DNA of 64,000 nt, taken from a virus (Duplodnaviria > Caudoviricetes). The position numbers were made by a program, and so were the translations under genes. The notes under the pieces were generated by a model. The model saw nothing but the letters and a program-made list of their open reading frames with translations, made no database searches and was not told the origin of the DNA. Positions 1 through 64,000 of the stretch are shown piece after piece (the first letter of the stretch is position 1; every line of letters starts with the position of its first letter). The stretch covers positions 130,646 to 194,645 of IMG/VR virus record IMGVR_UViG_3300005611_000002. The stretch is one strand, 5' to 3'.

Positions 1-399
1 TCCATTGTTAATTGTAAAATCTTGAGAATTAAGAAAACCTACATCCCAAGAAACTGAATCATTATTTAGTCTTAAAACAGGGTTAGCTGAATTGCTAAAA
101 GATTCAATACCAACTCTTTGTGAACTACTTATTATAGTAGGAGCTTCGATTGTAACATCTGTACTTGTTGTTTCGATCTTGTCTGTTCTTAATCTCGTTT
201 CAGCTGTAATCGTATTGGCCGCAAAAGTTCCAATCAGCGTTGCAACCTTTGGGCTTGATACACTTCCCGTTGTATCACCTGGAGATGCAGACGCTGTAAG
301 CACATCTGTGCCAATAAGATTAACTAATTCATTCGTTCTATCAAGCCAAACCTGAAATGTATTATTTGCGCTGATGTTGATTAAGCCTGTCTTTGCCAT
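1..399 (-). CDS. Partial virion structural protein (tail/baseplate-associated), runs off window start
   Basis: ATG at 399 directly after the stop of the upstream small ORF; MAKTGLINISANNTFQVWLDRTNELVN resembles the TFxxWxxxTN N-terminus of T4-like structural proteins; not in ORF track because truncated. Confidence 0.6.
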   Translation of the reverse strand, partial: MAKTGLINISANNTFQVWLDRTNELVNLIGTDVLTASASPGDTTGSVSSPKVATLIGTFAANTITAETRLRTDKIETTSTDVTIEAPTIISSSQRVGIESFSNSANPVLRLNNDSVSWDVGFLNSQDFTINNG

Positions 400-579
400 T
401 TATCTACTTTCCATCTTTTCTATAACATCACATAATCTCGAAAGAGTTTGCTTTACATCTTGAAGCTCTTCACCTAGTTTTTCGACCTTGCGATAACTAT
501 CTCTTTCCAATTTATATTTATTGAGAGCAGCCGCATCGGCGTTGATAATTGCTTTCGATTTTTGATCTCGATAAATCAT
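400..579 (-). CDS. Small coiled-coil hypothetical protein (59 aa)
   Basis: Read by hand: MIYRDQKSKAIINADAAALNKYK...EKMESR; start overlaps the stop of the 1805-aa gene, stop abuts the next ATG. Confidence 0.75.
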   Translation of the reverse strand: MIYRDQKSKAIINADAAALNKYKLERDSYRKVEKLGEELQDVKQTLSRLCDVIEKMESR

Positions 580-3500
580 GTGAGTGCAATTCCTCTGTAA
601 TCAAGCAGCCTTGGCGCTTTGAATATGTTTTCGGATAGTAACTCGATCTTGATTGCAAATCGTCGATAACCACTGAATGAACCTAGATCATTGGTATAAT
701 TTAGTACTCCTGCGGTTTTGGCGGAGTCTGGCACGCGGTATACAAACTCTCTGAAATCATAAATGTTGCTGATCGAAGAATAAGTATTGATACCTTGAGT
801 CAACTCAAGTTCTACCCAATTATTTACATCGAAGACTTCAGGATCATTTGCTGCTTGTGGTCGAATGTAGACCTTGATGTCAGTTCCGTTTGGTCTATAA
901 CCAGTTACGAAGATCTGAAAGTCTTCAGCATCAAGATTTTCAGCAAGTTCTACTGTCCGCGAAATGTATTTTGCCGTAGTATCAGAAGAGTTTGTGATCT
1001 TCCACTGATAGGCAAGGACAGAAGATGTTTCGATGTCAATAAACGGTGTTGATGTAACATTACTCGCGTTAGCAAGCGATACTGTAAGATCCATAGTCTT
1101 AGTTCTAGCAATATCATTTGATTTACTGAAAACTGTCATACCAGTCTTACCAAATGTTGTTTTATCATTGAATTGCATCAACTGAGTATAGGTATTTGTA
1201 GTATTATTTGGATCAACAAAGGTCCCACTTAAAGAAGTTGAAGTCACACTATCATTCGTCCTCATGATCATCGGTTGAATGTAACTAAATTCTATATTGT
1301 CCATAGATGTAATTGTAGCAACAGAACTACTATCAAAGCCGTAAATCGTATCACTTGCTTCAAACTTTCTTGAAGCAGTCGCCGATGAACCTTCGAGTAT
1401 CATGAAGTTCGGATATCTAAAGTCATAATGACGAAGAGTACCGATAGTCACTGGATTACCAGCAGCGTTAGCGCTAAACGACGCTGGACGATCTGCTACG
1501 ATCACACTTGAGTTCGCACTAACCACTTTGAACAGTTGCTTATTTGAAGCACCGTCATCAACTAAAATATAATCATCAGTTGCGTATGTTGTTGATAGAT
1601 TGGTGCCTGTTATTTCATTATTTCCAGGCGATATGCTGACAGTATTTGAAGTATTAGAATCACTCGGATGAATCGTATAAACAACTTCGCCAGTCTTGAA
1701 TCTTCCGATATTGTTTTCGGTAGTGATGAACTCGTGATCATTATTGGTAAGCGTTACTGTACCGGAAGAAACATTGAAGTTGTGGCGATACAGATTAAAC
1801 TTGATGTCTTCATCTTGATATGATTGCCAAGCACGGTTGTTAGTTGACGTGAAAAGAACACCGTCGCCCCAGTCTTGAACAATCGATCTACCTTGATTGT
1901 CACCAGGTGTAAGATCGGTGCCACCAACCTTTGATGTAAAGATAAGATAATCAGGGTTTGCAGCATCTGGTATTACAACTACTGCATATTCTTTTTCAAC
2001 ATCCAAACGAACTGGAGCAGGGAATGTAATTGTAGTTACCGCTGAAGCGTCATCAGATATACTAACTTCAGAAGGCGTGAGATGTACTCTTGAAAACGGG
2101 ACGTTCTGATAAGAAGGATAACCGTTTAGAACTTCACGTATTTCTACAGTCACACCGTAAGTTGAACTTTTACGTTTGAAGTAAAGATCGATTTTTGAAG
2201 CAAATACGGTATCAGAACCTCTTCCCATACCTTGCTTGATAAAGAATGTTTGAGCAAGTGGATCACCACCATCTTCCTCCCAACGTTCTTCACGTTGTTC
2301 TATAGTTGTAATTCTTCTTGTAACGTTACGCTCAGATGTAATCTGCTCAATAAAATTAGTAGGTTGACGCGTGGAAGCTGTAAGAGAAGACCTTTCAATT
2401 GAGAAATTATATGCTCGATAAGTGACTGATCCGTATGAAGTTGAAGCGCTAGCAATGGTATTGTAAGCATCAACGTCAACTATTTCTAACTTTCTATCAC
2501 CAACAAAAAATGTTTCAGCTGGAATATCAAATACCGCAGTAATTACACCGTTTTCATTTGATGTGATAGGATCTCCGAAGTTGCCGTTTCTATGAACTTC
2601 TGCAGCGCTATCAACGTCATCGCCTGGAGCAACGAATTGATTTACGTCAACTTCATCAAAGAAGAAATAATGTCTTGTATTTGGGCGCAAACCAGACATA
2701 TATACGTTAACTTCTCTTGGAGCCATAAATGGATTAAAGTTGATATTAGAAACAAAGTCTCCAACTGGCGTTTCACTTATCTGTTCGCCCGAAACTTGAA
2801 GCGTATTAAAGGTTTCTCTCACAGTGTCTGTAAATGTAGTCGTCGTGGTTATTTGATTCCCATCTTGTCTACGATTTCTTCCTGTAAGCCGAGAATTAAG
2901 AACTTCTCTGCTTGTAGCAGTTAATGGTACTACTTCGTTAATTGCATCTGCAAATTGGCTTAATGGTGTTACTAAATCAATATCAATAGAAACTGGATTT
3001 GTAGTAACATCGTAAAGTGCGTCGTACTCGGGATCAAGAGAACCAACACCACGGTATGAATAGAAGTTACTTACACAATTTCTAAACTCTGTAGCATATG
3101 GCTGATTGATAATCGAGACATCTTGATCTCTTGAAAGTGTAGCAGCACGAGCGTCAGCAGTAGATGGGAATATAGTACCAGAAGAATTACTCTTGTACTT
3201 CATATTAATTGGAAACGATTTAACAGCTGGCATCAATGACTTTTCAGCAAAATCAATCGCAGCATTAAAATCGGCACTTTCAACGTTTGCTATATTCAGA
3301 TCATTAAATGGATCAACGATGATACCATTCTTGAATCTGGACAAGCCGTTTTCATCGAGAATGTTTAGATTTGTTGTTTCGATTTCAAGAGCAGTAAGAA
3401 GAACGTAGTATTTAAGAGCATCAACTTTTCGGTCGATTTTTTCAATGTCTCGCATCTTGTATGCTTTTGTACCCTTTGTGGTAACTTTTACTCCATACGC

Positions 3501-5993
3501 GGGTCTATTTTGAGCATATGCTTCTTCGGGCGTAAGAGCTGGAACTCCGGGTACAAAAATTTCTGCAATCTTAAGTTGGTCACCAGTTACACTCGATGGT
3601 ACTGAATTTTCTGATTCTTGACCCTTTACGATAGCGGTTCTTCCGTAAGAGTCAATAGTGACAATGTCAGTTCTATTCAGATAAAACTCGTAATCGAGTT
3701 GACCAAATGTATCGTGAGCTGGTGTTAGGACTGTGTTGTTTGCATCAAACGAAGGCGCAATACTCACACTCGTGCTTGAAGAACTGACTGTTGGCGCTGT
3801 CCCTTCTGAAGCAGCATTAGTATATGTGGCACCAGCGATTGGTTCAACAAGTGGTCTAAAATCTACACAATCTCGAAGATTATAAGTAGCACCAGAAGGT
3901 GATACGAAAGGTTGTATTTTGTTCGTTGCTACTTGTCCAGAACCAGTACCGATTGGATAACTGTCAATTGTAAAGAAATAATCTCCAGTTGTGTCATTCA
4001 ATTTGAATGCATTCATCTGAACTGTCATATCACCATCAGAAGGAACAGGGCGACCTGGGATAAACTCGATGTACGAATGGTCGTAGTAATTATTTTTCTG
4101 GTTAGTTCTTAATTTGAAACTTGTTGTGACGTCGTTGTTAGCAGCATCAGTAATCGAAACTACTTCATAGACATCTGGAAAGCCTAGATTGAATTTCGAT
4201 GATGAAGTAGAATCAGTATTCGCGAATGTACATTTCACATATAGTTCAACTGATGTTTTAGTAAATGGAGTTGCGTCTGAAATTCTTTTATTCACGTAAA
4301 CTGTTGCCGTAGCAGAAGTCGTACCAGCAAGTTCTATTTGAAGATCATTGTTAGCGCCAGATAATGAAGTACTTAATACATCAATTTTTTGATTGGAAGA
4401 GTCGACAAACAAAATGTCATCATTGTTTACATTAAAATCTTCTCCAACCGCAGAAGAAATGATTACTGTATTTCCTGAAAGACCGGTCAATTCTCTTTTT
4501 TCACGAACCGGAAGCGAAATACTATCGGTTGACTTGAGACTAACGGCTCCTGTATCAAAAATCATGGAGCCGTTACTTGCTTCATTTAAAACTGAACCAC
4601 TTGCGACAGAAATAACACCCGACGACCCAATGATTTGCTCTACGCCAGAAATTTCATTAGATCCATCTAGACGAATATCGAACAAGAAAATCTTATCATC
4701 AGTAATATTTCGAACTCTTGCAGTACCGGTATTAGCAGACGCACCATTTTGAAGTGTAACTGTCGAAAGAGTATCAATCGGAACAACACCAGTATTTGCA
4801 ATATCAAGAATGTTCAGATAACCGCCGTAATTGAATGAAACTGCTTGATTTGATCTTTCATCAACTGACGTATTTGCAATTGGATCAATATCAAGAAGAA
4901 CTTCAGCAAGATTTTCTACTCGATAACCTTTCACATATGCAATACCACTTCCAACGGAAGCTTTCAGAATATCGTCTCTTCGTATGACCTTTGTTTTAAA
5001 GTCACGCACAATATAGTCACCAGACTCTTCAAATGTGCGGCGAGCCATTTCTTCACCCAGTGCATTATATTGTGATACGTCTCTTAGAAAAACGGCGCTG
5101 CCATTTGAATATCTTGTAAGCGTAAAGAATGTAGTATCAGCATCTGCGTCTAAAGTTGGTAGCGCAGTTAATACTGGAATCAACTTCAAGCGATCTGCGC
5201 CTGGAGCGTTTTCATTTGTGGATCCATTTGCGTTATCAAAAAGCGATGGGTCTTGAAGAGAACTAATCAACCTTTCTTCTACGACGTAACCAATTGAAAC
5301 TCCATCTGGAACATTAGTATATTTTGAAACAACTACCAACTGTTCTTCAGTGAAAAGGAAATGTCCTTTTTGAAAGATAATACCAGGGGCAGCACGAAGA
5401 CCAAACGAATTACCAACTGGGTTTGGAAAATTAGTTACGGAAATAGTAGTTTCAAGTGTCTCAGTCACATTGGTTGTAGTTCCAATGTCATAAGAACTAA
5501 TTTTATAAATTTCAAGAGTTTCACCACCCTGAAATACCTTATTTCCGGCAGACGTTGAAGTGTAGTCGATGTAAAAAGTGTTGAGATCTGGATCTCGCGT
5601 TTCAAAGCCCCGTGTCGCTGCGATCACTTGCGCACGAACTCCACTCACAAGGCCTCTTAGTTCATATACGTTGTTTCTTTCATATATTTGACCGCCATCA
5701 GAAACAGTATCTGTAGAACCAACATAAACAGCTGGATCAAAACCGCCTTCATTTGTAACTTTGACGTACTTGAGATCAGAAAGTTCGGTGAAGGTACAAC
5801 CCTTGATGATTGAACCCTCTTTGTAAATATTGTCTCCAAACTGTTCAATCTGATTCTGCAGAACAGTTTGAAGTTGAGTCAATTCTCGAGCTTGAACCGC
5901 ATACGAAGGCTTGAATAGAACTCTGTAATACTGGTTTTCGAGATCAAAATCATCGAAATAAGGCGCGGTACTAAGATTCGTATTAATTGGCAT
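576..5993 (-). CDS. Large virion structural protein, VrlC/DUF4815-like
   Basis: N-terminal PYFDDFD...YYRVLFKP..AVQARELTQLQ and APGADRLK motifs typical of this T4-like family; follows gp8. Confidence 0.8.
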   Translation of the reverse strand: MPINTNLSTAPYFDDFDLENQYYRVLFKPSYAVQARELTQLQTVLQNQIEQFGDNIYKEGSIIKGCTFTELSDLKYVKVTNEGGFDPAVYVGSTDTVSDGGQIYERNNVYELRGLVSGVRAQVIAATRGFETRDPDLNTFYIDYTSTSAGNKVFQGGETLEIYKISSYDIGTTTNVTETLETTISVTNFPNPVGNSFGLRAAPGIIFQKGHFLFTEEQLVVVSKYTNVPDGVSIGYVVEERLISSLQDPSLFDNANGSTNENAPGADRLKLIPVLTALPTLDADADTTFFTLTRYSNGSAVFLRDVSQYNALGEEMARRTFEESGDYIVRDFKTKVIRRDDILKASVGSGIAYVKGYRVENLAEVLLDIDPIANTSVDERSNQAVSFNYGGYLNILDIANTGVVPIDTLSTVTLQNGASANTGTARVRNITDDKIFLFDIRLDGSNEISGVEQIIGSSGVISVASGSVLNEASNGSMIFDTGAVSLKSTDSISLPVREKRELTGLSGNTVIISSAVGEDFNVNNDDILFVDSSNQKIDVLSTSLSGANNDLQIELAGTTSATATVYVNKRISDATPFTKTSVELYVKCTFANTDSTSSSKFNLGFPDVYEVVSITDAANNDVTTSFKLRTNQKNNYYDHSYIEFIPGRPVPSDGDMTVQMNAFKLNDTTGDYFFTIDSYPIGTGSGQVATNKIQPFVSPSGATYNLRDCVDFRPLVEPIAGATYTNAASEGTAPTVSSSSTSVSIAPSFDANNTVLTPAHDTFGQLDYEFYLNRTDIVTIDSYGRTAIVKGQESENSVPSSVTGDQLKIAEIFVPGVPALTPEEAYAQNRPAYGVKVTTKGTKAYKMRDIEKIDRKVDALKYYVLLTALEIETTNLNILDENGLSRFKNGIIVDPFNDLNIANVESADFNAAIDFAEKSLMPAVKSFPINMKYKSNSSGTIFPSTADARAATLSRDQDVSIINQPYATEFRNCVSNFYSYRGVGSLDPEYDALYDVTTNPVSIDIDLVTPLSQFADAINEVVPLTATSREVLNSRLTGRNRRQDGNQITTTTTFTDTVRETFNTLQVSGEQISETPVGDFVSNINFNPFMAPREVNVYMSGLRPNTRHYFFFDEVDVNQFVAPGDDVDSAAEVHRNGNFGDPITSNENGVITAVFDIPAETFFVGDRKLEIVDVDAYNTIASASTSYGSVTYRAYNFSIERSSLTASTRQPTNFIEQITSERNVTRRITTIEQREERWEEDGGDPLAQTFFIKQGMGRGSDTVFASKIDLYFKRKSSTYGVTVEIREVLNGYPSYQNVPFSRVHLTPSEVSISDDASAVTTITFPAPVRLDVEKEYAVVVIPDAANPDYLIFTSKVGGTDLTPGDNQGRSIVQDWGDGVLFTSTNNRAWQSYQDEDIKFNLYRHNFNVSSGTVTLTNNDHEFITTENNIGRFKTGEVVYTIHPSDSNTSNTVSISPGNNEITGTNLSTTYATDDYILVDDGASNKQLFKVVSANSSVIVADRPASFSANAAGNPVTIGTLRHYDFRYPNFMILEGSSATASRKFEASDTIYGFDSSSVATITSMDNIEFSYIQPMIMRTNDSVTSTSLSGTFVDPNNTTNTYTQLMQFNDKTTFGKTGMTVFSKSNDIARTKTMDLTVSLANASNVTSTPFIDIETSSVLAYQWKITNSSDTTAKYISRTVELAENLDAEDFQIFVTGYRPNGTDIKVYIRPQAANDPEVFDVNNWVELELTQGINTYSSISNIYDFREFVYRVPDSAKTAGVLNYTNDLGSFSGYRRFAIKIELLSENIFKAPRLLDYRGIALT

Positions 5994-6003
5994 TTATTGT
6001 TCC

Positions 6004-7635
6004 TTAGAATTCTATAACAATCTTGAATAGTTCTCTTGAGTCTTCGGTTCTTTCCACGGAAAAAAAGTCGTTCATGTAGTAAACATCGCCCGTTTTCGGT
6101 ACGTATATTGGATAGGTGATGATCGGATCCCCACCGCCATCGGTATTTATTTGGAGAAGATCACCCTGTGGGCTGCGTATTGACAAATCTGGATCTATAG
6201 AAAAGTTTGTATTTGCTTGGTCTTGGTATGGGCCGTGAAACTCTGATAGATAAACAGTATTTGCAGAAATTTCATGCACACGAGCTTCGAATATAGTTTC
6301 ATTATCTGTATTTACCTGTAATACTAAATCGTTTACGGAAATGGGTTGAACAGACGATAATTCTACACTTATACGATTATCGAAGATATCATTATTAGAA
6401 GATGTAAACTCTGGATTTTTGACCAATCCAATTTTTGAATATTGATTACTATCTGGTATTGTGACATTATCCACTTCAGTGAGTTCGGTGAATAACATAC
6501 AATGTTTACAGCTCAATTCATCTATTAGATTTGAAGCATGACCACCTCTGGGAGATAATATTGGTCTTAACGTTGCTCGAACATCAAGTCTATTTTCATC
6601 TGTTGGGCTAAATGCCGTAGGATCTATAACATTAGCAATTGCTCTAGTGTAGCCTGAACCTTTATTGATTGTGGTAATTCCAACTATAGATCCATCAAAT
6701 ACATCAGCTATTGCTCTTGCGCCAGTACCGTCTCCCGTAATTTCAATTCTTGGTAAAATCTGAAATTTTGTAGGTTTTTCACTACCGGGCGGTGCAATTA
6801 TAATACTATCTACAGCTGGATTTCCTAATAGCGTAATAACACCTTGACCTTCAATTGCATTAAATGTATATGTATCTATAGTGTATACATTTGAAAACCC
6901 CGTCAAAGTATTTGTAGCATAAAAACTCTGACCAGAATAAAAACCAGCTATTTCAGAAAGTGTATAACCAGAAGATGTATCTATGACAATCGTATCAAAT
7001 GTCCCGTTTATTTCGTTTACACTTTGAACAGTACCTTCAATTTTTTCATACCCATTATTTGTATCTTTATTTGTCACTACTATTTCTTCGACTGTTGATG
7101 AAGTAAAATCCGCGTTTGCTACAAGAGTATCTGATGTAATTGGAATATAACCGATCGTATTGTACTTGTCAAAATCTGAAACACTGATTTCATACATAAA
7201 TTTCCAGATATATCCATCTCCCATAGAATATATTTGATCCGTTTGCCCCACATTATAATTCGGAGAAAACTGCGAAGGTGAGCCGTAATTATTGAAAAGA
7301 CACTTGTAAACTTTGTAATTATCAATGTCTTCATCTTGTGGATATACTACAGCATAGTATCTTTTATCTGCTAAATCTTCTCGGTCGTCGTATTGATCAA
7401 AAACAAGTCCTGACTGCCAAGGATAGTTTTTGATCATGTAAAAGAAGTTTTCTTCCGAGTCAATTTTTTTTCCGAAAATTGTTTTTTCGAGAAAATCGGT
7501 TTGAGAAAATAAAGAATTGACTGCGGTAGTTCTAACCGCAGATGATACATGCAGATAATAATCATTATTCTGTAGATCATTCAAAAAGAATCTTACAGAA
7601 TCAGATCTAAATTTACTAGTAATAATATTAGCCAT
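6004..7635 (-). CDS. gp8: Baseplate wedge subunit gp8
   Basis: YKVYKCLFNN and DGYIWKFMY motifs, C-terminal K-I-V-I-E-F; synteny gp6-gp7-gp8. Confidence 0.85.
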   Translation of the reverse strand: MANIITSKFRSDSVRFFLNDLQNNDYYLHVSSAVRTTAVNSLFSQTDFLEKTIFGKKIDSEENFFYMIKNYPWQSGLVFDQYDDREDLADKRYYAVVYPQDEDIDNYKVYKCLFNNYGSPSQFSPNYNVGQTDQIYSMGDGYIWKFMYEISVSDFDKYNTIGYIPITSDTLVANADFTSSTVEEIVVTNKDTNNGYEKIEGTVQSVNEINGTFDTIVIDTSSGYTLSEIAGFYSGQSFYATNTLTGFSNVYTIDTYTFNAIEGQGVITLLGNPAVDSIIIAPPGSEKPTKFQILPRIEITGDGTGARAIADVFDGSIVGITTINKGSGYTRAIANVIDPTAFSPTDENRLDVRATLRPILSPRGGHASNLIDELSCKHCMLFTELTEVDNVTIPDSNQYSKIGLVKNPEFTSSNNDIFDNRISVELSSVQPISVNDLVLQVNTDNETIFEARVHEISANTVYLSEFHGPYQDQANTNFSIDPDLSIRSPQGDLLQINTDGGGDPIITYPIYVPKTGDVYYMNDFFSVERTEDSRELFKIVIEF

Positions 7636-7660
7636 TTCGCCTCTAATCGATTTTATTTTC

Positions 7661-7668
7661 TATTTATA
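7661..7668 (-). promoter_or_regulatory. T4-type late promoter TATAAATA upstream of gp8
   Basis: Exact TATAAATA on minus strand 26 nt before the ATG; gp55 is encoded in the window. Confidence 0.75.
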
Positions 7669-7695
7669 ACCTAAGTTCATTATGTATTTGCTGTA

Positions 7696-9837
7696 TTAGC
7701 CGCCGTCGAGAAACTTAAAAGAAAATCTAATATCTCTCGAACGATCAAGATAATCTTCAATTCTAAATCTACTAAAGAATTTGGTCCCAGAAACATGCAT
7801 TACTTCGTTATATAGTTCTAAGTATTCGGATTGGTTGATATTAGATATGATCTGATAAGAATACTCTTGGTAGAAGTCGCTGTCTTGAATATACTTTGAC
7901 GCGTTGAAGTAGTCTAAAGACCCACCATCAAGTACATAACCATTTAGATGAGAATCCAGTGTCGACCAGAAACCTCCAGTAATCCCAGTGCCCCTACTTT
8001 GTATTGTGCCTCGTGCAGCTATTACGCCATTTGAGTCTATAATATCTACGACGTCCCCATCAGCATATCCGAAGCCAGAATCCAACACCTCTACTGCTAA
8101 TATCCTGCCAGTAGCAAATTCTGTTCTTGGAACTATTGTCGCGTTAAAGCCGAATTCATTAGATCCATAATTGATCGAAACTGCTAATATATTGTAATCA
8201 TTACCCTTATAAACTAAAGGATCGTCTGTATTGAAACCATAGTATGAATAAGGTAATACTGTAAGATTTTTGCCACTAATCGACAAGACCTTACCTTCAG
8301 TATCTCCTTGTGATACAATATCTCCAATTGATATTGCAGCGTTAATTTCATCTAATGTTATAGTCTGTGAATATCGATCAAAACCATCCATCACCGGATC
8401 GTAAACTACAGCAAATACATCATTTTCATAATCTGCTCCAGGGCTGATATTGATGAATTCTTTGATTGTACCAATTTCAAACGGAGTCAAGTCGAATGCG
8501 TCTTCTATCTTAGTATCTATTGTAACAGGATCTGCGATACCAGACATAGCAATAAGTGCTGGAGGTACGTCATTGTAGTTATTAGAATTGAGAGCTACAT
8601 TTGCAAAATTTCCTATTACATCTGTAATCAATGAGACATTCGCGGAATTTTCTAATTCATCTAGCTTTACGTGTGCCGTATTACTAGTTTCTGGATAGAG
8701 AGGACCTGGAGATGAATCGTTCTTTTCGGTAATGCCACCCGGAAAAATATCTGACGCAGGTGCTGTAAAGTTTACATCTCGGTCAAGTGTTGATATATTT
8801 GAAGTATTGGAAAACTCACTATTTGCGTCCAATCGGAATCCAACGAAATTGTCATCGAACCCAATTACGGTTGCCTGATTTCCGAATTGATCTTCAACTC
8901 GCTCAAGTACATTGAAGTCAGAATTTTGTGTATTTCCAAAATATTTGATACTTTGGTTTGATACAAGCAATTTTGTATTTTCTTTTGTATATCCAAAACC
9001 TCCGTCTTCAATGGTATAACTGATTTCACCTGTAAAGTTTTCGTTGACATCAGACACTATCAGTTGACAGCCGATTCCTTGAGACCCGGAAATTGTTGCC
9101 AAGTCACCAACTGCATTTCCAGTAGTACCTTTATAGTCTTGATCTATGACAACGCCATCGACAGATCCATATACTCTTCCGAATGAAACAAGAACACCGT
9201 CTATTTTTGTAGTAATGTCATCAAAACCGCGGAATGTTCCTTTCATATTATTCAGGTACAAAATCGGCGTGATGGTATTATTCAAAACAATCAGATTTAT
9301 CTTATTTACAATGGCGGTTGCCTTTGAAACTGATCCGCTAATTGTTCTTCCACTTAGGTCTGCATATGTAAAGAGAGTGTCAAGTTCTGCTGAATAGAAC
9401 CGACCTGAATTTGAGAATAATTGTAGATACGAACCAACTTTCCATTCTGAAGCAGATGGTTTTAGAATGTCTCTTGCTGGAAAATATACATCGACTTCAG
9501 TCTGAAAGAAAATTCTAAAGAAGAGTTCTAAACCTTCGGTCGTGCCTCTTCGACGGTAAAGACTCATAATGTTTTTGACTATAAAGCGAACAGTCTCTTC
9601 ATTGAACGGAAGATCACTCAGAAATTTATTTTTGAAAAAGAGAAGCATCTTCGAAAGTGTGGTATCAATGTCACGATACTCAAATAGTCTTCTTGCATTA
9701 TATGTGGATTGATCTTCTGTAGTTTCTAACCATCGATAGTATTCTTCAACGATAGCAATTAATTCACGTCCATCTTCACGATAGATAGCTGGAAATTGCT
9801 GCTCGATGAAAAATGATATGTTCTTTTCTACTTCCAT
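7696..9837 (-). CDS. gp7: Baseplate wedge initiator gp7-like
   Basis: N-terminal LYRRRGT..LFFRIFF and C-terminal IQDSDFYQEYSY..H.SG motifs; between gp6 and gp8. Confidence 0.75.
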   Translation of the reverse strand: MEVEKNISFFIEQQFPAIYREDGRELIAIVEEYYRWLETTEDQSTYNARRLFEYRDIDTTLSKMLLFFKNKFLSDLPFNEETVRFIVKNIMSLYRRRGTTEGLELFFRIFFQTEVDVYFPARDILKPSASEWKVGSYLQLFSNSGRFYSAELDTLFTYADLSGRTISGSVSKATAIVNKINLIVLNNTITPILYLNNMKGTFRGFDDITTKIDGVLVSFGRVYGSVDGVVIDQDYKGTTGNAVGDLATISGSQGIGCQLIVSDVNENFTGEISYTIEDGGFGYTKENTKLLVSNQSIKYFGNTQNSDFNVLERVEDQFGNQATVIGFDDNFVGFRLDANSEFSNTSNISTLDRDVNFTAPASDIFPGGITEKNDSSPGPLYPETSNTAHVKLDELENSANVSLITDVIGNFANVALNSNNYNDVPPALIAMSGIADPVTIDTKIEDAFDLTPFEIGTIKEFINISPGADYENDVFAVVYDPVMDGFDRYSQTITLDEINAAISIGDIVSQGDTEGKVLSISGKNLTVLPYSYYGFNTDDPLVYKGNDYNILAVSINYGSNEFGFNATIVPRTEFATGRILAVEVLDSGFGYADGDVVDIIDSNGVIAARGTIQSRGTGITGGFWSTLDSHLNGYVLDGGSLDYFNASKYIQDSDFYQEYSYQIISNINQSEYLELYNEVMHVSGTKFFSRFRIEDYLDRSRDIRFSFKFLDGG

Positions 9838-11642
9838 TATTCGTTCTCGATCATGTTAATCGTAACATCAGTATCTCGAATTACAAAAACTCTACTCTTT
9901 GGAGCAGTAATATCGTCTTTGACTGTATTAGCAAAGATCTTGATTGCTGGTAATGTGTATCCATCTGTAACAAAGTTTACTAAACGAACTTCTCCGTTTT
10001 GATAGTTCACAGTTCCAGTATTCGGATTTAGAACTTGAGTATTTACAGTATCACTGCTGATGATTTGAATATTTCCGAGACCATCATCCTGAAGTAGTGC
10101 GCAGATGTTGTTGTAAGAAAACGCCGAGCTATTAATCGCTGGTTTATATTCAGAGAAACCGCTTGCCGTTCTAAACGGATATGGCTTTACTAATTCAGCA
10201 GCAAAATTGAATCTCGGATTTGTTACGATGTTCAAGTCTGGAGAATATTCGATAATCGGTTTAGCAGTAATTCGATTACTTAGGATACCTTCATCAGAAC
10301 TATCAATCGCAGCCGAAAGTCTTGAAAGTCTAAGTGTGGATCCAAATTCATTAAGATTATTACTGTTGAATGTTGCTATAGTTTGTCTTACTATGGATTC
10401 AAGTTCTGCAGCTGATTTTCCAGATTGTTTCTTTGAATAGTAAACATTGATATTCGCATTGAGATACAGGAAAAGCGGATCCACAAAGATCGGTTCAATT
10501 GAAAGAGGGCTTTTCTTATCGAGGAAATTCGTGTATTCATTTTTGAGCGTATCTGAAAGCAGTCGATTACCAAGTAGATTTACAGACACCGCTACTCGAC
10601 CGAATCTAGGCGGATCCAATTCTTCGCCGCCATAAACTGAAATGGATTGAATGTCTGGAAAGTTTCTCTTCAAAAGTACTTCATAGTCACCAGATGTAAC
10701 CGCTCTTTCCTGAATTTGAACAGACTTTGGAGCAAAGAAACGAATACTTTCTACACTTTCGCGTTCAGCTCCTCCTGTTGCTATTTCAATCGTAGTGGTG
10801 TCAGCAGTTTCTCCGTTTGGAGAAGTAAAGCTCGTAGAGAATCGAGAAATACCATTTGCTTCTTCGCCGCTGCATATTCTATAACGAACTTTGATATCCT
10901 CGAAGTTCTTTGGTTGTTCTCCGTATACGTCTTTACCGAAGTAAATAGAATATCTGCCATCAAAGTACGGCGCTAGATAAAAGACCTTACTTGTTGGAGT
11001 TTTTCCTAAGATATCATTCGCAAAAAGAAATTGGTTTTCGCCTTCTGTAGCTTCTTCATCCACAAATACTTCGATAGTCCTAGTATCAATATTTTCATTA
11101 GTAAGATTACAACGCAGAGCGCCGTCGTCATCAATGAAGAAGCCATCTTTTTCAAATCCGTCAAGTATCTCACCTTCATAGAGTACGACATTATCTGCTA
11201 TAAATCGACCGTCTACCGATACCTTTCTTGCAGAATACGCCTGATCTGTAATAAATGAAAATGTTTCACCACCTCCAGAACCGGAAAACTGCGTAAACTT
11301 GGGTATCGTAATCACGGCATCATTTTCGGCAGGATCATCAATCGTGACGCGAACTACAGCTCTTGCGGATTGCATTGATCTTGGAATATAGTTCAATTCT
11401 TTTGCGTGTGACACTATCGAGTTTCTTAATACAGCAGAGTCAAGAAACATCTCGTTGATTGCCATATTCGTGTAGTAATTATTCATGAATGTATTGTAAG
11501 CTAAAACATCAAGTAGGACACTCATGTTCGAGCCTTCGAAGTCATAATCTTTGAATTGCGACTGTTCTCTTCTTAAGAACTCGATGAAATTACTTTTGAT
11601 CGAACTGAAGTCGATATTATTGACTGGAGTTTTGAGTGCCAT
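9837..11642 (-). CDS. gp6: Baseplate wedge subunit gp6
   Basis: DYDFEGSNMSVLLDVLAYNT, FLDSA..R.S.VSHAKELNY and RAVT..DY motifs. Confidence 0.93.
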   Translation of the reverse strand: MALKTPVNNIDFSSIKSNFIEFLRREQSQFKDYDFEGSNMSVLLDVLAYNTFMNNYYTNMAINEMFLDSAVLRNSIVSHAKELNYIPRSMQSARAVVRVTIDDPAENDAVITIPKFTQFSGSGGGETFSFITDQAYSARKVSVDGRFIADNVVLYEGEILDGFEKDGFFIDDDGALRCNLTNENIDTRTIEVFVDEEATEGENQFLFANDILGKTPTSKVFYLAPYFDGRYSIYFGKDVYGEQPKNFEDIKVRYRICSGEEANGISRFSTSFTSPNGETADTTTIEIATGGAERESVESIRFFAPKSVQIQERAVTSGDYEVLLKRNFPDIQSISVYGGEELDPPRFGRVAVSVNLLGNRLLSDTLKNEYTNFLDKKSPLSIEPIFVDPLFLYLNANINVYYSKKQSGKSAAELESIVRQTIATFNSNNLNEFGSTLRLSRLSAAIDSSDEGILSNRITAKPIIEYSPDLNIVTNPRFNFAAELVKPYPFRTASGFSEYKPAINSSAFSYNNICALLQDDGLGNIQIISSDTVNTQVLNPNTGTVNYQNGEVRLVNFVTDGYTLPAIKIFANTVKDDITAPKSRVFVIRDTDVTINMIENE

Positions 11643-12059
11643 TTATCTGATTCTTTCTAAAAGTACGTTGAGTTGTATCGGTTGTGCAATGTTAGTGATA
11701 TAGAAACGAATAGTCACTTCGACCCTATTGTCATCAATTCTTGACTTGACATTGACATCAATGAGTTCTGCTCGCGGTTCATATTCTTGAATTGTAATTC
11801 TCACTTGCTCTTCAATCATCTTGAGTGCAGCAGGCGTTACGTTTTCGAATAGCATTGCACGAATATTACCACCGACCAATGGTTGCATCAATCTTTCACC
11901 CTTGTCAGTCAAGATTAAGTTCTTGATAGATTCCTTTACTGCTTCTTCATCACGACGAAGCGCAAGATCATCGTTTTTAGGATTCTGTGTCAGATCCTTA
12001 TAAAGATCAGCATAGAGACTGATACGTTTTTGTCTTGGCGAAAGTAATTGTACTACCAT
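11643..12059 (-). CDS. gp25: Baseplate wedge protein gp25
   Basis: AVKESIKNLILT..GER..P..G....LFE and YEPR motifs. Confidence 0.92.
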   Translation of the reverse strand: MVVQLLSPRQKRISLYADLYKDLTQNPKNDDLALRRDEEAVKESIKNLILTDKGERLMQPLVGGNIRAMLFENVTPAALKMIEEQVRITIQEYEPRAELIDVNVKSRIDDNRVEVTIRFYITNIAQPIQLNVLLERIR

Positions 12060-12081
12060 GTTCTTTTACGTCCTGTATCTA

Positions 12082-13803
12082 TTATCCAAACCATATTGCT
12101 TTATTACCTACTCCTCTTGCATCCACGTGTATAAAGCCAAGACTGTTATATATTCCAACACCAAAAAGCTTACATTTATTTTGTGCTATATTTCCAACTA
12201 GTCTGGCTTCACTTAAAGAAAAGCCTTTCCACCTTATATCAAAAGCTTTAGCACTAAGATGTCTAGATCTTTTAGCTACACCCGTTCTGCCTCTTCTTAT
12301 TATACCCGATCTTCGTAAAAAAGTGTTTAGTTTTTCACTTCTATAGGCCGAATTAACAATAAAAACCACATTTTCACCTTTTTCTTCTGAATATAACCTT
12401 TGCAATCTTATTAAACCGAGTAAAGCAGCCTGCGCACCGTCTTTATATTTCTGCTTTGTCCAAGCTTCAGCCGGTGTTTGTACTGGTTTATCTAGAGGTA
12501 AACCCAATATTCTTGCAGCTTCTCGATTGGCTGCATCGCCCTGATTCGGCGTTTTACCCCAAGAAAATTTATTACTGCCTATTTCAAATCTCGGATCTGC
12601 AATAAACGTTTCTATTGATGATAATAATCTTTCTAAATCTCTGTTTTCCTCGATAGTCCAATCTCCGGCTGGTGTTACAGGTTGTGCTGCCGCCTTATCC
12701 TTACCATTATTTATTCTTGCTTTTCGTTCTTCGTCAGAATATCTATTAGCACCGCCTTCTGAAACGGCACTAGAAGTAGCAACACGACCTGATGATCTCA
12801 AAACGTTATACGTAGTTTGATAGTCATCAACAAAATCATCAAGCGGCTTCTTTGGTAGATTGAGTGCAGTTTCAATCTGTCCTGCGAATCCACAAAATCT
12901 GTACACAAGAAACTGAATTTCTTCAAGCGAAGGATCTTTGAAAATACTAGCAGCATAGTCAATTAAGTTTTCTACCTTATTTTTAAGTCTTTCGACATTT
13001 TCTTCTGAGAAAAAAGATAAAGCCTGAGCTCTCAATTCAATAAATCTTCCGATTATGCTATCGTTTACAAAAGTTTCAATCTGTCCTATAATATTTTCAA
13101 AAGAAAGATTTTCAATGATACCTTTGACTTTGTTAACTGTATCTTCTACAATTTTCATTACTTGTTCTTTGATTTTGCTAATCAGATTCTTCATAGTTAA
13201 TTTCTTGGCAAGATCTTCCAACGAGAAATTATTGATGAAGTCAACTGCATCTTGAAATACCTGTTGAGCGTCATCTACTAAATCAAAAAAGCTATCAATC
13301 GCGCCAAAAACGGAAGGCATCAGAGCGCAAAAAGAACCAATTGCGGACTGCGTAAAGTTATTTCGATAAAAATCATTCAACTGTGATTGCATAAGCGGAG
13401 TATTTGAATTCACGAGACTCACAACAGTATTTGGATTCTGTAAAAACTCGTCCATATAGTTTGCATATTCAATCGGTGTAATTGGTATAGGTCGATTCAA
13501 TCGGTTCTGTAGATCTGGATAATTTGCTAGATTATTTTGAAAGACTTCACGATTGATTAATGTATTGTTTATAGCAATAAGACCAGCATCAAATGCTTCT
13601 TGTCCGTATTGGTTGACAAACCTATCTATTACAGTTGCTTGCACGTTTTGCTGAATATCTGCTGAAACCAGCCTTGAGTACTCTTCTATTGCAGTAGTTG
13701 CAAAACTTGGGCGAAGAGTTCCGTCAGGCGAGATATCATTTAGATTTGTGACTAAACTCGCGTTTCTTTCTATTTGATCATTTGGATCTTTACATGTTGC
13801 CAT
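12082..13803 (-). CDS. Virion-associated protein with C-terminal peptidase M15 (Zn D-Ala-D-Ala carboxypeptidase-like) domain
   Basis: SAYRS...SRH...AFDI...GVGIY...FIHVD at the C-terminus; long helical N-terminus; lies between gp5 and gp25. Confidence 0.75.
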   Translation of the reverse strand: MATCKDPNDQIERNASLVTNLNDISPDGTLRPSFATTAIEEYSRLVSADIQQNVQATVIDRFVNQYGQEAFDAGLIAINNTLINREVFQNNLANYPDLQNRLNRPIPITPIEYANYMDEFLQNPNTVVSLVNSNTPLMQSQLNDFYRNNFTQSAIGSFCALMPSVFGAIDSFFDLVDDAQQVFQDAVDFINNFSLEDLAKKLTMKNLISKIKEQVMKIVEDTVNKVKGIIENLSFENIIGQIETFVNDSIIGRFIELRAQALSFFSEENVERLKNKVENLIDYAASIFKDPSLEEIQFLVYRFCGFAGQIETALNLPKKPLDDFVDDYQTTYNVLRSSGRVATSSAVSEGGANRYSDEERKARINNGKDKAAAQPVTPAGDWTIEENRDLERLLSSIETFIADPRFEIGSNKFSWGKTPNQGDAANREAARILGLPLDKPVQTPAEAWTKQKYKDGAQAALLGLIRLQRLYSEEKGENVVFIVNSAYRSEKLNTFLRRSGIIRRGRTGVAKRSRHLSAKAFDIRWKGFSLSEARLVGNIAQNKCKLFGVGIYNSLGFIHVDARGVGNKAIWFG

Positions 13804-13812
13804 TTTATTACC

Positions 13813-15732
13813 TTATTCTATTGTAAATCCTGAACCTAAGATATTTCTCACATAATTTCTAGTTTCTCTGAATGGCGGTACACCGCCATATCTTTCAACG
13901 TTACCCGGTCCAGCATTATATGCAGCTAGAGCGTAATCCCATCTTCCAGTTTCATTATACATTGCAGCCAAATATTCGGCTCCAAATCGTAAGTTTTCAG
14001 TGGGATTATTAATATCTTGAATTGGAGTAACTCCATAACCTGGTTGTCTGCCTGTCGCCGGCACAATTTGTGCATAACCCGTTGCATTACTACTCCTATT
14101 GAATGCATTAGGATTAAAGTTTGATTCTTGAGCAATAAGCCGCAGATATAAATTCCTTGGAATACCTGCAGCATCTGCTGCAGCATAGATAGCATCTATT
14201 TGTTGTTGTGTTGGATTAGCTCTATCCATGCCTTCTACGCCCGGCGGCAATTGAGAAAGATCTTGAACGACTGGTTCATTACCCGAAGAACCTCTTAATC
14301 CGTCATCGGGGCCTGGAGTGATTTCAGCATTTTCAACTTGGTCATCAGTAGAAGCCGCACCTGTCGTTCCAACGTTCGGTCCGTTTCTACCACTATTAGA
14401 ACTCGAGATACTCGTAGATTTTGCAGGTGGTTCTGGCGCTTCAACAGATTTAGAAGGATCAGCAGCTGTTGCATCTGATGCACCATCAGGAGCTATAGCC
14501 CTCCCATCAGCGAGGAAAACTAAGTCGTCGACATTTACAGCCGTAGCATCAATATTCACGAGTACACCACCACCAATTTTTACATTATTACCTTTTACTC
14601 CAGTAGTATCCGCAGATTCTATTTTAGTATTTTGTGCTTTCAAATTCAGCGTACTGTCACACTGAATAAAGATGTTATCTCCGGCTTTCATATTGAATGA
14701 ATTTGTTGCGTCTTGGAAGATTGCAATACCAGACTTGAAATGCATAGACTCGCCAGTTTCAGCAAATAGACCTTTCGCTGCTTTGAGATTGATACCAGAC
14801 ACGTTTGATTCCATTCTCAATTGAGCACCACGAATTTGAACTTCTTCACTCGCATTGATGGTAGATTGCCCGCCAACGCCGAGTATATGATTGCCGTGTA
14901 CTACTTGAATCAGATCTCCATTGATTTCCTCGATCTTATTGCCGTCAACATAAACGTGAGAATCACCCATAATCGTAACTGAGCTTCGACCTCCGATATA
15001 CACCATGTTGTTTTTGTCATTTACTTCCTGATGATCACCGTAAGATTTATCAGTTCTTGTTCCATTTGAATCAACTTGAATATAAGATCCGCGATGCCAG
15101 ATCATCAATCTTTCTGCGTTTGGCGTAGAATCGAGTTCAACTGTCGTTTTATTATCAGGTGAACAATAAACATTGTTGTGAGGATACTTTGCGTTATATG
15201 CTGTCGCATTTTCTGACCATGATGTAAAGCTTTCGTTGGGCGCGTTTGGGTTTGAAGCTACTTTTACATCTTTTATACAATTCATTTCATGTTCTAAAGG
15301 ATGTCCCTCGTGAGGAGATTCTCCAGTAGCAAGAGGATGACACGCCGGTTGACCAACGCGTTCCGGCGCTGAGTCTGCGCTTTGAGCCTTTTCATCTTCG
15401 TTTTTTGGATGCTCACCTATGCCATCACGGTCAGGATCTAGCGTGTCGCTCATAAATGTTGGTATAGTACCAAGTATAAGAGGTTGCTGGGCATCTCGAC
15501 CGTCAAGAAAGACACCGAATACCCAATGATTTTGTTGTGGTAGTATATTGAAGCTATAATTACCAGCAACAACGAGAGCCCATGGTAGATCTTCAGTTGG
15601 TATTTGCTCTTTCGTGCCATGCACACCAAACGCTCGAACTTGAACTCGAGACTCATAACGAGGATCAATATTGTTTTCTACGATACCAACAAAAAAGAGT
15701 GGATTACGGATACCTACACCAGTTTCAAACAT
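13813..15732 (-). CDS. gp5: Baseplate hub/spike gp5 with C-terminal soluble lytic transglycosylase domain
   Basis: N-terminal OB fold (GIVE...DP....RVQVRAFGVH, LPWA, GVFLDG..AQQP), beta-helix repeats, C-terminal ESNFN...GYAQI...AAYNAGPG...ETRNYV. Confidence 0.88.
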   Translation of the reverse strand: MFETGVGIRNPLFFVGIVENNIDPRYESRVQVRAFGVHGTKEQIPTEDLPWALVVAGNYSFNILPQQNHWVFGVFLDGRDAQQPLILGTIPTFMSDTLDPDRDGIGEHPKNEDEKAQSADSAPERVGQPACHPLATGESPHEGHPLEHEMNCIKDVKVASNPNAPNESFTSWSENATAYNAKYPHNNVYCSPDNKTTVELDSTPNAERLMIWHRGSYIQVDSNGTRTDKSYGDHQEVNDKNNMVYIGGRSSVTIMGDSHVYVDGNKIEEINGDLIQVVHGNHILGVGGQSTINASEEVQIRGAQLRMESNVSGINLKAAKGLFAETGESMHFKSGIAIFQDATNSFNMKAGDNIFIQCDSTLNLKAQNTKIESADTTGVKGNNVKIGGGVLVNIDATAVNVDDLVFLADGRAIAPDGASDATAADPSKSVEAPEPPAKSTSISSSNSGRNGPNVGTTGAASTDDQVENAEITPGPDDGLRGSSGNEPVVQDLSQLPPGVEGMDRANPTQQQIDAIYAAADAAGIPRNLYLRLIAQESNFNPNAFNRSSNATGYAQIVPATGRQPGYGVTPIQDINNPTENLRFGAEYLAAMYNETGRWDYALAAYNAGPGNVERYGGVPPFRETRNYVRNILGSGFTIE

Positions 15733-17105
15733 TATCTACTCCAGTCATATTTCATTAGTTTCAAGTTAGTGGTCAATTCTTCACCTATAATCGTATTATT
15801 CACAGTATGAACCAAGTAATTACCAGAAAGTTGCTTATTGAAATCTCTTTGGCTATCTGATACTAGTTCCATAATCTTCAGATCAACTACGTTTCCTGGT
15901 TGAATATCTAATCTTCCTTTCAGAGTAGCACCAAGAGAAGTAGCGCGCAAGTGGTGTTGATACGAAACTCTTCGAGCAGTAATTTCTGCCATGAATTGTT
16001 CACCTCTCAAAGGTCCTGCTATGTCTCCAACTTTTCCGTAGTCTCGAAACATCAAAAACTGTCGAGCATTTTCTCGATTGAATGTATCACGAGCATAATC
16101 TTCGGTATGAATGTAGGATTCTGTAGTTCTTGGATTACCGCTTGAATCTATATATCGAGATCCGTCAAAGTCTTCTTTTCGAAGATCATGACCGAAGTAA
16201 TTGAAATATCTGACTTTATATTCTCTTCTTGCAAAATCCACTTCTATGATCTTGTTTGCGTAACCGCCAGATGAAAGATCATGATTGCTATCGACTCTTA
16301 ATGGATACTCAATTCTTTCGATACTGAATATTTGTTGCTTATAATCATCTGAGTCTTTGCTAACCTGAGGAAAATACGTAAGTGGAATTTGTTCTTCATT
16401 ATCCACAGCACGTTTGATTAAAAATTCATCCGAAACAAAATAGTAATCATCAAGAGTCTCGAAGAATCGAAACGAACATGAAGTAGCGCCTTCATCTTGT
16501 ATATAAGCTCGAGATGAAAGAAAATACATCGCATCTGCAGGAGTATAATTTGGTATGATACCCTTGAATAAATTCTGTGTAGGTTGTAATATAAAACTTC
16601 TTTCAGTGTTACCAATCGAGTAACTCTGTCCAGCAAACGGTAAATTAGAAGAACTTTCATTTTCTAGACTATCAAAATACTTTGAAAAGACTCTTCTCGC
16701 GGCTTGATTTATAGAATTGTTTCGTATGGATTCAATTACTCTTCTCTTGCTCGCTTGAAAGGAAGTGTTAGATATAAAATGCAGATAGTAACTCGCGCCA
16801 TCATTAGCGTCGTTCGGTGTGACATTATCAATTCGATAAACTTGTAGATTGAGTTTTTTCTTGGTTTCAAGATCGTTCGATGTAACTACCAACTCAAGTC
16901 TTTCTTCACCTCTTAGCGGCGTTCCTTCTAATATTCCAATATTGTCCGTGACCTTTAAAGATCCGGTAAAAGCAGGCGAATCCATTGATTGAGAAAAGTT
17001 GATTTCGGTCTTAACGCCTTCTAATGGAATCGGTGTTCCATCATACGTATAAAGTCGTAATCTTTCGACTTGAACCTTAGAAGGAGATGAAAGTGAATTA
17101 GACAT
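15732..17105 (-). CDS. Baseplate hub protein (gp27-like by position and size)
   Basis: Located between gp53 and gp5; C-terminal LSGNYLV..V motif; assignment mainly from synteny. Confidence 0.5.
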   Translation of the reverse strand: MSNSLSSPSKVQVERLRLYTYDGTPIPLEGVKTEINFSQSMDSPAFTGSLKVTDNIGILEGTPLRGEERLELVVTSNDLETKKKLNLQVYRIDNVTPNDANDGASYYLHFISNTSFQASKRRVIESIRNNSINQAARRVFSKYFDSLENESSSNLPFAGQSYSIGNTERSFILQPTQNLFKGIIPNYTPADAMYFLSSRAYIQDEGATSCSFRFFETLDDYYFVSDEFLIKRAVDNEEQIPLTYFPQVSKDSDDYKQQIFSIERIEYPLRVDSNHDLSSGGYANKIIEVDFARREYKVRYFNYFGHDLRKEDFDGSRYIDSSGNPRTTESYIHTEDYARDTFNRENARQFLMFRDYGKVGDIAGPLRGEQFMAEITARRVSYQHHLRATSLGATLKGRLDIQPGNVVDLKIMELVSDSQRDFNKQLSGNYLVHTVNNTIIGEELTTNLKLMKYDWSR

Positions 17106-17358
17106 TATTACGAATTGACTCTATAAATTCATCTTCAATTTGCGGTAAAAGACTTCTATCTACGAGAAAAATCTCGCGTTTATTGTCATTTAACGCTTTT
17201 TCATAATCATATACTCGATAAGGTATCCATTCTTCAGGAATGATTCTTTTGATTATAATTCTGCGACCAGCTTCTGTTCTTAGAATTACTCGATCTTCTT
17301 TGCGAAGAAATATTGTTCTGAAGCTTTCGGGCGATAACTTGATCTGATCTACTGCCAT
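17098..17358 (-). CDS. Small baseplate protein resembling the C-terminal part of long gp53 proteins
   Basis: YDYEKALNDNKREI motif; directly downstream of gp53. Confidence 0.55.
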   Translation of the reverse strand: MAVDQIKLSPESFRTIFLRKEDRVILRTEAGRRIIIKRIIPEEWIPYRVYDYEKALNDNKREIFLVDRSLLPQIEDEFIESIRNNV

Positions 17359-17360
17359 AT

Positions 17361-17738
17361 TTATACCTCTTTATAATAGTATACTACATTATCTTCTATC
17401 GTTTCGTTTTGCGTCCAGTCTACAACTTCGTAACCTGTTTTTCTCGACTCTGCAGCGTATTTTTGTATCAAATACTTGTGAAAGTCTTCTTCAGCAAGCG
17501 GCCACTGATGATATGGATCTACAATATTGTTTGCTAAATACACTAGCCAAGTATAGTCTGTTGAGCCGTAGTAATAGTATGCAATATCCTCTGCACGTTC
17601 TCCTTCTTTGATGGTGTATGGAAGAAATAACAGTGGGTTTGTCGTGACACTCTTGAGAAATTTATTTCTACGAGTGATATCGCGAGCATTACGCCCCTGA
17701 TAATTTATGATTGGAAAGTTTTCAAAATATTCTGACAT
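17361..17738 (-). CDS. gp53: Baseplate wedge protein gp53 (LysM-like)
   Basis: YF..FP.I.Y, YTIKEGERAEDIAYYYYGS..Y.W.V...NNI.DP...WP motifs. Confidence 0.88.
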   Translation of the reverse strand: MSEYFENFPIINYQGRNARDITRRNKFLKSVTTNPLLFLPYTIKEGERAEDIAYYYYGSTDYTWLVYLANNIVDPYHQWPLAEEDFHKYLIQKYAAESRKTGYEVVDWTQNETIEDNVVYYYKEV

Positions 17739-17752
17739 GTTTTTCCTATAAT

Positions 17753-18847
17753 TTAATAAGGACCTGTTCTTGTCGGATCTGCTGGTAATCCTGCTGGGGT
17801 ACTTGTAATATTAGTTTCAGCCCCGGCGCCGCCATAATCTTCTGCGGTGTGAATATCTAGTTCCATGAGTTCTATATTGAGTGCAACGTTTGCGGGTTTA
17901 CCACCCTTAAGTATTGAAACAAGACCACTGGAACCGTATTCTACATTTACTGATCGAATCATCGAAGATTTGAATTTCATGAAATAATCAGGATTTACGC
18001 CGAGAAGATAAATATCAACAATTGCTGGATATCTGAGATATGCTTTAAAATTTGTACCGGTAAATGTTTGATATGTTGGAAGCGAAGATACTTTCAATTT
18101 TTCTACAATACCTTTCAATCTTTCTGATTCGTCGAAACTTTTTGGCGCGAGAGTCCAACTGAAAGAATGTTGCTTTAATTCAACACCTTCAAAGGCAAGA
18201 GACGCTTTCGGGTTTATTGTCGAACCGAGAGCTCGATCTGCAGCGCGAGAAATACCAGGCGCGAAACGGTCTATAGTAGATCTAAGTAGATATAATACAT
18301 CCCTTGAAGCATCGCCAATTGAAGTATTTAAGATACTTTGAAGCTGCGGCCCAAGAGCACCGATACCCTGAGAAAGAACATCTTCTAAATTTATATTTGC
18401 AGCTTGGCGACCAAGTGACTGAAATTCTTGAGGTAAACCTCCAACAGTCAAATTAGATCCTTGCAAATCTTTAGCGCCTTTTGCAAGAGCTTCACCTAAA
18501 GCAGTCTCAATGACACCCTGAGTAATTTTTTCTACATTCAATATGTCAGTATCTCTTAGATTTGCTGGAATTGGAAGCTCTATTGCACTAATCCCAGTGG
18601 TAAGAGCTCTTCCTGAACCGCCGGCAATTGTCTCTCTACGAACTGCAGAACCACTGGTACCCAAGCTTAAAAGACTCTGCTCACCAGCTCTTGCATTTTC
18701 GTAAGAATATTCTTTGAATACCATCAGCATAGTATGCGCACCGAGGTCAGAAGGAAAGCTAATCAAATCCGAATACGAAGATCTTCTTCGTTCTCTTGAC
18801 ATTGCTTCTTCTGGTCTTCTGCCAACACTTAAATCTTGATAAGGCAT
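17753..18847 (-). CDS. gp48: Baseplate tail-tube cap gp48-like
   Basis: INP....AFEGV..KQHSFSWTLAPKS..ES and YP..F motifs; divergent from gp4. Confidence 0.7.
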   Translation of the reverse strand: MPYQDLSVGRRPEEAMSRERRRSSYSDLISFPSDLGAHTMLMVFKEYSYENARAGEQSLLSLGTSGSAVRRETIAGGSGRALTTGISAIELPIPANLRDTDILNVEKITQGVIETALGEALAKGAKDLQGSNLTVGGLPQEFQSLGRQAANINLEDVLSQGIGALGPQLQSILNTSIGDASRDVLYLLRSTIDRFAPGISRAADRALGSTINPKASLAFEGVELKQHSFSWTLAPKSFDESERLKGIVEKLKVSSLPTYQTFTGTNFKAYLRYPAIVDIYLLGVNPDYFMKFKSSMIRSVNVEYGSSGLVSILKGGKPANVALNIELMELDIHTAEDYGGAGAETNITSTPAGLPADPTRTGPY

Positions 18848-18860
18848 TTTGATCTTTCTA

Positions 18861-18886
18861 TATAAATAAGTTCAAATGTATTTATA
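18861..18886. promoter_or_regulatory. Divergent pair of late promoters (TATAAATA + at 18861, - at 18879-18886)
   Basis: Exact consensus on both strands between the divergent gp48 and gp4 units. Confidence 0.8.
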
Positions 18887-18903
18887 TCAAGAATGAGAGA
18901 TAA

Positions 18904-18964
18904 GTGGTAAAGTCATATAAAGGAAGATTTAGACCAAAGAATCCCGAGAAATACAAAGGTGATC
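18904..18964 (+). pseudogene. Displaced original 5' end of gp4
   Basis: Encodes MVKSYKGRFRPKNPEKYKGD, a synonymous-diverged copy of the N-terminus of the intact gp4 at 20048. Confidence 0.8.
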
Positions 18965-18968
18965 TCAC

Positions 18969-19050
18969 CATAAATAAATTGTCAGTCGCGGATGGGGGTC
19001 CCACTGACTCTATGCTTAAACAATTCACGACGAAAGGAACACAGCTTATG
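18969..19050 (+). promoter_or_regulatory. Conserved endonuclease-gene leader, copy 1 (late-promoter-like CATAAATA + hairpin + RBS)
   Basis: Near-identical to 58647-58729 (-) and structurally equivalent to 48172-48249 (-). Confidence 0.75.
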
Positions 19051-20061
19051 TCTATTTATCAGTGTAATATATGCAATAAGTCATTTAAATCTTTAAATGG
19101 GTTAGGAAAACACGTTTCAAAATCTCACGACACCACATCTGAACAATATTATAACAATTTTCATCTTAAGCCCAAAGAAAATATTTGTCAAAATGAATGT
19201 GGTAACAAAACTGATTTTATAAGTATCACATTTGGATATAAGAAATATTGTAATACATGTTCTAGAAGCTTAGGAGCAAAAAAACATCGTAAAAGACTAA
19301 AAGAAGATGAATTAAAGTTTAAACAATTTTCTGACAAGGTTTCTGAAAATCAAAGAAAAATATGGAAATGTCGAGAAATAGACGGTACTGCTGAGGAAAT
19401 AAAAAGTAAAATAGGACAAACAATATCTAAATCCAGAACTAATATGACAAAGGATGAAAGATCTAAAAAATTTGGATGGTTAAATAAATTAGAAGAACAC
19501 GAAAGATTAGAAAAAATAGAAATTATCACTGAGCCGCTGAAAAATTTTTGGAAAGATCCAAATAACAGACTCGAAAAAACGGAAGTGATAAAACGAAGAA
19601 GTCATACCATGAAATCTAAAACAAAAAGTAAAAAAATAGAAATTGCAGAAAAAAAGCTTATTAAAAGATATGGGTTGACAAAAGAAAAGGCTAAAAAATG
19701 GTATGATAATAAATACGACAAAGAATCATATTATAAAGCAGTTTGGGAAATAACCAATTTATCTTATTTTTATTGCTTAGGAGATATTGATCCGCTTAGA
19801 TTGAGGGGCAAACTGCACAATGGTATAGTGTACGTTCTAGATCACATTTTAAGTATTATGCAAGGATTTTTAAATGATATAGATCCTTATATTATTGGCC
19901 ATCCTTGCAACTTACAAATTTTGGAAAATGATGTAAATTTATATAAATCAGCAAATTGTTGGATTACTTTCGAAACTTTGAACGAAAATATAAAGCGATA
20001 CAACTTACAACATAAAAACAAATTATATATGAAAGTTCTACAAGCAGATGGCACGCTATAA
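19048..20061 (+). CDS. Putative homing endonuclease (C2H2 zinc finger N-terminus, HNH-like C-terminus)
   Basis: CNIC..F.....LGKH...SH finger, LDHI...HPCNLQ...N..K; very AT-rich; RBS AAAGGA before ATG 19048 (track ORF begins at 18904 in frame). Confidence 0.7.
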   Translation: MSIYQCNICNKSFKSLNGLGKHVSKSHDTTSEQYYNNFHLKPKENICQNECGNKTDFISITFGYKKYCNTCSRSLGAKKHRKRLKEDELKFKQFSDKVSENQRKIWKCREIDGTAEEIKSKIGQTISKSRTNMTKDERSKKFGWLNKLEEHERLEKIEIITEPLKNFWKDPNNRLEKTEVIKRRSHTMKSKTKSKKIEIAEKKLIKRYGLTKEKAKKWYDNKYDKESYYKAVWEITNLSYFYCLGDIDPLRLRGKLHNGIVYVLDHILSIMQGFLNDIDPYIIGHPCNLQILENDVNLYKSANCWITFETLNENIKRYNLQHKNKLYMKVLQADGTL

Positions 20062-20512
20062 TCAGGGTAGATTTCGCCCCAAAAATCCCGAGAAATATAA
20101 AGGAGATCCCAGCCGCTGCTACTATCGAAGTTCTTGGGAGTTCAAATTTTTTCGCTATGTTGATCAGCATCCTGATGTGATATGGTGGGCTTCAGAAGAG
20201 TATGTCGTGCCCTATATGTCTCCGATAGACGGAAGAGCGCATCGGTATTTTCCTGATGTTGTCGTGAAAAAGAAAACGCCAGAAGGGACTACTGAAACTG
20301 TTATGATCGAAATCAAACCAAAAGGTCAGACGAGACCGCCCGATCCGCGAAAAAAGAATGCAACAAAAACTGGACGAGTTTCTCGCAAATACATAAACGA
20401 GGTCAAGACATATGGAATTAATGAAGCAAAATGGCGTGCAGCAGAAAGATATTGCGCTGATCGTGGGTGGAAATTCATGCTCATGACTGAAGATCAGTTG
20501 GGAATTAAGTAA
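20048..20512 (+). CDS. gp4: Head completion nuclease gp4
   Basis: YRSSWE..F...D..P.V..W.SEE..PY.SP.D...HRYFPD, EIKP, NEAKW motifs. Confidence 0.93.
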   Translation: MARYNQGRFRPKNPEKYKGDPSRCYYRSSWEFKFFRYVDQHPDVIWWASEEYVVPYMSPIDGRAHRYFPDVVVKKKTPEGTTETVMIEIKPKGQTRPPDPRKKNATKTGRVSRKYINEVKTYGINEAKWRAAERYCADRGWKFMLMTEDQLGIK

Positions 20513-21120
20513 TGGCCGCAAGAGTCTTTGACGATATTCTCTTGAAAGGACTTCGTTCTGGTCAGGTTCCAGCGCGCACTCAAGCAGCACGTGACTGGTA
20601 TCGTGATCAAGCAAAACAAGTACGAAAGTCTGAAGTGAATGATGCGAAACTGATTCGTGAAATGGGAAGAGATCGCTATGAAAGCAGATTTCGTATCGGG
20701 CACATGTATATGTTTGGTTACGATCCAAAGCACAAAAAGACACTTCCTTACTATGATAGGTTCCCGCTGATCTTTCCAATCAATCGCGCAAAGGGTGGAT
20801 TTCTCGGCATCAACTTTCACTATTTGCCGCTTCAGTTAAGAGCCAAACTTATGGACTCTCTTTATGATGTGACTTCAAATGATCGATATGATGAAAATAC
20901 TAAGCTTAGACTTTCATACGGAGTGCTGAACGGTGCTTCAAAATACAAAGAATTCAAACCTACTATCAAACATTATCTGTCAAAACACGTTCGAACAAAA
21001 ATGACATATGTGCATCCAACTGAGTGGGATATTGCAATTTTTCTTCCGACTGCAAGGTTCGAAGGCGCAACACAAACAAAAGTCTGGGCAGACTCCAGAA
21101 GAATTATAAGAGGACGATAA
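20512..21120 (+). CDS. gp2: DNA end protector protein gp2
   Basis: YDPKHK.TLPYYDRFPL, GINFHYLP...R motifs. Confidence 0.92.
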   Translation: MAARVFDDILLKGLRSGQVPARTQAARDWYRDQAKQVRKSEVNDAKLIREMGRDRYESRFRIGHMYMFGYDPKHKKTLPYYDRFPLIFPINRAKGGFLGINFHYLPLQLRAKLMDSLYDVTSNDRYDENTKLRLSYGVLNGASKYKEFKPTIKHYLSKHVRTKMTYVHPTEWDIAIFLPTARFEGATQTKVWADSRRIIRGR

Positions 21121-21894
21121 ATGCCTTTCAATATCAACGAGTTCAAATCCAGACTTGATCGTTATGGTGGTCCTGCAAAGACTTCACTCTTTACTGTCGA
21201 GTTGACCGGACCAAATATTCAAGATAATGAATTGCTATTCTTTTGTAAAAACGTGACACTTCCGGGTATTGATGTCGAAACTATTTCGTATCGTCAAAAT
21301 GGTATTGATCTTCCACAGTCAATGCCAACTGCAATCAATCGAGAACCACTCAGCTGTATCTTCATGCTCGATTCCGAACATCGAGTACTCAGTTTCTTTC
21401 ACACTTGGATGCAACGCGTAGTTAATTATAGCACTCAAGGCGGTAACTTTGCTTCCGTCGATGATCAACTGCCATATGAACTTGGTTATAAAGATGAGTA
21501 TTCTTGCAGAATGGTTATTAAATACTATAGTAACGATGCTGCATCAACCGAAACCAAGTTTTATGAAGTCGTGTTAGATGGTGTATTTCCGATCACAGTT
21601 CAAAGTATAGATCTTGCTTGGGAAAATAATGACAGTTTTGCTACACTTCCTGTTGCGTTTACTTACAGTAGAATTCAGTATTCGTCAGAAATAAGAGGAA
21701 TACCTTCGGAACGAAATACTCGCGGTAATGGGCTTCTCGATCTTATATCTAACATTGGTCAGGTAGGCCAGCTCGTCAACCAACAGCTAGTTCCACAAGG
21801 TATTCAGGATGCCATAAATACATATACACGCGTTACAAATTCCTTTAATAACTTCACAAATAGAATTAGAAGCCTATCAAACATTTTTAGATAA
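21121..21894 (+). CDS. gp54: Baseplate tail-tube initiator (gp54/gp19 fold)
   Basis: LPG, FF..WM...V, FP.....IDLAW...D motifs; position between gp2 and gp26. Confidence 0.65.
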   Translation: MPFNINEFKSRLDRYGGPAKTSLFTVELTGPNIQDNELLFFCKNVTLPGIDVETISYRQNGIDLPQSMPTAINREPLSCIFMLDSEHRVLSFFHTWMQRVVNYSTQGGNFASVDDQLPYELGYKDEYSCRMVIKYYSNDAASTETKFYEVVLDGVFPITVQSIDLAWENNDSFATLPVAFTYSRIQYSSEIRGIPSERNTRGNGLLDLISNIGQVGQLVNQQLVPQGIQDAINTYTRVTNSFNNFTNRIRSLSNIFR

Positions 21895-21909
21895 TGGAGA
21901 AGATATAGA

Positions 21910-22617
21910 ATGTCGAAAAAACTGCCAAAAATTGATCTGCCGCTATTTGAGCTTGAATTGCCGTCGTCTGGTAAAAAGATCAAGTATCGTCCTTTTACAG
22001 TAAAAGAAGAGAAGATCTTGCTTGTAGCACAGGAATCTGATGAACCAGAACAGACTGTGCTATCCGTCAAGCAAATCGTGAACAACTGTCTTGTAGATAT
22101 TGATGTTGAAAAACTTGCAATGTTTGATCTTGAATATGTATTGTTGATGCTTCGTTCAAAATCGGTTGATAACAATATCAAGTTTGCAATCAAGGATCCT
22201 GACACAGAAGAAACAGTTGAACTTGAAATTGATTTGAATGAAGTCAAAGTCACTCGAGATGATGAGCATTCAAATCGAGTAAAAATCAATGATGACTATA
22301 CACTGTTTCTTCGATATCCAACAATTGAAGAGTTTATCAAAATCGCAAGTGCTGACCAGAATGATCCTCTTGTAAATTACTTCATTATGATTTCTTGTCT
22401 TGATAAGATTGCTTCCGACGACGATGTATATAAATTCGAGGATTATACTGACGAAGAAATTGATGACTTTATGGAAAATCTACAAGGCGATGTCCTGAAA
22501 AAGATCCAAACATTCTTTGAGACGATGCCAAAGTTGAGACACGAAATGAAGTACACGAATCAAGACGGTAAGGAACAGACGTTTGTAATTGAAGGAATGC
22601 GAAGTTTTTTTATCTGA
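21910..22617 (+). CDS. gp26: Baseplate hub assembly protein gp26
   Basis: LPSSGK.IKYRPFTVKEEKILL, FDLEY....LRSKSV, FFETMPKL motifs. Confidence 0.9.
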   Translation: MSKKLPKIDLPLFELELPSSGKKIKYRPFTVKEEKILLVAQESDEPEQTVLSVKQIVNNCLVDIDVEKLAMFDLEYVLLMLRSKSVDNNIKFAIKDPDTEETVELEIDLNEVKVTRDDEHSNRVKINDDYTLFLRYPTIEEFIKIASADQNDPLVNYFIMISCLDKIASDDDVYKFEDYTDEEIDDFMENLQGDVLKKIQTFFETMPKLRHEMKYTNQDGKEQTFVIEGMRSFFI

Positions 22618-22787
22618 TGCTGTGTCACATCAGTCTGAGTGAATACTATAGAATGGTTTTCGCGTTGGCACAGCATCACAAGTACTCGATAAGTGATATT
22701 GAAAACTTAGTACCATACGAACGAGATCTTTATTTTGCAATGCTAGTCAATTACATAGAAGAACAAAAAGAGAAGAGCGGAAGATAA
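22617..22787 (+). CDS. gp51: Baseplate hub assembly catalyst gp51 (56 aa)
   Basis: Read by hand: YYRMVFALAQHHKYSISDIENLVPYERDLY; TGATG overlap with gp26. Confidence 0.85.
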   Translation: MLCHISLSEYYRMVFALAQHHKYSISDIENLVPYERDLYFAMLVNYIEEQKEKSGR

Positions 22788-24584
22788 ATGGCTGAAGAAA
22801 TTGTAGATCGCCTCAAAGCCGAAGGGCAACTGATTCGTAATACTGGTACGAACTCGATTCGAGCTGTTCGCATACAATTGGATAGGTTCGAAGAAATCTT
22901 TGAAACTATCTCTGAAAACATTTCCGCTCAGACACAGATGATGGCGAGTATGCTTGACGTTTCCGCGGATCAACTCAAGATAAGTGAAGAAACTGCTGAG
23001 AGAGAAGAAGCTCGTAGGCAAAGAGAAGAATTAGCTGAAGATCAGACAACGACACCTTCACCAGATACTACAAGAGATGATTTACCGGATAAGAAAACTC
23101 GCGAAAGTAGAGGTTTATTTGATTTATTGAGAGGCGGCACCGGATTTCTAAATAAACTTTTAATGGGTGCTCTGTTTGCTGGTGGCGTTTATGCTTTAGG
23201 TAATGTATTTAAGGGTTTTATTGATGCGAAAATAGGTGAAAGTGAATTTACTAAAGGCCTAGCCTCTGCAATCAATTGGACTGCAATAGGTTCTATTTTT
23301 GGATTAAAGTTTGGACTTTTACTTGGAGCAGGCAATATATTATCTAATATATTTGATTTGCCTGAAGTAACAAAAAAGATTGGAGACGCATTTGGTAAAG
23401 AATTTACTGATAATCAAGCAGAAGGAATTGGAACTGCACTTGGTGCTGCGTTAACAGCTGCTTGGTTAAAAAAAGGCGGTCTTAGATTCAAAATTATTGG
23501 AGCTCTTATAGTTGCTACAGAACTTCTAGGAAACAATATGAAAGATTGGTTAATAGACCAGGCTGGAGTAAATCCTGATTGGGCTAACACTACAGTCGAT
23601 GTTGCTACTCTTGGAATACAGGGAGCTCTTGCTGGTCTTGGCATCGCCGGGGTGGTTGGAATGGCTGCTATTCCAGCACTCATAGCTGGTGGTGTTGCTG
23701 GTTTGGCAGTTGGAATTGGTATAGCGGCAAAAAAATGGCTGGATAAAAAAGCTAAAACAGAATTAGAAGGGTTCAATGCAGCTTTAGATAAAGCTTTTGA
23801 AAGCGGAAATCCACAAGATGTTTTAGATGCAATGATTGCTAAAAACCGCGCGGCGGCGGCAGCGGAAAGAGCTTCAGTTCAAGCACAGGATAATTATGAA
23901 AGAGAAATACAAACGAGAAAAGCAGAGCTTCAATCCGCAATGGAAAGGGCCGCAGCTCAGGAAATTGAAGGAGAAGGGCTTGTAACTAGAAAACTTGGTC
24001 AAATTCAAGCCGCGGAGGATTTTAAAAGTGGAGCATCAAAGTATAATTCACTTATTACTGCTTTAGGCGCTATAGCAAGATCTGATATAACACAAGATAT
24101 TGCTAAAGACCTTGGAAAGGAAGGTTTAAGTTCGTTTTTAGAACAGACTTTAGATGAAATAATTAGAAATAATCCAGATTTAAGAACTGATAATGAAACG
24201 CGTGAAAAAGTTATAAGCAAAGTTCTGTCTGATTATAGTTTCAGAAGAGGTACTAAAGGTTTCCAAGACTTTGGCGACGCATCATTCGCAATACTCCATG
24301 GCCGTGAAGCAGTTGTACCGGAAGAAACTCCTGCCGGTAGATTTCTCAATCAATACTTTACAAACGAATGGATGCCAAAAATGGCGCCGTCTTCTGATCT
24401 CGCAGATCGAGTATCTACTGCAGCTGGAGGTATAATCAATATGCCGGTCATAGTCAACAATTCGCCGACAGTAGCACCAGTAGTGAATAACGTACAAGGC
24501 GGGCCAAATGTTACCAGTACAAATGTATTCGGTTCTGGTGGAAGCCGTTCTGGAACATTCGGTTTATCTAACGCTATAAACTAA
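22788..24584 (+). CDS. Tail length regulator / tape-measure-like hub protein (gp29 position)
   Basis: Helical Ala/Gly-rich protein with hydrophobic segments following gp26-gp51. Confidence 0.55.
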   Translation: MAEEIVDRLKAEGQLIRNTGTNSIRAVRIQLDRFEEIFETISENISAQTQMMASMLDVSADQLKISEETAEREEARRQREELAEDQTTTPSPDTTRDDLPDKKTRESRGLFDLLRGGTGFLNKLLMGALFAGGVYALGNVFKGFIDAKIGESEFTKGLASAINWTAIGSIFGLKFGLLLGAGNILSNIFDLPEVTKKIGDAFGKEFTDNQAEGIGTALGAALTAAWLKKGGLRFKIIGALIVATELLGNNMKDWLIDQAGVNPDWANTTVDVATLGIQGALAGLGIAGVVGMAAIPALIAGGVAGLAVGIGIAAKKWLDKKAKTELEGFNAALDKAFESGNPQDVLDAMIAKNRAAAAAERASVQAQDNYEREIQTRKAELQSAMERAAAQEIEGEGLVTRKLGQIQAAEDFKSGASKYNSLITALGAIARSDITQDIAKDLGKEGLSSFLEQTLDEIIRNNPDLRTDNETREKVISKVLSDYSFRRGTKGFQDFGDASFAILHGREAVVPEETPAGRFLNQYFTNEWMPKMAPSSDLADRVSTAAGGIINMPVIVNNSPTVAPVVNNVQGGPNVTSTNVFGSGGSRSGTFGLSNAIN

Positions 24585-24618
24585 AAGAGTCAACCAGCTG
24601 ACCACCAGTTGACTCTTG
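24585..24618. terminator. Hairpin between convergent genes, probable terminator
   Basis: AAGAGTCAAC...GTTGACTCTT inverted repeat right after the stop at 24584. Confidence 0.5.
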
Positions 24619-24666
24619 ATGTTTGATATAGGATACTACCAAAAGTAGGTTAGTGTTGACTACCGA

Positions 24667-25122
24667 TCAACTGGTTGACTCTGTGAGCAACTCAGCATCC
24701 AACTGCCGTCCAATCGGTATCTTTTTCGGTTTCTTCTCTTCTGGGATGACATTCTGAAGTCGCACCGTCAGCATGCCCTGATGAAGTGACACACCTTCGA
24801 CTTGAATGGTATCCGCGAGAGTAAACTTGCGAACAAAACTTCTTGCTGCGATGCCGCGATGCAGATAGTCAGGAACTTCATCAGCTTCTTTTACTTCTGC
24901 TTGAATAGTCAGAACTCCATCGTGAAGTTCGATGTCAAAGTCTTCTTCATCAAAACCAGCGACAGCGAGCTCAATCAAATACGAGTCGTCTCCAGTTTTG
25001 ATGAGATTGTATGGAGGATAATTTGTTGCAGTTCCAGTATTTTGCAACTTATTGATCAGACTATCAAATCCAATGAAAAATGGATCGTTGAGAAGGTCTG
25101 TATTAAATCTACGTGTATTCAT
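24667..25122 (-). CDS. hsp20: Small heat shock protein Hsp20 (IbpA-like)
   Basis: NYPPYNL, IELAVAGF, YLHRGIAARSF, GML.V.L...IPEEKKP motifs. Confidence 0.95.
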   Translation of the reverse strand: MNTRRFNTDLLNDPFFIGFDSLINKLQNTGTATNYPPYNLIKTGDDSYLIELAVAGFDEEDFDIELHDGVLTIQAEVKEADEVPDYLHRGIAARSFVRKFTLADTIQVEGVSLHQGMLTVRLQNVIPEEKKPKKIPIGRQLDAELLTESTS

Positions 25123-25202
25123 GTCTTGTCTCCTTGTTTAAGCGAGTTTATATTATGCCGTCATTTGACCGGCGAGTAATTGAGAACCCTATCGGCGTTC
25201 TC
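25123..25202 (-). promoter_or_regulatory. ROSE-like RNA thermometer 5' UTR of hsp20
   Basis: Three hairpins; the last is CTCGCTT-aaac-AAGGAG, i.e. a U(U/C)GCU motif pairing with the SD; late promoter at 25207-25214. Confidence 0.6.
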
Positions 25203-25234
25203 GTAGTATTTATATAATCATCTTTGAGAAAATG

Positions 25235-25471
25235 TCAACCCCCTACGTAATTTTTTGGGCGATACCACACCTTTTGATTGTGTATTTTACCAAGAAGGTC
25301 ATGTATTTTTCGCATTTTGTTCTCGGTTCTTTGTATCGAAAGTTCATCTCTCATGATACTTTCGGAATACATCAATTTGTGATCAGCGAGTTTTTTCAAT
25401 TCGCTTCTCAAGGCGTTTTTGATGAGTTCAATATCATTAATGTCAAGCCTGAAAGTTTTGTTCGGACTCAT
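25235..25471 (-). CDS. Hypothetical protein
   Basis: 78-aa ORF with GAGG RBS, co-oriented with neighbours. Confidence 0.65.
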   Translation of the reverse strand: MSPNKTFRLDINDIELIKNALRSELKKLADHKLMYSESIMRDELSIQRTENKMRKIHDLLGKIHNQKVWYRPKNYVGG

Positions 25472-25538
25472 AGCACCTCACATGCAAAGATCTTCATAAT
25501 GAATCGTGTAAGCTCGATGCTCACTACGATCTACGGTT

Positions 25539-26144
25539 TTATTGCTCATTAAGTTCATCAGCCATTTCATGATTTCTATCCCTATGTCCAGCTTCATCTT
25601 CTCTTACTACAATTACTACATCACGTAGTGTTGCGTCTTTCGGTAATTTCCAATAATCAATCGCAATCTGCGGAGCAGGAACGTTCTCGATCTTGCCACT
25701 GTCAATTTCAGAAAGAAACTCGGTGTATGAACGGACAGCCTCTTCTTCGAAGTAACCAATGATACGATGTGCAGTCTTTGGAAAGAAAAAGTATATGATT
25801 GCGTAAAATGCTACAAAAAATGCTTGGGCTATCAATATGATAAGACGCTCAAGTAAATTTGGTTTTGCTAATTCGACAAACGTCATGAGGTGCATGCGTT
25901 CGTTATCTGCTTCATCGAGTAGTTCTTTGATCCAACCGCGGTCATCTTCCATACGGCGAAGAGACTTCAGATGTAATCCAGCTCCTGCAACCATTCCTGG
26001 AACTGCAGCTACAGTTTCTAGAACCACAGCACGATGTCCATATCTTTTTTTGAAAAATGTATCTGCAACAAAGCGAAGGGCCTTTGTGAAGCCCAACGCG
26101 ATCCTGTCAGAAACATCCTTTGGAACGTGATGTTTCTCTGTCAT
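25539..26144 (-). CDS. aox: Alternative oxidase (di-iron ubiquinol oxidase)
   Basis: [34 protein letters not shown] iron-binding motifs. Confidence 0.95.
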
Positions 26145-26147
26145 GTA

Positions 26148-26369
26148 TCAATCCTTTTTGGAAACGAATGAATACATTTCTTTCGCTTTTGCCATTAACT
26201 CATCCATAGAATACATCTTATAAGCTTCTTGGACCTCTTCGTATGTTTTTTTACCTTGCTCGTACATATCATTCATAAGCTGCACATTTAAATTGTGTTG
26301 CGCATCCATGTAATCTTTAGCAAGCTTAAGCATATCTGCTCTAATTTCAAAAGGGTTCTTGTTAGTCAT
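26148..26369 (-). CDS. Conserved phage hypothetical protein
   Basis: MTNKNPFEIR...LAKDY...KAKEMYSFV; AGGAG RBS supports the start at 26369 rather than the track start. Confidence 0.7.
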   Translation of the reverse strand: MTNKNPFEIRADMLKLAKDYMDAQHNLNVQLMNDMYEQGKKTYEEVQEAYKMYSMDELMAKAKEMYSFVSKKD

Positions 26370-26427
26370 TGTAGTTCTCCTGTGTTGTGTGTAAAGTATT
26401 GGAGTAACGCATACCATTGCGAAACTC

Positions 26428-26946
26428 CTATTCGCCAGTACTTCCGAAACCGCCTTCGCGGTCCGTTTTCTGAGTGGGCGCCTCAGAAATCTCTTCAAAG
26501 ATGTAGTAGTTTGTTCTTTCTAACATTGCTTGAGCGATACGATCACCTTGAGTAATTGTGATAGGCCCATCTGATGTGTTATAAAGTAATACGTGTGTTT
26601 CGTGAATGAAGTCACTGTCAACTACACCGACACCATTTGCTAGCATCAGACCTTTCTTCAAAGCAGTTCCTGACCGCGCATAAACCTTGAGTACGTGATC
26701 TGGTTCAATATCAAAGATCAGACCTGTTGGCATCATGACTCGATAACCAGGATGCACCTGAATACCGAGTTTCCCGCCGTAGTTCTTGACTGGAACCTCG
26801 ACTTCTTTATTCCAAGGATTATATGTTTTGACCTTTGTATTTGGAGTGAAGCAAGCTTTCAAGTCAAAGCAAGCCGATCCTTGAGTTGCAAATTGTGGAA
26901 TTTCAGCATAATCATTTGTCTTATAGACTTTCAAAGATGGTGTCAT
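26428..26946 (-). CDS. dut: Trimeric dUTPase
   Basis: SACFDL, RSG, GVVDSDF, GDRIAQ, REGGFGSTG motifs. Confidence 0.95.
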   Translation of the reverse strand: MTPSLKVYKTNDYAEIPQFATQGSACFDLKACFTPNTKVKTYNPWNKEVEVPVKNYGGKLGIQVHPGYRVMMPTGLIFDIEPDHVLKVYARSGTALKKGLMLANGVGVVDSDFIHETHVLLYNTSDGPITITQGDRIAQAMLERTNYYIFEEISEAPTQKTDREGGFGSTGE

Positions 26947-27362
26947 TATTTACGTGTTCCTATGTTGTATTTAGCACAGAGTTCCCAGGTACCTTTTTCT
27001 TTGTGAGAAAGTACCTTGATTTGATTGAGAGGAGCAATTGGATCTTGAACCTTCGAAGATTGAATGACTTCAATTAGACCCCACTCTTCAAGTAGATTTA
27101 CAATTGTATTTCGTCTTGCTTTATCTTCATACGCAAACGTATTTTCTTTACCGTCAAGTATGAATAACTCTTTGAAATGAAGAATTGCATACCGACCTTG
27201 CTTGTGTAAGATATGACAAGATTGATAGAGTTTTCGGTCTTTTCGAGAAGCAATTCCAATGCGTGTAAGTGTCTCTTTGACCTTTAGAAAATTGTCAGGT
27301 TCGGGTAGTCGGATCTCTACTCCGACTCCTCTGAAAATATCTGTTCCCATAACGCGTTTCAC
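26946..27362 (-). CDS. regA: Translational repressor RegA
   Basis: FLKVKETLTRIGIAS...LYQSCHILHKQGRY.I.HFKELF. Confidence 0.96.
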   Translation of the reverse strand: MKRVMGTDIFRGVGVEIRLPEPDNFLKVKETLTRIGIASRKDRKLYQSCHILHKQGRYAILHFKELFILDGKENTFAYEDKARRNTIVNLLEEWGLIEVIQSSKVQDPIAPLNQIKVLSHKEKGTWELCAKYNIGTRK

Positions 27363-27425
27363 CTTTATTTTTATTGTTATTCATGGTGTTTTCTTCATAG
27401 AGATTACACGTTGATATTTATAAAA

Positions 27426-27830
27426 TCACTTATTGACACCGCCAGTTTCCATTTTGGCATGGACCTTCTTCAGATCTTCTTTTGATAGAGCTTTGAGAAA
27501 AAGCTTGGCAACAGTACGATTGCAAGAATATACATGTTGAATGGTATCAAGGTCCTTGTCTTTATCGGCTTTGTGCCATTTTGAGAACCGTTTGCGTGGA
27601 CGAAGAACAGATCGGTAATAATCAAACTGTGCACGTGGAAACAAGTGAGCTCTTTGATTCATCTCGTTCGCGTGCAATATTGTGTCGTCAAAGAAAGAAA
27701 AACCACGATTTACGATGTAGGCGTTGTATTCTTTTTCAGTCATTTCTGGGTGTTCTGATTCTCCAATCAGATCTTTCTTGCTGTGAGATACAGCATTCAT
27801 GAAGTCAAATGGTGTATGTTCTTTTGTCAA
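27426..27830 (-). CDS. gp62: Clamp loader small subunit gp62
   Basis: Y....VNRG.S...DT...ANEMN, KRFSKW.K motifs; between gp44 and regA. Confidence 0.9.
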   Translation of the reverse strand: MTKEHTPFDFMNAVSHSKKDLIGESEHPEMTEKEYNAYIVNRGFSFFDDTILHANEMNQRAHLFPRAQFDYYRSVLRPRKRFSKWHKADKDKDLDTIQHVYSCNRTVAKLFLKALSKEDLKKVHAKMETGGVNK

Positions 27831-27999
27831 TATCTTTCTCCACGTATTCAGCTAATTCATCAAATTCTTGAGCGCATGGAGGGCACGCGTAAGTTTTATG
27901 CATGCCCTCGGCAGTATTCATGTTGATCGTGAATGCTTTTTTCTTTCTGGTCTTTCTTTGACAGAATACGCATTTCACTTTTTGATCACGAAAGAACAT
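27805..27999 (-). CDS. Small CxxC...CxxC zinc-binding hypothetical protein
   Basis: CVFC and CPPC pairs; fills the gap between gp44 and gp62. Confidence 0.55.
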   Translation of the reverse strand: MFFRDQKVKCVFCQRKTRKKKAFTINMNTAEGMHKTYACPPCAQEFDELAEYVEKDIDKRTYTI

Positions 28000-28000
28000 A

Positions 28001-28957
28001 TTACTTGAACGAACACTCGATGAGGATTTCGGTCAAGAATGCGACCAAATTGATTTCAGCATCAGCCACAAAGTTTGCCTTGTACATATAGTCCGCCAAC
28101 GTTACACAGAACCCAGGCATACTTTTGTGTTCAATCTTGTCAGTTGCAGCATCATAGATACGGCGGAACATTTCATTCATGTCTTGATCACTATTCGCAG
28201 CGACCCACTTGCGCATCTCGGTAAAGTTCTTGTTCTTGAGAAGTACAAAAAGTTCGTCGATACTTTCCTGTTTTAGATTGACGAAGATACCCTCGTCGAT
28301 ACTACCAGAAGCAGCATAAGACTGCAACTCAGTCAGTACTCGACGAAAATCTGGAAAGTGGCGTTCAATGACTTTTGCAACAACTTTTTGATCGTAGTCA
28401 ACATTTTCATTGTTGAGAATTGCAATCACACGCTTGAAGAATTGAGCTGCGAGTTTTGGCTTGTCCCCGTTTTCGATGCTGAAGTCAACTTCGGAAAGTC
28501 GAGAACGAAGCGGTTCAATCATTCGATTCTTGAAGTTACAGGTAAAGATGAAACCGCAGTTTTTCGAGTATTCTTCGATAAAGTTACGAAGAGCAGGTTG
28601 AACATTCGCTGCATTCAGATAATCGGCTTCGTCGAAGATTACATATTTACGTCCACCAGAAAATGAAACAGCAGATGCGAAACTTGAGATTTCATATCGG
28701 AGTGTATCAATACCGACATTCAATGAACCGTTCTTTACGATGTAATCACAGCCAAGTTCTTCTAGCATGGCCTTGGCGATGGTAGTTTTACCAACACCAG
28801 GACCCCCTGCTAGCAATAAGTTTGGAACACTTCCATCTGCTACAAACTTCTTGAATGTATTTTTGGTGCGTTGAGGTAGAATAGTATCTTCAATAACACG
28901 AGGACGATACTTCTCTACCCACAACACTTCATCAGTTTTATAATCAATAGTCATCAC
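28001..28957 (-). CDS. gp44: Clamp loader AAA+ subunit gp44
   Basis: LWVEKYRP, GPGVGKTT, DEAD, LRSR motifs. Confidence 0.96.
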   Translation of the reverse strand: MMTIDYKTDEVLWVEKYRPRVIEDTILPQRTKNTFKKFVADGSVPNLLLAGGPGVGKTTIAKAMLEELGCDYIVKNGSLNVGIDTLRYEISSFASAVSFSGGRKYVIFDEADYLNAANVQPALRNFIEEYSKNCGFIFTCNFKNRMIEPLRSRLSEVDFSIENGDKPKLAAQFFKRVIAILNNENVDYDQKVVAKVIERHFPDFRRVLTELQSYAASGSIDEGIFVNLKQESIDELFVLLKNKNFTEMRKWVAANSDQDMNEMFRRIYDAATDKIEHKSMPGFCVTLADYMYKANFVADAEINLVAFLTEILIECSFK

Positions 28958-28981
28958 GACTCCATAATATAGTAAATAAGA

Positions 28982-29194
28982 TTATTCAGCAGGTGTTTCT
29001 TCAGTGGTTTCTGTTTCTTCCTCTTTTGGCATATTTGCTTTTACGAAGGTTTCAATCTTGTCTCGAATAGTGCCAACTGTTGCAAGCTCACTACCTTCAA
29101 AAGAACCTCTTTTAGTACACGTATCAATAATGTTGACCATAAGTGCGAGATCATTAAGTGAGATACCTTCTTGTTGTTCAGCTTCTTGAGTCAC
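28982..29194 (-). CDS. Conserved hypothetical protein
   Basis: IID....RG.F.G.EL..VG..R motif; GTG start after GGAG RBS. Confidence 0.65.
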   Translation of the reverse strand: MTQEAEQQEGISLNDLALMVNIIDTCTKRGSFEGSELATVGTIRDKIETFVKANMPKEEETETTEETPAE

Positions 29195-29195
29195 A

Positions 29196-29861
29196 TTAGT
29201 CTCCTTTTTTGAAGGTAGATTTTGTATCGATGCCGACAAAATATGTTACATCGTCACCTTTGAACTCAGAAATACCCTTGGCGCAAAGAGTTACGTGATA
29301 GTCTCCAGGCAGAAGTTTGAGATTGTCAGTCTTGACAATGATGGTAAATTCATCCGCTGTTTCACCGATTTCTACACCAAAAGTATCCGCGGTTGGATTG
29401 GCACTATCGACTGCTCGAAGATAGCATTTGCCTTCTTCACCAACAAAAGCAACTTCACCGAACTGAAGAACACCAGCAGCTTTGAGTACAGACTGCATGT
29501 CTTCCCAAGATACTGTGATCTCAACATCTTTTGATGGGATCTTGATTTCTTTATTTGGCGGCGTATGAATCATCGACACATCAGCAAAGACGTATTTAGT
29601 CTTGCGACGGTCTTCTGAGATGGTAAAATACTTATCATGAAACTCGACATCAGGATTGTCATAAAGACCAACAATCGACAGGAAACGCGATAGGTCGTAG
29701 ATGCAAGCTTCAGATGGAATTTCGTCTGGAATAGTTGCAATTGCGACCAGTGTTTTTTCAGGTGTGATCGTTCTAAGAACATTACCTTCGGACATCAGAA
29801 TTGATTTGTTGATAGTCGAAAAGCTTTTCAAAATAGTAAGGGTGCGTTCAGAAAATTTCAT
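29196..29861 (-). CDS. gp45: Sliding clamp gp45
   Basis: T..ILK.F..IN.SI, IYDL..FL, NLKLLPGDY.V motifs. Confidence 0.93.
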   Translation of the reverse strand: MKFSERTLTILKSFSTINKSILMSEGNVLRTITPEKTLVAIATIPDEIPSEACIYDLSRFLSIVGLYDNPDVEFHDKYFTISEDRRKTKYVFADVSMIHTPPNKEIKIPSKDVEITVSWEDMQSVLKAAGVLQFGEVAFVGEEGKCYLRAVDSANPTADTFGVEIGETADEFTIIVKTDNLKLLPGDYHVTLCAKGISEFKGDDVTYFVGIDTKSTFKKGD

Positions 29862-29882
29862 TATATACTCCTTTGTGGGTGG

Positions 29883-30782
29883 TTATCGGTTTATTTTATT
29901 CCGTTTACGGCGATTTGTCAACGACTTTTTGCCGTCGTAAGACTTTTTATTTGAGGATGCATCTGCCGTTGGAGAAGCTCCAAGAGATGCAATGGCTCCC
30001 ATATGCCCCTTGAAAATGTATGATCCAACGTGTTGAAGTTCCATCCAAGGGCACATCCAAACTTTCATTCCAACTTTACGAGCATTATAGCAGAAGAAGT
30101 AATCTTCGGAAAGATAGCGCTTGGACTCTGGGTCAATTTGACAATCGAAATAAGCCATGATGTCACGAGATCCGTCGAAGTTTTGAGTTCGAACGTGGTC
30201 TGGTTTGTACTTGAACTCAGGATATTCTTTTTCATATTTTTCGAATGTAGCCCGAGGAATTAACATAAAACCAGTACCAGCTTCTGAAACTTCGACTGGT
30301 TCATCAATACGAAATGACTTGATGTTGCGAACTGGATTGAATACAAAATCTGCTGAGTAATAATCAAGGTAGAATGGATTTTCGTCGGCTTTACCCAATT
30401 CTACAGCTTTCTTGATCTTTTCCCAAGCAATAGTCTTTTTCGGGTATGGCGCAGTAACTACATCGTAGTTTTCAGGATCTGATATTTGAATACCAAGCAA
30501 AGAAAGAACGTCCTTAGCTCGAAAACCAATATCAGAGTCAATGAACATGAGGTGTGTACAATCAGACCGAAGGAACTCATCAACGACGTAATTCCTAGCT
30601 CTTTGTACTAGGCTTTCATTGAACAGATAATAGAACTTTATTTGAATACCATAATTTGTACACATGATAGAGAGATCTGTTGTTGCTTTTGCAAATAGAC
30701 CTGAGCATTGACCACCATACATCGGAACACCCACGAATAGTGAGTATTTTCTTAGATCTTCAGTACTTATTTCTAGTTTCAT
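29883..30782 (-). CDS. GT-A-fold glycosyltransferase-like protein
   Basis: PMYGG, ESLVQRARN, THLMFIDSDI (DxD), GTGFMLI, LSEDY.FC motifs. Confidence 0.65.
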   Translation of the reverse strand: MKLEISTEDLRKYSLFVGVPMYGGQCSGLFAKATTDLSIMCTNYGIQIKFYYLFNESLVQRARNYVVDEFLRSDCTHLMFIDSDIGFRAKDVLSLLGIQISDPENYDVVTAPYPKKTIAWEKIKKAVELGKADENPFYLDYYSADFVFNPVRNIKSFRIDEPVEVSEAGTGFMLIPRATFEKYEKEYPEFKYKPDHVRTQNFDGSRDIMAYFDCQIDPESKRYLSEDYFFCYNARKVGMKVWMCPWMELQHVGSYIFKGHMGAIASLGASPTADASSNKKSYDGKKSLTNRRKRNKINR

Positions 30783-30785
30783 AAT

Positions 30786-31409
30786 TTATCCTTCTAAGTC
30801 ATTTTCAATACGTATAATCTTTTGCATTCTTAGTACATCAGCCAAAACATCCCATGAACTATCATGTTCTACAAATACAGAATTCCAGTGATCTTCATCG
30901 TCAATAGGAATGAAACCGTTCTTCTTTGGAAAATCTAGTTTAGCATCAATAAATGTCCGAATATCTCGCACCTTCCAATGAGGAAGATATTCATTTACGT
31001 GATGATATTTGTTTTTAACTTCAAAAAGCCGCCAAAGCAGAATAGGATCAAAAGCATTAGATCTTGTCCACCAATAGTTTATTTTGCTGCAATCGATCAA
31101 ATAGTTAGTAAAATCATTTACGAATTGATCTACTGTGATATCTGTTTTAAGCGGTTTAATATTTTTCTTTGCTGCTTCAGGAAGGGAGTCCCAAAACTTC
31201 ACAGTTTCTTTATATACTATCCAGCCGTAATTGTCAACCTGATCTTTTACAGATAACTTAAATTTTTTTACTGCCCGAATATTTTGAGTAGTATATGGAT
31301 TATTTGAAAGCATAATATCAGTGTCCGCGCAAAAAACAGACACATCGATTATTGCACAGTTATGTACATTTTGACCTAAGGTCTCAAAATCTAAAAATAG
31401 ATGTTTCAT
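30786..31409 (-). CDS. dexA: DexA-like DEDDh 3'-5' exonuclease
   Basis: LDFETLG, FD..IL, RDIRT, HDS..D motifs. Confidence 0.75.
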   Translation of the reverse strand: MKHLFLDFETLGQNVHNCAIIDVSVFCADTDIMLSNNPYTTQNIRAVKKFKLSVKDQVDNYGWIVYKETVKFWDSLPEAAKKNIKPLKTDITVDQFVNDFTNYLIDCSKINYWWTRSNAFDPILLWRLFEVKNKYHHVNEYLPHWKVRDIRTFIDAKLDFPKKNGFIPIDDEDHWNSVFVEHDSSWDVLADVLRMQKIIRIENDLEG

Positions 31410-32638
31410 TGTGCGAAGTCCATAATATTAAAGTTGGAAGAAGATTCGCGAACTCTTTGTGAAAGATTGTCTTGTATAAGAAAAGAAGCGTTTTCCATTT
31501 TTCTTTCTCCACGAATAGCAGCTTGAACTTCAGTGGCCATATCCATTGCAGTTTTATATGGAACATTCTGGCATATATGGTTGATGCTTTTTTCTTGATC
31601 CAAGAGTTCGTAATTTTGTGGAAGACCCATGATTGTCATAGCTTCACGGTAATTAATATAACGATCTTCTACTGGATGCGCTACAACGAAAGGCATATGT
31701 ACTACAAATGCTCCAATATGATGGACTGGAATAACAGTTCCTCGCCACATCACGCCTTTGCCAGATTTTAATTTAGCATCACGTCGCTCACACTTATCAG
31801 CTTCGCGATCATACCCCTGAGCACGCATCCACTTACCAACATCAGTATATGGAACACCCATACCAAGAATCATTTCGCTCTCAACATTAAACGATGGTCT
31901 ATCGTATTCTGGATCATCGAAAAGTGATTGAGCAAATTCTCTGTGAGTCATTCCTCCTTTTATTTCTTCAAGAAAGTAACGATAATATGGATCGTCTTTA
32001 GAGGGAATTTTAGTATTAATTGGTTCAGACTGAAAGTTGCTCTTAGTTTCAATCAAGAGATTACGAATTGTTGGATATTCTCTTTTATAATAGTTGAAAA
32101 CTGGAATTTTGTTGTCAAATACGTCTCTACGCCAGAAGAAGTAAAATGTTCTTCTACGAATTTGTGGGTTACCATGAAGTAGCGTCTTAGTGATGAAGAT
32201 AGACATGTTATATCCAGCTTCATTAGCAATCTTATTTAGTTTTTCTCTCATGAACTTACCAACGCTTGTAGCGAGAGCCGGAGCATTTTCACCCCAAAGA
32301 ACTTTGGGACGAATTTCGTTCAACACCATGTGTGTAGATTTTTCCATCCACTGGTTATTCTGATTATGTTCACCATAGCTTGAATGGTAACTGCTCAAAC
32401 CAGCGCAAGGACAGACCGAAGAAACTACATCTACGTTTTCGAAAGTTTTCGGAGCATTTTCTGAATCGAGTATATGATAAGGAATGTTATAGCCATTCTC
32501 CTTATAATGATTGATAAGATGTTTCTCGTTATCAGTGAATCCTGAGTAAGTAAGAATATATTTAGGTTTAGTACCATATACTTTATCCGAAGCAAGGACT
32601 TCTCCGCCAATAAGCGGTATAATAGCAGCATGATCCAT
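31406..32638 (-). CDS. DNA cytosine-C5 methyltransferase-like protein
   Basis: CPCAGLS (motif IV PC), GENA (motif VI), PQ.RRR (motif VIII), REA...MGLP..Y and QNV near the C-terminus; motif I is atypical. Confidence 0.7.
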   Translation of the reverse strand: MDHAAIIPLIGGEVLASDKVYGTKPKYILTYSGFTDNEKHLINHYKENGYNIPYHILDSENAPKTFENVDVVSSVCPCAGLSSYHSSYGEHNQNNQWMEKSTHMVLNEIRPKVLWGENAPALATSVGKFMREKLNKIANEAGYNMSIFITKTLLHGNPQIRRRTFYFFWRRDVFDNKIPVFNYYKREYPTIRNLLIETKSNFQSEPINTKIPSKDDPYYRYFLEEIKGGMTHREFAQSLFDDPEYDRPSFNVESEMILGMGVPYTDVGKWMRAQGYDREADKCERRDAKLKSGKGVMWRGTVIPVHHIGAFVVHMPFVVAHPVEDRYINYREAMTIMGLPQNYELLDQEKSINHICQNVPYKTAMDMATEVQAAIRGERKMENASFLIQDNLSQRVRESSSNFNIMDFAQ

Positions 32639-33756
32639 TAGTCGAACAGAGCCTCCAATTCTTTTCTTTGTACACTCTTATCGAGTGGATGATTATCATA
32701 TAAGCATTCTTTTTGTGCTTTTGCAAGGGCTGCTAATTCTGAAGTGCTCATTCCTTCAATTTTAGCGATCGTATTTCCAACATATACATCTCCGTAAATA
32801 GCACCTTCTTTGTCTGAGCAAAGAAGAATTGATTGTACGTCTGCTACTTGTTGAACACGCGATCTCCACCAACCAGAACCTTCGTGATAGTAGGTCGGCA
32901 TCAAACATCCCCAGTTCTGATTGTAAATTCTACACATGTCTGGTTCTTTTACGCGATAAGTCTGTATGCCCTGTGTCTGCTTTGTTTCTCTACGAGGACC
33001 AAAGTTCTTGTGTGGCCAAGTCAGAGTTTGTTTATTGAACCAACTCATAGTTTTGCTCTGTACGATAGAAGAGAAAATCCAGCAACGTTCTTTTTCTTCT
33101 GGAGCAATAACTGTCTCTTCTTCGCCAAAGAAGTCCATAATACCGCGATCTTCACCATAGTTGTTTTCTGGACAACGATTAAGATTGTACGGGTTTGGAT
33201 TGTATCGAATGATTTCACCATTCCAATTTAAACGAAACTTTGAGTTATCACCACCAGCGAAGGCGCAGAGCATCAGTTTGTTCTTTTTCTGATTTACGAT
33301 TTCGCAACCTTGGATAAAGATATCAATATGATTTCCAAGTTCTTCAATTGGAGTATTTCCGCAATAAAGATCTGCGAGATACTTGTTTGTGTGGTAGTTA
33401 AGGAAAGGCTCATTGCGATGTTCTTCGAGGTTCTTCTTATAAACCTGAAATGAATAAGCAACTTCAGCAACCTGCCAGTCATCGTTTCCAAGAATAGCAT
33501 CAGGCCGTGCTGTCAGCGCATAAAGCGCGTCAAACGCATAGTGGCTAAAAGATTTTACAGAAGCAAGATAGATAATAACCTTGTCGTAACCAGAAAGATC
33601 TTCGCCAATAGATACAGGTCTTTGATCAATTTCATGGCCCATGTCTTCTAAACACCGTATGAGCGAATAATGCGAATTGAGAATTTTAAGTTCTTTTGTA
33701 AGAAAATAGTCTCTTGTGCACTGCTCTTTATTGAACCCTGTAATTAAAATTTTCAT
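32638..33756 (-). CDS. Putative DNA glycosyltransferase (GT-B-like)
   Basis: MKILITG N-terminus, L...GHE, GSGWWR.R; context in the modification cluster. Confidence 0.55.
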   Translation of the reverse strand: MKILITGFNKEQCTRDYFLTKELKILNSHYSLIRCLEDMGHEIDQRPVSIGEDLSGYDKVIIYLASVKSFSHYAFDALYALTARPDAILGNDDWQVAEVAYSFQVYKKNLEEHRNEPFLNYHTNKYLADLYCGNTPIEELGNHIDIFIQGCEIVNQKKNKLMLCAFAGGDNSKFRLNWNGEIIRYNPNPYNLNRCPENNYGEDRGIMDFFGEEETVIAPEEKERCWIFSSIVQSKTMSWFNKQTLTWPHKNFGPRRETKQTQGIQTYRVKEPDMCRIYNQNWGCLMPTYYHEGSGWWRSRVQQVADVQSILLCSDKEGAIYGDVYVGNTIAKIEGMSTSELAALAKAQKECLYDNHPLDKSVQRKELEALFD

Positions 33757-33768
33757 AATGCGTCTCCA

Positions 33769-34848
33769 TTATATGAAGAATGAAGTCAAATCTTTAGACT
33801 CATTCTTGTAGTTATCAATAGTTTTATCAACAATATTTTCTATATTAGACTTCCATCTTTCAACAGAATGTTTTTCTTTTGTTCGTTCTGAGATTTCTAC
33901 ACGTTCCTCGAAAGAAACTTTCTTAAAATCTCGTACAATTTCTTCAAGTTCACCGGGTTTAACCGTGGTTTTTACCTTGACTATATCCCTATTTATTGCC
34001 GGAATACACTCCGAAGCGTGAGTTTCTGAAGAATTTGTAACTAAAATTGTTGGTAATCCATGTGCAAGAGCTTCAAGAGCAGTAATACCCCAAGTTTCTG
34101 ATGGACAAGTAGAAATATAGCAACTTGCTTGAGACATCTTTTTCATTGTTTCGATATAGCTAAGACCGCGAATTACTTCGTTCGGAGCTTCCCAATGTAA
34201 GTTTTCTTCGTGATATTTTTTGTGTTCGCCATACAACAATTCAGAAACATAGCTCGTAAGAACGATATTGTGAAGACCAGAGTTTTTAAGTTTGTTGTGC
34301 ATCCAAAATGGGTTTTTAGTTTTATCGGTTCTACCAACAGTCACGGCGTCATATTCTGCTTCTGCTACAACTTCAGTTCCATGGCTAAACGAAGAATTGA
34401 TGAAACCACCATTCAAATCAAGAGGTTTACTTTCTACTCTTCGTGATAGTTTGTCCATACCCTGCCATTGATGTTCGCTCACCATGGAAAGGGTTCCATT
34501 CTTAGAAAGAAACTCTTGCATAGATTTTACATGACCAAGTTTAGAAATACCACCGGCACCAGTATGGCTAATCCAAAGGATAGGAACTTTCACTACGGCT
34601 TGTAGTTTAACAGTGATCGGGTCATTGTCATAATTTACAATGATCACATCAGGCTGGTGATGATCGGCTGCAGCAGAGATTAAGTCTGTGACGCGTCTCT
34701 TCTTTCTATCTTCGTCTGTAAAATGTACAGGGATTACATTATCAAAGTTTTGATATATCAATTGTGCAAAACGTTCTATCCCGCCAATTACAACAGGATC
34801 AGAAATTTTAATATTGTTACGAGTAAAATATGGAAGAAGTATTTTCAC
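33769..34848 (-). CDS. GT-B (GT4-like) glycosyltransferase
   Basis: GGIERF, VGR.DK.KN, ETWGITALEALAHGLP (EX7E) motifs. Confidence 0.8.
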   Translation of the reverse strand: MKILLPYFTRNNIKISDPVVIGGIERFAQLIYQNFDNVIPVHFTDEDRKKRRVTDLISAAADHHQPDVIIVNYDNDPITVKLQAVVKVPILWISHTGAGGISKLGHVKSMQEFLSKNGTLSMVSEHQWQGMDKLSRRVESKPLDLNGGFINSSFSHGTEVVAEAEYDAVTVGRTDKTKNPFWMHNKLKNSGLHNIVLTSYVSELLYGEHKKYHEENLHWEAPNEVIRGLSYIETMKKMSQASCYISTCPSETWGITALEALAHGLPTILVTNSSETHASECIPAINRDIVKVKTTVKPGELEEIVRDFKKVSFEERVEISERTKEKHSVERWKSNIENIVDKTIDNYKNESKDLTSFFI

Positions 34849-35498
34849 TTAGTCGCCTCATATTGTCTTCGCCATTCGCCATAGTCATTTTCTAAAAGAG
34901 CCCAATGCAGTTTAGTAGTTTTTTCAAAATTTAAAATTCTACGATCCCAAATAACCCATGCATAGGCGATCATGCCACCAGTTTGATCTTGTTTTTCTAC
35001 GGGTTCTACGTGACCTTGATCGAACTTAACTCTATCGCTCAAAAATATAATATCACTTGGTGGGTAATTTGTAAACAGCTTATTTCGTTTTTTTCCTTCA
35101 AGGAACGTCAAACGAACAAACATTGCTACATAAGGATATTCTTTTACTGCCTTTTCGGCAATTTTTCGAGGAAGATCTTTATGGTACGGCGGATTTGTAA
35201 CCAATCCATCATAGCCTTCCGGTCTTTCTAAATCAAGTACGCCGACGCCGGTCGCAACTTCCACGAGATTGTTGTCATATTCATTTAAGTCGAACGATTT
35301 TACATTATGACCGTTTCGTTCGAGTTCAATCGAAATATTACCTCGGCCTGCGCAAGGCTCGACAACATTCTGTGGAGGGCGAACGTATTTACATAAAATA
35401 TAAGTTGCTAATGGTGGTGTAGGATAAAAATCGTTTTTTCTTCGATTGCTATCTTGTTTATTCACTCCAACGTAAATGTCTTTTAAGTTATTTGCCAT
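34845..35498 (-). CDS. DNA N6-adenine (or N4-cytosine) methyltransferase
   Basis: DFYPTP, EPCAGRG (motif I), TNPPY (motif IV). Confidence 0.85.
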   Translation of the reverse strand: MANNLKDIYVGVNKQDSNRRKNDFYPTPPLATYILCKYVRPPQNVVEPCAGRGNISIELERNGHNVKSFDLNEYDNNLVEVATGVGVLDLERPEGYDGLVTNPPYHKDLPRKIAEKAVKEYPYVAMFVRLTFLEGKKRNKLFTNYPPSDIIFLSDRVKFDQGHVEPVEKQDQTGGMIAYAWVIWDRRILNFEKTTKLHWALLENDYGEWRRQYEATK

Positions 35499-35955
35499 CT
35501 AATTCACAATCAATATATTCATATTCTACGCCAGCTTCACGAAACATCGTTTCGCTAAGCTTAAATGATTCTATCCAATATTCTGGATAATCCTTTTGAG
35601 GCATTACAACTCTTTTGATACCTACTTGAATTACGCCTTTTGCGCAATCTGAACAGCAGGGAAGTCCCCAGATATAAAGTGTAGCGCCATCAAGAGATAC
35701 ACCGTTATAAGTAGCGTTGTAAATCGCGTTCATTTCAGCATGTACGATGAATTTATATTTATGCTCTTTTATTTGCCAACGAGGTTCAAGATCTTCTCTT
35801 ACTCCTCGAGCAAAACCATTATATCCTTGAGAAAGTACTTGGCCTTTATGACCAATAGCAACAGCTCCAATTTTTGAACTAGTATCTTTAGACCAAGTAG
35901 ATACTTCTTTTGCTAATTTGAGATATCTAATATCCCATTTATTGCTTTTCATCAA
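35488..35955 (-). CDS. cd: dCMP deaminase
   Basis: GYNG, HAE.NAI, PC..C motifs. Confidence 0.93.
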   Translation of the reverse strand: MMKSNKWDIRYLKLAKEVSTWSKDTSSKIGAVAIGHKGQVLSQGYNGFARGVREDLEPRWQIKEHKYKFIVHAEMNAIYNATYNGVSLDGATLYIWGLPCCSDCAKGVIQVGIKRVVMPQKDYPEYWIESFKLSETMFREAGVEYEYIDCELDGK

Positions 35956-36608
35956 ATCAGTTCCTCTATAAACTTAAAGTGACGTTCATAAACGTGAAGA
36001 GATGAAGCTGTCCAAATTAGATCACCAACTTCAATACGAAGTTCATTGGCGAGCTTACTTTGAACATACCTCGCCCACGCGAAATCATTGTTCGCGCCGA
36101 ATACCGCATCGTTGCTCCTGAGAATGTAGTGAGAATGAAGTTTGTCATTACGAATATGAAAAGAATTTGCAAAGGTGCAAATAAAGTCATTCATTTCGTC
36201 TTCACGATAATCGTCATGTATGGATGGGCGATTATAAATCATCGCGGCCCGGCGGCTATTTGGATTGCGAAGAAGTTCAGTTAGTACATTTGTATACTGA
36301 TTTCCGTTCTTCTCGGAAAAGATTAAGTATCCATAATTGGAATTAATGCGCCCGTGTTTTGACGAAACGTCTTTCCAGATTTGTGGCGTATCTCCAGGAA
36401 TATCTTCGACATAAAGAGACTGAGACTCGTACCAAGCAAGCTCGCGCGCGATATAGTCATAATTCGGTTTTCGAATAATCCAGTCCTCGTCAACTAAAAA
36501 AGACTCGCCGATGATTTCCACGGTTTTTACGCCGGTTTTATCAACGACAAAGTCTTCGTCTTTATATTTTTGAATAAGTTTGTTTCGAATATCACTTACT
36601 GTTTGCAT
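35952..36608 (-). CDS. gp42: dCMP hydroxymethylase (thymidylate synthase fold, gp42-like)
   Basis: INSNYG, SRRA, DFICT, RSNDAVFGANND (Asp at the dCMP-specificity position), SLHVYERHF. Confidence 0.8.
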   Translation of the reverse strand: MQTVSDIRNKLIQKYKDEDFVVDKTGVKTVEIIGESFLVDEDWIIRKPNYDYIARELAWYESQSLYVEDIPGDTPQIWKDVSSKHGRINSNYGYLIFSEKNGNQYTNVLTELLRNPNSRRAAMIYNRPSIHDDYREDEMNDFICTFANSFHIRNDKLHSHYILRSNDAVFGANNDFAWARYVQSKLANELRIEVGDLIWTASSLHVYERHFKFIEELI

Positions 36609-36616
36609 AAATTCTC

Positions 36617-37135
36617 CTATGAAAATTGGGAAATGTCTAGACTCTTGATCTTATTATATAATATTGGATCATCAATGTCAACAAGAACTTTGAAGTCTTT
36701 TTTGAGAAATCCAGCAATAATTCGACGATCCTTCGAGTTCTGAATGTTTGAAAAGCGTCTTTGTCCAGGCGGAGGAGCTTCCCAGATCTTGATTGTTTTT
36801 TCGCCCAGTCGATCTGAAGGATTTTGAACTATGAACCAGCGATCTGCGTTGAGACATTTATCAAGCTGATTTTGTGCAACACGCCCATCTCGTTGTGTAA
36901 TGGGAACAGTGAAAGCTTGCATAACAGTTCCTCGAGTTGCATAAGACTTGAAGAAGTGATAAAGTGTCATAAACTTGACTTCACAGCGCTTACCATCAAT
37001 CAGCATGTCCATAGTACCATCAAATGGATCTGTCGCCATTTCTACTACAGATCCATTCTTTTCAAAATAGTCCTTTACGACTTTTTCAGCAAAATAGCCA
37101 AGTGATATAATTTTTTCTTTGACATTATACGTCAT
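36617..37135 (-). CDS. Hypothetical protein, possible PD-(D/E)XK nuclease
   Basis: G..AE..V...F, DMLIDGKRCEVK pattern. Confidence 0.45.
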   Translation of the reverse strand: MTYNVKEKIISLGYFAEKVVKDYFEKNGSVVEMATDPFDGTMDMLIDGKRCEVKFMTLYHFFKSYATRGTVMQAFTVPITQRDGRVAQNQLDKCLNADRWFIVQNPSDRLGEKTIKIWEAPPPGQRRFSNIQNSKDRRIIAGFLKKDFKVLVDIDDPILYNKIKSLDISQFS

Positions 37136-37553
37136 AATGTTGAATTCCTTCGTCGTAATCAGTAAGAGTGGTTACAGTAATAGTACTATCTTCTTCATTG
37201 AATTCAAATTGAATTTCGCGCTTGCGATTGAAAATATCATGTTCTATCGACTGGCCAGGAATTTCACCGCGACAGTACGAAACGAAAAAGCTCGCATAGT
37301 TGATTAGGTCTTTTGCGCTATCTTCAAGACTTTCAAAATTAGGATCATATCCATCAGTTTGCATAGCTTCCATGACAGACTTCATACGAAGCATCTTAGC
37401 GTGCATGATGTCGTGAATTGTAATCACACCATTCGGATAATAGTCTGCTTGTTTCACTGTAGAGTTTGGATTTTGATAGTCGCGGCTCTTTCGTAGCTGC
37501 AAGTCCATACATTCTTGTAGTACCTTGACGGATTCTGGATTTTCGATTGTCAT
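37125..37553 (-). CDS. Nucleotide-modification-associated alpha-helical (MazG-like, DUF1599-type) protein
   Basis: K..DY...K..R...ES.EDS..DLINY pattern; start at 37553 after AGGAG RBS. Confidence 0.6.
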   Translation of the reverse strand: MTIENPESVKVLQECMDLQLRKSRDYQNPNSTVKQADYYPNGVITIHDIMHAKMLRMKSVMEAMQTDGYDPNFESLEDSAKDLINYASFFVSYCRGEIPGQSIEHDIFNRKREIQFEFNEEDSTITVTTLTDYDEGIQHYDV

Positions 37554-37563
37554 ATCATCTCCT

Positions 37564-38073
37564 TTAAATTCTGGAACCGTGTCCTTTGATTTCAAAATTG
37601 AGCTTTGGTTTATAAGTTTTAATTGTTGCAGACTCGAGCAGTTCTGACATGCCTCCAATATTAAACTTATTAGTATTGATATATTTTATCACAACATTTA
37701 TAGTTTGTAAACCGTTTTCTTTCATATACTCACGATACTTTCGCCCTGACGACTCAGAGTCAATCTTCATTTGAAAACTATCACGATGCTGTTTTTGGCG
37801 CGTGTGAATAGTTTGTGTTTTAGAATCAGTCTTTCCTACATAAAGCACATCATCATTATATAACCAAATATAGACACCTTTAGCTTCACTCGCTAAAAAC
37901 TTTTTGCCTCTTTTTTCTATCCCAGAGTCAGAAGTGATGTAGGATTGATCGGGAGTAACAGTCAAGGTAACGTTACCATAGGTTTCAGCCTCTTTCCAAT
38001 AAGAGTCTATGTTATCATATACATACTTTTCAAGCAGATCAGCTAAATTAGATAAAGCAGACATTTCTAACAT
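37564..38073 (-). CDS. GIY-YIG family endonuclease
   Basis: GVY.......VLYVGKT......R...H and LE...I....P..N motifs. Confidence 0.7.
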   Translation of the reverse strand: MLEMSALSNLADLLEKYVYDNIDSYWKEAETYGNVTLTVTPDQSYITSDSGIEKRGKKFLASEAKGVYIWLYNDDVLYVGKTDSKTQTIHTRQKQHRDSFQMKIDSESSGRKYREYMKENGLQTINVVIKYINTNKFNIGGMSELLESATIKTYKPKLNFEIKGHGSRI

Positions 38074-38078
38074 TCCTA

Positions 38079-38357
38079 TTAGCGATTGTACACATAAACG
38101 TCAGCAGTAGCAGCATCGGGAAGACGAACGCACTGAGCTTTTCCGTAGATGCCGCCGTTGCGATACTGACGATACTTCCATGCGTTAGGGTTGTTCTTAC
38201 CCAAGCGACCCTGAAGCTTTACGTATTGAGTAGTGCCATAAGCATAGTTACCGAGCTTGACAACAGTACGCAGACCGTCAACCGCGGCTTGGTCTTCAGA
38301 ATGAACCTGGCCGTTGACCATACGAACAGTGAAGCGATAAGCAGAAGTGCGGTTCAT
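38079..38357 (-). CDS. Hypothetical protein
   Basis: 92-aa ORF, AGGAG RBS, biased codon usage. Confidence 0.7.
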   Translation of the reverse strand: MNRTSAYRFTVRMVNGQVHSEDQAAVDGLRTVVKLGNYAYGTTQYVKLQGRLGKNNPNAWKYRQYRNGGIYGKAQCVRLPDAATADVYVYNR

Positions 38358-38506
38358 AGACTAACTCCTTCGGTTTCAAAACCGTTTGAATAACGATAAA
38401 ATACAACCCAGTATTCTTTTACGGGTTGTATAAAGTTCATCATTTCACGGGAGTTTGAAAACTCCCGTTCTGAACCGCTCGCCATATGTTTCGCTATTAA
38501 TTTCAT
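38354..38506 (-). CDS. Hypothetical early protein (50 aa)
   Basis: ATG immediately after the promoter/RBS cassette; track ORF extends through the promoter. Confidence 0.6.
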   Translation of the reverse strand: MKLIAKHMASGSEREFSNSREMMNFIQPVKEYWVVFYRYSNGFETEGVSL

Positions 38507-38564
38507 AATAGGTCCTTTCGTTTTACCTATTATTAGTATATACTGATTCGGATCAAATGTCAAC
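38504..38564 (-). repeat. Early promoter-stem-loop-RBS cassette, copy 1
   Basis: GTTGACA-N8-GAATC-AGTA-TATACT-AATAATAGGTAAAACGAAAGGACCTATTATG; similar copies at 39244, 49453 and 62607. Confidence 0.85.
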
Positions 38565-38792
38565 CCAGTTTTTGAATTTATTTCGAAAAGCTCTCTCATC
38601 CTGTGGATGTTCAAAAAAGAACGTGTCCTCATAGACGTTTGTATACTGACGATGTACCCACTGAGAAGAGTGCATCTGGACCTTACAGAAGTCCTTTGCT
38701 TGACTTCGCAGATCGCTATGGATGCGAACCGGATGGTTATGTCCAGATCGCATCCAGCGCATTTTATGGTCGGAAATTTCTAACGGTGTCAT
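38553..38792 (-). CDS. Hypothetical protein
   Basis: MTPLEISDHK...YEDTFFFE; ATGA overlap with upstream gene. Confidence 0.6.
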   Translation of the reverse strand: MTPLEISDHKMRWMRSGHNHPVRIHSDLRSQAKDFCKVQMHSSQWVHRQYTNVYEDTFFFEHPQDERAFRNKFKNWVDI

Positions 38793-39079
38793 GCAGTGAT
38801 CCAATCATCTGTTGTTACCAAGGTTTCGGAACCATCGTATTCGTCAATGCGAAACTTAGTACCTTCGGGCACCCATTCAATTTCTACCTTACGAGCACCA
38901 CCTGCGTAACCCAATTTTTCTTCATCACAGATACGATGAACTTCGTCAATGTTGCCATCTAAGAATAGTTGGTTGAACCGAGCGTCTCGCGGGTCAACAT
39001 CATTCCATGTTGACCATCCGGCACCAAAGCCACCACTGACCGCAACTGCTACCATTCCATCACGAACAATCTTTTCCAT
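38789..39079 (-). CDS. Conserved phage hypothetical protein
   Basis: VAV..S.GFGAGWSTWN and IEW...G..F.I.EYDGSE motifs. Confidence 0.75.
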   Translation of the reverse strand: MEKIVRDGMVAVAVSGGFGAGWSTWNDVDPRDARFNQLFLDGNIDEVHRICDEEKLGYAGGARKVEIEWVPEGTKFRIDEYDGSETLVTTDDWITA

Positions 39080-39246
39080 TATGCAGCTACCTTTCTCATG
39101 TCATAAAGTGCAATCACCGAAACGTCACCGTTAGCCAAAGCCCAGTTATAGGCATTTGAGTATGATTGATCTTTGGTCTCGCCGTGTAAGCTCATTTCGC
39201 GGCGCTCATCGTAACGGTCGAAGTATTGAAAGATGATCTTAAACAT
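39079..39246 (-). CDS. Hypothetical early protein (55 aa)
   Basis: Read by hand: MFKIIFQYFDRYDERR...RKVAA; follows cassette copy 2. Confidence 0.65.
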   Translation of the reverse strand: MFKIIFQYFDRYDERREMSLHGETKDQSYSNAYNWALANGDVSVIALYDMRKVAA

Positions 39247-39305
39247 GGTAGGTTCCTTTCGTATTACCTATTATGATACTATACCGATTCGGATCAAATG
39301 TCAAC
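39244..39305 (-). repeat. Early promoter-stem-loop-RBS cassette, copy 2
   Basis: GTTGACATTTGATCCGAATCGGTATAGTATCATAATAGGTAATACGAAAGGAACCTACCATG. Confidence 0.85.
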
Positions 39306-39309
39306 TGTA

Positions 39310-39729
39310 TTATGAAAGAATACCAGAAAGTTCGCCGTGATTTCCTTTGTGACTAGGAGGCTTCCAGCCTGACGGCTTCAACAAATCAGGCAAACCGAAT
39401 TTGTTGGGTCGGCCGGGCTTTACTCCAGGTTCTTTAGCCATGTTTGCTTCATATACCGCGTCCCAAGCAGCTTTGACATCCACACCCATAATATCAAGTG
39501 TACCGATGGCAAAGACGATGCTATCAATCAATCCATCTACGACTTCTTCAGGATTGCTTTGAACGAGAGCTGCAGACATTGTTTCACCGAGTTCCTCATA
39601 CTGCATCATAAGACGAAATGCAATAAACTTTCGCATCAAGTCTTTATCGTGCTTGTTATTTTCAAACCATTCACGCACACCAAACTTATTGTGCATCATG
39701 TATATATCGTGTGCCATATCAGCCGACAT
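39310..39729 (-). CDS. MazG-like/PRA-PH NTP pyrophosphohydrolase
   Basis: EEL.E, EVVDGLID, V..ANMAK, KP.GW..P motifs. Confidence 0.8.
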   Translation of the reverse strand: MSADMAHDIYMMHNKFGVREWFENNKHDKDLMRKFIAFRLMMQYEELGETMSAALVQSNPEEVVDGLIDSIVFAIGTLDIMGVDVKAAWDAVYEANMAKEPGVKPGRPNKFGLPDLLKPSGWKPPSHKGNHGELSGILS

Positions 39730-39910
39730 TTTGTAATCCTTCCATTTCATTTTCCAGAGCTGCGATCTCATCCTTGATAGAAAGTTTGAGCCGTTTGTGG
39801 TTTTTGATCATTTCTTCAGGAGCTTTTTCTGCTTCAAGAGTTTCAACAATATCATGCTGTCTCTTATGCTGATCTCTCAAGAATCTAATTTTCTTTTCTA
39901 GCTTTGTCAT
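39719..39910 (-). CDS. Small DUF465/YdcH-like coiled-coil protein
   Basis: H......V..LE......K..KL.IKDEI pattern; AGGAG RBS. Confidence 0.6.
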   Translation of the reverse strand: MTKLEKKIRFLRDQHKRQHDIVETLEAEKAPEEMIKNHKRLKLSIKDEIAALENEMEGLQNVG

Positions 39911-39921
39911 GTAGTTTCTCC

Positions 39922-42459
39922 TTATGCAAAAAAGTCTTCGACTGTGTTGAGCTTTTCTGAAGACCAACCCAGAGCTTCAAGTATGTTTTCAAGCGGCTTG
40001 AGAAACACTTTGTCAAACTGCTTGTCGTAGTCTATATATTTCTCAAGAGCAAACTCTTTTGGAAGAACACCAGGAAACGAGATCATATTTTCTTGAATTG
40101 GGTTCGGCAACTTGAGATACACAAACTTTACCTTGTCTCCCGACTGAATTTGCTCATACTTTTTATCAAGTGATTTTTTACTCAAGAACTGGTTGTACAA
40201 AATGCAGCCTCGAACGTGCATTGGACAACCCTTCTTGTAACCACCACGAGGATCTTGATACTTCTTGATATTGTCAGTACCAGACGTCTTCGCGATCGCT
40301 TCTACGGGAAGACTACGAAACTCTTGGCGGAACTTTTCGATGAACTCTTGAGACGCTTCTTCGCCTTCGTTCATGATGACTTCAAATGCTTGTTTGAGCT
40401 TATCTCGACAAACTTCTGGAGTAGAAGAACGAACAGACTCAAGTCCGGTCACGGAAACTTTTGGCTTTTCATAGTGAACGCCTTCGGAGTTTAGCGTATT
40501 CATGATATAACGCTTTTTGGCAACGAACACCGATTTGTTTGTAATCTTTTCGCGTTTCATCACCATGGCATTACGATACGCACCCATCTTCTTTGCGAGC
40601 TCTTCGTAGCCTTTTTCTAGTACGCTTTCAATCTTTGTCGAGCAGACCTTGTCAAGAAACTCTTCGCCCTGCTCTCGCGTAATATCTACAGTACCAAAAA
40701 CACTCTTGACAAGAGGACCAAAGTCGACATAAATCGAGTCAGTGTCGATGTAAATAATATAGTCTTGATCTTCAGTCTTCAGAACCTTGTTCAAATATCC
40801 ATTGACAGATTTTTGAGCATATCGGATTGAAAGCTGACCAGACGTCGTAATCGCTTCGGCCATTTCACCAATATAATAGAGGAAGTAAATGTTTGCAGTA
40901 GCTCCATACAAAGAGTTCATCGCAATTTTGATAGCCATCTGAGAGTTATGAAGCTGGTTTGCTTCACGCTTAAGTTCTGCTTTTTTACGAGGATCTGACT
41001 CGTTCTCAAGAAGCTGTTCTACGCGAAGCATTTCTTGCTTGATTTTCTTACGGTTACCATAGTACTCGTCAATGATCTCTGGAATGATACCAAGCTTTTC
41101 GTTCGTGAAGTGAACTCCGTTTGCGCATACAGAATGATCTTTGTTGGCGTTTTGAAACTGATCGTTCAAGACCATTTCTTGAGTAACATAGGTTCGTTCG
41201 TCTTCGATGTAAGTCTCTGGTGACATGTTATACTGTAACATGAGGTGAGGATACAGAGAGTTCAAATCGAAAGATACTACCCAAGGATGCATACCAACTT
41301 TTGGATCTTTGACATATCCACCGACGAGTTCATTGCCTCTTTCTCCTGGGCTTCCCTTGAGAAACGGAACTATCTTTTTATCCATCAGCTTACGATAGAT
41401 CGTAGACTCCCAGATACCAACTGTGCCAAATGCATCGTTGAAGTTCACACCGCCACCATAAGCAACAGTCATGACCAACGCAAGTAGGCCAGTTTCATCT
41501 TCCATACGTTCAACGAGCCGAGTATCCTGAAGGTTGTAGTCAAGATAAAGTTGTGGATTTTTTTCATAGAGTTCAGTCAGCCCGCCATACTCGGAATAGT
41601 CAAGTTTCTTTTCACCGAGGACGACATGCGCGATATGATCAAGTTTGTAGGACTCTTGAGGTCCATACTTGTAACCAAACTTCTTAAATGCATCCATGTA
41701 GTCAATCACAGACACGCCAGAGATGGCATAAGTAGATTGAGCCTTACCAAAGATCTCGTTTGTGATCTTACGAACATTTCCCCACGGTGAGAACTTCTTG
41801 ATGTAAGCTTCACCAAAAATGTTTTGAATACGAGTAATGATGTATTGAATATCGAAGTATTGGACGTTCCATCCAGTAACGATGTCAGGATAATCATTCA
41901 TCCAGATCTGAACAAATCGACGAAGAAGTTCGGCTTCGGAGTCGAATTTCATGAACGTAATATTTTCTGGATCAATACCGGTGATCGTCTTATACTTGTC
42001 ATAGTCTTTACGACCAAGAAGATGATATGTGTCTGATTTCGAAGACTTATATGCAATAGATGTAATTTCTTTGTCTGCTTGTTCAATATCAGCGTAGCCA
42101 TCACTAATATCGACTTCGATGTCAAAAGATACGATGTTGATAAGACTTGGATCGAAAGTGATGTGACCTGGATAATTTTCTTGAATATACTGTGTCACAT
42201 AGTTTGTGGTTCCGCACACAGAAAAGTTACCAACATCCTTGTACTGATCCACAAATGCTTTAGCTTCTGACATAGAGTCAAAACTTACTGGAGCCACTGG
42301 ATTTTCATCAATCAAAGTTTTGTATTCTGTTTGTTCTCGAGTAGGAACAAAAAGTGTCGGGGCAAAGTTTACGCTTTCTGAGTATCGCTTACCGTTGCGA
42401 TAGCCTCTACAAAGCAAACTATTACCGCGACGCTCTACAGACGTGTAGAAGTCTTTCAT
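39922..42459 (-). CDS. gp43: Family B DNA polymerase gp43
   Basis: FDIE exonuclease motif, DLNSLYP, K...NSLYG, YIDTDS. Confidence 0.98.
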   Translation of the reverse strand: MKDFYTSVERRGNSLLCRGYRNGKRYSESVNFAPTLFVPTREQTEYKTLIDENPVAPVSFDSMSEAKAFVDQYKDVGNFSVCGTTNYVTQYIQENYPGHITFDPSLINIVSFDIEVDISDGYADIEQADKEITSIAYKSSKSDTYHLLGRKDYDKYKTITGIDPENITFMKFDSEAELLRRFVQIWMNDYPDIVTGWNVQYFDIQYIITRIQNIFGEAYIKKFSPWGNVRKITNEIFGKAQSTYAISGVSVIDYMDAFKKFGYKYGPQESYKLDHIAHVVLGEKKLDYSEYGGLTELYEKNPQLYLDYNLQDTRLVERMEDETGLLALVMTVAYGGGVNFNDAFGTVGIWESTIYRKLMDKKIVPFLKGSPGERGNELVGGYVKDPKVGMHPWVVSFDLNSLYPHLMLQYNMSPETYIEDERTYVTQEMVLNDQFQNANKDHSVCANGVHFTNEKLGIIPEIIDEYYGNRKKIKQEMLRVEQLLENESDPRKKAELKREANQLHNSQMAIKIAMNSLYGATANIYFLYYIGEMAEAITTSGQLSIRYAQKSVNGYLNKVLKTEDQDYIIYIDTDSIYVDFGPLVKSVFGTVDITREQGEEFLDKVCSTKIESVLEKGYEELAKKMGAYRNAMVMKREKITNKSVFVAKKRYIMNTLNSEGVHYEKPKVSVTGLESVRSSTPEVCRDKLKQAFEVIMNEGEEASQEFIEKFRQEFRSLPVEAIAKTSGTDNIKKYQDPRGGYKKGCPMHVRGCILYNQFLSKKSLDKKYEQIQSGDKVKFVYLKLPNPIQENMISFPGVLPKEFALEKYIDYDKQFDKVFLKPLENILEALGWSSEKLNTVEDFFA

Positions 42460-42518
42460 AATGATCCTTTCATGTTGTGATAATAATACTGTATACTACA
42501 GATCAGAATTTGTCAACC

Positions 42519-44231
42519 TCAAAATGCAATCTGGCTGAAGTTTTTGACTTTTTCAAATCGAATGTGTGAGTCAAACTTTTCTCCAAATTGTTCACCTCGA
42601 TGGCTGATAACGAAAATGTTATCGTTGTTGTTGAGACCGTGGAGTGTGTCGATTAGGTTCTCGATACCGATACTGTCGAGTGCACCGTCAAGTGTTTCGT
42701 CGAGTAACAAAAGGTTGGTCGATGTTGAGTTTCTCAGCTTTGCGACTGACCTCCACGCAAGCATGATTGAAAGTGTAATGCGTAACTTCTCGCCTTCCGA
42801 GAATGAAGCATACGAGAACGTGTCACGAAAACGAGATTTGATTACTTCGTTGAAACTCTCGTCAAGATGGAAGTCAACAAAAAGATCAAATGCTGCAAGA
42901 TACTTATTGATCAGCTTATTCATTACCGGCACATATTGCCGAATGATTCGAGTCTTGATACCACCATCTTTTAGCATTGTAGAGACAACACTCATAGTAT
43001 CTCGATGATCGAGAAGTTTCTTGTGATCATCTTGCATGGTCTTGAGTTCTTTTTCAAATGCTTTTAACTTTTTTGTATCAACTTCTTCGACTTCTTTTTC
43101 AGCTGCATCGAGTTCATCCTTCGCAGAAACAAGAGCGTTCTTTGACATCTTGATCTGCGCTCGATGCTCACCGATAGTCAAGTTTTTCTGCTGTATCTGA
43201 TCTTCGACCGAAGAGATCTCTTCAACGCGTGTTTCGATCTCTTTGATTTTTTCGATGATCTTTTTCATACCATCTTCAAGTTCAACCTTCTTAGTATTTT
43301 TCTCTTCTACAATTGTTTCTTTGAAGTCATGCGCGATGCCTTGTTTACATGTTGGGCAATTGTCATTGTCATGATAGAACTTGAGTTCCTTGTTATAGTT
43401 ACGAAGATTTGTATCAAGTTCACTCTTTAAGCTTTTTGCTTTTTCAAGTTTGCTTTTAGCAGACGCTTTATCCGATATGGTTTCGATCAGAGCTTGTATC
43501 TCTTCTTGAATTGTTTCGATTTGTTCTTTTTCACTTTCGATCTTTTGAATATGCTCCTGCATGCGATCGCGAATTTTATTGGCTTCAGTTTCTCGGATCT
43601 TACGAATAGACTCGTTGTGTTCTTTTGCTGAGTCGATTTTTGATTCCAGAATGTCCATCTTGTAGCTGTTGTCTGTAATATCGTCTTTGTTTTGAGACAT
43701 ACGCTCTTTCAGAAGAATGTTCATGGTACTAAAGACTTGAATGTCAAGTAGGTCTTCAATAATTTGACGACGTGCACCAGCAGATAGTTCCATAAAAGGA
43801 ACATATGTGGCACTACCAAGTACCACAATCTGATTGAATGATTTCTGATTGATACCAAGTATGTCTTGTTCAAGATAAGTCTGGTAGTCTCGCTTTGCAG
43901 ACTCTTGATCTACGAGTTGACCGTCACGGTAGATTTCAAATATTCCAGGGCGAATACCTCTGCGCACGCAATAATCACTTTGACCAACAGCGAACTCGAT
44001 CTCGACTAATAGATCTTTTTGATTGATTGAGTTCAACAGCTGTGGCTTATTGATTTTGCGGTGCGCTTTACCAAATAATGAAAATACTATAGCATCTAAT
44101 AAGCTTGATTTCCCACTACCGTTTGAACCGCTGATTAGTGTAGTGGTATGTCTATCTAAATCAATTTCGGTGAAAACGTTTCCGGTGGCTAAAAAGTTTT
44201 TATACCGCACCTTTTTAAAATTGATTCTCAT
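42519..44231 (-). CDS. gp46: Recombination ATPase gp46 (Rad50/SbcC-like)
   Basis: GSNGSGKS, CPTC hook, FSEGE, LLDE, ISH. Confidence 0.96.
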   Translation of the reverse strand: MRINFKKVRYKNFLATGNVFTEIDLDRHTTTLISGSNGSGKSSLLDAIVFSLFGKAHRKINKPQLLNSINQKDLLVEIEFAVGQSDYCVRRGIRPGIFEIYRDGQLVDQESAKRDYQTYLEQDILGINQKSFNQIVVLGSATYVPFMELSAGARRQIIEDLLDIQVFSTMNILLKERMSQNKDDITDNSYKMDILESKIDSAKEHNESIRKIRETEANKIRDRMQEHIQKIESEKEQIETIQEEIQALIETISDKASAKSKLEKAKSLKSELDTNLRNYNKELKFYHDNDNCPTCKQGIAHDFKETIVEEKNTKKVELEDGMKKIIEKIKEIETRVEEISSVEDQIQQKNLTIGEHRAQIKMSKNALVSAKDELDAAEKEVEEVDTKKLKAFEKELKTMQDDHKKLLDHRDTMSVVSTMLKDGGIKTRIIRQYVPVMNKLINKYLAAFDLFVDFHLDESFNEVIKSRFRDTFSYASFSEGEKLRITLSIMLAWRSVAKLRNSTSTNLLLLDETLDGALDSIGIENLIDTLHGLNNNDNIFVISHRGEQFGEKFDSHIRFEKVKNFSQIAF

Positions 44232-45292
44232 TCAATACTCATTGCCTCTATATAAAGTTCATCAACTAACTTTTTGATTTGATCTCTGTTGATTTTTGTT
44301 TCAATTGTTTCAATATAGTTATGAAGTATATCTTTTGTATCTTGAGTTTCATCAAGAATTTCATCAACACCAGCAGACTCCAAATTGAGTGAGTCGTCAA
44401 TTGCTTTGACGTCAGCTGCACCAGAGTCCGATAGCTTATTGAGAAATAGATCATAGATGTACGCGTTTGTTCGATTTTTGACAATGACTTTGATATAAGT
44501 ATCTCTGAACATGGATGTATCAAGTGAAGCAATATCTTCAATCGTCATATCAACATCGTCGTAATCAAGCTTGTAGAAGACTCGATGGGGGTTTTCGATC
44601 CATTCTATATTACGAGACTCTGTATCAAAAACATGAAAACCGCGTTTGCCATCATAGTCAGTCCAGGTCATTTCATATTGAGCGCCGAGATACTTGATAT
44701 TGCCATATTCTGAAGGATGGTGAAAGTGCCCAGAATATACGGCTTCAAAGCTTGATAGGAAATTCTTATCTAAGCCATGGTCACAAATAGTACCTCGCAT
44801 CATCTCGAAACCCTGAATCTCAAGGTGTCCCATCAAGATTGGAGCCTTTGTTTCTGATATCGCTTGAAAACAAGCATCCGAATTACTTTTAGTAATCCAT
44901 GGCACCATTATAATCTGAGTTGATCCAAATGTCAACTCTTTTGGTTCGTGTTCATAGAAATGAAAGTTACTATACTCTTTCAGAAGTAAAGACATCGAGT
45001 TCACTTCATTGGTATTTGTATAGTAAACACTATGATTACCAACTATTGCATGATACTCGATATTTCGCTTTGACATTTCATCGAAGAAAAACTCTTTTGC
45101 TTTCTTGAGAGTTACATAATTGATGTACTTTCTTCGATCAAATGTATCTCCAAGATCAAGGACTACTCGAATATTGTGCTCATCTAGGTACGGAAAGAAA
45201 ATATTTTCAAAAAACCTTTGTTGATGATCTAGAAATACACGAGAGTCTCCCCTGCATCCGAGATGACTGTCATTAACTATCGCTAGCTTCAA
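44228..45292 (-). CDS. gp47: Recombination nuclease gp47 (Mre11/SbcD-like)
   Basis: DSHLG, LGD.FD.R, GNH, SGHFH metallophosphoesterase motifs. Confidence 0.95.
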   Translation of the reverse strand: MKLAIVNDSHLGCRGDSRVFLDHQQRFFENIFFPYLDEHNIRVVLDLGDTFDRRKYINYVTLKKAKEFFFDEMSKRNIEYHAIVGNHSVYYTNTNEVNSMSLLLKEYSNFHFYEHEPKELTFGSTQIIMVPWITKSNSDACFQAISETKAPILMGHLEIQGFEMMRGTICDHGLDKNFLSSFEAVYSGHFHHPSEYGNIKYLGAQYEMTWTDYDGKRGFHVFDTESRNIEWIENPHRVFYKLDYDDVDMTIEDIASLDTSMFRDTYIKVIVKNRTNAYIYDLFLNKLSDSGAADVKAIDDSLNLESAGVDEILDETQDTKDILHNYIETIETKINRDQIKKLVDELYIEAMSIE

Positions 45293-45798
45293 GTATCACT
45301 TTCCTTCTTTTTTGCTGGTAAATTTTTGTCTTCAAAATCTTCAATGAATTGATTGATATAATCTGCGCTCGTATTCAAATTCAATTGTATCTCGTTTGAA
45401 TCATATGTACCACCAGTAGCGATCATACTCTGTGAAGACTTGAAGCGAATATACATCTGCTTCTTTTCCTTTGCAATCCTTCGAAGAAAAGCATACCAAA
45501 TGATCTGCGTAAAGTAAGCAAATGGGTTCTGTGATTTTTCTGGATCGAAATTATGCATGTATTGTAGACAGTTTTCGATACCATCCGATATCATATCTTC
45601 TTTGTATGAATAGCCTGAAAAGTTTGGTTTTGTTGCAAGTCTTGTTGCTATTTGATAAATGCACTTACCTATATAATCTGGAACTCTTGGCTTTTCATCT
45701 CCACAGTCTTCAGCTTCTGCGCAAGCCTTTTTGTATTGAATCATCGCTTCCAATAAATCTTTGTTGTTGACGTAATTTCTTTTTGCTCTTTTTGCCAT
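45289..45798 (-). CDS. gp55: Late sigma factor gp55
   Basis: YVNNK, PNF.GYSY.EDMISDGIENC, NPFAYFTQI...AF.RRI.KEK. Confidence 0.96.
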   Translation of the reverse strand: MAKRAKRNYVNNKDLLEAMIQYKKACAEAEDCGDEKPRVPDYIGKCIYQIATRLATKPNFSGYSYKEDMISDGIENCLQYMHNFDPEKSQNPFAYFTQIIWYAFLRRIAKEKKQMYIRFKSSQSMIATGGTYDSNEIQLNLNTSADYINQFIEDFEDKNLPAKKKESDT

Positions 45799-45998
45799 GC
45801 AATAATCCTTTTATACTAATATAGATTTATAGTATCATATGTTTTTGTGTTTGTCAACAAACTTTTTTTGTTCCAGATCAAACTTTTTAGTTGACAAATT
45901 CTGGTAATGTGGTATAATAGATTTATCTCAAACAAACTATTAAAGTGATTCTGATTCAGTAAAACAAGGGTTCGTAAGACTTGAGCAAGCTCAAGGAA

Positions 45999-47489
45999 TC
46001 AAATATCCACTGTGTAGATACGAAACGGGAACTGCTCTGAAGAGTAGATCTCAATGCGTTTACGAAAATGATTTAGTGTGTAGTTGCTGAATGAACCAAC
46101 ACTCAGATCATCAGCAATATCGTAAAGAGTAGCTTTATCCGAGCCATTACCTTTCCGAAGAGTACGACCGATTGATTGAAGTACTTTAATTTCAGATTTA
46201 GAACCAGATGCAAAAATCACATTGTCAAGTCGCTTGAGGTTGACTCCAGTTGAGAAAACACCATATGAAGCTAGTATGTCATGCTGCTTGATAGGATCAT
46301 TTTCAATCAAATGTCGAATTCGTTCACGTTCATCTCCACTAACACCGCCATATATGAAGTGAAGCTGACGATCGTCTCTCTTGAGCATTGGTTCAAGTAT
46401 TTTACCATGTTTCTCAACGAGATCAAAGAGTACAAGATTGTTCTGATCTTTGAGTGACCAGAGAAGATTTCGAATGAAAATGTTTCGCTTTTCGTGATTG
46501 ACAAGATACTCTCGCTCCGCGGGATAGCGCTTTGCCTTGTTTTGCACACTCTTCATGGCAGTTTTGAATTTGTTGCGAGAGTCTGCTGAGTGTGACAAAA
46601 CGATAGCCTTGATGTTGAAGTCTGCGACTGTCCCCTGATCCATGAGATCTTTTGTTTTGACTACGCGTTTGACAGAACCGAAGCATCCTTCAAGTACAAG
46701 ATGGTGCACCTTACTATCAGAAGATATTGTACCAGTGAAGCCGTGGCGATACTTACAGTCTGTAAGCTTTTCCATAATCTTCTGTAAAGAATTTGCTTTA
46801 AATAAGTGAGCCTCGTCACCAAGTACTACGCCAAATTGGTCAAACCAGTCTTTTGGAAGCTTTGCCAAAGATTGCCAAGTGCTCACGACGATTGGTGAAG
46901 ATGTGTTCTTATCTACACCACCCTGAATCTTGTAAATATTGCTTGGATCGCATCCATAGTCTACGAAATCTCCAGCCATCTGATGCACGAGAGAAATAGT
47001 TGGTACAATGATAAGAGTTCGTAGACCAAGAGTATGATAGTAGTGTTGCTGAATGAGATAAATAATGAGTGACTTACCAGAGGAAGTTGGCGAAAGAGAA
47101 AGCGAACGACGATTCCGAAGAGCATTTACGATGTACTCGTTCTGGTAGTCTCTTGGTGTAAATTTACAGCCGATGTCCTTTGCTATCTCATAGCCGTAGT
47201 TATCATCAATATCTTCTGGTTTTGCTAGTTCTGGCGGCGCGACTAGTTCATACTCACGCTCTTTACAAAACTTTTCGAGATAAGGAAGTAGACCAACGTA
47301 GAGCATAGGTTTCATGGGTTGGAAAAGTCTGATGTATCCATCCCACACTCTTGCTTTGAATTTTGGCGAAAACTGATAACCTGGAGGCCTGAATGAAAAG
47401 TAATTCATAATCTCTTGACGAGTGCCTGGATCTGATGTTACTTTCATGTAGACTTCATTGTACGGTTCAATTAGTACTTGTTCTGTCAT
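45999..47489 (-). CDS. uvsW: DNA helicase UvsW
   Basis: PRDYQ, PTSSGKS, DEAH, STGVN, LQSIGR.LR motifs. Confidence 0.96.
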   Translation of the reverse strand: MTEQVLIEPYNEVYMKVTSDPGTRQEIMNYFSFRPPGYQFSPKFKARVWDGYIRLFQPMKPMLYVGLLPYLEKFCKEREYELVAPPELAKPEDIDDNYGYEIAKDIGCKFTPRDYQNEYIVNALRNRRSLSLSPTSSGKSLIIYLIQQHYYHTLGLRTLIIVPTISLVHQMAGDFVDYGCDPSNIYKIQGGVDKNTSSPIVVSTWQSLAKLPKDWFDQFGVVLGDEAHLFKANSLQKIMEKLTDCKYRHGFTGTISSDSKVHHLVLEGCFGSVKRVVKTKDLMDQGTVADFNIKAIVLSHSADSRNKFKTAMKSVQNKAKRYPAEREYLVNHEKRNIFIRNLLWSLKDQNNLVLFDLVEKHGKILEPMLKRDDRQLHFIYGGVSGDERERIRHLIENDPIKQHDILASYGVFSTGVNLKRLDNVIFASGSKSEIKVLQSIGRTLRKGNGSDKATLYDIADDLSVGSFSNYTLNHFRKRIEIYSSEQFPFRIYTVDI

Positions 47490-47520
47490 AACTTATATCT
47501 CACTAAAATTCCCCTGCCAT

Positions 47521-48174
47521 CTATTTATATTTGCAGTTATCCATATGCCATCTAGCCATAGAATTACCTCTACCTTCCTTTCCGCAGTGTGGACATTTAT
47601 ATTCCTTAAATTTCATACTTTTTCTTGGCTTGCTGAGATTTTTTCTCCATTCTTCAGAACGAATTCCGCGTCCTTCTGGCCAAATTTTTTTACCTTTCAT
47701 TTTCTTGCTGTGTTCTAATGAAGCTCTTTTTTGATTTTCAGTGCGATTTTCTCCTTTGAGCTTTTGCGTCGAATTATCGCTCATGGTATAAGTTGATCCT
47801 AATTCTCTTGGAATTTTTCTGTGTTTTTTAGGATCCAAACCTCTTCTGATATAACCTTCATCACTCTGAAAATTTACATATTCTGTTTGATTTTCATAAA
47901 TATTTTTATCAATACGTACTAGATCTCCTTTAGGGCCAACTGCAGTTATTGAATTTTGTAAATGATGCGTTCCTTTATTTACCTTTTCTTTCTGCAGTTC
48001 GCCTCCCACGAAGGGATGATCTGGAAATGTTTCTTTATCCCAAGTAGCAAACCCATTGGATAGACTTTCATCTCTTATTTTCTGTTGAAATTCTGCGTTA
48101 ATTTCGGCTAATGTTTCTTGTGGTAAACTTTCCACATTCAGAAACTCGCTTATTACGTCTTTATAAATAATCAT
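47521..48174 (-). CDS. Homing-endonuclease-like protein (NUMOD3-like repeats, C-terminal CPHC zinc finger)
   Basis: HS..MKGK, SEEW..NLSK, CPHCGKEG....M.RWH..NC; no clear catalytic motif seen; has the shared leader. Confidence 0.55.
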   Translation of the reverse strand: MIIYKDVISEFLNVESLPQETLAEINAEFQQKIRDESLSNGFATWDKETFPDHPFVGGELQKEKVNKGTHHLQNSITAVGPKGDLVRIDKNIYENQTEYVNFQSDEGYIRRGLDPKKHRKIPRELGSTYTMSDNSTQKLKGENRTENQKRASLEHSKKMKGKKIWPEGRGIRSEEWRKNLSKPRKSMKFKEYKCPHCGKEGRGNSMARWHMDNCKYK

Positions 48175-48249
48175 GCTGGAACTCCTCTGTTGTTCTAGAG
48201 TAGGCAGGGATTCTTGGCGGTCTCCCGTGGCCTACATGACTTATTTATA
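48172..48249 (-). promoter_or_regulatory. Conserved endonuclease-gene leader, copy 3
   Basis: TATAAATA then GTAGGC-CAC-GGGA-loop-TCCC-T-GCCTAC-TCTA ... GAGGAG..CAGCATG. Confidence 0.7.
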
Positions 48250-48254
48250 AAGCA

Positions 48255-48701
48255 TCAAAATTCTCCAGCTTGAAAACGCAGCATGTCAATCATTGACTTG
48301 ATTACGAAGTTCCTATTATTTATTTGGCGGATAATGCTTTCAAGATAGTTGGCTTGCTCTTCGTGAAAGGCGATCTTGAGACTCAGATTGATCACGTCTT
48401 TATCGCTCTGTATGTATCTATCAAGATCGTTTCGAAGTATCTTGAGCGGATTTGGCTTCCAACCGCGTTCCTTGAGTTCTTCTTCACACATTGAACCGTT
48501 GTAGTACTCAATCTTTGCTCGTTCGAGTTCTTTTAGGTCAGACTTGAGTTTCTTGACTCGAAGTGCTTCCTTGAAGAAAAGATTGTAGTATTTGCTATGA
48601 AGTTCTGGAATTCTTCTTGCTTCGCTTACAAGGTTTGCTTCGTCAATTTTGCAGTCCTTCGACCACATTGTATTGATATCGTCAGTCATTAATTCCTCCA
48701 T
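48255..48701 (-). CDS. uvsY: Recombination mediator UvsY
   Basis: W..D..ID, IP.LHSKY, I..R.F.IK..ID..RF.AG motifs; next to uvsW. Confidence 0.9.
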   Translation of the reverse strand: MEELMTDDINTMWSKDCKIDEANLVSEARRIPELHSKYYNLFFKEALRVKKLKSDLKELERAKIEYYNGSMCEEELKERGWKPNPLKILRNDLDRYIQSDKDVINLSLKIAFHEEQANYLESIIRQINNRNFVIKSMIDMLRFQAGEF

Positions 48702-48740
48702 TACAAATAATACCGATTATATCACAACAAGAATGAAATG

Positions 48741-49229
48741 TCAACTAATACTTGTGATGTCAAAATAGTTGTATCGGAATGTGACTGTCGCTTCTGGATA
48801 TATGACGTCATTCTGCGTGGTATCCAGTGTTACTTCTGAAAGACTGATTGGAAAACAATCACGATAGTCTATTAATAAAGAAGGGTTCTTGTGACTATTG
48901 AGTACCTTGATCGAGATATCAGACTTGAGACCATTTTGACTTGCTGCAAGGTTCTTGTACTGATCAAAGTTTTCTGGAAACGAGTATCCTTTGATCCAAT
49001 TGAAAATTTCGAGGTAGTTCGTCATGCCTTCATCTACTACGAACGATAAATTCAGATCATCATAGTTCAGTCGATCTCCACCTTCGAATGTAGGCTTGAA
49101 TGGAGTTGGATGCTCGATTGGATTTACAGAGATACCCGGTATCGAAGTCCTTTGAGTGAAAAACTCAACACTTGGTAGTCTCTTGACCGTGATGATAAAC
49201 TCAAGTGGAGAAAGATAGTTCGTAATCAT
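48741..49229 (-). CDS. gp3: Tail completion / sheath stabiliser gp3
   Basis: NYLSP..F, VEFF.Q...IPG, F.VDE...NY.EI..W, FP.SL motifs; late promoter at 49268-49275 (-). Confidence 0.88.
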   Translation of the reverse strand: MITNYLSPLEFIITVKRLPSVEFFTQRTSIPGISVNPIEHPTPFKPTFEGGDRLNYDDLNLSFVVDEGMTNYLEIFNWIKGYSFPENFDQYKNLAASQNGLKSDISIKVLNSHKNPSLLIDYRDCFPISLSEVTLDTTQNDVIYPEATVTFRYNYFDITSIS

Positions 49230-49241
49230 TCAATTTTCCTG

Positions 49242-49270
49242 TTGACATTTGTGCCGAATCGTATTACTAT
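49242..49270 (+). promoter_or_regulatory. Sigma70-type early promoter with GAATC in the spacer
   Basis: TTGACA-17 nt-TACTAT. Confidence 0.7.
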
Positions 49271-49292
49271 TTATATTGAAAGGTAGGAACAC

Positions 49293-49457
49293 ATGTCGGA
49301 TCCACTTCTAGCCATCATACTGATTATATCATTTGTAATCTTGATCCGCGGTACTCTGCTGGTCTTCAGTCAGAACTTTTGGCTCGCACTGCTGATGTTG
49401 TTTCTGCTGCCTCCGCTTTTGTTCTTCTGGATTGTTTTGAAAGGAATTTTTGGTTGA
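49293..49457 (+). CDS. Small membrane protein (54 aa)
   Basis: Read by hand: MSDPLLAIILIISFVILIRG...FFWIVLKGIFG; two hydrophobic segments; AGGA RBS. Confidence 0.65.
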   Translation: MSDPLLAIILIISFVILIRGTLLVFSQNFWLALLMLFLLPPLLFFWIVLKGIFG

Positions 49458-49515
49458 CAAACGCAGAGAATCAGTATATACTAATAATAGGTAAAACGAA
49501 AGGAACCTACCTATG
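49453..49515 (+). repeat. Early promoter-stem-loop-RBS cassette, copy 3
   Basis: GTTGACAAACGCAGAGAATCAGTATATACTAATAATAGGTAAAACGAAAGGAACCTACCTATG. Confidence 0.85.
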
Positions 49516-49713
49516 ATGACCTTCAACGAATACAACGAAGCAACCAACTCGATCAAGCCCGTTATGATCCACAAGTCATTCAACGGCTACATGTTGTATA
49601 CTCCTGAAGGTCGTCTGCTCGATGAGTTTACATCCGCAGGTCCTTTCGTTGACTTCGATTCCGCAAAGCGGAATGCTGAGATGAATGTTGGCGTCAGCGT
49701 CAACTTCATCTAA
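49513..49713 (+). CDS. Hypothetical early protein
   Basis: Starts at the cassette ATG. Confidence 0.7.
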   Translation: MMTFNEYNEATNSIKPVMIHKSFNGYMLYTPEGRLLDEFTSAGPFVDFDSAKRNAEMNVGVSVNFI

Positions 49714-49750
49714 TTCTTCGAAGTATAAATACTGAGAAAAAGAGGTTATC

Positions 49751-50365
49751 ATGCTTTCCTTTTCTCAGTATCTAAACGAGAACTACAAGAACTTCATTGG
49801 TCCACAGTCTATTCCTCAACGTGAGAAATGGATTGACCAAGCTTGGGATATAGTTCAAAAGTCCTATGCTCCTATCGGTGGCATCAAAGGTTCCGGTTTC
49901 AACTCAAAGCAAGAGATGCTTGAAAAGATTCCTTTCTGGAAGATCTATAAGAAAGGTGACAAGTTACTAGTAGCAGTCTTTTATAAAGACAAAGGCGGAC
50001 GAAAGTCTGTCGCAATTGCCACCGATGGTTCTGACGAAGCAAAAAAAGTCGTAGCAAAGGTTTTCAAGGACTCACTCGGAGTATCATACGGTGAGAAATC
50101 AGGACCTGCTCTTGCTACAATGATGAAATCTGTACCTTGGGATGAACTCAAGAACTTCATGTTTACACCAGATCAAGTCGAAAAGATTACTGGCAAAAAA
50201 GTAATTCGTCTTGAAAAGTTTGGAGCTGACAACCTCGATGCTAAAGATCGGTTCACATATGATAAGTTTCCAAAGCTAAGACCATACTTTTATGTTCGCG
50301 AGCTCGGTGGTGAGTATCATCTGAAAGCTGCAATGGGAACTCCGAATCTTCCAATTTTGAGTTGA
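49751..50365 (+). CDS. Late-expressed hypothetical protein, possible internal head protein
   Basis: TATAAATA at 49724; N-terminal MLSFSQYLNE resembles T4-like capsid-targeting leaders. Confidence 0.6.
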   Translation: MLSFSQYLNENYKNFIGPQSIPQREKWIDQAWDIVQKSYAPIGGIKGSGFNSKQEMLEKIPFWKIYKKGDKLLVAVFYKDKGGRKSVAIATDGSDEAKKVVAKVFKDSLGVSYGEKSGPALATMMKSVPWDELKNFMFTPDQVEKITGKKVIRLEKFGADNLDAKDRFTYDKFPKLRPYFYVRELGGEYHLKAAMGTPNLPILS

Positions 50366-50414
50366 CAAATCGCCAGTTTTGGTTTATGATGATTCTATAA
50401 TGAAAGGAATCAGT

Positions 50415-50987
50415 ATGATCTATGTCTATCTTCATGGCTTCAATTCAGCCTATGATCCTCTATCAACAAAAGTTAAAGCACTCTCGACTCTCGGCGAAGT
50501 TGTTGGTATTACTTACAACACGTTCGGAACATATGACGAAATCTTTTCTGAGATTGAAAGTCAAGTTCCGGATGAAGAAGTCATTTTTGTCGGTACATCA
50601 CTTGGTGGTTTCTGGGCTGCAGAAATGGCAAAGCACTTCGGCATGCCCTCTGTAATCATCAATCCTTGTTTGGATCCAAATGAAGCTCTTCGCAAATACA
50701 TTGATGAGCCTCATCTGAACTACGTAACTGGTGACTATATGACTCTGACTGAGGGTGCAGTCAATAGTTATCAAACCGAAGTATCTTCTGATACCGCTTT
50801 CTTGCCGCTAGTTCTTTTGGACATGGGTGATGAAGTAATTGACTCGTTTGAAACTCGTAAAGCGCTCGAAGGATTTCCAATGGTTCACTACGCTGGTGGT
50901 AGTCATCGGTTCGAACACATGGAAGATGCTCTCGAAGAGATCGCTGAATATGTAAATCACTGTTCGAATGCTGGTTTATCAGTCTGA
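50415..50987 (+). CDS. YqiA/YcfP-family alpha/beta hydrolase (esterase)
   Basis: YLHGFNS, GTSLGG, INP, DEV, GGSHRF. Confidence 0.88.
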   Translation: MIYVYLHGFNSAYDPLSTKVKALSTLGEVVGITYNTFGTYDEIFSEIESQVPDEEVIFVGTSLGGFWAAEMAKHFGMPSVIINPCLDPNEALRKYIDEPHLNYVTGDYMTLTEGAVNSYQTEVSSDTAFLPLVLLDMGDEVIDSFETRKALEGFPMVHYAGGSHRFEHMEDALEEIAEYVNHCSNAGLSV

Positions 50988-51033
50988 TAAATAGTAAATT
51001 CTTACAGGAGGCAATACATATGAGTAATGATCC

Positions 51034-51774
51034 TTGCGACGATGTGACTCATTGGATTGGAATGTTGATTTGAAAAAGTATATTTTTGATGTAGATGGTA
51101 CTCTTACGCCAAGTCGTAAACCTATAGAGCAAGATTTTAGAGATTACTTTCAAGATTTTGCTTCAAAACATAGTGTGTATCTTGTAACAGGAAGCGATAG
51201 AAAAAAGACACTTCAGCAGATTGGTCAAAAAATATATGACCTCTGTGAAAGAGTTTATCAGTGTTCTGGTAACGATGTTTGGGAAAAAGATCAACACATT
51301 AGATCTTCGGAAATTGAAATACCGTGCAATATGTACGAAGATTTTACTCGATTTTTTAGCGAAAGTAACTTCAAGATAAGAACTGGAACTCATCTAGACA
51401 AGAGACCTGGTCTAGTAAACTTTTCCATTATAGGCCGTAATTGTACTCAGTCAGAGCGACAAGAATATATTGAATATGATAATGCCTTTCAGGAAAGAGA
51501 ACACATAGCTGCGGCACTTCGACGAAAGTATTCGGATTTTGATATACAAATTGCCGGTGAAACTGGAATAGATATTACGCTCAAAGGAAAGGATAAGTCT
51601 CAGATCATAAAAGATTTTGATACGAGTGATCAACTTCATTTCTTTGGTGATAAGATGAATCCAAACGGAAACGATTATTCTCTTGCTCAGAGAGTACTCG
51701 AACGAAACAGATTTGTATACAACGTCAAGTCTTGGGAAGAAACATGGGAACATCTAAAAAAATTGTCGGTCTGA
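51034..51774 (+). CDS. HAD-IIB phosphomannomutase-like protein (start probably TTG 51070)
   Basis: FDVDGTLT..R, VTGSD, NFS..GR, K, FFGD....GND motifs as in eukaryote-type PMM. Confidence 0.82.
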   Translation: MRRCDSLDWNVDLKKYIFDVDGTLTPSRKPIEQDFRDYFQDFASKHSVYLVTGSDRKKTLQQIGQKIYDLCERVYQCSGNDVWEKDQHIRSSEIEIPCNMYEDFTRFFSESNFKIRTGTHLDKRPGLVNFSIIGRNCTQSERQEYIEYDNAFQEREHIAAALRRKYSDFDIQIAGETGIDITLKGKDKSQIIKDFDTSDQLHFFGDKMNPNGNDYSLAQRVLERNRFVYNVKSWEETWEHLKKLSV

Positions 51775-52181
51775 CATGTAGTACTTTTGACTTGTTGCAC
51801 GCGGGTCACATTCAAATGTTACGTGAAGCTAAATCGCATTGTGATTATTTGATTGTCGCATTACAGGTTGATCCGAGTGATGATCGCCCAGAAAAGAATG
51901 CTCCAGTACAGACTTTGGTAGAAAGATATGTACAACTCTCGGCAGTTAAATATGTTGATGAAATCGTCACATATCAGAACGAAAGAGACTTGGAAGATAT
52001 TCTTGAGATGTTTCCAATTGATATGCGCATTCTTGGTGAAGAGTACAGAGACAAAGACTTTACTGGTCGCGAAATATGCAAGCGCCGTGGTATCCAGCTG
52101 TATTTCAACAAGCGAGATCATCGGTTTTCAAGTAGCGGACTGAGAAAAAGAGTATCCGAAATAAATAAGAATGTACAATAA
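51732..52181 (+). CDS. Cytidylyltransferase (TagD/RfaE-like)
   Basis: FDLLHAGH, ER......KYVDE, R...SSS..R. Confidence 0.88.
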   Translation: MGRNMGTSKKIVGLTCSTFDLLHAGHIQMLREAKSHCDYLIVALQVDPSDDRPEKNAPVQTLVERYVQLSAVKYVDEIVTYQNERDLEDILEMFPIDMRILGEEYRDKDFTGREICKRRGIQLYFNKRDHRFSSSGLRKRVSEINKNVQ

Positions 52182-52193
52182 AAGGAACACACC

Positions 52194-52628
52194 ATGGATA
52201 AAGAACAACTCATATCACAGATGAAGGTGATCCTCGCATCTTCATTCTCATTCTATCTCAAAGCACACAACTATCACTGGAATGTTACCGGTCCGAACTT
52301 TGCTCAATATCACACTTTCTTTGGTGATCTCTACACAGAAGTATGGGAATCACTTGATACCACTGCAGAGGAAATTCGCAAGCTAGGATCTTTTGCTCCA
52401 GGTTCACTCTCAAGATATTCAGAAATCACACGTATCGAAGATGAGTTGAACATTCCAGATGCTTCAGTCATGTTCGGAAGACTCGCAGCAGACAATGACA
52501 AACTGCTGGAACTTCTCTACCGCGCTCGAGCAACTGCAGATGAAGTCGATGCTGCGGGTACTCTTGACTATCTCGAAGCTCGCATTGGTATCCATGAAAA
52601 ATACGCCTGGATGCTAAAAAGTTTCTAA
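52194..52628 (+). CDS. dps: Dps-family ferritin-like protein
   Basis: HNYHWNV.G..F...H..F...Y, D..AE.IR, HEK..WML. Confidence 0.93.
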   Translation: MDKEQLISQMKVILASSFSFYLKAHNYHWNVTGPNFAQYHTFFGDLYTEVWESLDTTAEEIRKLGSFAPGSLSRYSEITRIEDELNIPDASVMFGRLAADNDKLLELLYRARATADEVDAAGTLDYLEARIGIHEKYAWMLKSF

Positions 52629-52698
52629 AAAGTGAAAAAAGATGTTGACATTCACGAAAAGTGATATAAATATATACCTATACAACAAAGGAATAACC

Positions 52699-52785
52699 AT
52701 GACTAACCCCATTATGAAAAGCATTTATACCATTTGTGCATATAAGCATGAACGCTTTGTGCTGCTGGAGGGCTATGGTGGTTAA
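52699..52785 (+). CDS. Putative attenuator leader peptide (28 aa)
   Basis: AAAGGA RBS; MTNPIMKSIYTICAYKHERFVLLEGYGG; contains CTGGAGGG complementary to the terminator 5' arm. Confidence 0.65.
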   Translation: MTNPIMKSIYTICAYKHERFVLLEGYGG

Positions 52786-52810
52786 CTAGTTTAGTAAGTT
52801 AACGAGTTCC

Positions 52811-52845
52811 AAACCCTCCAGGCGAAAGTCTCGGAGGGTTTTTTA
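52811..52845 (+). terminator. Intrinsic terminator (attenuator)
   Basis: AAACCCTCC-loop-GGAGGGTTT followed by a T run. Confidence 0.85.
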
Positions 52846-52849
52846 TTGG

Positions 52850-52878
52850 TTGACAAACGGTCCGAATCAGTATAATAT
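52850..52878 (+). promoter_or_regulatory. Sigma70-type promoter with GAATC in the spacer, upstream of tRNA array
   Basis: TTGACA-aacggtccGAATCagta-TAATAT. Confidence 0.75.
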
Positions 52879-52904
52879 CAAAATATAAGGAATGAAAATT
52901 CCAC

Positions 52905-52916
52905 GCTCTTTGAAAA
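52905..52916 (+). promoter_or_regulatory. boxA-like antitermination element
   Basis: GCTCTTTGAAAA shortly after the promoter, matching the rrn boxA pattern. Confidence 0.55.
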
Positions 52917-52961
52917 TTTATGTTTGTCTTAGGCAAAAGCCGATAATAGACTGGAAATAGA

Positions 52962-53118
52962 AAATTCTGTTTTCACATGCACTATATGCTGGTGTAATAC
53001 GATCGGTTCGAATCCGGAGGAAGGTATAGGCACGAGAAGACTGGTTCGACTCCAGTTGAAAGCCGGGGTGGTAAATGAAGGTTCGATTCCTTCGGTAGTG
53101 CAGCTGAAAACAGAGTTT
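52962..53118 (+). ncRNA. Structured RNA with three T-loop hairpins
   Basis: Closing stems CTGTTTTCA/TGAAAACAG and TGCACTA/TAGTGCA enclose three GG-TTCGANT-CC hairpins. Confidence 0.65.
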
Positions 53119-53158
53119 GGCGAGGTATGCAAGCGGTCGAAGCAGATTTGAAATCTGG
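53119..53158 (+). pseudogene. Truncated tRNA-like 5' fragment (Ser UGA-like)
   Basis: D-arm-like TGC-AAGCGGTCGAA-GCA and CAGA-TTTGAAA-TCTG, no T arm or acceptor 3' strand. Confidence 0.4.
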
Positions 53159-53195
53159 TTTATTATAAATACCTTTATAAAAAGGAGTATTAATA

Positions 53196-53621
53196 ATGAA
53201 GCAGAAACACGATCAAATCTCGGATAATCAAATTATAGAATGCTTTAATAAACATAAACATATAGGTAAAATATCTCATGAATTGAACTTGCCTCATATA
53301 AGTGTCTGGAGACGATTAAAAAAACTTGGGTTAAAAACGGAAAAATCTGGGTCTGGTAAAAAAATAGAATTGGAAGAAATATTAGATGGAAAACATCCAT
53401 ATTATCAAACGTTTAAACTAAAAAATCGAATACTTAAAGAAGGTTTATTTGAATATAAATGTGTTAGTTGCAACAATGAAGAATGGATGGGAAATAAAAT
53501 TCCTCTACAATTAGACCATATTAACGGAGATTCTTCTGATCATAGAAAAGATAATTTGAGATTACTTTGTCCAAATTGTCACAGCCAAACAGATACTTGG
53601 TGTGGTAAAAACAAAAAATGA
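53196..53621 (+). CDS. HNH endonuclease
   Basis: C..C, LQLDHING...D....NLRLLCPNCH; TATAAATA at 53164. Confidence 0.9.
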   Translation: MKQKHDQISDNQIIECFNKHKHIGKISHELNLPHISVWRRLKKLGLKTEKSGSGKKIELEEILDGKHPYYQTFKLKNRILKEGLFEYKCVSCNNEEWMGNKIPLQLDHINGDSSDHRKDNLRLLCPNCHSQTDTWCGKNKK

Positions 53622-53709
53622 GGGGATACGGCGAAGTTGGAGAGTCGCGGCAGTCTGTAAAACTGTTCCTGAAAAGGTGAGTTGGTTCGAATCCATCCCA
53701 CTCCCACCA
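53622..53709 (+). tRNA. tRNA-Tyr(GUA), imperfect acceptor stem
   Basis: D stem GCGA/TCGC, anticodon arm GCAGT-CTGTAAA-ACTGT, long variable arm, TTCGAAT, CCA end. Confidence 0.65.
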
Positions 53710-53715
53710 AAACAA

Positions 53716-53790
53716 GGTGCTATAGTTCAGCGGTAGAACACACGGCTCATATCCGTCATGTCAGAGGTTCAAATCCTCTTAGCACCACCA
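53716..53790 (+). tRNA. tRNA-Met or Ile2 (CAU)
   Basis: GGTGCTA/TAGCACC acceptor, CTCATAT loop, CCA. Confidence 0.88.
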
Positions 53791-53791
53791 T

Positions 53792-53869
53792 GTCCCCATG
53801 GTCTAGCGGTCTAGGACGCTCCCCTTTCAAGGGAGAGGGCGCTCGGTTCAAATCCGGCTGGGGATACCA
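53792..53869 (+). tRNA. tRNA-Glu(UUC)
   Basis: GTCCCCA/TGGGGAT acceptor, CTCCC-CTTTCAA-GGGAG, CCA. Confidence 0.85.
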
Positions 53870-53877
53870 AAAATAAC

Positions 53878-53953
53878 GCAACTGTGGTGAGGCTGGTGCT
53901 CACGCCTGGTTGAAGCCCAGGAGACGAATGTTCAATTCATTCCGGTTGCACCA
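53878..53953 (+). tRNA. tRNA-Phe(GAA)
   Basis: GCAACTG/CGGTTGC acceptor, CCTGG-TTGAAGC-CCAGG, CCA. Confidence 0.85.
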
Positions 53954-53968
53954 TATAAAGGAAAGCTT

Positions 53969-54154
53969 ATGCAGAATGATTTAAAACTAATCGCTAGAAA
54001 GCTAAAAGAAGCACGAAAGCTTCCTGAAAACAATCCAACCGAGTATAATCATAAGCAAATGATACTTAATCACTGGAAGCTTGAGAGATACATGCTCATG
54101 AAAGCGATTGAACAAGAGATCAGAACACGTGAATATTTTGCAAATAATAGTTGA
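53969..54154 (+). CDS. Hypothetical protein inside tRNA array
   Basis: 61-aa ORF with AAGGA RBS. Confidence 0.55.
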   Translation: MQNDLKLIARKLKEARKLPENNPTEYNHKQMILNHWKLERYMLMKAIEQEIRTREYFANNS

Positions 54155-54179
54155 CATTCATTTAGAATCAGTATAGATT
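54151..54179 (+). promoter_or_regulatory. Sigma70-type promoter with GAATC in the spacer
   Basis: TTGACA-ttcatttaGAATCagta-TAGATT. Confidence 0.65.
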
Positions 54180-54202
54180 GATAATATATAAAGGAGATGC
54201 AA

Positions 54203-54346
54203 ATGAAACGAAAACCTAAGATACTCAAACCAAGAAATCCTGACCTGGTTGCAGCAATGTTTCGTAAGGCAGGTGCTCATGGTAAGAGCAGAAAAGCTGA
54301 ACGTAGAGCAGCTAAAGTTTCTCTACTAAAAACAGTGGACCCGTAG
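54203..54346 (+). CDS. Small basic protein (47 aa), stop codon inside tRNA-Lys
   Basis: Read by hand: MKRKPKILKPRNPDLVAAMFRKAGAHGKSRKAERRAAKVSLLKTVDP; AAGGAG RBS. Confidence 0.7.
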   Translation: MKRKPKILKPRNPDLVAAMFRKAGAHGKSRKAERRAAKVSLLKTVDP

Positions 54347-54410
54347 CTGAGTGGTGTAGCAGGAGACTTTTAATCTCTAGACGGGAGTTCGATTCTCCTC
54401 GGGTTCACCA
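54337..54410 (+). tRNA. tRNA-Lys(UUU)
   Basis: GGACCCG/CGGGTTC acceptor, GGAGA-CTTTTAA-TCTCT, CCA. Confidence 0.88.
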
Positions 54411-54517
54411 TTACTTTGATGATACACTGTCTTGGTTTGGCTTTGGTCTAGTCCCGATAGCAAAGCCCCAGATCAAGTCCAACGGGTAAAGACTTGCAGT
54501 GTATCTTCTAAGTAATG
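54411..54517 (+). ncRNA. Structured RNA, three-way junction with potential kissing loops
   Basis: GATACACTG/CAGTGTATC encloses GGCTTTG/CAAAGCC and CAAGTC/GACTTG hairpins; loops carry CCCG and CGGG. Confidence 0.55.
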
Positions 54518-54521
54518 AATA

Positions 54522-54588
54522 TCCCGTGACTGGTGGTGCGCAGACTGCAGCTGTGCTGAAGACGGTTCAATTCCGTAACACGGGGCCA
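54522..54588 (+). pseudogene. Degenerate tRNA-like element (GCA anticodon, reduced D arm)
   Basis: CCCGTG/CACGGG acceptor, ACGG-TTCAATT-CCGT T arm, CCA end, only 67 nt. Confidence 0.45.
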
Positions 54589-54597
54589 AAATAGAAT

Positions 54598-54748
54598 AGG
54601 CAGCGGCAACTGCCTTGACTGAGAGACTACTCCTCTACGTTTTGCCGAATGTAGGTTGCGGTAGATTGCTTCGTCTAGTGGATAGGACGCCCTGCGCATC
54701 CACGGGGAGACACGGGTTCGATTCCTGTAGCAACATTGCTCTCAGTCA
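54598..54748 (+). ncRNA. Structured RNA containing an embedded tRNA-like domain
   Basis: TGACTGAGAG/CTCTCAGTCA 10-bp stem encloses D arm, T arm and acceptor-like stem; upstream hairpin loop CGGCAA complementary to TTGCCG. Confidence 0.55.
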
Positions 54749-54756
54749 GAAATTAC

Positions 54757-54830
54757 TGTCCTATAGCTCAACGGTAGAGTGAACGACTGATAATCGTTAG
54801 ATGGAAGTTCGATTCTTCCTAGGACAACCA
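54757..54830 (+). tRNA. tRNA-Ile(GAU)
   Basis: TGTCCTA/TAGGACA acceptor, AACGA-CTGATAA-TCGTT, CCA. Confidence 0.87.
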
Positions 54831-54839
54831 AAATAAAAT

Positions 54840-54921
54840 GGTGTGGTGACGGAACGGTAACGTGCTGGATTGCAAATCCAAGGCCTGAAAAGAGTGAGTT
54901 CGACTCTCACCCACACTTCCA
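54840..54921 (+). tRNA. tRNA-Cys(GCA) with enlarged variable region
   Basis: GGTGTGG/CCACACT acceptor, U discriminator, TGGA-TTGCAAA-TCCA, CCA. Confidence 0.8.
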
Positions 54922-54923
54922 AT

Positions 54924-54995
54924 GGCCCCATAGATTATGGGTTAGATCACTGCCCTTTCAAGGCGGAGAATCGGGTTCGAGTCCCGGTGGGGCTA
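54924..54995 (+). tRNA. tRNA-Glu(UUC), second copy, no encoded CCA
   Basis: GGCCCCA/TGGGGCT acceptor, CTGCC-CTTTCAA-GGCGG, TTCGAGT. Confidence 0.82.
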
Positions 54996-55053
54996 CATAG
55001 AGAACATGAAATGTATAAATAGTACTGAAGAGGTAAAACTATAGGTACATTTC

Positions 55054-55671
55054 ATGTTCTACACAATTTATAAAATAACTAATAAGATCAACGGCAAAAT
55101 CTACATTGGTAAACATCAGACCAAAGACCTAAATGATGGATATATGGGCTCAGGTAAACTCATAATAGCAGCTATTGAAAAATATGGAATTGATAATTTT
55201 GAAAAAGAAATTCTCTTTCAATTCGATAGTGAAACTGATATGGACACCAAAGAAGCTGAACTGGTAACTGACGAATTTGTGAAAGAAGATACCAACTATA
55301 ATCTTTGCCCTGGCGGTAAAGGTGGTTGGGGGTATATCAACTCTAATGATTTATCGCCAAGATTTGCAAACTATGTAGGCACTAAAAAGTACAAAGAATG
55401 GTCAGCAAAGGGTGGCAAAAAAACAGGAAGAGTGAATATCACTAATGCCCATTTAGAAGGTAAAATAAGATATGATACCTTTACTGGTAAAACACATAGT
55501 GATGAAACCAAAAGAAAAATATCCGAAGCAAACTCTAAAATAACTGGTTCTAAAAACTCTCAATATGGTACTATGTGGATTACTAATGGTAAAGAGAATA
55601 AAAAAATAAAAAAAGATGTCGATAGTATACCAGAAGGATGGTATAAAGGTAGAAAAATAATGCTTCCGTAG
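55054..55671 (+). CDS. Seg-like GIY-YIG homing endonuclease with NUMOD3
   Basis: TIYKITN.INGKIYIGKH, YMGSG, YNL..GG.GG, GKTHSDETKRKIS; TATAAATA at 55014. Confidence 0.92.
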   Translation: MFYTIYKITNKINGKIYIGKHQTKDLNDGYMGSGKLIIAAIEKYGIDNFEKEILFQFDSETDMDTKEAELVTDEFVKEDTNYNLCPGGKGGWGYINSNDLSPRFANYVGTKKYKEWSAKGGKKTGRVNITNAHLEGKIRYDTFTGKTHSDETKRKISEANSKITGSKNSQYGTMWITNGKENKKIKKDVDSIPEGWYKGRKIMLP

Positions 55672-55738
55672 CTCAACTGAATAGAGCATCTGGCTACGAA
55701 CCAGAAGGTTAGGGGTTTGAGTCCTCTCGGAAGTTCCA
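55662..55738 (+). tRNA. tRNA-Arg(ACG)
   Basis: GCTTCCG/CGGAAGT acceptor, TCTGG-CTACGAA-CCAGA, CCA. Confidence 0.88.
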
Positions 55739-55810
55739 AAAAATGTAAAATAGTGGTTGACATACATAAAAAATATGTTAGATTTAATCTATGATGTGAA
55801 CGAAGTGAAT

Positions 55811-55871
55811 TGGATGAATTCAGCAACTCAAAAACGCTATAATTTATGGTCTTAGCGGACAAAATCATCCA
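55811..55871 (+). ncRNA. Short Y-RNA-like element (stem + CAGCAA motif)
   Basis: TGGATGA-ATTCAGCAA...AAAA-TCATCCA with an internal CGCTA/TAGCG hairpin; same frame as 56362-56488. Confidence 0.5.
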
Positions 55872-55883
55872 GAAAGGAATAAC

Positions 55884-56207
55884 ATGACTTGGAACCTTTT
55901 TATTGACGATGAACGTTTTCCACCAAATGATGGTAAGGACTGGGTTATTGCCAGAGACGGTTCTCGAGTATTAAAAGAGTTTTTAGACCGTGGAATGCCA
56001 AGCTATATTAGCTTCGACCACGACCTAGGACCGGAAAGCGGTACTGGCTATGACATTGCTAAACTTCTTGTAGATATTGATATGAGAACTACAGAAGAAC
56101 AATATCGCTTTCCACAAGATTTTGACTTCTATGTACATAGTCAGAATCCTATAGGTAAGAAAAACATCGAGTCTTACCTTAAAAACTATCTTGTACAAAA
56201 AACATGA
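55884..56207 (+). CDS. Cyclic-phosphate-processing receiver-like (divergent REC) domain protein
   Basis: LFIDDER, ISFDHDLG, TGYD, VHSQNP.G motifs. Confidence 0.75.
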   Translation: MTWNLFIDDERFPPNDGKDWVIARDGSRVLKEFLDRGMPSYISFDHDLGPESGTGYDIAKLLVDIDMRTTEEQYRFPQDFDFYVHSQNPIGKKNIESYLKNYLVQKT

Positions 56208-56333
56208 AACCTTGGTTGGTTTCAGCCCAGCAATCATGAAGTCTGTTCTCTCTGTAGAAGACCTTGAAGACTTCACTCCGTTCAATGTGATGGTGAAAAC
56301 CCTCATGAATGAGCGTTACGATTACTAATCGGT

Positions 56334-56349
56334 TAGGCCTTCGGGCCTA
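56334..56349 (+). other. cUUCGg hairpin
   Basis: TAGGCC-TTCG-GGCCTA; lacks a clear T run, so a processing/stabilising hairpin or weak terminator. Confidence 0.5.
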
Positions 56350-56361
56350 GCCTCCAATCTT

Positions 56362-56488
56362 TGGATCATTACAGCAACAAAACAGCTATGCATGAGAAGC
56401 ACGTGTTTGTGGTGTTCGAGTCCCACCGCCCCGACCATGACGGGGTGTAGGCAAATGGTAAAGCCGCGTAAAGCAAAAAGTTGATCCA
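56362..56488 (+). ncRNA. YrlA-like RNA with a circularly permuted tRNA domain
   Basis: TGGATCA/TGATCCA closing stem; order T arm, acceptor 3' strand + ACCA, acceptor 5' strand, D arm. Confidence 0.65.
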
Positions 56489-56510
56489 GTTAAACATTAT
56501 GAGGAGTGAC

Positions 56511-57077
56511 ATGAAAGCAAAACTTAAGTTCATTTATTCATCCATGAACAGCGGAAAGAGCTTGTCACTCCTCTCTAAAAACTTTATGCTAAGAGAAAAA
56601 GGGTTTCATACTGTCCTTATGAAACCGGCTATCGACAGTCGAAGCAACGATTCTATTACTACGCGTCTCGGTATAAGTGATCCTTGTATCGTATTGGAAT
56701 CAAAGGATAATCCCGAAAAAATCATAAAAGAAAAGTATACTCATCGGATAGACTACATTCTAGTTGATGAAGCGCAGTTTCTCACGAAGGAGCAGGTCTG
56801 GAACCTAGCATATCTTGTAGACTATTCTAACATAAACGTTCGTTGCTACGGTCTAAAACTAGATTGGCAGGGTGAGTTCTTTACTGGTTCTGAAGAGCTC
56901 ATGAAAATCGCAGATGAGCTGGAACCAATCGAAAACTACTGTCGTCACAACAAGGGTGCTCGAGCATTTTTTCATATGAAGCTCGGTGGTTCTCAAGAGA
57001 GTGTAGAAATCGGTGAAGAAGACTTATACGAGTCCGTATCTCGTAAAAAATGGAAAGAATGGTATGACAAAAATTGA
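56511..57077 (+). CDS. tk: Thymidine kinase
   Basis: MNSGKS, KP.ID.R, VDEAQFL, YGL..D..G..F.GS motifs; GAGGAG RBS before ATG 56511. Confidence 0.93.
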   Translation: MKAKLKFIYSSMNSGKSLSLLSKNFMLREKGFHTVLMKPAIDSRSNDSITTRLGISDPCIVLESKDNPEKIIKEKYTHRIDYILVDEAQFLTKEQVWNLAYLVDYSNINVRCYGLKLDWQGEFFTGSEELMKIADELEPIENYCRHNKGARAFFHMKLGGSQESVEIGEEDLYESVSRKKWKEWYDKN

Positions 57078-57702
57078 TGAAGTTTATCGGCGGTTTAGCA
57101 AGATCTATCCGCCTTCAAGTCGTTTTGTACCCGAGTCAAAGATACACGCAGATCCATTTCGTAGCCTCGTAGGAGTTGTACTTTCTGCTCAAACGAGAGA
57201 TGAAATGACTGCTCGTGCTTGTAACAACCTTTTTGCAATTACTGATACACCTAAAGGCGTGCTTGAGTTGACCGATGAACGTTTAGTAGAATGCATTCGT
57301 CCTGTCGGTATGTATAATAACAAAGCAAAAAATCTCAAGAAGATGTGCACTCAACTCATCGAAAGACATAGCGGCCAAGTTCCTAAGACGCGTTCTGAGT
57401 TAATGGCTCTTGCTGGAGTTGGAAGAAAGTCGACTGATATTATGATGCGCTTTGTATACCACGAAGGTGCTATTGCGGTTGATACACATGTTCATAGACT
57501 ATCAAACAGACTTGGATTGGTGAATACGCCTTCTGCTGACGTGACCGCAGACTTTCTTGCTGAGAATACGCCCGAGCAGTTCAAGATGAGTGCTCACGAA
57601 TGGTTTATCAACTATGGCAAGTACGTATGTAAAGCAAGGTCACCGCGGTGCTCTGAGTGCATCTTCACAGATATTTGCAACTACTACGAAAAAACTTGTT
57701 GA
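57064..57702 (+). CDS. nth: Endonuclease III (HhH-GPD glycosylase, 4Fe-4S)
   Basis: LSAQT.D, L.GVGRK, AVDTHV.R...RLG, C......C..C.....C. Confidence 0.93.
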   Translation: MTKIDEVYRRFSKIYPPSSRFVPESKIHADPFRSLVGVVLSAQTRDEMTARACNNLFAITDTPKGVLELTDERLVECIRPVGMYNNKAKNLKKMCTQLIERHSGQVPKTRSELMALAGVGRKSTDIMMRFVYHEGAIAVDTHVHRLSNRLGLVNTPSADVTADFLAENTPEQFKMSAHEWFINYGKYVCKARSPRCSECIFTDICNYYEKTC

Positions 57703-57754
57703 CATTTCATTCTGGTTGGTATAGTATGATAATGAAATAACATGGAGAATCACC

Positions 57755-57790
57755 TTGTCTAAACAAGAAGACTTTCGTATTTTGACAGCT
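57755..57790 (+). pseudogene. Displaced original 5' end of gp39
   Basis: TTG start with GGAG RBS and upstream TTGACA promoter; encodes (M)SKQEDFRILTA versus (M)SKNEFKILTP of the intact gene. Confidence 0.75.
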
Positions 57791-58649
57791 ACACATTAGC
57801 TCTACCTGGAAAATATCCTTCTGGTATTTTTTGATCGGGCTTTATTCTTATATTCTTATGCCCATTATTATACCACTTTGAACCAGTCGTAGGATTGTTT
57901 TTCTTCATCCATTCTGAGTGTCTTTCTCTAGCAGTCATTCCATTTTCGTCTTTTTCGTTGTCCAATTTTTTGTTGAGCTTATTTTGACGTTCTAACCACA
58001 CTTTTTCATTTTTCTTTATATACCTTTTTCTGCCTTCCGATATTTTCTTTGCATTTTCTGGTTTGCATGACGGATTTTTATTTCCTCGGCGTTTCATACC
58101 AGATTTTTGATATAAGTTCAATCCAGTTTTTTCATCTATTTTAGACATTGTTTTTGCCATGTTGCGACTTCTTATAGAAATTAGATCAGGATTATTTTTT
58201 AGAGCTTTTTCATAAGCACGTTGAAAACAATTTTTACCATCAACTATATCTTTCATTTTGGTTTCTGCACCTTTGATAGCTCCTTTTTCATATGATGTTT
58301 TCCCATCATTATCTGCAATTTTTCTAACTTCTGGATTATATAATGCGAGACCGTCATTATTATGACAATTATAAAATTTTGGATTATTTCTAGCATCTAC
58401 CTTTTCAAGAAATTTCGTTTCGTGGTTATATGCTGATTCTGCAGTATCAAATACCTTTATTTTTCGAACTATAAAACTTTTCAAACCACTTTTTCTTATG
58501 ATTTCATTTACTATTTTTGACGACGTTGTATATCCATCCTCTGTCATAAATTTTGCTGGATTTGCACCTTGACCATATTTGCTACCAGCATAAAACTTAC
58601 CGGTAGACACTTCTTGAATGATGTAGAAATAGGGTATATAAATAGGCAT
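57789..58649 (-). CDS. Seg-like GIY-YIG homing endonuclease
   Basis: PYFYII......FYAGS, Y.TSS, E...L......N..FYN, C-terminal WYNNG...IP.G...GR; RBS before ATG 58649. Confidence 0.85.
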   Translation of the reverse strand: MPIYIPYFYIIQEVSTGKFYAGSKYGQGANPAKFMTEDGYTTSSKIVNEIIRKSGLKSFIVRKIKVFDTAESAYNHETKFLEKVDARNNPKFYNCHNNDGLALYNPEVRKIADNDGKTSYEKGAIKGAETKMKDIVDGKNCFQRAYEKALKNNPDLISIRSRNMAKTMSKIDEKTGLNLYQKSGMKRRGNKNPSCKPENAKKISEGRKRYIKKNEKVWLERQNKLNKKLDNEKDENGMTARERHSEWMKKNNPTTGSKWYNNGHKNIRIKPDQKIPEGYFPGRANV

Positions 58650-58729
58650 AAGCTGTGTTCCTTTCGTTGTAAAGTGTTCGAACATAGAGTCAGTAGGACC
58701 GCCATCCGTGACTGACATTTTTATTTATA
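58647..58729 (-). promoter_or_regulatory. Conserved endonuclease-gene leader, copy 2
   Basis: TATAAATA-aaaat-GTCAGT-CAC-GGA-tggcgg-TCC-T-ACTGAC-TCTA...ACGAAAGGAACACAGCTTATG. Confidence 0.75.
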
Positions 58730-58951
58730 AAATGGAATATTTACCGTGGAAAATCATTGGAACACTTTATCACATCAAACGCAGCTAAAATATCTTGAAA
58801 AAGCGTTATATCTCATTCAAAATGGGTATTCAAATAATACGAACGTAGAAGATTTAGCTATGTCTATCGCGCACTCAGAGTCCAAAAAAAGTGGTTGACA
58901 CTTTATCGCTCGTATGATATTATCAAAATATATGATGGAAAGGAATCAGTA

Positions 58952-60775
58952 GTGTCAAAAAACGAATTCAAAATTCTAACTCCCAGAGATCACGTTCGAT
59001 ATCGTGTTCAAATGTACATGGGCTCGAGCTCTCGTGAAGAGATCGAGCGTTTTGTGCTTGGAGAATGGAAAAAAGCGACTTACGTTCCTGCGCTGTCAAA
59101 AATGATCGACGAGATCCTTGACAACGCGATCGATGAAGCAATTCGTACAAACTTCAAGTACGCCAACAAGATTGACGTCTCGATTGATGGTAACGAAGTG
59201 ACTGTAGCTGATAACGGACGCGGTATTCCTCAAGATGAAATCTTTGATGAAGCTACCAATCAAAAGGTACTTCGTCCTGTTGCTGCATGGACTAAGGTCA
59301 ATGCTGGCACCAGCTTCGATGATCAGCGTGTAACGATCGGTACAAATGGTGTTGGCTCTGCTGCGACGAACTTTCTGTCTGAAAACTTCCTTGGCCGCAC
59401 TCGTCAAAATGGAACGCTTATTGAAGTCAAGTGTTCTGAAGGTGGCCTGAACGTAGACGTGAAGAAAAAGAAGGGCGGTGGTAATGGTACCATCGTAACC
59501 TTTACGCCTGACTTTAGCCTATTTGAGACTGACTCTCTTGACTCGCTGGATACCATCTCACTTCTCGAAGATCGTCTCATCGGTCTTCAAATGGCATTTC
59601 CTGAAATCCGTTTTTCGTTCAATAAGAAGCGCATTCAGGTCAATGACCTCAAGAAGTATGCTGCGATGTTCAGTGAGACTTCGGTAATCGAACGGTCGGA
59701 AAATCTTTCGTTCTTCTTTGCTACTTCTGAGGATGGGTTTCGTTCGAATAGCTTCGTGAATGGCGTGAACACTCGCCAGGGTGGTACTTATGTTGATCAC
59801 ATCGTCAACAACGTAGCTGATGAACTCGTAGTTCTGATCAAGAAAAAGCACAAGATCGAGGTTCCCAAGAGCACAATCAAGAATGGTCTTACATTCGTGA
59901 TGTTTGCTCGTAACTTCACAAACCCGAAGTTTGACAGCCAAACAAAAGAACGTCTGACAAACGGCGTGAGTGAAGTTCGCAGTCACTTTGAAAGTGCTGA
60001 TACAAAAGACTTCAACTTTTTTGCTCGTAAGATTTTGAACACTCCTGAGATCATTGAACCCATCATCGAAGCGCAACTTGCTAAGAAACTGGCCGCAGAT
60101 CGTCGAGCTGCAACACTTGCTCAGAAGAAGCTCAAAAAGGTAAAGGTTGCAAAACATATCGCTGCCAATAGTGATAACGCACTTCTTGCGCTCGTCGAAG
60201 GTGACTCGGCTATGGGCTTTCTTCTGAAAGTTCGCGACTCGAGTAAGATTGGAGCGTATCCTCTTCGTGGTGTGATCATGAATACTTGGGACATGAAGCC
60301 CGCAGATGTTCTCAAGAACAAAGAACTCGGTGAGCTTATCGCAATCCTCGGCCTTGACATAAACGATCCAGACAGTGTCGATAACATGACATACTCTGGT
60401 GTTGCTACGCTGACTGATGCTGACCACGATGGCGCCGGCCACATCACGCCTCTGATCATTGCTTTCTTCTACAAGTTCTGGCCGCGGCTCTTGACAGAGA
60501 AGCGTATTCATATCACTCGTTCTCCCATCATGATTTCTACGAACGGTAAAGACGTAAAGTGGTTCTTTACCTACACAGAAGCAAACGAGTTCAAGGCAAA
60601 CTGCAAAGGCTATAGCCACCGCTATATCAAAGGCTTAGGATCGCTTACAGAGGATGAGTATGATCGAGTAATCAATGATCCCGTGCTTGACACAGTCACA
60701 GTCGATGATGCATCTTACTTTCAAATGATGTTCGGTGGCAATGCACAACTTCGTAAGGAATTTATGAATGAATGA
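58952..60775 (+). CDS. gp39: DNA topoisomerase II large subunit (gp39+gp60 in one chain)
   Basis: EILDNAIDE, DNGRGIP, GTNGVG, EGDSA, PLRG, DADHDG, YIKGLG; GTG start after AAGGA RBS. Confidence 0.96.
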   Translation: MSKNEFKILTPRDHVRYRVQMYMGSSSREEIERFVLGEWKKATYVPALSKMIDEILDNAIDEAIRTNFKYANKIDVSIDGNEVTVADNGRGIPQDEIFDEATNQKVLRPVAAWTKVNAGTSFDDQRVTIGTNGVGSAATNFLSENFLGRTRQNGTLIEVKCSEGGLNVDVKKKKGGGNGTIVTFTPDFSLFETDSLDSLDTISLLEDRLIGLQMAFPEIRFSFNKKRIQVNDLKKYAAMFSETSVIERSENLSFFFATSEDGFRSNSFVNGVNTRQGGTYVDHIVNNVADELVVLIKKKHKIEVPKSTIKNGLTFVMFARNFTNPKFDSQTKERLTNGVSEVRSHFESADTKDFNFFARKILNTPEIIEPIIEAQLAKKLAADRRAATLAQKKLKKVKVAKHIAANSDNALLALVEGDSAMGFLLKVRDSSKIGAYPLRGVIMNTWDMKPADVLKNKELGELIAILGLDINDPDSVDNMTYSGVATLTDADHDGAGHITPLIIAFFYKFWPRLLTEKRIHITRSPIMISTNGKDVKWFFTYTEANEFKANCKGYSHRYIKGLGSLTEDEYDRVINDPVLDTVTVDDASYFQMMFGGNAQLRKEFMNE

Positions 60776-62162
60776 GTTGACAAACTTCTTCGATGATGAT
60801 AATGTAGAATCAAATGGAAAGGAAACTGATTCTATGATTCGAGAATATCCGATCTCAAACGTTGCAAAGAGCGAATGGCTCGACTTTGCAATGTACACGG
60901 TAGAGTCTCGTGCGATCCCAAATATGATCGACGGTATGAAACCAGTGCAACGTTTTTACGTTTACTCGTCGATCAAAAACAGTAAGACCGACTTCAAAAA
61001 GGTAAGTGCGGTCTCTGGTGTCGTAAGCGACTACGGATACAACCATGGTGAAGGCTCTGCTGCTGGTGCTGGTCAGCTCATGGCTGCCGAATGGGCAAAC
61101 AACATCTGTCTTGTAGAGGGCCGCGGTTCTTTCGGTACTCGACTTGTTCAATCTGCAGCGGCTGCTCGTTATACATACACTCGTCTGCACAAGAACTTCA
61201 GCAAATATATCAAAGACATCGATCAGGCGCCGGTTCATGAAGATCCTGAGCACGAGCCTCCGCGTTTTTACGTTCCCGTCATTCCTCTAGTGCTTGCAAA
61301 CGGCATCAAGGGTATTGCAACTGGTTTCGCAACAAACATTCTTCCTCGTGATCCTGAAGATCTTGCTCGCGCCTGTGCTGAGTATGTTGCGACTGGAAAC
61401 ATCGACAAAAAAGTTCGTGTAAAGTTTCCTGACTTCAATGGCACCGTCACGTTTGATCCTGAAGCGAATAGGCATATCTGTCGCGGTTCCTTCCAGCGTA
61501 ACAGCAAGACAGTCATCACCATTACTGAGGTTCCATACGGCTTCGACCGCGAGTCTTATGTTGGTGTACTCGACAAACTTGAAGAAGCTGGTCATATCGT
61601 AGGTTATGATGATCTTTGCGACAAGAATGGTTTTTGCTTTGAAGTGAAACTGAAGCAAAACACTTCAGCAAACTGGCCTGATGAAAAAATCACGGCTATG
61701 TTCAAGTTGATCAAGCCATACACTGAAAACTTGACTGTGATCGGACCAAACGGAAAACTTCGTGAGTATGACGACGAACGCGATCTTATTCGTGATTTCT
61801 GCGACTACCGAATGGGCGTACTTCAGCAGCGCATCGATCTTCGTAAGGAAGAAGCAACTGAACTCGCACGGTGGCTGAACATCAAGATGCAGTTCATTCA
61901 AGCAGTCCTTGACGACAAGATCAAATTCAAGAACCGGAAGAAAGACCAGGTCGCAGTTCAAATTTTTGCAGAGACTGATGCTGAGACTGATGACGTGGAT
62001 CGACTTCTGCGCATCAACATCATGAGCCTTACAGATGAGATGGTAAAGCAGCTTCAAAAAGAGATCAAAGACGCAAAGGCCGATCTTAAGTATTGGAACA
62101 AGACCACACCTCGTGAACAGTTCAGTGACGACCTTCAAGAGTTGTCCACTGGTGACCACTAA
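60768..62162 (+). CDS. gp52: DNA topoisomerase II medium subunit gp52
   Basis: RAIP..IDG.KPVQR, YNHGE, AAARYT, GIATGF. Confidence 0.96.
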   Translation: MNELTNFFDDDNVESNGKETDSMIREYPISNVAKSEWLDFAMYTVESRAIPNMIDGMKPVQRFYVYSSIKNSKTDFKKVSAVSGVVSDYGYNHGEGSAAGAGQLMAAEWANNICLVEGRGSFGTRLVQSAAAARYTYTRLHKNFSKYIKDIDQAPVHEDPEHEPPRFYVPVIPLVLANGIKGIATGFATNILPRDPEDLARACAEYVATGNIDKKVRVKFPDFNGTVTFDPEANRHICRGSFQRNSKTVITITEVPYGFDRESYVGVLDKLEEAGHIVGYDDLCDKNGFCFEVKLKQNTSANWPDEKITAMFKLIKPYTENLTVIGPNGKLREYDDERDLIRDFCDYRMGVLQQRIDLRKEEATELARWLNIKMQFIQAVLDDKIKFKNRKKDQVAVQIFAETDAETDDVDRLLRINIMSLTDEMVKQLQKEIKDAKADLKYWNKTTPREQFSDDLQELSTGDH

Positions 62163-62243
62163 CTTTTATTGGTAGGATACCCAATCAAACTCATGATGTC
62201 AACCAGTGATCAATAGATTAACTCTCAGAATGGTACACACTTT

Positions 62244-62633
62244 ATGATGTATTCAACAGCCAACAAACCGAAAGACTTGAAAGTAAAGACCCTTGACAAA
62301 GTCATTGCGTTTGCGTGTGACTACTTGGATCTAGATGTTGATCTGGAAGTTCGATTTGAAAAGCTTCGTGATTTCCAGTACGGATACTGTGACTACGATG
62401 AAGACGAAGTCTCAATCACGATCTCTCGATACCTTTCAGAAGCTGATACCATTCGGACCATTTTTCATGAGTTGGTTCATGTCAAACAATATGAAGATGG
62501 CAGACTGGAAGCTGGAAGTCCACAAAGATGGATGGGAAGCGAGTACGATGAAGATTATGAAAACCTTCCTTGGGAAGTCGAGGCTTTTGATTTAGAACAA
62601 AAAATGGTTGACATTTATGTCGAATCAGTATAG
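62244..62633 (+). CDS. HExxH zinc-metallopeptidase-like protein
   Basis: TIFHELVHVKQY...Y...PWEVEA. Confidence 0.75.
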   Translation: MMYSTANKPKDLKVKTLDKVIAFACDYLDLDVDLEVRFEKLRDFQYGYCDYDEDEVSITISRYLSEADTIRTIFHELVHVKQYEDGRLEAGSPQRWMGSEYDEDYENLPWEVEAFDLEQKMVDIYVESV

Positions 62634-62667
62634 TATCATAATAGGTAAAACGAAAGGACCTCTTATG
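62607..62667 (+). repeat. Early promoter-stem-loop-RBS cassette, copy 4
   Basis: GTTGACATTTATGTCGAATCAGTATAGTATCATAATAGGTAAAACGAAAGGACCTCTTATG. Confidence 0.85.
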
Positions 62668-62958
62668 GGATACGCTCCATTCAATACACAGACTGGCGTC
62701 GGTGAACCAATCATCGGATACTTCAATGAGTGCGAACATGGTCAGTTCTTTGAATATAGTACTCAGGAGTACTTGGTTCTTGCGCCGCTAGCTCACGGCG
62801 GTAAAAACATGAGGTTCCCTCATAAAATCTGGGTTGGATCTCTCGGTGAGTACCGCACAGCAAAGGTCATGAAGACTTGTGCTCACGTCATCGTTGATGA
62901 AACCGAGTTCGGCTGGGCAGTCGAAAAGTGGAACATCAAAAAGCATCGAAAACTGTAA
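62665..62958 (+). CDS. Hypothetical early protein
   Basis: Starts at the cassette ATG; the track ORF extends through the promoter. Confidence 0.7.
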   Translation: MGYAPFNTQTGVGEPIIGYFNECEHGQFFEYSTQEYLVLAPLAHGGKNMRFPHKIWVGSLGEYRTAKVMKTCAHVIVDETEFGWAVEKWNIKKHRKL

Positions 62959-62986
62959 CACACAATGAAGAATAGGAGAATTTGAT

Positions 62987-63079
62987 ATGCCGCATCCACA
63001 CAAAAACCGACCTCCAAGGGGGCGTCGCAAGATGGGTTCAAGTAAACGTAAAGCACGCCGCCAGCGCAAAAAGAAATAG
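62987..63079 (+). CDS. Very basic 30-aa peptide
   Basis: Read by hand: MPHPHKNRPPRGRRKMGSSKRKARRQRKKK; AGGAG RBS. Confidence 0.6.
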   Translation: MPHPHKNRPPRGRRKMGSSKRKARRQRKKK

Positions 63080-63129
63080 TTGACATTTGTTCCGAACCAT
63101 TATAATATGATAATGTAAGGAGAATCATA

Positions 63130-63729
63130 ATGAAAAATCTTGACAATCAGCAGATCTTAGTTTTTGTGAACGAGCAGCATAAGTTCGTTCACATCGGCGT
63201 GTACAATATGTACGACAAAGAAGGTCGACCGAACTACGGTGCTTCTCTTCAGTCTCAGTACCGTGAAGCTCTTCGTGCAATCCGTCACGCAAATAAGCGC
63301 GACGCAAAAGGCACTGATAACGTCTTCGGTAACTCTTTTCAGGTTCGACTGATGAACACTACCATCGATCAGTGGAAAGTTGCTTCAACTGTACGCGATA
63401 TTGATATTGCTCAGGCTCAGGTTATCGCAGAAGAAATCAAGGAAGAGCTGGTCTCACGAGGCTATAGCATAACAGGTAGCGGCGGAGTAAAAGCTATTCG
63501 TCATCTTGGTACGAACAAGTACGCGACTAGTATCATAATCAAGAATGCTACCATGAAGCGCTTGTATCAAATCGTAGAAAAGTTGACTGAAGGTTATCAC
63601 GACGTTCTGAATATGTCTCGCGTAAAGAGTGACATCTATCGTTGCTACAACGATGTCAACGGCAACTTTGACACTCGTCGGAAGTTCTGGAACCATATCA
63701 ACGAGAACTTCGAAACATACAAGATATGA
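63130..63729 (+). CDS. Hypothetical protein
   Basis: 199-aa ORF with TTGACA promoter at 63080 and AAGGAG RBS. Confidence 0.75.
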   Translation: MKNLDNQQILVFVNEQHKFVHIGVYNMYDKEGRPNYGASLQSQYREALRAIRHANKRDAKGTDNVFGNSFQVRLMNTTIDQWKVASTVRDIDIAQAQVIAEEIKEELVSRGYSITGSGGVKAIRHLGTNKYATSIIIKNATMKRLYQIVEKLTEGYHDVLNMSRVKSDIYRCYNDVNGNFDTRRKFWNHINENFETYKI

Positions 63730-64000
63730 ACATCACTGTAAGTAATCTAAGTTCAAATCTTGAAGAGCTGGTTCGTTTTACCTGTGACTACCTGGGCATT
63801 CAGCCTAGATCTCTCGAAGTTGATGTTCTTGAAGTCACGGGATATCAAGGAATGTGCATCGATCTCGAAACAGATTCTTTCTTGATACTTGTAAAAAATC
63901 ACGAAGGTCAACTCGAGACACTCGCACACGAACTCGTGCACGTGAAACAATACATGAAACAAGATCTTGGTTCTCTTCTTGGTACAGAGGAATATGAAAC
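63726..64000 (+). CDS. Partial HExxH metallopeptidase-like protein, runs off window end
   Basis: ATGA overlap; TLAHELVHVKQY, paralogous to 62244-62633. Confidence 0.65.
   Translation, partial: MNITVSNLSSNLEELVRFTCDYLGIQPRSLEVDVLEVTGYQGMCIDLETDSFLILVKNHEGQLETLAHELVHVKQYMKQDLGSLLGTEEYE

Follow-up and report, generated by a model that had tools for sequence, protein, structure and literature searches.

How can a free-standing homing endonuclease come to lie within the 5′ end of a phage topoisomerase gene while that gene stays whole? The question is raised by a 64,000-nucleotide stretch of DNA (hereafter the window) from an uncultured, T4-like phage, in which an endonuclease gene on the minus strand separates two modules of promoter, ribosome site and gene start, the first ending in a short stub and the second leading into gp39, the gene for the topoisomerase II large subunit. 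The initial annotation had read this arrangement as an inverted cassette that took over from the original promoter, ribosome site and N-terminus of gp39, of which the stub is what remains, and the empty allele of an endonuclease-free relative, L008, supports that reading. We consider it likely that a free-standing homing endonuclease element, associated with neither intron nor intein, has settled in the 5′ end of the topoisomerase gene. Quite probably the mobile unit extends from the inverted endonuclease gene, together with the late promoter and leader that serve it, through a small ORF to an early-type promoter, a ribosome site and about 20 diverged replacement codons.

Anatomy of the cassette and its empty allele

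To the left of the cassette, the plus strand carries nth, an endonuclease III-like (HhH-GPD) gene (57013..57702; Pfam HhH-GPD, 5.5e-24), which is the native left neighbour of gp39 in this lineage and is equally placed in L008 (92% amino-acid identity), where the order is tk-nth-P1-gp39 and the gp39 protein is 90% identical to that of the window. P1, the native early-type gp39 promoter, is now orphaned (57699..57727, plus strand); it consists of TTGACA at 57699, a 17-nt spacer and TAGTAT ending at 57727, and matches the consensus at 10 of 12 positions. The same two hexamers, at equal spacing, precede the intact gp39 of L008. Behind P1 lie an orphaned ribosome site and a 14-codon stub ORF (57744..57799, plus strand, identified by comparison with the L008 gp39 start). 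The GGAG site noted in the initial annotation is found at 57744-57747, and the stub is likewise present, its start being TTG 57755 rather than 57756. It reads (M)SKQEDFRILTATH and stops at 57797-57799. The segment from TTG 57755 to 57789 is a remnant of ancestral gp39 codons 1-12, and codons 13-14 and the stop are cassette sequence.

The gp39 of L008 opens with the upstream, stub-type N-terminus and not with the downstream type. Positions 57737-57789 match this true gp39 start at 54 of 56 bases (96%), so the likeness of the stub to a gp39 start is, judged from the alignment, not due to chance. Being near-identical to a functional allele, the stub is also probably young. Its homology to the empty allele ends at the break 57789/57790, and its final base is the final base of the endonuclease stop codon (57789-57791); the stub therefore does end at the stop of the antisense gene, as had been noted from the sequence.

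On the right, homology to L008 resumes at 59012 and continues at an identity of about 0.90, this boundary being set against a relative only ~83% identical in DNA. The sequence just before it, 58870-59011, which holds the promoter, ribosome site and start, aligns weakly with L008; a 90-nt window at the gp39 start has an identity of 0.69, and the following one 0.90. The native fragment is thus nearer to endonuclease-free L008 than the functional gp39 terminus is. With both break points taken from this alignment, the whole inserted cassette measures 1,222 nt (57790..59011, no strand assigned) and takes the place of 28 nt (codons 12-21) of ancestral gp39. A donor of the cassette was looked for, and none was found.

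The right part of the cassette supplies gp39 with a new beginning. A 50-codon ORF (58746..58898, plus strand), which has no Pfam or PHROG family, ends in a TGA inside the -35 hexamer of P2, the cassette-borne early-type gp39 promoter (58895..58923, plus strand; TTGACA at 58895, 17 nt, TATTAT ending at 58923, with a TG extension). P2 matches 11 of 12 consensus positions, and together P1 and P2 are the two best sigma-70-like sites within 56300-59300; both promoters had been recognized in the initial annotation. The suggestion that the small ORF is cargo gains support from a second cassette type, that of L027, where a 34%-identical ORF occupies the equivalent place and likewise stops within TTGACA; homologues are confined to endonuclease-bearing loci and occur in 0 of 76 endonuclease-free ones. 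Next come the cassette-borne ribosome site and replacement gp39 codons 1-20 (58940..59011, plus strand), assigned from the weak alignment with L008. Here the second ribosome site and new N-terminus that had been proposed are found as AAGGAA at 58940-58945 and GTG 58952, from which functional gp39 starts as (M)SKNEFKILTPRDHVR...; the replacement codons encode (M)SKNEFKILTPRDHVRYRVQ. The gene body (59012..60775, plus strand; Pfam DNA_gyraseB, HATPase_c and Toprim), in which gp39 is fused with a gp60-like part, is on sequence grounds of resident descent, and gp39 is a single uninterrupted ORF of 607 codons.

The endonuclease gene and its late promoter

The antisense ORF spans 57789-58718. Its start is most likely ATG 58647-58649 (MPIY..., 286 aa), since homologues begin at MPIY, which delimits a free-standing homing endonuclease gene at 57789..58649 on the minus strand. 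In an AF2 model, residues 1-100 adopt a predicted GIY-YIG fold, with pLDDT >90 over residues 10-90. The I-TevI catalytic domain (1ln0; Z 7.5, rmsd 3.0 over 84/92 residues) leads the VIA-align matches, ahead of PD-T4-3, UvrC and T4 EndoII, so that the best four are all GIY-YIG domains. The protein also matches PHROG 314 'homing endonuclease' (E 1.8e-5). A sequence-profile search of the PDB gave no match, and Pfam SegE_GIY-YIG stayed below threshold (15.8 bits against a cut-off of 25; E 0.017). Only the modelled fold places the enzyme in the GIY-YIG superfamily; the label given in the initial annotation holds for the predicted fold and PHROG 314 and fails at the Pfam threshold. The signature positions of the family are the Tyr of 'GIY', the Tyr-x-Gly of 'YIG' and a catalytic Arg, Glu and Asn; across 15 homologues Y9, Y20, G22, E77 and N94 are invariant or nearly so, and no conserved Arg equivalent to I-TevI R27 can be assigned from their alignment.

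The C-terminal part is predicted to be a Seg-like DNA-binding region. All full-length relatives that have this region in common, and whose context could be retrieved, adjoin gp39, and many other relatives have only the catalytic domain (residues 1-100 or so) in common. The enzyme is thus modular, a conserved catalytic domain being joined to a variable C-terminal region that goes with the target, and it probably represents a new GIY-YIG specificity for a conserved topoisomerase sequence. It is not borne by an intron or intein, because the gene runs antisense to gp39, the stub ORF is only 14 codons long, and gp39 is provided with a promoter and start of its own; consistent with this, no intron family was found in 57400-59300 at E 1 or better.

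The 69 nt upstream of ATG 58647-58649, within the antisense ORF, form a conserved untranslated leader. Together with the late promoter TATAAATA at 58722-58729, it makes up a unit (58650..58729, minus strand) defined by conservation, which is kept in L027, L054 and L063 and before an unrelated endonuclease at 18904; across these loci the stem of the leader hairpin shows a compensatory C:G to A:T change. Where 3.9 copies of the motif TATAAATA would be expected, the window holds 16. One further copy, recognized by motif position, lies inside endonuclease codons 2-4 (58637..58644, plus strand), faces the leader, and is a possible promoter of a short antisense RNA; compared with shuffled sequences, folding of the leader's plus strand is somewhat more favourable (z -1.8), and this strand terminates in a U run. 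The endonuclease ORF appears to open inside its own leader, and the longest ORF for gp39 opens inside the P2 -35 hexamer, a warning to annotators of false starts.

Recurrence, likely target and proposed route of homing

The layout of the window locus recurs in a second lineage (L027, L054 and L089). Its stub of nine codons corresponds to gp39 codons 1-9 of the endonuclease-free sisters L009 and L010, differing from L009 by about two substitutions and a 1-nt insertion, and lacks a promoter; beyond it lie an inverted endonuclease gene, a small ORF and a promoter that leads into a diverged start, and the alignment picks up again at the MYMG codons, as in the window. L063 is, by its sequence, a probable third case, with a possible stub (TQFR) directly adjoining the endonuclease stop. 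The cassettes of L027 and L063 both carry a GTTGACA promoter placed as P2 is, and in each of the three lineages the endonuclease gene runs opposite to the genes around it. In the gp39 frame, the left junctions fall after FR, after FKIL and after FRILTA, all within 12 nt of one another. The junctions are not identical and could reflect three separate illegitimate joins or later erosion; for that reason, a single conserved stub is no more than a candidate homology arm. Among ~80 loci sampled, the element occurs in only these three lineages. At 72 loci compared, gp39 is preceded by 11 unrelated kinds of upstream DNA (the left neighbour is nth in the window lineage and a 70-100-aa gene in L027 and L063), so a self-contained promoter and start makes sense for an element that crosses lineages.

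The likely target is suggested by the alleles that lack the element. The stretch ILTARQHVRERIG is nearly invariant in endonuclease-free alleles, and cassette-borne starts differ there. Similarly, ILTARQHVRERIGMYMG is almost invariant at the 76 endonuclease-free loci (47 distinct alleles), whereas cassette-borne starts deviate to ILTPRDHVRYRVQ, ILTPRDHIRLRIG and ILSARDHCRLRPG. However, L009 and L010 have no endonuclease and yet already carry TP..E at the 'resistant' positions, so the argument that divergence equals immunity is not clean.

Cleavage by GIY-YIG enzymes often takes place at a distance from the site of insertion. For specific cleavage and preferential inheritance in the present case, the support is the presence or absence of the element among close relatives. 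We propose that, in a mixed infection, the enzyme would cut endonuclease-free gp39 alleles in or near the stretch encoding ILTARQHVRERIG, with codons ~9-21 as the candidate site. The right end of the break would then invade a donor in the conserved gp39 body, from the MYMG codons, and repair synthesis would proceed from the replacement codons through the promoter and small ORF to include the endonuclease gene. The left end would be joined at or near the break, either with the donor's own stub as a short homology arm or by illegitimate joining when the element enters a new lineage. This would yield a chimeric gp39 that is still intact and that, its start having diverged from the target, would presumably escape cutting; beyond the endonuclease gene, the former promoter and ribosome site would survive with 12 codons as a stub.

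A rather unlikely alternative is that the endonuclease is an ordinary intergenic gene upstream of the gp39 promoter, and that the stub is a one-off scar with no role in mobility, produced by illegitimate recombination when the element reached a phage in which another gene adjoined gp39 on the left. The mosaic upstream contexts, the different left neighbours of the window lineage and of L027 and L063, and the variation of junction positions between lineages would all fit such an accident, as would the habit of T4 Seg enzymes of cutting at a distance and co-converting flanks (PMC2988022). Yet L027 has a stub although its upstream gene is homologous to that of L009, L010 and L063, so that nothing there should have prevented clean, stub-free homing; among the loci sampled, none carried the endonuclease gene without a stub, and the close spacing of the left junctions and the identical right boundary also speak against independent accidents. 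Far less probable still, and hardly credible, is a tandem duplication of the gp39 promoter and 5′ region that diverged in place before the endonuclease was inserted between the copies. It would explain why two modules of promoter, ribosome site and start lie in direct orientation 1,196 nt apart, but the upstream copy retains its 96% identity to L008 while the downstream copy, though under selection, aligns weakly and has derived residues (P, D, non-E) common to the starts of other cassettes. The small ORF and P2, moreover, travel with the endonuclease in L027.

The initial annotation further proposed that the orphan promoter makes antisense RNA to the endonuclease and could silence it early. 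It is doubtful that P1 and the stub are kept by selection because antisense RNA from P1 across the endonuclease gene silences it early in infection. P1 and its ribosome site are intact, terminator prediction gives no strong site between P1 and the endonuclease gene, and the inversion of the gene in all three lineages would suit such control. Against this, the intactness of a probably young stub says nothing about selection, and the promoterless stub of L027 indicates that the orphan promoter is not conserved. Because the endonuclease has a late promoter of its own, no early transcription of it is expected, which leaves scarcely any need for early silencing; the same antisense RNA would also come from read-through out of any early gene upstream.

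Relation to known mobile elements

Comparable rearrangements have been described in eukaryotes. In Torulaspora and Lachancea yeasts, integration of a WHO element exchanges the 3′ end of FBA1, and the leftover fragments of the old terminus are proposed to serve as homology arms (Coughlan et al. 2020, PMC7282813). As here, the endonuclease gene is a neighbour of its target and involves neither intron nor intein, an element-borne diverged copy (resistant in WHO, presumed so here) takes over from one terminus of the target, and a fragment of the old terminus ends up beyond the endonuclease gene; both the window and L027 have the endonuclease gene between an intact target with a foreign terminus and a fragment of the native one. 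WHO elements differ in acting on the 3′ end of a eukaryotic nuclear gene and in encoding an intein-like LAGLIDADG and zinc-finger protein, and cleavage, which we infer for the present element, was demonstrated for WHO6. The present element is GIY-YIG-like, resides in a phage and replaces a 5′ end, which obliges it to bring a promoter and ribosome site as well. Similarly, mobile endonuclease ORFs of fungal mitochondria (Allomyces atp6; Glomus atp6, atp9, cox2 and nad3) form gene hybrids with a foreign C-terminus and leave the native end downstream (PMC3630166). They share with our locus an endonuclease ORF within a coding region and a foreign copy of the gene end, and in both the native end is nearer to the sister sequence (91-98% versus 64-81% in fungal mitochondria, PMC3630166; 96% versus a weak alignment here). 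In contrast, they replace the C-terminus, are mostly LAGLIDADG, are often in frame and have no promoter to supply.

In T4-like phages, the MobA/gene 60 cassette (Bonocora et al. 2011, as cited in bioRxiv 10.1101/2022.08.31.505936) has the same target, the topoisomerase II large subunit gene. MobA deletes 55-75 nt of the target and supplies an element-borne diverged homologous segment, against 28-33 nt here, and shows independent insertions in several clades, each with a near-identical endonuclease-free sister. MobA is an HNH nicking enzyme seated in the Toprim region, and the gene is split into two expressed polypeptides with a 50-nt translational bypass, whereas our locus has a GIY-YIG fold, a site at codons 12-21, a dead 12-codon stub and a whole gene behind a new promoter. 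Membership in MobA/gene 60 is ruled out by the fold, the site and the uninterrupted 607-codon gp39; by analogy, the resemblance is one of working, namely a replaced target segment, and not of membership. T4 Seg/Mob intronless homing (SegF, SegG, SegB and MobE; reviewed in PMC2988022) also involves free-standing GIY-YIG-type genes that adjoin essential genes, are patchy among relatives and are expressed from late promoters, with promoters of the downstream gene inside the element (gene 32 promoters in segG). Those examples, however, are intergenic or split a gene into two working parts, and a gene start that has been duplicated and replaced is not described in the review, whose text has 0 occurrences of the stem 'duplicat'.

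The mechanism is therefore in print for yeast nuclear and fungal mitochondrial genes and partly for T4 MobA, and no published phage description of the 5′-end form was found in the literature searched. The empty allele and the second lineage support a route by which a free-standing homing endonuclease can occupy an essential phage coding region without an intron, an intein, a split gene or ribosomal bypass, the element bringing a new promoter, ribosome site and gene start. Such a route would account for orphan promoters, mini-ORFs, chimeric N-termini and mosaic gene-start boundaries in phage genomes.

A bolder reading, which we put forward tentatively and hold less probable than its negation, is that a dedicated GIY-YIG family homes into the first 20 topoisomerase codons, with the stub as left homology arm and the cargo ORF as an accessory, and that terminus replacement is a general route. 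In GyrB-type ATPases, the N-terminal arm reaches across the dimer to the ATP site of the partner. If this reading were true, every invasion would swap that arm together with the promoter, giving fast chimeric evolution and rewired expression of an essential replication gene, and the co-travelling 50-codon ORF would be a functional accessory, for example an immunity or regulatory factor. With the gp4-like case below, terminus replacement would then be a general, intron-free route, not yet described for phages, for free-standing endonucleases into coding sequence. The initial annotation had counted the gp39 locus as a third example of such an insertion, a claim that is at least partly right: the window holds one other terminus case, a gp4-like gene at 18904-20512, whose own empty allele is confirmed.

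An endonuclease-free allele of the gp39 start

The window covers the final 64 kb of an IMG/VR virus record that is 194,645 bp long and carries terminal repeats; it comes from a T4-like phage that has no close cultured relatives. A megablast search of the region against isolated phages returned nothing beyond ~150-nt matches at 77%, and the topoisomerase large subunit is at most ~50% identical to that of any isolate, with KVP40-like vibriophages among the nearest. The genes run from thymidine kinase (tk, 56481-57077) and the endonuclease III-like nth (57013-57702) to gp39 (58952-60775), a single ORF that includes the portion that is gene 60 in T4, and gp52 (60768-62162). The best two sigma-70-like sites across 3 kb are P1 (57699-57727) and P2 (58895-58923). 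P1 is followed by a GGAG ribosome site (57744-57747) and by a stub that starts at TTG 57755 and reads (M)SKQEDFRILTATH before a stop, whereas P2 is followed by AAGGAA and the functional gp39 start at GTG 58952, which reads (M)SKNEFKILTPRDHVR... into intact gp39. Between stub and functional start lie an antisense endonuclease ORF (57789-58718) and a 50-codon ORF (58746-58898). Aligned directly, the two start copies have little in common except the promoter hexamers and a short peptide; their resemblance alone is arguable, and the comparative data decide it.

Among 80 gp39 loci collected from IMG/VR, the nearest is L008, whose gp39 is 90% identical and which has the order tk-nth-gp39-gp52 with no endonuclease. 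Its gp39 starts as TTG-SKQEDFRILTARQHVRQRIGMYMGS, preceded by the P1 combination of TTGACA, 17-nt spacer and TAGTAT and by an identical GGAG. Over 57737-57789, 54 of 56 positions agree with L008, and the agreement breaks off abruptly at 57789/57790; P2, its ribosome site and the first 20 codons of the window gp39 align weakly with L008, and identity returns to ~0.90 from ATG 59012 (the MYMGS codons), thereafter staying near the genome-wide 0.83. Because homology breaks at 57789/57790 and resumes at 59012, 1,222 nt (57790-59011) evidently occupy the place of 28 ancestral nt (codons 12-21). The initial annotation had proposed that an inverted cassette replaced the promoter, ribosome site and N-terminus of gp39; L008, with the stub-type start on an intact gp39 and no endonuclease, bears this out and is the reverse of the outcome named beforehand as refuting it. 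Tandem duplication followed by divergence is rejected as very unlikely, given the asymmetric identity of the two copies toward L008, and neither a group I nor a group II intron was detected. The exact junction sequence had no match in IMG/VR, where neither a second copy of the allele nor a donor was found.

Element-bearing lineages and the mode of insertion

Elements of this kind were found in three lineages only. In L027, L054 and L089, the endonuclease is 55% identical to that of the window and lies, likewise inverted, between a 70-aa gene and gp39; in their endonuclease-free sisters L009 and L010, gp39 directly follows the 70-aa gene. L027 keeps the first nine codons of the L009/L010-type gp39 start (MSKEQFKI..), which abut the endonuclease stop, the final three endonuclease codons being antisense of the stub. 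Beyond the endonuclease come a late promoter and leader, a small ORF 34% identical to that of the window, a GTTGACA promoter, a ribosome site and a diverged start (MMAEVFQILTPRDHIRLRIG), and high identity to L009 returns at the same MYMG codons. In the third lineage, L063, the endonuclease is more distant (52% identity) and the small ORF is missing; the ..TQFR touching its endonuclease stop is probably a stub, and a search for an endonuclease-free sister of L063 found none. Read in the gp39 frame, the three left junctions directly follow FR, FKIL and FRILTA and span 12 nt. None of the three lineages has the stop of the endonuclease ORF inside the cassette. The ORF ends on the antisense strand of the gp39 stub, which contributes the final TAG base in the window (57789-57791) and, in L027 (2861-2872) and L063 (869-874), the stop together with one to three codons.

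The best reading of these alleles is homing through double-strand-break repair with replacement of the gp39 5' end. The enzyme would cut endonuclease-free gp39 in or near codons 9-21, the right break end would invade a donor within the conserved gene body, synthesis would copy the replacement codons, P2, the small ORF and the endonuclease gene, and the left end would be joined at or near the break. The 700 nt 5' of gp39 fall into 11 unrelated contexts among 72 related phage loci (L008-L087), which makes the gp39 start a hot mosaic boundary in this phage group and leaves the first ~ten gp39 codons, i.e., the stub, as the sole left homology common to the lineages. Since the element separates gp39 from its own promoter, it must carry one. 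The + strand of the leader folds into a hairpin followed by a U run, which could stop read-through from P1; if so, P2 is indispensable. Because the left junctions differ, they do not distinguish a stub serving as homology arm from a separate illegitimate join in each lineage. That the stub is an accidental scar is nevertheless unlikely, as L027 bears one even though it has an upstream gene homologous to that of L009 and L063, which should have permitted clean homing.

The initial annotation also suggested that antisense RNA from the orphaned P1 could silence the endonuclease early. With P1 intact and no strong terminator predicted beyond it, a P1-driven transcript across the endonuclease gene is plausible. 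A selected antisense function is, in contrast, very unlikely: the stub is 96% identical to the working allele and thus probably young, so that the intactness of P1 is no evidence of selection, the orphan promoter is absent in L027, and the endonuclease is driven by a late promoter. The features conserved in all three lineages are the leader and the inverted orientation of the endonuclease.

At the gp39 start, the peptide ILTARQHVRERIGMYMG is almost invariant in 76 endonuclease-free loci (47 distinct alleles), while the few codons preceding it vary freely. In GyrB-type ATPases, the counterpart of this stretch is the N-terminal arm together with the beginning of the GHKL domain (I..L.GL.AVRKRPGMYIG in GyrB), and conserved essential sequences are the usual targets of homing endonucleases. 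The three cassette-borne starts deviate exactly at ILTARQHVRERIGMYMG (A to P, Q to D, E to Y or L, IG to VQ or PG), and at the DNA level they are among the most divergent, with 18, 23 and 30 of 66 nt differing, where the mean is 10.7. Such divergence is suggestive of immunity to the endonuclease; the argument is not clean, because L009 and L010, which lack the endonuclease, already carry TP..E.

The endonuclease, its leader and the small ORF

As the homologues of L027 and L063 begin at MPIY, the true endonuclease start is most likely ATG 58647-58649, giving 286 aa. Its class is assigned mainly from structure: an AlphaFold model built with 15 homologues has pLDDT >90 for residues 10-90, its top structural matches are GIY-YIG domains (I-TevI at Z 7.5, then PD-T4-3, UvrC and T4 EndoII), and Y9, Y20, G22, E77 and N94 are conserved. 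Foldseek with the complete two-domain model was weak (I-TevI at probability 0.75), Pfam SegE_GIY-YIG scored 15.8 bits, under threshold, PHROG 314 'homing endonuclease' matched at 1.8e-5, and a PDB sequence profile search gave no match. The single protein had no match in IMG/VR, and phmmer against 1.84 billion representatives returned 1,831 relatives, mostly alike in the catalytic domain alone; the few full-length ones are P0001, P0002, P0004-6, P0030 and P0032, and IMG/VR holds no relative of P0002. A metagenome scan with the C-terminal domain added one short L027-type contig. Since the relatives in IMG/VR and the metagenome scan that also match the C-terminal region all adjoin gp39, and most others match in the catalytic domain only, the data fit a modular enzyme whose C-terminal part would recognise gp39. 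L090 and L091, the contigs of L010 and L009, carry at 3489-4421 an endonuclease near tk, a few kb from gp39, with a catalytic domain 62% identical to that of the window and a different C-terminal region, an instance of domain shuffling within the family.

The 69 nt 5' of the endonuclease ATG, called coding by the ORF finder, are a conserved leader preceded by an invariant TATAAATA, the T4 late-promoter consensus, which is present 16 times in the window where 3.9 copies are expected. An unrelated endonuclease of zinc-finger/HNH-like type, at 18904, is headed by the same leader (~87% DNA identity). Between lineages, the leader stem differs by a compensatory C:G to A:T change; against shuffles, folding gave z -1.8 for the + strand, and the mRNA-strand hairpin was no more stable than shuffles (z -0.85). 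A second TATAAATA lies on the opposite strand at 58637-58644. Facing TATAAATA pairs flank the ~80-nt conserved leader heading endonuclease genes at 58637-58729, 48162-48249 and 18861-18886, one motif of the pair sitting in conserved gene codons 2-4 (P-I-Y). An I-TevI-style operator, for which the target site would have to recur close to the endonuclease promoters, was rejected, its similarity being no better than in 28 of 200 shuffles.

For the small ORF, all Pfam matches are below threshold (E 0.065 or worse), no PHROG family is significant, a word-based protein search found no homologue, and its own genome has no paralogue; the protein atlas offered a weak 'ChaB' match, whose score of 0.82 is under the meaningful level. 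Its TGA (58896-58898) lies inside the P2 -35 hexamer TTGACA, likewise in L027 near 3945-3947, and the nth stop (57700-57702) falls within the P1 -35 hexamer; a gene end packed against an early promoter is thus a recurrent arrangement.

Known systems and further endonuclease genes in the genome

Three published mechanisms come closest. WHO elements exchange the 3' end of FBA1 in yeast, and the leftover fragment was proposed to be an essential homology arm (PMC7282813); the gp39 element would resemble them in this proposed use of a stub-type arm, at the 5' rather than the 3' end. Mobile endonuclease ORFs of fungal mitochondria bring a foreign C-terminus while the native one remains downstream (PMC3630166), with the same identity asymmetry toward a sister species. 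MobA, an HNH endonuclease of T4-like phages, deletes 55-75 nt of the same target, the topoisomerase gene, and puts a diverged homologous segment in their place, but it leaves the gene split and depends on the gene 60 bypass (bioRxiv 10.1101/2022.08.31.505936). The T4 mobile-element review reports that seg and mob genes contain promoters for downstream genes and describes no duplicated and replaced gene start (PMC2988022), nor does the ICP1 study of nucleases at recombination boundaries. The endonuclease lineage and the target site are new here, as is the 5'-end form that brings a promoter along; the element is not categorically new.

The gp39 locus had been counted as a third example of terminus replacement, and of the others one further case was confirmed in the same genome, at 18904-20512. 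There, the zinc-finger/HNH-like endonuclease ORF (18904-20061) runs in frame into a 20-codon gp4-like stub (MVKSYKGRFRPKNPEKYKGD), and the intact gp4-like gene, whose start is recoded (MARYNQGRFRPKNPEKYKGD), begins at 20048. The empty gp4-like allele, which the stub matches as far as GGTGAT, is on the L008 contig. On the minus strand, 47521-48174 holds an endonuclease-like ORF (MIIYKDV...) behind a convergent TATAAATA pair, and its zinc-finger tail (CPHCG...W/YH.DNCK) is also appended to the gp39-endonuclease relatives P0004, P0005, P0006, P0030 and P0032. A second, classical GIY-YIG/NUMOD3 endonuclease gene (55054-55671; PHROG 314, 1.7e-46), preceded by TATAAATA at 55014, lies 2 kb upstream and has the C-terminal motif ..G..W..NG....IK.....IPEG...GR in common with the gp39 endonuclease.
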